From IMG/VR virus record IMGVR_UViG_3300042195_000142, positions 1 through 30,293 of that record: a DNA stretch of 30,293 nt; one strand, given 5' to 3'. The translations under genes were made by a program, and so were the position numbers. Of the stretch, positions 1 through 30,293 are shown piece by piece. A model generated the notes under the pieces. That model was not told the DNA's origin and did no database searches. It worked only from the letters and a program-made list of their open reading frames with translations. Source of the stretch: a virus (taxonomy: Duplodnaviria > Caudoviricetes). The stretch's first letter is position 1; every line of letters starts with the position of its first letter.

Positions 1-155
<155 letters not shown>

Positions 156-162
156 AAGGCCA

Positions 163-197
163 GTGGGCGCAGGTCTCCTGGGAGGGCCTGCGCCCAC
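163..197. terminator. Hairpin between convergent genes, probable terminator
   Basis: Perfect 11-bp inverted repeat GTGGGCGCAGG (163-173) / CCTGCGCCCAC (187-197) between the plus-strand stop at 155 and the minus-strand stop at 200. Only a short U-run follows on the minus strand. Confidence 0.65.
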
Positions 198-199
198 GT

Positions 200-673
200 C
201 TATCGTGACCTGATCGTGTTGCCACCGCGAAGCCGCCGCAGGTGCAGGTACAGCCCGCAGTACGTCACCCCCGCAGCTATCGCGGCGTCCTTTGCCGTCA
301 TCCCACGAGCGATGCCCTCGAGCGCCCGCCGCAGCCATCGCGGCCCGCCGCGCGCGAGATGCGCTGCCAGGTCGTCCGCGTCGACGAGAGCCCGGTCCGC
401 GTCCGTCGGCTCCGTCAGGGGATCCGTGTCATCCAGGTCCACCGGGTGCGCGAGGTACCAGCGGCGGCGCTGAGACTGTGTCAGGCTCTTCCCGTAGGTG
501 GCCCGTAGGGCGTCGACCACCGCCCGGTACGCGCAGGTGTCCCGACGCAGCTTTTCGAGGAGCGCCTCGGAGGCGAGATCGTCGAGCTCGTCCACGTCGG
601 CCCACGGCGCGACGCGGCGTGCGACGCGGCGGAAGTCCCGCCAGTCTTTGAGCGTGATCTCACGCGCCGCCAT
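200..673 (-). CDS. Sigma-70/ECF-like factor (region 2-like plus region 4 HTH)
   Basis: DELDDLASEALL...YRAVVDALR resembles sigma region 2. GMTAKDAAIAAGVTYCGLYLHLRR is a C-terminal HTH. GGGGGGAG RBS lies upstream. Confidence 0.6.
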   Translation of the reverse strand: MAAREITLKDWRDFRRVARRVAPWADVDELDDLASEALLEKLRRDTCAYRAVVDALRATYGKSLTQSQRRRWYLAHPVDLDDTDPLTEPTDADRALVDADDLAAHLARGGPRWLRRALEGIARGMTAKDAAIAAGVTYCGLYLHLRRLRGGNTIRSR

Positions 674-745
674 GCTCCCCCCATCAGTGCCACTCGGACG
701 GGTCGACAGCGCGGTAGTCGTTGGTCAGGTTCTCGACGTAGCGGA

Positions 746-1195
746 TCATCGGACCACCCTCTCTGTTTCGCCGAGCGCCGAGCGCCCGGCATTGTGCAGC
801 GCCCCGACGCCGCGCTTGGCCCCGCGCAGACCCAGCCACCCGCCCGCGAGAGCGACACCGACAGCGGTCCAGAACTCGCCATCCGTCCACAGCGAGCGCT
901 TCTCGGGGCTCGTGATCGACCCGACCGCCACGTCCTTCAGCATGCTATTGATCTCGCCTGCGCTGACCCGCCCGTCACCGTCCGCGTCCCACGGCCCCGT
1001 CAGCGTCGACTCGAACCTCGCGCGGTCGGCCTCCGCCGTCGCGATCCGCGACTCCGTCCACTCCTGGATGCCGCGGACCTTCGCGTCGACGTCCGACAGG
1101 TACGCCTGCGTGCGCGTCGCGATGTCGTCGACTTTCGACAGCGTCGAGCAGCCACCGCAGAAGACCACGCACAGGACCAGCATCACGCATCGCAT
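746..1195 (-). CDS. Lipoprotein with EF-hand-like loop and C-terminal hydrophobic helix (unimolecular-spanin-like topology)
   Basis: Start moved to ATG 1195 (GGAGG upstream). MRCVMLVLCVVFCGG|C is a signal II/lipobox, DADGDGRVSAGE an EF-hand-like loop, and FWTAVGVALAGGWLGL a TM-like segment followed by basic residues. Confidence 0.6.
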   Translation of the reverse strand: MRCVMLVLCVVFCGGCSTLSKVDDIATRTQAYLSDVDAKVRGIQEWTESRIATAEADRARFESTLTGPWDADGDGRVSAGEINSMLKDVAVGSITSPEKRSLWTDGEFWTAVGVALAGGWLGLRGAKRGVGALHNAGRSALGETERVVR

Positions 1196-1298
1196 CCCAG
1201 CCTCCGGTATGCATCCTTCGCCAGACGATCCCTCACCGCGCGAGGAAGCCCCTGAAAGCACCTGACCGCCTCGCTGCCGCACGTCCTACACGTCGGGA

Positions 1299-1652
1299 TC
1301 ACGGCACCCACGTGTACGCGCCGAGCAGCGCCGTCGCGCGTTCCCACGTCACCGGGATCACCTCGGGCCCGTCGTCGGTGATGACGAGCTCGTACGCCCT
1401 CCGGCCCGTCAGGTCGGCGAGCGGCAGCGACCAGATCACGGAGCCGTCATGCTCGTCGCGCAGCTCCACCATCCCGGTGGCCGTGCCGTCGATCGCCACC
1501 ACGCGCGAGTTGAACCACACGTTGCCGTCGGCTGTCGCCGCGGCGTGGAACTGGTAGCGCGCCACCGCCGCCTGAGCGGATGAGCCGACGCTACCGCAGC
1601 CTGCCGTCACCACCGCGCTGGCCAGCAGCGCGAGCATCATCACGTATCGCAT
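1299..1652 (-). CDS. Predicted lipoprotein
   Basis: Start MRYVMMLALLASAVVTAG|C (lipobox TAGC) lies 6 nt after GAGGAG. The mature part is beta-rich. Confidence 0.65.
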   Translation of the reverse strand: MRYVMMLALLASAVVTAGCGSVGSSAQAAVARYQFHAAATADGNVWFNSRVVAIDGTATGMVELRDEHDGSVIWSLPLADLTGRRAYELVITDDGPEVIPVTWERATALLGAYTWVP

Positions 1653-1662
1653 CGTCATCTCC

Positions 1663-1923
1663 TCAGCAGTCGTCGTCATCGTCGTCATCGTCGTCCTGAT
1701 TCGACTCCATCGCCACTAGTAACCTGGACCGAGCCCACGTCGCCAACCCGACGCACGCTATGACAGCACCACTGTACTTCAGCAACGTGTCAGTCTGTGT
1801 CTCGTCGCCATTCAAGTCCTTAGTGGTCAGGAGCACGCTAGCGGTGAACCGAGTCTTGACCTCGTCGAACAGCTCGTCCAGCGTGTACTCGGACAGGAGC
1901 GACAGGCGCGCGTCGAAGCTCAT
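1663..1923 (-). CDS. Hypothetical protein with poly-Asp tail
   Basis: MSFDARLSLLSEYTLDELFDEVKTRF...NQDDDDDDDDDC. ATGA overlap with the upstream ORF. Confidence 0.65.
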   Translation of the reverse strand: MSFDARLSLLSEYTLDELFDEVKTRFTASVLLTTKDLNGDETQTDTLLKYSGAVIACVGLATWARSRLLVAMESNQDDDDDDDDDC

Positions 1924-2033
1924 CGTCTCGTCACCCATCGCCACAGCCGGCGCCACCACGACAGGCGCGGGCGCTCGCCGCTCTCCCATCCGTAGATGCG
2001 CAGGTCACGGTCGATCCGGACACGGCGGCTCAT
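1920..2033 (-). CDS. Small basic Trp/Arg-rich peptide (37 aa)
   Basis: MSRRVRIDRDLRIYGWESGERPRLSWWRRLWRWVTRR fills the gap exactly, with 4-nt overlaps at both ends. Confidence 0.45.
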   Translation of the reverse strand: MSRRVRIDRDLRIYGWESGERPRLSWWRRLWRWVTRR

Positions 2034-2272
2034 GTTATCGGCCCACCCGCCACCACTTTGCTTCTCACCGTGCCCTCGGCGCCGCACCAGACGCATCGCG
2101 TAGACAATCGCCGTTCGGCAAGTTGCTCTCCTGGATACAGGAACCCGCCACCGATGTTCTCGCCGCATGCGGAGCAGTACACCGTGTACAGGGTGTCCGC
2201 CTTCGGGAACCGCACCTTGCCGATCGGCGTCTCGACCTCATCAGGCAGATCCGCTCTGGGATCGTCGCTCAT
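2030..2272 (-). CDS. Small zinc-ribbon protein
   Basis: CSAC...CVWC Cys pairs. Start ATG 2272 overlaps the upstream stop. Confidence 0.6.
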   Translation of the reverse strand: MSDDPRADLPDEVETPIGKVRFPKADTLYTVYCSACGENIGGGFLYPGEQLAERRLSTRCVWCGAEGTVRSKVVAGGPIT

Positions 2273-2514
2273 TTCGGCCACTCTGCCATGGCCGCGTTCA
2301 CCCGCGCTTTGTGCAGCGCGATGAACGCGTCCTCCGACGCCGCTTCCGACCGCGACGTCGTCACCGTCACCGTCATCCCACCGCTCTGCCATGTGTGTGT
2401 CAGCATCCGTGTCCTCATCTCGATCCGGCCCAACACCGCCCCGTGATACCACCACGTTGCGGCGGTCGATGACAGAACCAACACCGTAAGTCCGATCGCG
2501 AGTCTGCGGCCCAT
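2269..2514 (-). CDS. Small protein with N-terminal membrane anchor or signal
   Basis: MGRRLAIGLTVLVLSSTAATWWY hydrophobic N-terminus. Confidence 0.55.
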   Translation of the reverse strand: MGRRLAIGLTVLVLSSTAATWWYHGAVLGRIEMRTRMLTHTWQSGGMTVTVTTSRSEAASEDAFIALHKARVNAAMAEWPK

Positions 2515-2558
2515 ACCACCTTGGATCCAGACCGCGCCACGATCCTACACCCCTTTCC

Positions 2559-2795
2559 TCACTTTTTCGCCTCCAGCGCGGACAACCGCTCGCGGATGCC
2601 CGCCATCTGCTCCCGCATCCCGGACAGTTCGCGCTTCATCTCTCGTACGTCCGAGCCGATGACGCTGACGCTGGCGTCCGTGCGCGTCCACATCACGACG
2701 TTGCTCACGATCGCGCCGACGAACACGACCACGAGCCCGAGGCTCATGCGGCTCTGTGGCGTCAGCGTGTGCGTCTTCGTCGTGTCCACCATCAT
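2559..2795 (-). CDS. Single-TM plus coiled-coil small membrane protein (holin/spanin-type candidate)
   Basis: TM LGLVVVFVGAIVSNVVMW, then heptads VREMKRELSGMREQMAGIRERLSALE. Coupled to the stop of the giant virion protein gene. Confidence 0.6.
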   Translation of the reverse strand: MMVDTTKTHTLTPQSRMSLGLVVVFVGAIVSNVVMWTRTDASVSVIGSDVREMKRELSGMREQMAGIRERLSALEAKK

Positions 2796-5700
2796 CGCCT
2801 CGTGATTCCAAACCGTGACTCCAACCCAACCCTGGTGCGTTGCTGCGCCTCGACGTCAGCGATCAGGGCCTGGATGGATTCGATGTCATCCACCTGCGTC
2901 GGCGTCTCCTTGTCCAGCAGCCGCTTCTTCAGGAGTCCGCGCAAGCGGCTCCGCTGGCTCTCCTGTCGCGCCCGCTTAAACGCCAGCCGTTGATCGACGT
3001 CCGCTTCCGCTTCCCTCGCCGGCACCACACTGAACGGCGACGCGAGCAGTTGACCTAACTGGAGATCCCCGTCCGGGCCCACTGTCGGAAGCAACGGGCC
3101 CCGGTCGATCAGACGATCAGCGCCCACCACGTTGAGCTTGTCGAGAGAGGACAGCACCCGGACGTTGTCGATCAGGTCAGCCCAGAAGGCCGGCATCGAC
3201 ACCCCGAAGCGCTCCTTGCGCTCGCCCTTAAACCGCGTCTTCTCGCGGCCGGAGTAGAAGTCCCAGCCGGCCATGCTCTCCAGTGGGATCTTGAACACCG
3301 GGGAAAGCTGCGACCCCAGCGCTTCGCCGACGTCGCCGACGCCCTCTCCGGAGAACGCCTTCAGAACGGCGTCCGTCAGCGGCGCGATCGCACCGATGGG
3401 CAGTGACGACCCGAGCAGCATGAACGACGGGTTGCCTTCGGCGTCCTTACCGGTCGCCACGCCGAAGTTCTCGCGGATGAACTCGGGAACCGCCTGCTGG
3501 TACTCTGACTCGGTCTTGAGCCCGGTCATGCCGCGAGCTGAACGGATGATCTTGTCCCAGACCGTGACCGTCCCCGGTTTGGACAGGAACGCTTGGGCCT
3601 CAGTCTTGAACGCCCACTTCGTGAACGTGTAGAAGGGGATGAATCGGCGCAGCCGGTAGCGCTCGAAGCTGGTGAGGTTGCGACCGGCTCGAGAGTCATA
3701 CGTCCACTTCCTGACGTGGTCGATGGCGTCGTCGATCGACGCCCCGGCCTTCATGTCGCCAAGCACGCCAAGGATCTTCGTGTGGTTGTCCAGGAACTCC
3801 GAGACCTTGAACGCCGGGCTGATGATCGCGTCATGGGCCGTCGCCAAGGGGCCGAGCAGCCGCCCAGAGACCGGGCCAAGCGCCGCCGGGTTGTCCTTCA
3901 GCACGTCCATGGCGCCAAGCGTGATCTCGTCGCGGAAGAAGCCGCTGTTCAGCACACCCTTCTCGTGCAAGATGCTGAACAACTCACGCCCGGTGATGGT
4001 CGATCCATCCCCCGCCTTGATCGTCATGGCCGTGAGCTTGGCAAGTGCGTTATCGTCGCCTGCCAGGGCGGCGCCCACGTGCCTCGTGAGCCGCCCTGCC
4101 TCGCCCATTGACGCGAACATGCCGCGCATGCTCACGCCGCCCTGCTGGAGCAGTAGCACGTTCGACACCCAGTCACGCGCGCGAGACTGCGGGAACGGCA
4201 ACGCCGTCCACACCTTCCAGGAGTTGGTGAAGGAGTCCAGAAGCTTGATGGCTTGCGAGCCGCCCCAGGAGTCGGCTGTGTGGAGCCGCTCGAGGACCCC
4301 ATGTTTGCCGAACAGGTTCTTCGCGACGTCCGCGTCGAGAAACTTGACCGTCTTGTCGGGGAACCGGGCAGCTAGCGTGGCGAAGCGCTCCGGGTCCGCC
4401 CCGGCAAGCTCGGTCAGGGCGGTGTGGCCTTGGCGCTTCTGCTGCAAGGCGATTGCGAACTCGTCGGCGAACTCCCCGGCGTCCATCCGCCGGTTGACGA
4501 TCTCGGTCAGCCGCTGTTTGCCTTCCTTGGTGCCGGCACGAATGGCGGATATGAACTCCTCGCGTGCCGTTCGCAGTTCGCTCATTTCCTGGCGGATCGC
4601 GTCGGACTCGGCCTTGATCTTCAAGTTGAGCTGGCCGAACAGGGTGTCTCCGGATGCGTCGTCCACGAACCCCACGTCCTTGAGCCGGCGTAGGTCGCCT
4701 GCTGTCCGCAACTGCTGCGCCTCGTCAGACAGCCGGCCGTGCTCCTCCTTCAGCGCCTTCAGCTTCTGCCCGGCCGGCGTGGCCGGCACCGTGTCCGCGA
4801 GCTTCCTTGGGCTCATCGAGGTCAGCGACAAGTCGCCACGCAAGCCGTCGATCACGTCATTCACCGCCCGGCGCTGGCTGATGATCTGCTCGCTCGTGTG
4901 CCGGCTGAGCGCAGCCTTGGCGATCACACCGCGCGCCTGGTTCTCGTTGCTCATAGCGACCGACGTCGCCCGCCCCGGCGTAAGCTCCTGAAAGCGAGCT
5001 CCACCGAGGTCCAAGAACCCGACCAAGTTGTCCTCGCTCAACATCTTGCCGAGCCCGGCCGGATCCAGCTCGCCGAGCCGCTTGCTTGCCATGACCATCA
5101 GGGAGTCATCGCCGAACACGCTCTGGTAGAACCCGAGCTTGCCACGCAGGTTGGCGTCCGCCTCCAAGCGCCGGTACCAGCGGTGCAGCGGGTTGGTCGA
5201 GAAGAAGGAGGCGGCATCGTAGTCGCCAAGCTCTTGCAACTGGCGGACGAACTTCAGGTCGAACACCTTGGCGATCGTGTCCTGCGCCTTGTCGATACCC
5301 GACAGCTTGGCGAATCCCGTCTTGCGCGTTCCCAGCTCGCGCATCATGGCGTTGACCTCGAAACTCGTCAGCGACGTGAACTTGCGGCCCCTCATGAACC
5401 CCGCCACGAAGCCCGAGGCGTTGCCCTTCAAGCTGTTCGAGAACTTGCCGAACTTGCTGTCGATCAGCTCGCGGCCTGCGGCGCTCAGGTCGCGCGGGAC
5501 GTAGAGCTCCGAGATCATGCCGAGGAAGCCGTCGGCCACGTCCTTCTGACCGACGTGCTCCATCAGGGTGCGACCCTGAGAGATGAAGTCGTCGATGTCT
5601 CTAAGTGACACCTTCTCGCCAGCTTTCCCGGCGATCTCCCCCTTCTCGATCCTCCCCTTGATGGACCGGTACAGGTTCAATGCCGCCGTCTTGGTGGCTT

Positions 5701-7159
5701 CGACCACGCCACGGGTCGCGCCCTTCGTCTCCAGAGCGGTCGCGGCGCGCCCGAGCGTTCCGGGCGATGACGCCGGGGTGATGACGTCCGCGATCCGCTC
5801 GTCGGTGGCGTCGCCGAATAGGAAGCGGGTGTCGTCTGGCGTGTCGATGCCTGGCCGCACCTCGGACCCGACGCGCCCGTCGCGCATGAAGTCCAGCGCT
5901 TCATCCGGCAGCCGCGCGTCCGGGAACGCAACCATCCACGCCGTTGCCGCGGTGTCGAAGGCTTCGACGTCACCGGCGTCGATCGCCGTCGTCATGGCTG
6001 CGCGAAGCCTGAAAGCGTTTGCGCTCTGCGTCTCCATGATGCCGGCCGGCACCGGCGTCTTCGCGTGGACACCCTGTCCGAGCAGCCGGTCGCGCCGCCA
6101 GTTGGCCTTGGCGTAGGTAACCCCGTGCGTGACCGCGTTCTCAAAGGCCAGCGCGTCGTCGAGCTTGGTCACCCCCAGTTCGGTCGCCAGCACGACCAGG
6201 TCGGCGACCTCCTTGTCCTTAAGCGCCAGCTTTCCGACGTCGCTGTTGGCGGCCCGCCGGATCAACGGGATGAACTCCGACTGCCACTTGGCGACCGTTT
6301 CATCCCCCTTGTCCAAGGCGCCGCGCGCCAGCTCGCGCATGACCGATCCGGATACCTTCACGTTCCCGTCGGCATCAACCACCCGGGAGACCGCGCCGAC
6401 CCGCGAGAAGCGGTTAGCCAAGGCCGCCGTCGGCGCGAAGCTGTTGAAGACGTCCACCGTGCGCTCGAGCGTCTTCGCCAGCGGCACGTCGAGCGCCTTG
6501 AACGGCAGCATCAGGTAGCCGGTGTTCACGAACGGGATGCCGAACGTCAGGAAGGCCGACTGCGCACCCTTCACCGCCTGCTCGGTCAGCCCGACGCCGC
6601 TCTTGAACGCCTGCTCGAGAAGCTGCTTGCGCGCAGGAGCGGCAAGAGCCTTGCCTGCTGCGCCCACTTTCGCGAACGGGAACAGGAATGTCGACGGATC
6701 GGTGAGGATCTCGCCTGCGAGGTTGATGAGGACATTGCTCCAGCCCTCTCTGGCGTCGGCCGATCCGAACGCTTCGCGGACTTCGGCGAAGTCGGTGTCG
6801 TCCACGATGTCCACGCCGGGCAGGATGTCCAGGATCTGGAAGAGAGGGTTGTTCTGGAGGAAGCCTCCAATGGCGCCAAGAACCCCGCCCTCGCCGGCGC
6901 CCTTCAGGCCGCCCTTGATCGCCTGACCGAACAGCAGCCGATCCGGGATCTGGAGGAGCTTGAAGAAGAAGTTGGTCTCCTCGTCGTCCTGCCGCCGTTG
7001 CGCCTCCAAGACGTCCGCCTCCTGCGGCATGAGCGAGGCCAAGGGATCCCGCGTCGCCGAAAGCTGGCTGCGCAGCAGCGACCCCAGGTTGGGCAGGCGC
7101 ACCGCCGTCGGTTGCGACAGGGCGCGCTGAGCCTGGAGGATCTCTTGGAGAGTCGGCAC
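2792..7159 (-). CDS. Giant internal virion / DNA ejection protein (1455 aa) with LPD38-like C-terminal region
   Basis: Last of the podovirus-like internal-protein block; helical, Ala/Gly-rich and Cys-free. The C-terminal FIPFYTF...VPEFIRE...LSPVFKIPLESMAGWDFYSGR resembles large-polyvalent-protein domains. GTG start. Confidence 0.7.
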   Translation of the reverse strand: MPTLQEILQAQRALSQPTAVRLPNLGSLLRSQLSATRDPLASLMPQEADVLEAQRRQDDEETNFFFKLLQIPDRLLFGQAIKGGLKGAGEGGVLGAIGGFLQNNPLFQILDILPGVDIVDDTDFAEVREAFGSADAREGWSNVLINLAGEILTDPSTFLFPFAKVGAAGKALAAPARKQLLEQAFKSGVGLTEQAVKGAQSAFLTFGIPFVNTGYLMLPFKALDVPLAKTLERTVDVFNSFAPTAALANRFSRVGAVSRVVDADGNVKVSGSVMRELARGALDKGDETVAKWQSEFIPLIRRAANSDVGKLALKDKEVADLVVLATELGVTKLDDALAFENAVTHGVTYAKANWRRDRLLGQGVHAKTPVPAGIMETQSANAFRLRAAMTTAIDAGDVEAFDTAATAWMVAFPDARLPDEALDFMRDGRVGSEVRPGIDTPDDTRFLFGDATDERIADVITPASSPGTLGRAATALETKGATRGVVEATKTAALNLYRSIKGRIEKGEIAGKAGEKVSLRDIDDFISQGRTLMEHVGQKDVADGFLGMISELYVPRDLSAAGRELIDSKFGKFSNSLKGNASGFVAGFMRGRKFTSLTSFEVNAMMRELGTRKTGFAKLSGIDKAQDTIAKVFDLKFVRQLQELGDYDAASFFSTNPLHRWYRRLEADANLRGKLGFYQSVFGDDSLMVMASKRLGELDPAGLGKMLSEDNLVGFLDLGGARFQELTPGRATSVAMSNENQARGVIAKAALSRHTSEQIISQRRAVNDVIDGLRGDLSLTSMSPRKLADTVPATPAGQKLKALKEEHGRLSDEAQQLRTAGDLRRLKDVGFVDDASGDTLFGQLNLKIKAESDAIRQEMSELRTAREEFISAIRAGTKEGKQRLTEIVNRRMDAGEFADEFAIALQQKRQGHTALTELAGADPERFATLAARFPDKTVKFLDADVAKNLFGKHGVLERLHTADSWGGSQAIKLLDSFTNSWKVWTALPFPQSRARDWVSNVLLLQQGGVSMRGMFASMGEAGRLTRHVGAALAGDDNALAKLTAMTIKAGDGSTITGRELFSILHEKGVLNSGFFRDEITLGAMDVLKDNPAALGPVSGRLLGPLATAHDAIISPAFKVSEFLDNHTKILGVLGDMKAGASIDDAIDHVRKWTYDSRAGRNLTSFERYRLRRFIPFYTFTKWAFKTEAQAFLSKPGTVTVWDKIIRSARGMTGLKTESEYQQAVPEFIRENFGVATGKDAEGNPSFMLLGSSLPIGAIAPLTDAVLKAFSGEGVGDVGEALGSQLSPVFKIPLESMAGWDFYSGREKTRFKGERKERFGVSMPAFWADLIDNVRVLSSLDKLNVVGADRLIDRGPLLPTVGPDGDLQLGQLLASPFSVVPAREAEADVDQRLAFKRARQESQRSRLRGLLKKRLLDKETPTQVDDIESIQALIADVEAQQRTRVGLESRFGITRR
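4168..4217 (+). repeat. 50-bp exact direct repeat, copy 1 (inside the ejection protein gene)
   Basis: CCCAGTCACGCGCGCGAGACTGCGGGAACGGCAACGCCGTCCACACCTTC, identical to 29639-29688. Confidence 0.97.
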
Positions 7160-7162
7160 GTT

Positions 7163-7831
7163 CTACTGCAATCCCGAGATGAACTGGGCGAGCGCCGCGA
7201 GCGCCGCTTGGAAGGGGGCCGGGTTGATGGCGGCACCAGGCCCGCCACCAGGCTGGCCAGCGAACGAGACGAGCGGCGTGCCGCCCGTGAACAATGACTG
7301 GATCGGCGCCAGCGCCTGGATCAAGGGGTCGAGGCCACCGAACGCTTGGCTCAGCCCTTGCTGGAATGTGATCTGACCAGGGTTGAACGGCGCCAACGGC
7401 GAGCCTGCGAACGGTAGGCCACCAGAGAACGCGGGAGCGATCGGTGAGCCCACAGGCGCGTTGACGCCCAGCCCACTGAACAGGCTGTTGAGCCCGCCAA
7501 ACGACTGGGATGCGTTTTGCAGCAGGGTGCTCAAGAGCAGGGCCTGGTTCAAGACACCCGGACTTGGGTTGCCGCCAGGCTGCGGCGCTGGCGTGCTCGC
7601 AGGCTGGGACGGAGCCGCCTGATCCGCCGGCTGGAAGAACGGGGGAAGTGGCGGGCGGTCGAAGACGTCGGGGACCGCCGCGGGCGCCGGAGCCTGCTGT
7701 GCCTGTGGTTCGTTCGCCGCAGCCTGGCGGCCACCACGCGTAGGACTCGCCACCTGCCCGGTGAGAGCGCCGAACGGATTCGTGGCCTGCGCCAAAAGCT
7801 GGCCGGTGATGATGTCCAGAGGTGTTGCCAT
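7163..7831 (-). CDS. Low-complexity Q/P/A/G/F-rich putative internal virion protein
   Basis: 222 aa, AAGGA RBS, no Lys/His/Trp/Cys/Tyr. Lies within the ejection-protein block. Confidence 0.65.
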   Translation of the reverse strand: MATPLDIITGQLLAQATNPFGALTGQVASPTRGGRQAAANEPQAQQAPAPAAVPDVFDRPPLPPFFQPADQAAPSQPASTPAPQPGGNPSPGVLNQALLLSTLLQNASQSFGGLNSLFSGLGVNAPVGSPIAPAFSGGLPFAGSPLAPFNPGQITFQQGLSQAFGGLDPLIQALAPIQSLFTGGTPLVSFAGQPGGGPGAAINPAPFQAALAALAQFISGLQ

Positions 7832-7840
7832 GTCGTGTCC

Positions 7841-9274
7841 TTAACGTGGTAGCCCCAGCGGTGTGATCGGCACAACCCGGCCAGGCGCAGAGAGGAAGCG
7901 TTCGATGGCCTTTACCACCTGAGCTCGCGTTGCTGCGTGTGGGATCACCTTGTCATCGATGGCCTTCTGGAGGAACTCTTTGGCGCCTTGGTCGGTCTTG
8001 AACTCGTCGTTGTACAGGGACTTGAGCGTGTTGTGCTGCCGCTCTCGACCAAGTTCCTTGGCCGTCGGAAGCAACTCGACTGTGCCGTCAGCCGTCGCGT
8101 AGACGAACCACTTGCCATGACCGGCGTTGTAGGCGTCGACCACCGCTGCCGGCGTTGCCATTTCGCGACCACCGCGTGTCGCTTCGTCCACCGCCTTGCG
8201 CATCTCGTTTTTGGTGGCGCCGCCATTGATTGCCGGGGACACCATGTCGTCTACGTTCGCAGGCGGCTCCGGTGCCGGCTCCCCAAGGCCCGGTTCCCGC
8301 AAGCCGAAGCGGCTTTCCTGGGTCCCGGCACCTTGTCCCCTCCCGTGCCTCAGCATCCGCAGCAGGTCGATGTTTTGGCTTTCCTCCTCCAGGCGCGCCA
8401 AGCGCTTGCGGGCCACTTCCAACTCCGCTTCCGAGAAGGTCCCGGAGAAGACGTCCTTGGCGATCTTGATGGCCTCCTCTGCACGCTGCTCGTTGGCCTC
8501 CAGCTCTTGATCGCTCCCGCCACCATGGAGCACGGCGCTGGAGCGCTCGGCCAGCGGTTTCATGACCTTGAAGAAGGTGTTGAGTGTGCCCTGGATCTGC
8601 CCTTGCGGCACACCTTGAGAGGCCAACACGGCGGCCAGGTTCTGTTGCTGCTCGGCCAGCGACTGCTCGCGCCCGAGGTAGCTATTGAGCTGGGCCATCT
8701 GGGTCGTGAACTTGGCTTGTCGATTCTCTGAGGCGAGCGCATCGGCGCGCTGCCGCGTCAGCTCGATCTCGCGGCGGATGTCCTGCTGCTCCTTGGCCGC
8801 GCGGTCAGCCACGCGAACCTCTTCGCGTTCTTGGCGGCCGCGTTGCTCCTCGCCCAGCCGGAACGCTTGGGTCTCGGAGCGCTCACGCCGCTGCTCGCCG
8901 AGCGTGTCGCGGAACCGCGCTTCCTCGCGCGCTCCTTGAAGCGTACGGAAGGCGCGGTCCTCCTGGACCTGCGCGGCATCGAGCGCGTCCTTGGCGACCT
9001 GCCGCTCGATACCCATCCTGGAAAGGTCGAGCTGACGGGTGCGCGCCTCCTGTTCTAAGCGCTCGCCCTCTTGCAGCCGCCGCTGCTCGGACCGCCGGAA
9101 CGCCACGTCCTCAGAGCGCTGCTCGGCCTTCTCTGTCCGCTCCTGCTGGCGCTCGAACGCTTGGCGCCGGTCGCTCTCGTGGCGAACCTGCAACTCCCTG
9201 GATTGGGCGATGTTGGGCCCGAGGAAGCGAGAAGCTTCGGTGAACTGCTGAAGTGCCGGACCGAGGTCAGCCAT
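7841..9274 (-). CDS. Internal virion/ejection protein with long E/R/Q coiled coil
   Basis: 477 aa, GGAGG RBS, N-terminal half is a charged coiled coil, no Cys. Confidence 0.7.
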   Translation of the reverse strand: MADLGPALQQFTEASRFLGPNIAQSRELQVRHESDRRQAFERQQERTEKAEQRSEDVAFRRSEQRRLQEGERLEQEARTRQLDLSRMGIERQVAKDALDAAQVQEDRAFRTLQGAREEARFRDTLGEQRRERSETQAFRLGEEQRGRQEREEVRVADRAAKEQQDIRREIELTRQRADALASENRQAKFTTQMAQLNSYLGREQSLAEQQQNLAAVLASQGVPQGQIQGTLNTFFKVMKPLAERSSAVLHGGGSDQELEANEQRAEEAIKIAKDVFSGTFSEAELEVARKRLARLEEESQNIDLLRMLRHGRGQGAGTQESRFGLREPGLGEPAPEPPANVDDMVSPAINGGATKNEMRKAVDEATRGGREMATPAAVVDAYNAGHGKWFVYATADGTVELLPTAKELGRERQHNTLKSLYNDEFKTDQGAKEFLQKAIDDKVIPHAATRAQVVKAIERFLSAPGRVVPITPLGLPR

Positions 9275-9292
9275 GATCGTGCCTCCGCATCA

Positions 9293-9898
9293 TCACTTGC
9301 CTCCGCCAGTGAAGAGGTTCGGGAATCCTCCCGCCGATCCGGCGGCCGAGGTCAGGCCGCCTGCGAAGCTCCCGATACCCTCGAGCGGTGAGACAGGCGC
9401 CCTCAGTCCGCCGATGACGCCGCCCGCTCCGAGTCGCGCTTGCGCCTCGTCACGCGCGAACTGGTCGCGCTGGCCCTGGAAGTTGGACAGCGCCTGGACC
9501 ACCCGCAGGATGTCAGGGAGCCGCTGTTGCGCGGCCGCCAGCTCGACCTGCCTGTCACCCTCAGCGACCGACGCCCCGGTGCGCGACGCGACCTCGGCCT
9601 CCAAGCCGCTGGCAGCGCCGCTGCGGACTCCGCTCGTCGTTGACAGCCGCGCGCGCCCCTCTTCCAGTTGCCGACGCGCCACGTCATTCGCCGTTGACCG
9701 GTTGGCGAGCTTCAAGCTCTCGACAAGATCCGGAGAAAAGCTCAACGGGTCGGCCGACACGCCCGACAGCAACTGGAGGATCTGCATCACCTGCGGGCTC
9801 TGCTCGAAGCCCTGCCCCGCTTGCGCGAGGATGTCCCCTGCCTGCGTCGCTTGCCCGATCGCCTGCTTGTTCAGCTTGCCCTGGCTCGAGTCGCCCAT
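9293..9898 (-). CDS. Small internal virion/ejection (pilot-like) protein
   Basis: 201 aa, Q/A/G-rich with a Gly-rich hydrophobic C-terminus and AGGAG RBS. It sits after the GNAT gene, as P22 gp7 and T7 gp14 do. Confidence 0.65.
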   Translation of the reverse strand: MGDSSQGKLNKQAIGQATQAGDILAQAGQGFEQSPQVMQILQLLSGVSADPLSFSPDLVESLKLANRSTANDVARRQLEEGRARLSTTSGVRSGAASGLEAEVASRTGASVAEGDRQVELAAAQQRLPDILRVVQALSNFQGQRDQFARDEAQARLGAGGVIGGLRAPVSPLEGIGSFAGGLTSAAGSAGGFPNLFTGGGK

Positions 9899-10364
9899 GC
9901 CGGAACTCCTTTCCGAACACCACCCCGATGGGGCGGTACCCGTTCCCTAGCACCTGCCGCGTAAGCTCGCGGTTCTCCATCTGCACCATCAACTGCACGG
10001 TCTCGGCGCCCAAGGTCCTCGCGAACTGCCTGAGCAGCTTACACATGGCGAGACACGCGCGCGTCCCGCGGTAGGCCGGGAGCACGTACAGGTGGTTGAC
10101 CACGACGCCCGGCCGGGTGCTGGTCCCCTGGTACCTGCCGGGCTCGGCCACAGCCAGACCGACCACGTTATCACGGTGCTCGGCTACGACGACCCCGACC
10201 GTGGGCGTGAGCAGCCACCCCATCGTGGCATGCTCGCAGACGGCGACCGCGTGTCCGTCGATGATCTCGCCGCGGAGAGCGACCGCCTCACCGATGAGCT
10301 GGCTGCGGATGCGCCACACAGCCTCGTGGTCGTCGTGCGTCGCGAATCTGGCGGTGACCGTCAT
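9684..10364 (-). CDS. GNAT-fold acetyltransferase-like virion assembly protein
   Basis: Start ATG 10364 is coupled to the fibre gene stop. Motifs VVVAEHRDNVVGLA and HLYVLPAYRGT (motif A), then FARTLGAETV...GYRP. The domain ends near 9898 but the frame stays open to 9684. Confidence 0.75.
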   Translation of the reverse strand: MTVTARFATHDDHEAVWRIRSQLIGEAVALRGEIIDGHAVAVCEHATMGWLLTPTVGVVVAEHRDNVVGLAVAEPGRYQGTSTRPGVVVNHLYVLPAYRGTRACLAMCKLLRQFARTLGAETVQLMVQMENRELTRQVLGNGYRPIGVVFGKEFRHGRLEPGQAEQAGDRASDAGRGHPRASGAGLRAEPAGDADPPVAVGRVGRPVELFSGSCRELEARQPVNGE

Positions 10365-11743
10365 GCGATGAACTTCCTGGTCCCCTTGAGCGAGAAGCCA
10401 AAGAACTCGATATCTGTGGCGTACGTGTCGTCGGCATGGTCCGCGTCGCGGTAGACAACGCCCTTCACCAGGTCGCCGGCAAACAGGTCGCCGCCGCTGA
10501 ACAGCGTCCCCATGGCGTGGACCACGAGATCGCCGGCGGCGTGTCCTGATCCGCCGCTGCCCACCACTTTGTTGCTCGTGATCTCGGCGAGCACGCCACC
10601 ATCGAGAAGGGCCTCGTTGTCTGCGACCGCCCGGCATGACACGGCCATCTCGACCGCCATCGTCGAAGTCGGGCCGGCGCTCAATCCGTAGTACGCCGTG
10701 ATCGTCACGACCGCATCCACGTCAAGATCGCCTGGCACCACGAAGCGGAACGCCCAGCCTTCTTGAGTCGTCGGCCCCCACGTCAGCGAGATGATGTGCC
10801 CGTCGTAGTCGGTTGGGTCGGTGATCTTGGCGTCCGTGGCCGCGATAGTCCCGGTCCCGATATCCTGGTAGGTCTTAGAGTCCACCAGCCAGGTCCGCTC
10901 CCAGGAGGCGTTTGGAACCTGTCCGACATTCGCGGCATGGTTCGCCAGCGTGCCCGCCGCAAGCGACGTGATCTGCTTGCCGCCCATCGACTGGTCTCCG
11001 GTGAACGCGCGCGTGCCATCCACCCGGATGTACTGAGTGTGGTCGTCGTCCAGCAGACCTGCGAATATACCGTGGTCGACGTTTGTGACGTTGACGTTGA
11101 TGAACGCGCTGCCGTTCCACACGAGGACGTCGTTCACCGCGACGCCCGTGAGCGTCACGTTCGACAGGTCTCCGATGGCAAGCACGGCAGCAGCCAGAGC
11201 CGGCAGCGTCGTGTCCGCCCATGCCGTGCCATTCCAGATGATGATGTCGTTCGCCGCCTTGATCATGTTCGCGACGTCGGCCAGATCCTCCAGGTCGAGG
11301 ACGGCACCCGCCAAGGACGGCAGGGTCGTGTGGACCCACTCGCCACCCACCGACCGGATGATCCGGTTGTCAGCATGGGCCACCGTGACGTCGCCTAAGT
11401 CCGTGAGATCGGTTCCGCCGACAGCCGAAAGGAACGGGATCTTGGACCAGATTGACCCGTCCCAGTAGATGATGTCGTTGGTGGATGGCGACGCTGCACT
11501 GACGTCCGAGATGTCGTCTAGGTTGAACGTCCCGATCGTCAGACCGTCGGCGCTGCACGTAAGCTTTAAGCCGTCCAGCTTGACCGACATTTTGTTGACC
11601 GCATCCAACGCCAGGCCACAGCCCAATTCGTTGAACGCACGCGCGTAGAACCGCAGAAGATGCTTGTGCAGGACCTCGATCCAGTCCTGGAAGTCAGGCG
11701 TGCAGATCGGCGGCGGTTCGCCAAGTGGCAGCTTCAGCGTCAT
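10361..11743 (-). CDS. Tail fibre / spike protein
   Basis: Four L.DL.DV...(ND)II.W.G..W repeats, a DHG..GLLDDDHTQY motif, a trimeric neck-like QITSLAAGTLANHAANVGQV segment and a beta-rich C-terminal head. Confidence 0.75.
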   Translation of the reverse strand: MTLKLPLGEPPPICTPDFQDWIEVLHKHLLRFYARAFNELGCGLALDAVNKMSVKLDGLKLTCSADGLTIGTFNLDDISDVSAASPSTNDIIYWDGSIWSKIPFLSAVGGTDLTDLGDVTVAHADNRIIRSVGGEWVHTTLPSLAGAVLDLEDLADVANMIKAANDIIIWNGTAWADTTLPALAAAVLAIGDLSNVTLTGVAVNDVLVWNGSAFINVNVTNVDHGIFAGLLDDDHTQYIRVDGTRAFTGDQSMGGKQITSLAAGTLANHAANVGQVPNASWERTWLVDSKTYQDIGTGTIAATDAKITDPTDYDGHIISLTWGPTTQEGWAFRFVVPGDLDVDAVVTITAYYGLSAGPTSTMAVEMAVSCRAVADNEALLDGGVLAEITSNKVVGSGGSGHAAGDLVVHAMGTLFSGGDLFAGDLVKGVVYRDADHADDTYATDIEFFGFSLKGTRKFIA

Positions 11744-14700
11744 CGCGCGTCAACCTCCATCCCATCGAATAGCATCTGCTGGATCTTCACCCGGCCGAAG
11801 ATCGACGGAGGGAACGATGCTCCTGTGAGCGCGGCAAGCCCGGTGTCGCCGACGCGCACCCTCCAGTTGCGACCGAGTCCGCCCACGGCAAGCAACACGT
11901 GCGTCTCGGTTGTGGCCCACGTCGATTCGGCGTTGTAGGTCGACGACCCGAACGGTTGCGTGCGTGCCGACACGTTCGGCTCGGCGGCGATCCGCACGAT
12001 GTTGCTGGCGTTGTCGGATGTCCCACGGAGATGCGCCCAGTGCATCCGCACCAACGAGAACGGGTTGCCGAAGTTGAGATTGAAGTCAGCGTAGAACTCG
12101 ACCGCCCCGATGCCGTATGGATCGTTGGTTGCCGGGGAGGCCGCCTGCGTCTCGTAGAAGGTCAGGGTGTTCGCCGTGTTGGACGCGATAAGGGCGTAGT
12201 TGAGCGACCCCAAGCTCTTGTCGTACCAGATGCAGTAGAGGCCCTTGTATGCGTCCACGGTCCACGTCCGACCGGTGTCCTGCAAGGTGGTCGTCGAGTG
12301 GTCGCCCGTGGCAAGGCCGGCGGCCACCGTGACGGCGTCGGAGTGACCATCGAAGTCACCGGTGTCGAGCTTGACGACGTGGCCGCGCGAGATCCCAAAC
12401 ATCTGAGGGTCGTCGTTCTCGTCCTCAATTTCGGCGACCACGTCTAAGTCCATGCGGTAGCGCGACCACACCCCTTGGCTGTAGTCGAAGACGAGGATGG
12501 TGTCGTTCCGCGTGTTGCCTGTCGTGCTCAGCGCCATCCACACCTGTGAGCGACGACGATGCAGAGCGACCGAGATGTCACCACGCCTGGCCGGGTTGAT
12601 GGTGTCGCGGACGAAGGTCTGGATGGACGGCCGCTCGGGGTCCTGCGGCGAGCTGGCGTTGAAGGTCGTCGAGCCATCCCACAAGACGATGTCGCGCTCG
12701 CCGACGTAGATGTGAGCCGAGTCGAACTCGAGAACCGCCAAGGGGCCGACGGCGCCCGAGTCCTTGGACAGGAAGGTCAGGAAGAACGGATCCGTGGAGT
12801 CGCCCGACGCCGTGATCCTGACGCGGCCGTCGCGGTAGTGGGCGATCAGGGAGTCGCGCAAGGTCTCGAGCGCCGAGATCGGGTCGCCGGAGTCCAAGTC
12901 GGTGTCGACGAAGTCGGTTGCCTGGTTGAAGGCGTCGAGAGCGCCCGGCTGACTCCAGTAGACCCGCGTCGGGTTGGTCGCCCAACCGGCGACGAACAGG
13001 CGGTCCTTGAACACCTTGACGATGCTCCCTGGTGGCGGCTCCTCGTTGCCCGTCAACGAAAGTCCTGTCGTGCTGATCGAGCCGATGTCGACTGTGTAGG
13101 TGGTCGCGGTGTTGCCCTCGACGATCGCATCGTCACCTGCGGCCGTGGTCGCCAGAAAGAAGTTGCTGTCGTCGGTCGAAATCCATATGCGGCGCTGCGT
13201 GACCTGCGGGTCAGACGAGATCGGGATCTTCAAGCTGTCGATGGCTCCGCTGCCGCTGCCGCCGCTGATGACAGCCGACCCCGACGGCGACGGATCGCTC
13301 TCGGCGCCGGTGACGCCGTTCCGGTAGGTGACCTTGATGTAGTAGGTCCCATCGGCGAGACTGCCGCCGCTGGTCTTGGTCGTCACGACAGGAACCTGGA
13401 ACGGAGCTCGGATGCCCACCCAGTCGATCAGGCCGCCCGACCACTTGCGCGGCCTCTTGCCGTTGTTGGAAGCCATGTAGACCGTGCTGCCGTACTGGGC
13501 GACCGTCCACTTGCCACCCTTGTGCAGGTTGCCGGCGACCGGGGTCGCAGACGCAGCCACAAGGTCGATCTCGTACAGCGTGGTCCCACAGATGGCGAGC
13601 ATGCTGCGGGAGACTGAGCCTTGCGGTCCGATCCGGTCGTAGGCGTAGAGCATCTGGCCTTCGACCGACTGGTATGGGTCCACCAGGCCGATGTCCCAGC
13701 GGACGCCGTCCTCCTCCTCGGGGTAGAGGTAGCTGTCTGCCTTGACCACGAGCGTCGTCACCTGCCCGGTGACCTCCAAGACATTCCCGTAACCGTCCTC
13801 GAGCGGCAGCCCGTAGATCAAGTTGAAGGTCGCCTGCGCACCCGACTGCGTAGGCAGCGGGCCGACGGGCGTGGTACGTCGTGACCATTGGTCGAACGGA
13901 TCGTAGAGCGTGATGACGCTGGCGATCGCATTGGTGTTGCTGTCGTAGGAGCGGAAGAAGGCGACGTCGGACAGCACCCCGAAGAGGTGCGCGTCGTTGC
14001 TGTTCTCGGTTGGAGGGTAGTCAAAGTCCGTGATCTGCGTCCCGAATGACCATGACGCCGCGACGCTCGCAGGGTCCAAGTCGCTGCCACCGTCGGTGGT
14101 GATCGGCGAGCCGGCGACCACGTTGGTTACGCCTTCGATCTTGCACCACGGAGTCACCAGCTCGGTTCCCCCGCTGTTGCGACCCAAGTTGACGGTCACG
14201 CGGTGGCGAGTGTCCTGGTTGTCCGAAAGCGTCAGTCCGACGGCCGTCGTTTGGGTTCCGCTGGCGGCGTCTCGGTAGTAGACGATGATGTCGTCATTCT
14301 CGACCCGAACTCCGAGAGGAGAGGGGTCTTGGGCGGTTGGGTCGTCGTCAGCGGATGTCCCTGCCCAGAATATGGTCTGATCCCTGACAGCCGTTTCACC
14401 AGGACCCAGGCGCGGTGTGTATACGAACGCAAAGGTCCAGGACCGGACCGGAGTGCCTCCAGTGGTGAACGCCTGCGAGGTTGTGTCGTAGAGGCTGAAC
14501 ACCCGTTGCGGGGCAGCGCTCCAGGTAGTCTGGATGAATCCGGAATCGCCGAAGAACTCGAGTCCGGTGCGTCCGACAACAACGTCAGGATCGGTGACCC
14601 ATTCGGGTCCTTCCGCCCCGATGACTCCGGTGAAGGCGTTTCCCGATGAATCGGCGACGGTGCTTCCGTTCCCATCGTTCAACTTCCAGTACCCGACGCA

Positions 14701-15450
14701 CGTGGCGGCCTCGGCATCGGTCAACTCGCGGTTGTAAGCCCCTTGGAACGATGGTTTGGCGGCGCCGTTGAACAGTCGGAACTCGGCCAGGGTGAAGTTC
14801 GCGTTGCCGGTGCTCGCCGCGTCGGCGCCGATGAACCATCGTGCGGATGAGCTGACGAATCCGGCGACGGTGGTCGTGGCCGAACCGATGTCGGCGCCGT
14901 TGCCGTCGAGGACGCTCAGGGTGTAGCCGGTGTCGCCGGCAGTGCTGTAGAACTCGATGAAGCGGAACTGATCGACTGGCACGGTGTCCGAGGCATTGCC
15001 GTCATCGACGGTGATGTCACGAAGCAAGACGCCGGCGTCGAACACCCTTAAGCGCCACGCACCGTTGGACCCTGACGCCGGGTCGTAGCTCAACTGGAAG
15101 AAGCGTCCGATGCTGATACCCGACCCGCGGCCGAGGATGGTCACCTCGGAAGTCGGATACTCACGCATCACGGCAACGATGCTCACGTAGCCTCTTGATG
15201 CGAAGTCGAAATCGGGTTGGTCCAAGATGCTGATGAAGTCGTTGTCTCCGTCGAACCGTGCCGAGCAATCGCGCAGCATCGTTGTCTGGCCGTGGACTCG
15301 CCGAAAGCCAGCTCGACGCTCCATGATCCGGTTGCTGAACTCGACGTTGCGCAGATCGGGCGACTCGATCCGAGTCAACTGCAACGGGTCGTCGCGGTCC
15401 GACAGCCCCGCGAACCTGTCGATTCTGGCTGTCACGCGCTTGGCGGTCAT
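11740..15450 (-). CDS. Tail nozzle / stabilization protein (P22 gp10 / T7 gp12-like) with inserted LamG-like domains
   Basis: The N-terminus FAGLSDRDDP...DLRNVEF...MERRAGF is nozzle-like. LamG signatures SARFDGDNDFI, GYWKLNDGNGSTVADSSGN and GLEFFGDSGFI; propeller-like FKDRLFVAG...RVYWS and LVFDYSQGVWS. Follows the adaptor gene. Confidence 0.7.
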   Translation of the reverse strand: MTAKRVTARIDRFAGLSDRDDPLQLTRIESPDLRNVEFSNRIMERRAGFRRVHGQTTMLRDCSARFDGDNDFISILDQPDFDFASRGYVSIVAVMREYPTSEVTILGRGSGISIGRFFQLSYDPASGSNGAWRLRVFDAGVLLRDITVDDGNASDTVPVDQFRFIEFYSTAGDTGYTLSVLDGNGADIGSATTTVAGFVSSSARWFIGADAASTGNANFTLAEFRLFNGAAKPSFQGAYNRELTDAEAATCVGYWKLNDGNGSTVADSSGNAFTGVIGAEGPEWVTDPDVVVGRTGLEFFGDSGFIQTTWSAAPQRVFSLYDTTSQAFTTGGTPVRSWTFAFVYTPRLGPGETAVRDQTIFWAGTSADDDPTAQDPSPLGVRVENDDIIVYYRDAASGTQTTAVGLTLSDNQDTRHRVTVNLGRNSGGTELVTPWCKIEGVTNVVAGSPITTDGGSDLDPASVAASWSFGTQITDFDYPPTENSNDAHLFGVLSDVAFFRSYDSNTNAIASVITLYDPFDQWSRRTTPVGPLPTQSGAQATFNLIYGLPLEDGYGNVLEVTGQVTTLVVKADSYLYPEEEDGVRWDIGLVDPYQSVEGQMLYAYDRIGPQGSVSRSMLAICGTTLYEIDLVAASATPVAGNLHKGGKWTVAQYGSTVYMASNNGKRPRKWSGGLIDWVGIRAPFQVPVVTTKTSGGSLADGTYYIKVTYRNGVTGAESDPSPSGSAVISGGSGSGAIDSLKIPISSDPQVTQRRIWISTDDSNFFLATTAAGDDAIVEGNTATTYTVDIGSISTTGLSLTGNEEPPPGSIVKVFKDRLFVAGWATNPTRVYWSQPGALDAFNQATDFVDTDLDSGDPISALETLRDSLIAHYRDGRVRITASGDSTDPFFLTFLSKDSGAVGPLAVLEFDSAHIYVGERDIVLWDGSTTFNASSPQDPERPSIQTFVRDTINPARRGDISVALHRRRSQVWMALSTTGNTRNDTILVFDYSQGVWSRYRMDLDVVAEIEDENDDPQMFGISRGHVVKLDTGDFDGHSDAVTVAAGLATGDHSTTTLQDTGRTWTVDAYKGLYCIWYDKSLGSLNYALIASNTANTLTFYETQAASPATNDPYGIGAVEFYADFNLNFGNPFSLVRMHWAHLRGTSDNASNIVRIAAEPNVSARTQPFGSSTYNAESTWATTETHVLLAVGGLGRNWRVRVGDTGLAALTGASFPPSIFGRVKIQQMLFDGMEVDAR

Positions 15451-15453
15451 GGG

Positions 15454-16203
15454 TCAGTGACTAAGGTCGGTGCCGGACAGCCCGGTCGGGCGGTAGCCTG
15501 GGAACTGTGGCGCGCCTCCGTATCTGCGGGCCTTAAAGACGCGACCGGTGTAGGACTTGGCGGCCTTGCGCATCTTGCCCTTCCACTCGTTGAAGGACAC
15601 GAATGCCGATTCGGACTGTTCCCTGGTCAGGAACTGGCGCAGCTTCCACAGGGCTCCGTCAATGATCCCATCGACGAACTCGCGCGGGAATCGCTGGTCC
15701 AGCTCATCACCGTCGGCGGCCGCCGATTGGTCGACCGGCTTGGCGAAGTAGCTGTAGTTGATCGTGTAGGTGGTTTCCGGCGTCGGCACGAGTCGCATGA
15801 TCTGGTGGCCGGTGGTGCTCGACGCCGTCCGCGCGCGACCCTTCATGATGTAGAAGCGTGGCCGGTTCTCACCCTCGAACAAGCGGTCACCTTCCAGCTC
15901 GTCGTGGCGCTGCTGATCGAGCATGTGCAGCGTCTCTTGAGGGGGCGAGTCATGCTTGACGCCGGGCTCGATGATCCGCTGGAAGTCCGCCGCGAGCTCG
16001 TAGTCTGCGGTCGAGGTGGCGGCCGAGACCGTGCTCTCGGCTTCGTATGCCGGGTGGTCGGTCTCGGTCACCATCTGGAGCATCGAGTAGTAGAGCGCCC
16101 ACTTGATTTCGGTCTTGAGCTCGGAGCTCGCGTTCGCCGTGTTCGCGAGATGAAAGTGGACGCGGCTGACGAGGTCGCCGATCGTGCGTGATTCGACGGC
16201 CAT
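15454..16203 (-). CDS. Head-tail adaptor / tail tubular protein A-like
   Basis: 249 aa with YELAADFQRI...RPRFY...MRLVPTPETTYTINYSY...FPREFVDGIIDGAL, typical of phage adaptors. Position fits. Confidence 0.75.
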   Translation of the reverse strand: MAVESRTIGDLVSRVHFHLANTANASSELKTEIKWALYYSMLQMVTETDHPAYEAESTVSAATSTADYELAADFQRIIEPGVKHDSPPQETLHMLDQQRHDELEGDRLFEGENRPRFYIMKGRARTASSTTGHQIMRLVPTPETTYTINYSYFAKPVDQSAAADGDELDQRFPREFVDGIIDGALWKLRQFLTREQSESAFVSFNEWKGKMRKAAKSYTGRVFKARRYGGAPQFPGYRPTGLSGTDLSH

Positions 16204-16209
16204 CGTCTG

Positions 16210-16659
16210 CTACCCCTCTTCGTGCGCCCCGATCAGCGGCGGATTCAAGGCGCCCTGGTGCTTCTTCTCGTCTTTGCGCGGCTTGGGGTCCGAGATGTTC
16301 TCCGCGTGGCTCTCCGCTGGTTCGAAGCCGACCCTTGGCGCGCGCAGCGCCCGGTCGCGCCACCCCTTGGGAAGCTCATCCTTGCCGCGCCAGCGGATGA
16401 ACGCCTCGGCGATCGTGCTGTCATCCTTCATGCACTCGCCGAGGACGGCGCGCAAGTCCTGGTAGCTCAGCGGACCCTGCCCGTCCTTCTTCGGGACGTC
16501 GACTCTCCTGGCCGTCAGCGTGGAGCGGTCCCAGTCGCACGAGCAGGACTTGAACCTCCCCGATCTGGCGCAGATGTACCACCAGCGGTTCTGGTAGGGG
16601 ATCTCGTGGCGGTCGATGTCGGGCACGTCATCCCAAGGTGCGTTCTGTCTGCGGTCCAT
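16210..16659 (-). CDS. Hypothetical protein
   Basis: 149 aa from ATG 16659, downstream of an intergenic hairpin, in operon orientation. Confidence 0.55.
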   Translation of the reverse strand: MDRRQNAPWDDVPDIDRHEIPYQNRWWYICARSGRFKSCSCDWDRSTLTARRVDVPKKDGQGPLSYQDLRAVLGECMKDDSTIAEAFIRWRGKDELPKGWRDRALRAPRVGFEPAESHAENISDPKPRKDEKKHQGALNPPLIGAHEEG

Positions 16660-16678
16660 GTGGTCTCTCTGGTTGTGC

Positions 16679-16702
16679 GGCGGGGACCCGATTGTCCCCG
16701 CC
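16679..16702 (-). terminator. Hairpin downstream of the capsid/cement genes (terminator or mRNA stabiliser)
   Basis: 9-bp stem GGCGGGGAC / GTCCCCGCC with a 6-nt loop and no strong U tail. Confidence 0.5.
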
Positions 16703-16718
16703 TGAGCGTTGGCTTGGT

Positions 16719-17201
16719 CTACGACATGGCGCCGTTGACCCACACGCGCGAGTTGCCGTCGGAGCCGGTCTGCTCCAGAGCGATGAAGCGGAACCAGTTG
16801 CCGGTGGTGGCGGTGCTGACGTCGAGCTCCACCAGCTTGCCGGCAGCCGCGAGCTGGAGCGGGTCCAGGTCCTCGATGGTGTTGCTGGAGCCGTCGGTGA
16901 GCGCGTTGATCGCCCCGGCGACGCAGACCTCGATCTGGTCACCGTCCAAGGCCTGGCGGCCTTTCAAGCCGTCGTCCGTGGTCTCGACACCCGTCCCCCC
17001 GCTGCCCGTGTAGATGCCGATGGCCAGCCAGTCTTCTCCGGCGTCGGCCGAATCGACCAGGAGCCTTCCGTCCGTGGAGTTGCCGGCGTCCAAGACGACG
17101 ACCTCCCCGACCTCGATGGTGGCGTCGGCCTCCACCCAGATCCGTTTGGTGTTGTCCGGGGTCGAGACGACGTCGTCCCTGTTGATGCCTCCAAGAGTCA
17201 T
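16719..17201 (-). CDS. Capsid cement/decoration protein
   Basis: Start ATG 17201 after AGGAGGTGA. Acidic, beta-rich 160 aa (EADATIEVGEVVVL...GDQIEVCVAG...IALE) directly after the major capsid gene. Confidence 0.7.
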   Translation of the reverse strand: MTLGGINRDDVVSTPDNTKRIWVEADATIEVGEVVVLDAGNSTDGRLLVDSADAGEDWLAIGIYTGSGGTGVETTDDGLKGRQALDGDQIEVCVAGAINALTDGSSNTIEDLDPLQLAAAGKLVELDVSTATTGNWFRFIALEQTGSDGNSRVWVNGAMS

Positions 17202-17218
17202 GGGTTCACCTCCTGATC

Positions 17219-18373
17219 TCAGGTCCCGTAGTCGAAGATGGTGCCCAGGTAGCGCGGGTTGCGCGCCACGAGCTGCCCACGCCACACCATGTGGCGCACC
17301 GCTGCGAGCTGGTCCGTCGGCTCCTTCGGCTTGCGAAGGGCGAAGTCCGCCCGGGAGTCGACCGCGAGGTCGATCATGCGCGTGTTGAGCATGTAGAGCC
17401 TCTGCTTGGCGCTGGTGGCATTGCCGAGGCTCGAGTTGCGCGTGGTCGCGAACTCGTCCATGATCCACATGGCGCCCTTGAACTTGATGTTGTCGAACGC
17501 CAGGTTGACGTCCTTGAGCGCGCCGCCCTCCTTGGCGAACCGCTGCTTGTCGAAGCCCGCGAACTCGTAGTCGTCGAACGGCTGCTGGGACGAGATGATC
17601 AGGTCCGGGTGCATCACCCCGTAGGAGCAGAACGAGTAGAGCTGAAAGAGCGCCTTCAAGGCCGCGTTGGGTGCCCCGCTGGACAGCCCAAAGGTGTTGC
17701 CGGCAGACGTGTCAAGGAAGTCGATGGACACGTTCTCCCAGCCGGTCCCGGTCGTCTCGACGTCCGTGAAGGCGACGCGCGTGATGCCACCCAAGGTGTT
17801 GGTGGCCTGACGAGCGCGCCAGCGGTCGTTGATGTAGCCGAGGGTCGTCTCGGCGTCCGTCGTGGTGTTTTGCGCCTGCGTGTCGGCGTAGCAGATGTCC
17901 TCCAGCCCGATGACGTTCTTGCTGTTGCTTGAGGAGCCCTTGTAGATGTCCTTGGCGATGCGGTCGGCCATCGACAGTTCGACCTGCTCCACGTACTCCT
18001 CGAGCCGGTCGGCGATCGCCTGCGGGGAGGTGAACTCCCACTCCTCCTCCAGCGACATGGCCAGAGGAGCTGCGTAGTTGGAGACAGGGAACGATGCCGC
18101 CTGCGCGCCCTTGGATGACGCCGTGGAGACCGTGTCGTAGCCGCCGAACGCGTCGACGCCTGCTGACTTGGACTCCAGGATACGGACGTTCAGGAACGCG
18201 GGAAGAGGCCGTGTCTTCTTCGACGTTCGCGACAGCACGTACAGAACCGGCACGTTGTTGAAGACGATGTCCTCGGCCTTGCGGCCGTTCCACCAATCTT
18301 CGAGGACGTGCGTGAACAGCGTGGTGAACGAGCCTGACGCCGACCCGTTGACCAGCCTGGATGCGGTGGGCAT
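17219..18373 (-). CDS. Major capsid protein
   Basis: 384 aa with a strong AAAGGAGG RBS, after the scaffold. HK97-like motifs GYDT..., PDLIISSQ..F..Y, FDNIKFKGA and LYMLNT...W.GQLVARNPR. Confidence 0.85.
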   Translation of the reverse strand: MPTASRLVNGSASGSFTTLFTHVLEDWWNGRKAEDIVFNNVPVLYVLSRTSKKTRPLPAFLNVRILESKSAGVDAFGGYDTVSTASSKGAQAASFPVSNYAAPLAMSLEEEWEFTSPQAIADRLEEYVEQVELSMADRIAKDIYKGSSSNSKNVIGLEDICYADTQAQNTTTDAETTLGYINDRWRARQATNTLGGITRVAFTDVETTGTGWENVSIDFLDTSAGNTFGLSSGAPNAALKALFQLYSFCSYGVMHPDLIISSQQPFDDYEFAGFDKQRFAKEGGALKDVNLAFDNIKFKGAMWIMDEFATTRNSSLGNATSAKQRLYMLNTRMIDLAVDSRADFALRKPKEPTDQLAAVRHMVWRGQLVARNPRYLGTIFDYGT

Positions 18374-18397
18374 GTAGTTGCCTCCTTTGGCCTTCCG

Positions 18398-19279
18398 CTA
18401 TCCTCTTGGCAGTTCGATGCCGCCCGCACTCATGCGGGCTGCCAGCAGCTCTGCCAAGGACTTGCCCTGCGATTTGGGCTTGGCTCCTACAGTGCTCACG
18501 CTTGCTCCTGTGAGGTTTCCGTTCACCGACTTACGAGTCCGGCCGCCCTGGCCTGGCGTGCTCGTCTTGGTCGGGGCCTGAACCCCCAGGAATTCGATCG
18601 CCTTGCGGAACTGGTCTTCTTGCGAGAGACCCTGCATCTGGTCTCTGTTTCTGGTGATGAACTCCGACACCTGGAGCGCCTTGTCCTGGGCCCCAGGGAA
18701 TGCGCGAGCGGTCTCGCTCCAGGTCATCGAAGCGATCTGCTGCTCGAGCTGGCCGATGCGAGCGGCCATCTGCTGCGCGATCGGAAGCACGTGCTTGCGC
18801 GCGTAACGCTCCGACGCCGCCTCCATGACCTCGACGTCCTCAGGCTTCCAGTCGTCGAACTTGACGGACGGGTACGCCGACTGCACTTCGGCGCTCTGGT
18901 GCGCCTGCCCCCTGGCGGTGCCGGTCAGGCTGGCGGTGATGGCCTCCAAGCCGCCCGGCGTCGCGATGATCTTGTCCAGAAGCTCCGCCTTCTGAGAAAT
19001 CTTGGGATCGGAGACATTGGCGGCCTCAGCATCCCTGCGGAGCTCGGCTGCCCTCTGCATCGACCGGGTGAAGCCGGCCTGCATGTTCTGCCACGCCTCT
19101 CGGAGTTCGGGCGTGAGCGTCTCCGGATCGACGTCGGTGAAGGTGTCCTCTTCCCCCGTGATCGCGGACAGCCCCTGGTTTTCGTCCTCGCCTACGGCCT
19201 GGTCGTAGTCGAGAGAGCCAGTGGTGTCGTCCGGATCTGGGTCTGAGCCCTGGTCTAAGATGGTGTTCTTGTCAGGCAT
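18398..19279 (-). CDS. Capsid scaffolding protein
   Basis: Acidic N-terminus, helical MQAGFTRSMQRAAELRR and a basic flexible C-terminus. Lies between portal and capsid genes. Confidence 0.7.
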   Translation of the reverse strand: MPDKNTILDQGSDPDPDDTTGSLDYDQAVGEDENQGLSAITGEEDTFTDVDPETLTPELREAWQNMQAGFTRSMQRAAELRRDAEAANVSDPKISQKAELLDKIIATPGGLEAITASLTGTARGQAHQSAEVQSAYPSVKFDDWKPEDVEVMEAASERYARKHVLPIAQQMAARIGQLEQQIASMTWSETARAFPGAQDKALQVSEFITRNRDQMQGLSQEDQFRKAIEFLGVQAPTKTSTPGQGGRTRKSVNGNLTGASVSTVGAKPKSQGKSLAELLAARMSAGGIELPRG

Positions 19280-19286
19280 GGCGGCA

Positions 19287-19409
19287 TCACTTCTGGGTGT
19301 GCGGGGAACCCGGAGGGAACGTGGTGATGGTGCTGGTCTCCCTCTTCACCGGCTTGTTCTTCTTCTGGTCGCTGCCGCCGACGTCCATGTTGATGTTCTT
19401 CTTGCCCAT
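19287..19409 (-). CDS. Small basic peptide (40 aa)
   Basis: MGKKNINMDVGGSDQKKNKPVKRETSTITTFPPGSPHTQK fills the gap, with GGGGA upstream. Confidence 0.5.
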   Translation of the reverse strand: MGKKNINMDVGGSDQKKNKPVKRETSTITTFPPGSPHTQK

Positions 19410-19414
19410 TGGAA

Positions 19415-19903
19415 TCAGTCCCCCATCAGTCTGGAGATCTCTGCCTGGATGCGCGGGTTGATCTTCCGAGCCGCCGCCGCGCGACGCGCTTTCAGAGGGT
19501 CTTCCTCCCCGCGGTCCTTGAGTCGGTGCCCGGTCGCTAGCATGTAGGCCTTGAGCTTGCGAGGCGACCTGATCGAGTCGACCGTTGGTCCTTCCGCTCC
19601 GTCCTTGGTGCGCACGTAGTTCTTGCCCCAAACGGCGCGCCCTTCCTCGCAGGCCAGGTCCTGGACAACCTGCGGGTGTGAGCCGGCGGTGTCGTGCTCC
19701 ACGTACTTGTAGCGGCCGCTGTCGTAGAAGGCCCCGTCGTGGACTGCCGGAGCGGATCCAAACCACTTGCTCACGTGGCGCGGCCCGTAGGTGTACGCCC
19801 ATTTCGTGGGCGAAAGCTCCGTGACGTGCGTTAAGCCGTGGACACGAACGGTGAAGCCGTCGTGGTCGGTGTAGACTCGGTCTGGTTCGGAGCTACGAGC
19901 CAT
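19415..19903 (-). CDS. Hypothetical protein downstream of the portal
   Basis: ATG 19903 after GAGAGG; overlaps the portal stop. Confidence 0.6.
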   Translation of the reverse strand: MARSSEPDRVYTDHDGFTVRVHGLTHVTELSPTKWAYTYGPRHVSKWFGSAPAVHDGAFYDSGRYKYVEHDTAGSHPQVVQDLACEEGRAVWGKNYVRTKDGAEGPTVDSIRSPRKLKAYMLATGHRLKDRGEEDPLKARRAAAARKINPRIQAEISRLMGD

Positions 19904-21869
19904 TGCCGGCACCTCTCGGTGATGCGACGCCAGGTTGGGCGGGCTTAGAACCGCCGCCCTGCTGGAGCGGGCTGTTCTGGAGCGCGAACAGGTTCTTGGT
20001 CGCGTTGTTGATCTCTTCGGTGTCGGCCGAAATCAGAAGGTTCTCGCCGGCCACGCCGAGAAGCGCCTTGTATGCCTCGATCTGCCAGGTCGCCCAGTCG
20101 GTGTTGCCGAACAAGATCGGGTTGTTGGCGCTGATGGTGGCAATGGTCACCATGTCCTGGAACAACTGCGCGTCGTCACGCGGCCTCATGGACCCACGCT
20201 CTACGGTCACCCGCAGGCCGAGCGTGATGTCGTTCTCGGTCATGGTGCCGGAAGGCCCGCCCCGCCAGGACGCCGCGGCCTCGGGGCCGGCCAGGCGCGT
20301 CATCCGCTCCTTGTCGTAGAACTGGACCATGAGGCCTAAGCGCTTCAACGCGACGTCCAAGACGAACGCCTCGCCGGCACGGCTCTTGTGGCTGCTGGAC
20401 ACCAGAGCGTTTTGGGCGATGATCTGGGCTTCCGTCGCCGACGCTCCGGACTTGAGCGTCTGCTGCGCCTGGTTGGGGCCGCGGCCGGTTCCCATCTCGA
20501 CCGCTCTCTGGATCATGGCCAGGAAGTTCATGGGTTCCGCGGACTTGGAGTCACGCGGCAACTTCATGATGAGATCGCGGAGTGTGGAGCCTTGCTGCAC
20601 CGTCACCTCGATCTTCTTGGAGACACCAGGAGCATTGACCGCGTGCCACTCCTTCTCCGTGATGCCTGCTCGTGCATCGACGAAGATCGTGTCTTCCTGG
20701 TCGCGCGCGTAGCCGTCCATGCTCTTGGTGTAGAGCAGAACTTCCGCGTCAAGTTGGTCCTGCACGATGGCGACGTCGGGCTGGGCGAAGATCTCCTCGC
20801 CGTCATCGTTCCAACGCAGCAAGGAGTACGGACACCCAACCCAGTAGAACGCCTCCTCTTTGCGCAGGATCGTCGGGTGGTCGCGGGCGATCACGACCAT
20901 GTCCCATCGGCCGTCCAGCCGGCGCTCGAACAGCTCGTACAGCTCGACCAGGTCATAGGGGTTGCTGCCACCCTCGCTGGTCCGCCACTTCTCGCGGGCG
21001 GAGTCCGACCCGTAGAAGTCGAAGCTCTGGGTGAGCGACGCTTGGAGCCCTTCCGTCTTGCCCTTGAAGTTCGGGTCGGCGAGCACGGCGTCCAAGCGCC
21101 TGACGATGATCCGGCCGACGATGGAGGCGTCGTCTAAGCAAGTGGCGTCAGGGTCGCAGACGAAGTGCCATGGGCTGATGCGCCGGCTGGAGATGGTGCC
21201 GGTTCTGACCCGGGTGTCGAGCTCGAAGTCCTCGAGCTGCTCGGGCGAATCGGCGAGGGAGGCTTCGAGGGAAGCCTTGGTAGCGACCTCGTCGATTGCG
21301 GCGGCCAGCATCGGGTCGTCCGCCTCCTGCTGCCGCCGGAGTCGTGCGGATTCCGTGGTGGCGCCGTCGCTCGCGGGGCCGCTGTAGGAGGTCAGGCAGA
21401 TGCCCCATCCTGTCTTTACGCAGTCGCGCACGCCGAGCGCGATGGTCTGCATGATGGAGCGGTCCTCGCCCCACTCGTTGTTGATCGCCCGCTCGAACGC
21501 CGGCACTTGGTCTCGCTCGACGGTGGGCGTCCAGCCCTCGAAGTGGAACTTGGGAGGCGTCCCCAAGACCTGCGCCTCGGTCGAGTGGACCATGTCGTAG
21601 ACGCGTCCAGGGACGACCGCGACCGCTGCCGCAGCTCGCCGTCGCGCCATGTCGCGCCCGCGGTTGTACTGGGACTCGACCTGCTTCCAGTAGGCCGCGT
21701 ACTCGCTGCGGCGCTTTAAGTAGTAGTCGACGAAGTCCTGGTACCAGCGCGCGGTGTCCTTGTCTGACGCCGAGGTTTTGCCGCGGCGGGCGTCTTCCGC
21801 AGCCGCCATGCGGGCGAAGATCGAGTGCGGCGCCCCGCGCGGGCTGTTGACGACGATGCTAGTAGGCAC
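19893..21869 (-). CDS. Portal protein (P22-like)
   Basis: 658 aa directly after TerL. Motifs VRDCVKTGWGI, RRISPWHFVCDPDA, VELYELF and SATEAQI. Confidence 0.85.
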   Translation of the reverse strand: MPTSIVVNSPRGAPHSIFARMAAAEDARRGKTSASDKDTARWYQDFVDYYLKRRSEYAAYWKQVESQYNRGRDMARRRAAAAVAVVPGRVYDMVHSTEAQVLGTPPKFHFEGWTPTVERDQVPAFERAINNEWGEDRSIMQTIALGVRDCVKTGWGICLTSYSGPASDGATTESARLRRQQEADDPMLAAAIDEVATKASLEASLADSPEQLEDFELDTRVRTGTISSRRISPWHFVCDPDATCLDDASIVGRIIVRRLDAVLADPNFKGKTEGLQASLTQSFDFYGSDSAREKWRTSEGGSNPYDLVELYELFERRLDGRWDMVVIARDHPTILRKEEAFYWVGCPYSLLRWNDDGEEIFAQPDVAIVQDQLDAEVLLYTKSMDGYARDQEDTIFVDARAGITEKEWHAVNAPGVSKKIEVTVQQGSTLRDLIMKLPRDSKSAEPMNFLAMIQRAVEMGTGRGPNQAQQTLKSGASATEAQIIAQNALVSSSHKSRAGEAFVLDVALKRLGLMVQFYDKERMTRLAGPEAAASWRGGPSGTMTENDITLGLRVTVERGSMRPRDDAQLFQDMVTIATISANNPILFGNTDWATWQIEAYKALLGVAGENLLISADTEEINNATKNLFALQNSPLQQGGGSKPAQPGVASPRGAGNGS

Positions 21870-23445
21870 GGCCGAGCCTCATGCGGTCTCCTTGACCTTG
21901 GGCCGCGTAGATGTCCGACAGAATCTCGCTCATCAGGAACGGGTTGTACGGGACCTTCGGATCGTCCTTTGATGGCTTGGCGTCCGAGCCAAAGGCGTAG
22001 ATGTCCGCGAGCGCGTCCAGGATGTCGTCCGACTTCGCGTTGGGGCCGTACTTGTCGAGCTCGCTCGCGAACAACTCGCCCCACTGGCACTTGCGGACGT
22101 GGAGTCCGCCGGCCTTGACCAAGGGCGCCATGGCGCGGATGCGCTCCCACTTCTTGGTTGCCCGCGATCGCTCCGTCTCCAGGATCTCGTAGAAGACGCC
22201 GGTCTGGAGCTGGTCCTTCTGCGCCCACTTGACGAGCTCGATCTGGAAGCCCGTGGTCTCGATCGCGATCCATTCCGGATGCCACTTCTGCGCGGTCTCA
22301 CGGAGCCAGTCGATCTTCTGCGCGCCTACGGGATGCCCATGCTTCAAGTCGAGCAGCCAGATCTCGCCGTCTTCGTCGATGGCGCAGACCGGCAGGGCAC
22401 AGGCGTCCGCGTGCTCCTTCTCCGAGCGGTTCGGGTCCATCGCAGCGAAGACCTTGAAAGACTTGCCACCGAAGGGAAGCGGCGGGGTGCCGAAGACGGG
22501 GAACCCGCCATCCAACGAGTCGAACCACTGAAGGTCGCCTCGGTCGAAGACCCGCATAGAGTCCGGCTGCGGGTCGTTCAAGAACTGGCATCCGAACAGG
22601 TAGTCACCCATGCGCTGGCGCAGCCCGTCCAGCCGCTTCAAGGTGTAGCGCGTCGGGAACAGCGGCTCCCCGACCTCACAGCCCATCCATGCTGCCGTCT
22701 GCTCGTCGCAGATCGCCTTCAACACGAGCGAGCGGACTTGGCGGTGACCGTCGATCGGGGCGTAGGGACCAGTCGGATCGATCAGCTCGCCGTGGGCGTC
22801 GTCCTCGTGCCAGCGGGTCCCGACGTTGATGACCTTGCACTCATCCGTTCTCATCAGCGCCTCGGACTCGCGGCGGTAGCGCTTGGTGTTGGCCCGCAGT
22901 TCCTGGGTGTTGACGTTCTCGGCGAACACAAGGTCGTCGTGGATGATCAAATCGAAGTGCAGGCCGACGACCGAGGCTTCGACGGAGGCCGCCATCACCG
23001 ACGGGACACGGCCGTCTCGGTTGTGCTTGACGGCGAGCCGCTCCTGGAGCCACATGGGTGACTCCTTGCGCGGGGCGTTCCACAGAACGTCCGGCCACAA
23101 CTCGCGCAACAGCGCGTTCATCTCCATGTTGGTCTTGATCTCACGCACCATGGCTGTGGACTGATCGCGCTTGCCGTGGGCGATCAGGATTCGCAGCTCC
23201 GGGTGGCGCACCAGCCGCCAGATCGGATACGAGACCGAAGCGAGCGTGGTCTTGAAGTGCCCGCGTGGGATCAAAAGGGATGCGTACTTCTCGTCTGCGG
23301 TCTCGATCTCCTGGATGAATTCGCACAGCCGGCGGTGGAGCGGCTCGTAGAGGTCCTGGAAGCCCATCACGTGGACGCAGAACCACCAGAACGACGCTTC
23401 GGCCTTTCGTCGTGCTTCCTGCGGTGTGCTTGCCGGTAGGACCAT
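21859..23445 (-). CDS. terL: Terminase large subunit
   Basis: Walker A LLIPRGHFKTT, Walker B GLHFDLIIHDDLV, coupling motif VGTRWHEDD, nuclease acidic residues AMDP, IAIE and DDILDAL. Confidence 0.93.
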   Translation of the reverse strand: MVLPASTPQEARRKAEASFWWFCVHVMGFQDLYEPLHRRLCEFIQEIETADEKYASLLIPRGHFKTTLASVSYPIWRLVRHPELRILIAHGKRDQSTAMVREIKTNMEMNALLRELWPDVLWNAPRKESPMWLQERLAVKHNRDGRVPSVMAASVEASVVGLHFDLIIHDDLVFAENVNTQELRANTKRYRRESEALMRTDECKVINVGTRWHEDDAHGELIDPTGPYAPIDGHRQVRSLVLKAICDEQTAAWMGCEVGEPLFPTRYTLKRLDGLRQRMGDYLFGCQFLNDPQPDSMRVFDRGDLQWFDSLDGGFPVFGTPPLPFGGKSFKVFAAMDPNRSEKEHADACALPVCAIDEDGEIWLLDLKHGHPVGAQKIDWLRETAQKWHPEWIAIETTGFQIELVKWAQKDQLQTGVFYEILETERSRATKKWERIRAMAPLVKAGGLHVRKCQWGELFASELDKYGPNAKSDDILDALADIYAFGSDAKPSKDDPKVPYNPFLMSEILSDIYAAQGQGDRMRLGRAY

Positions 23446-23807
23446 CAGGACAGACGCATGTAGGTGATGATGAGATCCAACGTGTTGGTTCCGTGCGGGT
23501 TGTAAGCCTTCACGTGGGTCAGCGCGTTGCTCCCACGTGGAGCCTTGAAGACCATCGGGCCCTGGTCAGGGGTGTCGATGAACAACGGGATGCCGGTGGC
23601 GTCGGCAGTCGTGTGTGGGGTCGGATCGGCCGGAGCTTCCCCGAATCCGAAGGCCAACTTGGCCAGCGACGGGGTGGCGGTGTTGGCCGCGATGATGACC
23701 TGATCGCACGGGTACCCGGCGCTGTCCGCGTACAAGTCCGCGGCTGAGGAGGGCGGTACCGAGAACAAGTCGGCGAAGAGGATCTGGCCAAGGTTGATCT
23801 CAACCAT
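23445..23807 (-). CDS. Hypothetical beta-rich small protein
   Basis: MVEINLGQILF...LDLIITYMRLS, coupled to the TerL start. Confidence 0.6.
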   Translation of the reverse strand: MVEINLGQILFADLFSVPPSSAADLYADSAGYPCDQVIIAANTATPSLAKLAFGFGEAPADPTPHTTADATGIPLFIDTPDQGPMVFKAPRGSNALTHVKAYNPHGTNTLDLIITYMRLS

Positions 23808-24105
23808 GGGCAGCAACCTTTGCCTCGACCGATGCGAACTTCTTCTGCCACGCCTCGAACGCGGTCCCCACGTGCGGCTTGGTGCGGACGCCGCTGGTGA
23901 TCATGTCCCGGATCTGCTGGAGAGCGAACACCTGGTCGCGCGGCTCCATGGTCTCCATCTCGTACCAGAGCACCTTCACGGCCAGCCGTTCGCACTCCTC
24001 GTTGTCGCCGATATTGGCGGCCGCCTGGATCTCCTTGTGGATCTCGGTGATCGCCTCGCCGTTGAAGGCGATGATCTCGTCTCTGGTCAGGCGTTGCTGT
24101 CGCAT
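23800..24105 (-). CDS. Helical protein, terminase small subunit candidate
   Basis: 101 aa, helical, two genes upstream of TerL. Positional call only. Confidence 0.4.
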   Translation of the reverse strand: MRQQRLTRDEIIAFNGEAITEIHKEIQAAANIGDNEECERLAVKVLWYEMETMEPRDQVFALQQIRDMITSGVRTKPHVGTAFEAWQKKFASVEAKVAAHG

Positions 24106-24482
24106 CCGCAGTCTCCGATCCGGTGCATGTCGGCCTTGAGACGCCGTCTCACGTCCCTGTGCGGTGGCTCCTCCGATCGCCTACAGCAGCTCCGGAAGTG
24201 GCTGATGGCGATCCAGTCCAGGTCGTTGCCGCTGACCACCGGGTAGCGCAGAATGGCGCCACGGCCTTGGTTCGAGGTCTCCATCATCGCGTTCTTCACC
24301 CGGATCTCGAGGACGGCCACGAGAGGGTTGGTCTCGATCGGATCCTTGGCCACGACGACCGTCCCGACCTTGCCGTGCTTGCCGGTACCGGTCCAGCAGG
24401 CGACGTACCAGTCTTGGAACCGCTTGGACGCGATCTCGTCCTTGACGCGGCTGTCCCACTTGCTGAGCCACTGGAGCGCCAT
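24087..24482 (-). CDS. Hypothetical protein, first gene of the late operon
   Basis: 131 aa ORF overlapping the next gene; no recognisable motif. Confidence 0.55.
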   Translation of the reverse strand: MALQWLSKWDSRVKDEIASKRFQDWYVACWTGTGKHGKVGTVVVAKDPIETNPLVAVLEIRVKNAMMETSNQGRGAILRYPVVSGNDLDWIAISHFRSCCRRSEEPPHRDVRRRLKADMHRIGDCGCDSNA

Positions 24483-24506
24483 CCGCCAAGAAGTCTGGAC
24501 CAGCTC

Positions 24507-24535
24507 TTGACGTGGAGTCCAGAGAGGACTACACT
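24507..24535 (+). promoter_or_regulatory. Sigma70-type promoter of the plus-strand operon with overlapping inverted repeats
   Basis: TTGACG (24507-12), 17-bp spacer, TACACT (24530-35), 30 nt before ATG 24566. Inverted repeats AGTCC-N5-GGACT and TCTGGAC/GTCCAGA overlap it. Confidence 0.65.
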
Positions 24536-24565
24536 CCGCGACGACAACCGTCGTTGGGGGTTTTG

Positions 24566-24787
24566 ATGAACAAGGGCCGCACCACCCAGGAAGCGATCGA
24601 CGCCATGAACATGGCGAACCCGAGCTTGGGCCTCACTTTCGACCAGATCCACCGCGCCATCAGGATGCGCCAGATCCCCAAGCCGGCGATGTTCGGCATC
24701 TCCTACTTCTGGACGCACGCGGACCTGGTTGCCTTGGCCGAGCACTTCAACGTCACCCCGCCGGCGGAGGACGAGACCGATGACTGA
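24566..24787 (+). CDS. AlpA/excisionase-like small HTH DNA-binding protein
   Basis: LTFDQIHRAIRMRQIPKPAMFGISYFWTHADL parallels the AlpA/MerR-type pattern (IY..I..G.FPKP...G....W...DI). Confidence 0.6.
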   Translation: MNKGRTTQEAIDAMNMANPSLGLTFDQIHRAIRMRQIPKPAMFGISYFWTHADLVALAEHFNVTPPAEDETDD

Positions 24788-25493
24788 ACGAGACATGAAA
24801 GGCTCGATGGTCATCAACCTGCCGTGCCGCGACATGGTCTTCTACGAGTCGTGGCAGGCGATCTTGCAGGCCCTGGTGCACGGGCACACCTGGATGTCCC
24901 AGACGCACCCGGGCGCCCAGTTCGGCATCGCATCGGTGAAGCGCCCGCATGTGGCGCACGCCCGCAACAAGATGATCGACGAGGCTCTGAAGTCCGGATT
25001 CGAATGGATCCTGTGGCTCGATGACGACGCCGTGCCGCCGCCGGACCTGATCGAGCGGCTGATGAGCCACAAGAAGAAGTGGGTGGCACCTCTGTTCGTG
25101 ACTCGTGGGCCCAAGCGCGAGTCGCCGGCCGCCGTTCTGGTCAAGGACGTGCTACGCCCCATCGCCTTCCACAAGGGCGGCCTGATGCTGGCCCACACGA
25201 CGGGGCTGCACTGCATGCTGATGCACCGGGACGTGGTCTTGAGCACCAAGGAGCACCTGGACGGCAAGGCGCTGTTCGTGTTCGGTGAGAGGGCCCCGTG
25301 GTCGGGCACCATGATGACCGAGGACGTGTGGTTCTGCATGCACTCTACGGCGGCCGGCAACCGCCTGTGGATCGACTGCGACACCGAGGTCGGACACGTC
25401 ACGGCGTCGGTGCTCAAGATGAAGGACTGCAACCTGACCAAGAACGGGCCCCCGAAGACCCGCATCATCACCCCAGAGGACCTCGCATCATGA
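24780..25493 (+). CDS. GT-A fold (GT2-like) glycosyltransferase
   Basis: ATG 24780 after GGAGG. Motifs VAHARNKMIDEAL, WILWLDDD (DxD), GLHCMLMHRDV and EDVWFC...WIDCDTEVGH. Confidence 0.85.
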   Translation: MTERDMKGSMVINLPCRDMVFYESWQAILQALVHGHTWMSQTHPGAQFGIASVKRPHVAHARNKMIDEALKSGFEWILWLDDDAVPPPDLIERLMSHKKKWVAPLFVTRGPKRESPAAVLVKDVLRPIAFHKGGLMLAHTTGLHCMLMHRDVVLSTKEHLDGKALFVFGERAPWSGTMMTEDVWFCMHSTAAGNRLWIDCDTEVGHVTASVLKMKDCNLTKNGPPKTRIITPEDLAS

Positions 25494-26221
25494 TCGAGTG
25501 CCCCAAGCAAAAGGTGATCCGCTACTCGTTCATCATGGCCTACGCGCCGCGCGAGGAGCAGTTCCATCGCACGATCGAGTCCTACGAGCGACTCTACGGT
25601 GACCGCGATGACTGGGAGGTCGTGGTCGTTGGTGACACCTGCGAGGTCCCGTACATCCACTCGCGCATCGTCTCGTGCTCGGTGCCGCGACCACCCGAGC
25701 GCACCAACCCGGGTGTGCTGCTGAACCTCGCGGCGTCGATGGCGAATGGCGAGCGCCTGGTCATCACCTGCCCGGAGGTCATGCACCGTGGGGACGTTCT
25801 CGCGCACGCCGACAAGGCGATGGCGACGATGACATACATCTGCTACCCGTGCCTGACCCTGCGCAAGGACGGCCAGGTCGACAGCTCGTTCATGAACGGC
25901 TGGTACCAGCACCCCAAGCACAGCAACCGGCTTCTGCACTTCTGCTCGGTCATCACGCGCGAGCTCTTCATGTCGATGGGGGGCTTTCACCTGTCGTTCG
26001 ATCTCGGGCACGGGCACGAGGACGTCTACTTCGCGCTGATGGCCATGTACAGCAAGACGATGAAGATCATGACACCGGATGAACCGGTGGTGGCTCACCA
26101 GTGGCACCCGCGGCACGCACCATCGAAGGTGAAGGATGGCGAAGATCGCAACGCCACTCGCTTGCAACGCGCTCTCGGCCTGTGCTTTGGCCGCGAGCGC
26201 CCACGCGCCGAAGAGAAATGA
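25490..26221 (+). CDS. GT-A fold (GT2/GT7C-like) glycosyltransferase
   Basis: ATGA-coupled start. Motifs WEVVVVGD, NPGVLLNLAASMANGERLVI, FMSMGGF...GHGHEDVYF and VAHQWHP. Confidence 0.8.
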   Translation: MIECPKQKVIRYSFIMAYAPREEQFHRTIESYERLYGDRDDWEVVVVGDTCEVPYIHSRIVSCSVPRPPERTNPGVLLNLAASMANGERLVITCPEVMHRGDVLAHADKAMATMTYICYPCLTLRKDGQVDSSFMNGWYQHPKHSNRLLHFCSVITRELFMSMGGFHLSFDLGHGHEDVYFALMAMYSKTMKIMTPDEPVVAHQWHPRHAPSKVKDGEDRNATRLQRALGLCFGRERPRAEEK

Positions 26222-26224
26222 ACC

Positions 26225-27784
26225 GTGAACGAATACAGCCACTTCAAAGCCGCTCGGCACTGGCCGGTCATCGACGCCATCCGCGCCGGCAACCATCACG
26301 CCCCGGTCCACGTCCAGATCATCCTGTCAGACCTCTGTAACCAGGATTGCGTCGAGGCCGGCACCAAGGTAGACTGCCCAGGCGGCCAACGACCGATCGA
26401 AGACCTTGCCGTCGGCGACACCGTGATCGGTCCTGACGGCAACCTGGTCGAGATCACACGGTTCGGGTCACGACATGCCGACGAACTCTACGAGATCCAC
26501 GCTGGCGGTGAAGTGCTCAGATGCACGGGCGAGCACCCGATCCTCACCGCAAACGGCTGGGTGGACGCCCGACACCTGCGCGCCGGCAGGGACGCGGCCG
26601 TGGTGCGTGTGCTACACGACACGTGGATGGATGTGCCTGGTGGTCTTCTGCCACAACGACCACAGGAAGCGTCTGCCGCGCCAGCTCGTTCCAGTCCTTA
26701 TAGACTTCTGCTCGAAGGGATCGAACTGGAGCGGGATCTGGCACTCTGCCCGATTGACACGGTTCGACTGATCCGTGGCCGCGTGCTCGTATACAACTTC
26801 GCATGCCCGCCTATCGAAGCCTACCTCGCCGGCAATTTCGTGGTCCATAATTGTAGTTTCTGCTCGTACCGCGTCTCCGGCAATCCGAGCAATGCGCTCT
26901 TTAAAGAAGGCGACAACAACAACCCCGCGCGCTTCATCCGGACAGACAAGGCGCTCGAGATCCTGAACGACTGCAAGACGATGGGCGTCAAGGCGATCCA
27001 GTTTACGGGCGGGGGCGAGCCGACGGTGCACCGGGACTTCGACAAGCTGTTCAACTACGCCCTGTCTCTCGGATTGCACGTCGCTCTGGTGACCAACGGC
27101 GTGAAGATCAACCCCGATGCGATCGGTGGTGCAGCATGGGTGCGGGTGAGCTTGGACGCCGGGACGGAGGAGACCTACAGGAGCTTGCGTAGGGCGCCGC
27201 GCGGCGTCTTCGAGAAGGTGCTGCTCCACGTGCGCCAACTGGCGACTCTCAAGCGCGTGGCGCTCGGCATCGGCTTTGTCGTCACCCGTGAGAACCACCA
27301 CGAGGTCGGGCAAGCGATCGACCTTGCCGAGGACATCGGCGCCGACAACATCCGCATCTCGGCGGCGTTCCTCCCTGAAGGCGCCGCCTACCACGAGCCA
27401 CACCGTGCCGCCGTGTTAGAGAAGCTCATCGAGGCGCGCTGTAAAAGCCGCCGAGCGGACTTCCAGATCATCGACCGGTTCAGCGATCGCATCGACGACC
27501 TCGAGACCGGACACCCGACGCAGTCGTTGTGCGGATACCAGCACTTCACGACATACATCGGCGCCGACTTGAACCTCTACCGCTGCTGCAACTACGCCTA
27601 CAACCCCCACGGCCTGATCGGGTCGTTGCGCGGCACCAGGCTTCCCGACGCATGGGAGGACGCGGTGCGGTCGTTTAGACGCTTCGACGCCAAGACCTGC
27701 GGCCGTTGCCAGTTCAACGGCATCAACCGGTTCATCGACTACGCCGCTCAACCCGGCGTGCAGACCCACGAGGACTTCGTGTGA
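26225..27784 (+). CDS. Radical SAM / SPASM-twitch protein interrupted by an intein
   Basis: After removing the intein the motif reads LCNQDCSFC (CxxxCxxC). Also FTGGGEPTVH, LVTNG, WVRVSLDAG and C-terminal C...IGADLNLYRCC...IGSL...CGRC. Spliced product would be 351 aa. Confidence 0.92.
   Translation: MNEYSHFKAARHWPVIDAIRAGNHHAPVHVQIILSDLCNQDCVEAGTKVDCPGGQRPIEDLAVGDTVIGPDGNLVEITRFGSRHADELYEIHAGGEVLRCTGEHPILTANGWVDARHLRAGRDAAVVRVLHDTWMDVPGGLLPQRPQEASAAPARSSPYRLLLEGIELERDLALCPIDTVRLIRGRVLVYNFACPPIEAYLAGNFVVHNCSFCSYRVSGNPSNALFKEGDNNNPARFIRTDKALEILNDCKTMGVKAIQFTGGGEPTVHRDFDKLFNYALSLGLHVALVTNGVKINPDAIGGAAWVRVSLDAGTEETYRSLRRAPRGVFEKVLLHVRQLATLKRVALGIGFVVTRENHHEVGQAIDLAEDIGADNIRISAAFLPEGAAYHEPHRAAVLEKLIEARCKSRRADFQIIDRFSDRIDDLETGHPTQSLCGYQHFTTYIGADLNLYRCCNYAYNPHGLIGSLRGTRLPDAWEDAVRSFRRFDAKTCGRCQFNGINRFIDYAAQPGVQTHEDFV
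26348..26851 (+). mobile_element. Mini-intein, 168 aa, no in-frame homing endonuclease
   Basis: Block A CVEAGTKV...RPIEDLAVGDTV, block B LRCTGEHPILT (TxxH), block F VYNF...YLAG, block G VVHN followed by Cys+1. Confidence 0.93.
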
Positions 27785-28323
27785 TCTTGAAGAACGAGCT
27801 CACGCGCCACGTCGAGCAGCTCCCAATCAGCCGCACGCGCGACGTCATCGACATCGGGTGCGGAATCCGACCATGCCATCCGTGGCGCAATCCGGGTGAG
27901 GCTTCCAGGTACATCGGCGTCGAGCCCCACGGCGAATACGTCAACCTCATGCGAGCCCACGGCTACGAGATCGTCCACAGCGACGCCGTCCACCTGCTCG
28001 AGACACGGGCGTTCATCGCAGGCGTCACAGTCCTCGCGCTCGACGTGATCGAGCACATGACGCGACACCAAGGCCTCCGCTTCCTCGACCTCCTCGACCG
28101 CCCGCCCAACGACGTGACCCAGGTCGTCCTCTTCACGCCTAACGGGTTCCGCCAGCAGGAACAGATCGACAACGAGCCCGATCCATGGGGATTGAACGGG
28201 TGGGAGTGGCAGACGCACCGATCCGGGTGGACGGCCGACGACTTCACCAAGCGAGGATACACCGTGCGCACCCACGGGCCGGACGCCGAGTCGCTCTTCG
28301 CCTTCCGCGGCGCAACCGTATGA
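27781..28323 (+). CDS. Class I SAM-dependent methyltransferase
   Basis: GTGA-coupled start. Motif I VIDIGCG, YIGVE, LALDVIEHM, VVLFTPNGF and HRSGWT..DF. Confidence 0.85.
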   Translation: MILKNELTRHVEQLPISRTRDVIDIGCGIRPCHPWRNPGEASRYIGVEPHGEYVNLMRAHGYEIVHSDAVHLLETRAFIAGVTVLALDVIEHMTRHQGLRFLDLLDRPPNDVTQVVLFTPNGFRQQEQIDNEPDPWGLNGWEWQTHRSGWTADDFTKRGYTVRTHGPDAESLFAFRGATV

Positions 28324-28511
28324 CCACCCGGTCAATGCAGCGCGCAGCCGACGAGAGACTCTTGCGCCGCTACCGCGCCATGATCTTCAAGCGCTACGGC
28401 AAGACCGTCTTCATGCGCGACCTGCGCCGCCGACTGCGATCCTTGCACCCCAACGACCTTCCCGAGGCCAGACGCCTCATGGACCAGGAGTGTGGCGACA
28501 ACACCCCATGA
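28320..28511 (+). CDS. Small basic hypothetical protein (63 aa)
   Basis: ATGA overlaps at both ends. Confidence 0.5.
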   Translation: MTTRSMQRAADERLLRRYRAMIFKRYGKTVFMRDLRRRLRSLHPNDLPEARRLMDQECGDNTP

Positions 28512-29422
28512 ACATCCTCCACGTCGGATGGTTCGACCCCGCAGGCGCCGCCGGACACATGCGCAGCCACCTCGGACCAGATCGGTGCAAGATCGCCGTC
28601 GCATTCAACACCCACGTCGCCACAGATGCCGACCTCTTCATCAAGAACACACGCTCCCTCGACGAGGTCGCCATGTGGGCCGACCACATCGTCTGGCATG
28701 TCGCCGTCTACCACGCCACTACGGCCAAGTTCGCCAACTCCACCGAGCCCGTCACAGTCGACATCACCGACGCGTTCAAACACCTCGCCCACCCCGATCG
28801 CTCCTCCATCTTCTTCGACGGATCGACCTCGCTGCGAGCGAACTTCCCCTTCTACCTCGACAAGTACAAGGACTTCCGGCACCTCTGCTCCACTCCCGAT
28901 CTCTGTGAGCCTCTCCACGCGCTGTGGACACCGCCTCTCATCCACCCTGACGCCGATCAGGCACGCTTAACCCTCGACCCCCTACCCACCTTCTGCATCT
29001 TCCACGCCCCGACAGACCCATCCGTCAAGAACACCTCCGAACTCGTCACCGCCGCTTCCAGATCGAGCACCGCCGTCGTCTCCACATCCATGATGCACAA
29101 CCCGACACTCCTTCTCCTCATGAGCAAGTGCCACGCCGTCTTCGACCACATGCAAGGATACTTCGGACTCACCTCACAGGAAGCATCCGCCATCGGACTA
29201 CCCGTCATCGTCAACTCACAACCCACGCACCTTCACTTCTCAACACCGCCACCATGGATCCAGGCCCACGACACCGACTCCCTCACCTTGGCCTTCAGAG
29301 CGCTCCGCGACACCAAACTCCGACTCGACAACGCCCGAGCCACCCGAGCCTGGTACCGCGACCACTTCTCCAACGACAACAAGCTCGCCACCTTCCTCAA
29401 CGCCATCTCAAACAACGCATGA
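28508..29422 (+). CDS. GT-B fold (GT4-like) glycosyltransferase
   Basis: MNILHVGWFDPAG start. Motifs IFHAPTDPSVKNT and CHAVFDHMQGYFGLTSQEASAIGLPVI (GT4-like EA.A.G.PVI). Confidence 0.78.
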   Translation: MNILHVGWFDPAGAAGHMRSHLGPDRCKIAVAFNTHVATDADLFIKNTRSLDEVAMWADHIVWHVAVYHATTAKFANSTEPVTVDITDAFKHLAHPDRSSIFFDGSTSLRANFPFYLDKYKDFRHLCSTPDLCEPLHALWTPPLIHPDADQARLTLDPLPTFCIFHAPTDPSVKNTSELVTAASRSSTAVVSTSMMHNPTLLLLMSKCHAVFDHMQGYFGLTSQEASAIGLPVIVNSQPTHLHFSTPPPWIQAHDTDSLTLAFRALRDTKLRLDNARATRAWYRDHFSNDNKLATFLNAISNNA

Positions 29423-29638
29423 ACTATCGTCACTCTTGACAAGATGGGGAGGGGGGAGGTAGGAGGGGGGACGGGGGGTAGATGGAGCGGGGTAAGGCGG
29501 AGGAGCCTCAGCGCCGACAGCCCAGCGGCGCTACAAGCTGGGGGCGGTGCGGTCGGGCTGAAGTCTACACACTCTCCTCCCCCACCGTCTCCGAGATACC
29601 TTCTTCCACTCGACGCTCCGCTGACCTCCACCCACCAC

Positions 29639-29688
29639 CCCAGTCACGCGCGCGAGACTGCGGGAACGGCAACGCCGTCCACACCTTC
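29639..29688 (+). repeat. 50-bp exact direct repeat, copy 2 (intergenic)
   Basis: Identical to 4168-4217; the flanks are unrelated. Confidence 0.97.
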
Positions 29689-29925
29689 ACACCCCAGGCC
29701 CCCAAGAGCAACACACCTTGAGGGAGGGAAAGATCAACAGTCGCGAAGAGCGACACACCATGCCGGCGGGTACGATCACCAAGTACTTCATGACGAAGGG
29801 ACCCGAGGCGCTCCCCCCCCAGGCCCCCCGGCACCCCCTACCGGTTGTGGTCGCGCCGCCGAGGAGGGTGGCGGCGGCTGCGTCGGGAACGGTGCGATCG
29901 GACGCAACCTGTTGCCCCGACTTCG

Positions 29926-29955
29926 GTTACGCAGTCTGCCAGCGAGTTACGCAGT
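29926..29955 (+). repeat. GTTACGCAGT direct repeat x2, 20-bp period
   Basis: Copies at 29926-29935 and 29946-29955, abutting the dif-like site. Confidence 0.8.
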
Positions 29956-29982
29956 TTCCACATAAGGGGGGTTATCGGACGC
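29955..29982 (-). other. dif-like XerC/XerD recombination site
   Basis: Minus strand reads GCGTCCGATAA-CCCCCC-TTATGTGGAAA: 11-6-11 layout with ATAA-N6-TTATG core, as in E. coli dif GGTGCGCATAA-TGTATA-TTATGTTAAAT. Confidence 0.6.
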
Positions 29983-30250
29983 CAGGGCCGCCTGGGGGGG
30001 TGGCCGGGGTAGGAGGGGCGACGGTGGCACGGAGGGAACCTCGGCGTGGCGTGGTCACGGGTGCGGTGATGGGTGGTCGTGGCGCCATGGACGATCAGCC
30101 AGGGTCGTGGTGCTCGAGGGCATCGTGCACGCGATCGACTAGGTGCGCCTGGCTCGCTGGCTCGATCATCGACGACGCCGACCACCGGTCGGCCTGGGGT
30201 GGAGGGGTGCGTCCTTCGCGGGCCGCGCGTCCCGCCGGTTTGTGTGCGCA

Positions 30251-30288
30251 TGCGGCGTTTTGCCGCAGCGGTGCGGCGATTTGCCGCA
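30251..30288. promoter_or_regulatory. Two tandem 17-bp palindromes TGCGGCG(T/A)TTTGCCGCA, operator-like
   Basis: Copies at 30251-30267 and 30272-30288, 21-bp period, one difference. Confidence 0.6.
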
Positions 30289-30293
30289 GTGAC

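Follow-up and report, generated by a model that had tools for sequence, protein, structure and literature searches.

A 50-bp copy of a late gene in the non-coding DNA of a podovirus-like phage, best explained as a templated insertion scar

A phage from soil and sediment has, in non-coding DNA, 50 bp that exactly duplicate part of a large late gene of the same genome. On balance, we regard this copy as a recent templated insertion, that is, the scar of error-prone copying or end repair, without a dedicated function. The DNA that we analyzed (the window, 30,293 bp) is the entire virus record. Positions 4168–4217 and 29639–29688 of this window are identical over all 50 bp, in the same orientation and 25,471 bp apart. 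Base composition predicts about 2e-20 such 50-bp pairs, and the second-longest exact repeat in the window measures 17 bp (a Gly-Ser tract at the window start excluded). The repeat, its orientation and its spacing had been recorded in an initial annotation, together with the judgement that a chance match is negligible, and sequence comparison bears out both. The last of the alternatives listed there, a template-switch scar, turned out to be the best explanation in light of flanking 8-mers and microhomology.

The phage, its relatives and the repeat

Pfam and PHROG matches identify the window as part of a podovirus-like genome with minus-strand terminase, SU10-type portal and adaptor, capsid, and tail genes. 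A plus-strand glycosyltransferase/radical SAM operon ends at 29422 and is followed by non-coding DNA. Window proteins are also recorded on contigs of 40,775 bp, so about 10.5 kb of the genome lies outside the window. IMG/VR contains no match to the stretch beyond the window end or to the repeat motif adjoining the copy, no relative of the last plus-strand gene and no exact match to the 50-mer. GenBank phages gave one weak capsid match and none to the non-coding region. A capsid profile searched against 185,579 species genomes for a prophage or host returned 26 pattern-matching stretches, none of which was confirmed. The operon includes a radical SAM gene (26225–27784) with Hint/intein matches at residues 42–209, and is absent from the related phage G003 at the corresponding position. 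At the opposite end of the window, positions 1–155 contain a Gly-Ser/Asp/Tyr hexamer repeat that forms the end of a plus-strand gene and probably caused the break in the assembly.

The genic half of the repeat (4168–4217) lies in a minus-strand ORF of 1455 residues (2792–7159) at the distal end of the morphogenesis operon. Its minus strand encodes KVWTALPFPQSRARDW, residues 982–997, as first described. The 1455-aa protein matches no Pfam or PHROG family, but its last 526 residues score 0.96–0.98 against viral clusters in the ESM Atlas, and 15 of 30 matches fall in clusters that include LPD38. According to the cited account, this domain is exclusive to phage polyvalent proteins, for which packaging and injection have been proposed (PMC5512222). 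Judged from these matches, the product is likely an internal or ejected virion protein, and ejection protein is a fair lead. In comparison with the relatives G004, G006 and G007, the repeated motif is among the three most conserved of the protein (a score reached by 8 of 1,440 windows, under a criterion that, like those of the junction and palindrome tests below, was set post hoc with the features already seen). At the DNA level, the same stretch ranks only within the top 14% against G007. The earlier assignment of the gene as the donor agrees with this conservation of the encoded motif in three relatives.

The non-coding copy does not stem from a chimeric assembly. Contig L012 matches window positions 25307–30293 with 100% identity, copy included. 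Four runs were compared over 28600–30293: a single contig of X1 spans the copy, X2 and X7 contain both junctions, and X14 covers other parts of this region. The window itself may come from any of X1, X2 and X7, and no variant bases are listed for the region in any of the four runs. An ORF that crosses both junctions is unchanged on eight JGI contigs, the longest of 28,682 bp, and protein records hold no shorter variant of it. Both junctions recur in other assemblies, and the copy is unchanged wherever it is covered. An insertion-free allele appears in neither the runs nor the protein records, so the empty site is a reconstruction. A 173-aa ORF across the copy (29444–29965) has no homologue and was taken as spurious.

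Capsid searches returned the relatives G003–G006 with 42–60% identity (60% for the G003 pair). A motif scan added G007, the end of which overlaps the start of G003 by 11 bases, and a scan with an 18-base motif gave four loci, of which only G003 is related. A 37-bp non-coding motif at 29524–29560, 89% shared with G003 (L010 13874–13908), marks the homologous control region. The copy is restricted to the lineage of the window, as it is absent from G004, G005/G006 and the G003 and G007 sequence examined. Distant self-repeats of 18 bp or longer are absent from G005, G006 and the complete G004 genome. For the homologous tail of G003, which ends 129 bp beyond the 37-bp motif, no match to G007 and G003 exceeds 13 bp. 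The weak alignment of the window to the G003 tail improves when the copy is removed (shuffle p of 0.033 versus 0.115 with the copy), in favor of an insertion. Three relatives are thus free of a self-copy, and the co-variation of copy and ejection gene that the initial annotation had proposed as a check fails in its simple form, since the gene varies and the copy is constant. The search for further gene fragments in the non-coding region likewise returned none above 16 bp. In G007 (L035 1–4300), we noted a cluster of short Ala/Ser-rich ORFs, on both strands, that consist of degenerate repeats of 9–18 bases.

Junctions of the copy and a proposed templated insertion

The flanks of the copy had been called unrelated, which the junctions contradict in part. 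The 8-mer CACCCCAG forms a plus-strand direct repeat at 29636–29643 and 29690–29697, with the right unit 54 bp after the left one and one base beyond the copy. The left unit ends in CCCAG, the five bases with which the copy begins, and the gene has ACACCCAG at the corresponding place, which constitutes a microhomology with the donor. Among 200,000 random insertions of 50-mers from the window, an 8-bp flanking repeat occurred by chance in 0.55% for any site in the region and in 0.34% for this site. A third CACCCCAG at 30194, on the opposite strand, indicates that the motif is locally common. Of the 14 occurrences of CCCCAG in the window, 6 fall in the non-coding region.

The donor stretch starts two bases ahead of a 20-bp near-palindrome (4170–4189, duplicated in the copy at 29641–29660) with 9 of 10 pairs and no loop. 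Its duplicate aside, no other zero-loop palindrome of this length and grade occurs in the window, and the location of the left end at the only such site in 29.4 kb, recognized post hoc, supports the scar. Shuffled sequences contain a mean of 1.7 palindromes of that grade, and looser thresholds give 5–24 sites in the window. As a DNA hairpin, the near-palindrome is weak (−3.7 kcal/mol), and its homologue in G007 is less symmetric. The initial annotation had described the 50 bp as a structured unit. This description holds for the near-palindrome but not for an RNA fold: the 50-mer folds no better than shuffles (z −0.22 and −0.28), and a 311-base region gives z −0.64.

From these junctions and from the clonality described below, we infer the following course of events. 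A nascent strand or DNA end that terminates in CACCCCAG would pair with ACACCCAG in the late gene, be extended by about 45 bases along the gene and then rejoin its own site, thereby duplicating the 8-mer CACCCCAG and leaving one extra base. The clone carrying the copy would then have spread, and a second allele of the late gene (allele B) would have been acquired afterwards from a related phage through recombination. Since a perfect 50-bp direct repeat would let a phage recombinase delete the 25.5-kb morphogenesis module, allele B may be mildly favored at the target, where it would remove a mild cost of the repeat; assemblers would exaggerate the apparent preference. A recombinase of the phage itself is a candidate only, suggested by relatives: among 75 ORFs of G004 and G007, PHROG matches include Erf-like (G007) and RecE/RecT-like (G004) proteins and also endonucleases, and the 10.5 kb of the present genome beyond the window may encode a recombinase or even an effector.

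In the cited studies, templated insertions or filler DNA have the same components, namely a short exact copy of distant DNA with microhomology at the entry junction, and a short duplicated target motif plus one extra base (PMC8421209, PMC1976456). The cited cases are eukaryotic, whereas here the host of the insertion is a phage genome and the empty site is reconstructed. One argument against a scar, besides the missing insertion-free allele, is that a random accident need not hit one of the three most conserved motifs of a protein. This objection is weakened because the palindrome arises from the same conserved codons.

Depth also changes at the copy. Taken as one value per contig, with 84–90% of each run covered among the contigs listed, depth right of 29639 is 73 versus 47 in X2 (to 30138, then 36) and 21 versus 12 in X7, and the contig depth over 29639–30293 is 1.5–1.7 times that of the backbone in these two runs. 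At 30293, the contigs of X2, X7 and X14 all stop and two continuations appear to start, and the G003 contig ends at about the homologous place. The rise could reflect either a second molecule with the same segment or a terminal repeat of some 500 bp. A genome end near 29639, if present, would be a natural site for end repair.

Two alleles of the late gene and a possible guide

The late gene contains a polymorphic block at 2861–4586 (minus strand). The version of the window (allele A) and that of G001 and L011 (allele B) differ in this block by 176 bases and 41 residues (89% DNA identity), and mosaics occur. Outside the block, we counted 3 differences in 20.7 kb of G001 and 2 in 21.1 kb of G002. 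The population is clonal except for this 1.7-kb block, which is a recombination or diversification hot spot. Given this clonality, the invariance of the copy needs no selection. Protein records include both alleles, although such records cannot reveal the state of the target, and codon usage does not polarize A versus B (54 of 113 synonymous codons favor A). A third variant affects the C-terminal part of the protein, with changes at residues 1188 and 1194. A block of 89% identity with mosaic tracts in a clonal backbone resembles homeologous recombination by Red/RecET/Erf-type systems; according to the cited work, Red-type phage systems recombine DNA that is 22% diverged (PMC2327257). Such recombination accounts for the two alleles but not for the origin of the copy, and the recombinases are seen only in relatives.

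The copy equals allele A exactly. Allele B differs from it at 4184 and 4201, both synonymous, and these mismatches leave three runs of 16. This difference permits another reading, which we consider unlikely: an allele-A phage supplied the copy, which serves, as RNA or DNA, as a repeat-less guide or spacer against allele-A siblings. A phage or host factor would attack or silence A genes, and carriers would be selected for the mismatched B at the target. Allele B is present at the target in all three fetched contigs (G001, G002 and L011, with G002 covering only 4196 onward), and a B-type contig occurs in five of the five runs compared. Short B patches lie over the target on an A background: G002 has B at 4201–4253 and A from 4277, and X7 has A at 1500–3916 and from 4238, with seven differences in between that fit the seven B positions at 4109–4201 (a patch within 4100–4237). 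In X3, B accounts for a depth of 19.4 of about 21.7 at the target, compared with 14 of 24.8 in one flank and 14.4 of 22.3 in the other. The patches and this enrichment in X3 count against the scar, and the position of the target within a top-conserved motif is also in line with a guide, as is the splitting of the match. More specifically, a single repeat-less spacer from a sibling's most conserved ejected-protein motif might drive gene conversion of the carrier to a synonymous escape allele. We rate this version slightly lower still; if true, it would produce short B patches centered on the target.

Several observations argue against a guide. The window itself holds an exact A target, so genomes that match themselves exactly appear to exist. 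X2 contains a 311-bp A arm that is identical to the window through 4197 and runs into the target; depth at the target is 11.2 for this arm and 27.3 for B, which is no B enrichment over the right flank (26.2 for B versus 16 for A), and X2 contains no alternative arm of the non-coding region. X1 has no A arm, and its B depth is flat at the target (6.95 versus 6.7 and 5.7 in the flanks). The two mismatches are part of a 176-SNP block in which 21% of the 50-bp windows have two or fewer. We found no CRISPR-length repeats, leader, CRISPR repeat family or effector in the window, and no analogue in relatives. A 25-base core of the copy, searched as a host spacer, matched none of 185,579 species genomes. 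Across 29626–29682 in X1, X2 and X7, known contigs explain the depth (84–90% of the runs), and no extra contig such as a host spacer was found. In a 31-mer graph, the copy and the A path become entangled, which would bias contigs to B; together with the depth limits given above, this makes the allele pattern suggestive only. The preference for B is also explained by assembler bias or by selection against a deletion-prone repeat.

The pattern expected of a guide is that of the SPV1/SPV2 mini-CRISPR arrays, where, as the cited report describes it, spacer-carrying viruses are mutated at the orthologous site (PMC6858448). As in those arrays, an intergenic stretch matches the gene of a co-occurring relative, and most carriers have point differences there. 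The present copy is instead 50 bp long, its flanking repeat has only 8 bp, it has no host-like CRISPR repeats and no recognizable leader, and some genomes appear to match themselves exactly (PMC6858448). Mismatch of the carrier at the orthologous site is true for B genomes, false for the window and apparently false for the X2 A arm. Since host-like CRISPR repeats are absent, a guide of this kind would fall outside the mini-array class. Among openly accessible papers, our searches brought up neither a repeat-less phage guide nor a phage antisense RNA from a duplicated gene fragment.

Diversity-generating retroelements comprise a template/variable repeat pair and a reverse transcriptase, and place changes at template adenines on the sense strand. 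The present system resembles them in that part of a virion gene has a non-coding copy from which alleles of the gene differ. However, the changes here are synonymous, at coding-strand T, and embedded in a 176-SNP block of all substitution types. Furthermore, the target is a conserved internal motif, and no reverse transcriptase is present among the 25 window proteins or the 75 ORFs of G004 and G007; no Cas protein was found in those 75 ORFs either.

The control region and the remaining alternatives

The headline of the initial annotation was a self-targeting antisense RNA, and this idea fared poorly. We consider it very unlikely that read-through from the plus-strand operon generates a trans-acting antisense RNA that damps the phage's own late mRNA. 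The copy is oriented such that plus-strand RNA would be antisense. Terminator-like sites were found at 30218 (plus strand) and at 29740–29754 (minus strand, about 50 bp ahead of the copy on that strand), and none on the plus strand between 29422 and the copy, so a read-through RNA would indeed include the antisense stretch. RNA pairing would tolerate two mismatches in 50. The TTGACA hexamer lies where it had been reported (29436–29441, plus strand) and, as in G003, upstream of the 37-bp motif, but its use as a promoter is not borne out, as no −10 box follows. A consensus search of the control region returned no promoter-like site, although the host's promoter type may differ. Moreover, no significant fold was detected, Rfam gave no family (a single chance match, E 0.91), and no tRNA was found. 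The 24 runs listed include no RNA run, which is neutral as to expression. The target is deep within the coding sequence, the copy does not follow the common allele, most assemblies are mismatched, and the relatives contain no self-copy.

Excision is marginally less probable again. Here, the repeats would be maintained as a pair whose recombination removes the 25.5-kb morphogenesis module, with a defective replicon left behind; the initial annotation had likewise proposed a circle of about 25.5 kb. The X2 A arm enters the repeat and its sole retained exit is the right flank of the non-coding copy, and the raised depth right of 29639 in X2 and X7 would also fit. A common deletion product requires raised depth left of the gene copy as well, and this excess is not seen in X2 (38.6 versus 47.1) or X7 (10.2 versus 12.3; the values for X1 are 12.8 and 11), which counts against excision. 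Graph cleaning could have removed the missing exit, a link of 14 words, and the commonest allele, B, breaks the perfect repeat.

Slightly more remote still, and on a par with each other, are two last explanations. That the copy is retained as a putative protein-binding site, an operator or decoy in the control region, is suggested by its strict 20-bp near-palindrome, the only one in the window, and by its position among other repeated motifs, but chance alone would give about one palindrome of this kind per genome, conserved codons account for its arms, its G007 homologue has lower symmetry, and 28 further bases were copied with it. That an assembler created the non-coding copy or the exact gene match is suggested by the co-occurrence of both alleles in samples and by the Logan contigs listed, none of which runs through the whole A-type target, but is contradicted by the intact copy in L012, X1 and eight JGI contigs and by the agreement of the X2 A arm with the window.

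The control region has further features. AAGAGC(A/G)ACACACC direct repeats 42 bp apart and GTTACGCAGT repeats 21 bp apart (29705–29760 and 29926–29956) are possible protein-binding sites. The sole ATAA-N6-TTAT of the window lies on the minus strand at 29955–29982, with the core CCGATAA-N6-TTATGT, and is absent from G003–G007. The arms of this dif-like site match E. coli dif at 14 of 22 positions (the best in the window) and Frankia dif at 14 of 22 (two coding sites score higher), and the site may serve XerCD dimer resolution or integration. The plus strand is C-rich before 29430 (28500–29430, GC skew to −0.44) and G-rich after 29880 (29880–30293), and G003 is likewise pyrimidine-rich at the corresponding region. 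By its composition, this strand skew suggests an origin or terminus.

As a scar, the copy would represent a small and clean templated insertion in a clonal phage population, with an effect on allele frequencies that is measurable from existing reads. If, on the other hand, the guide reading were true, the copy would be a sequence-specific phage-versus-phage weapon without a CRISPR repeat, for which the A and B alleles provide a natural test.
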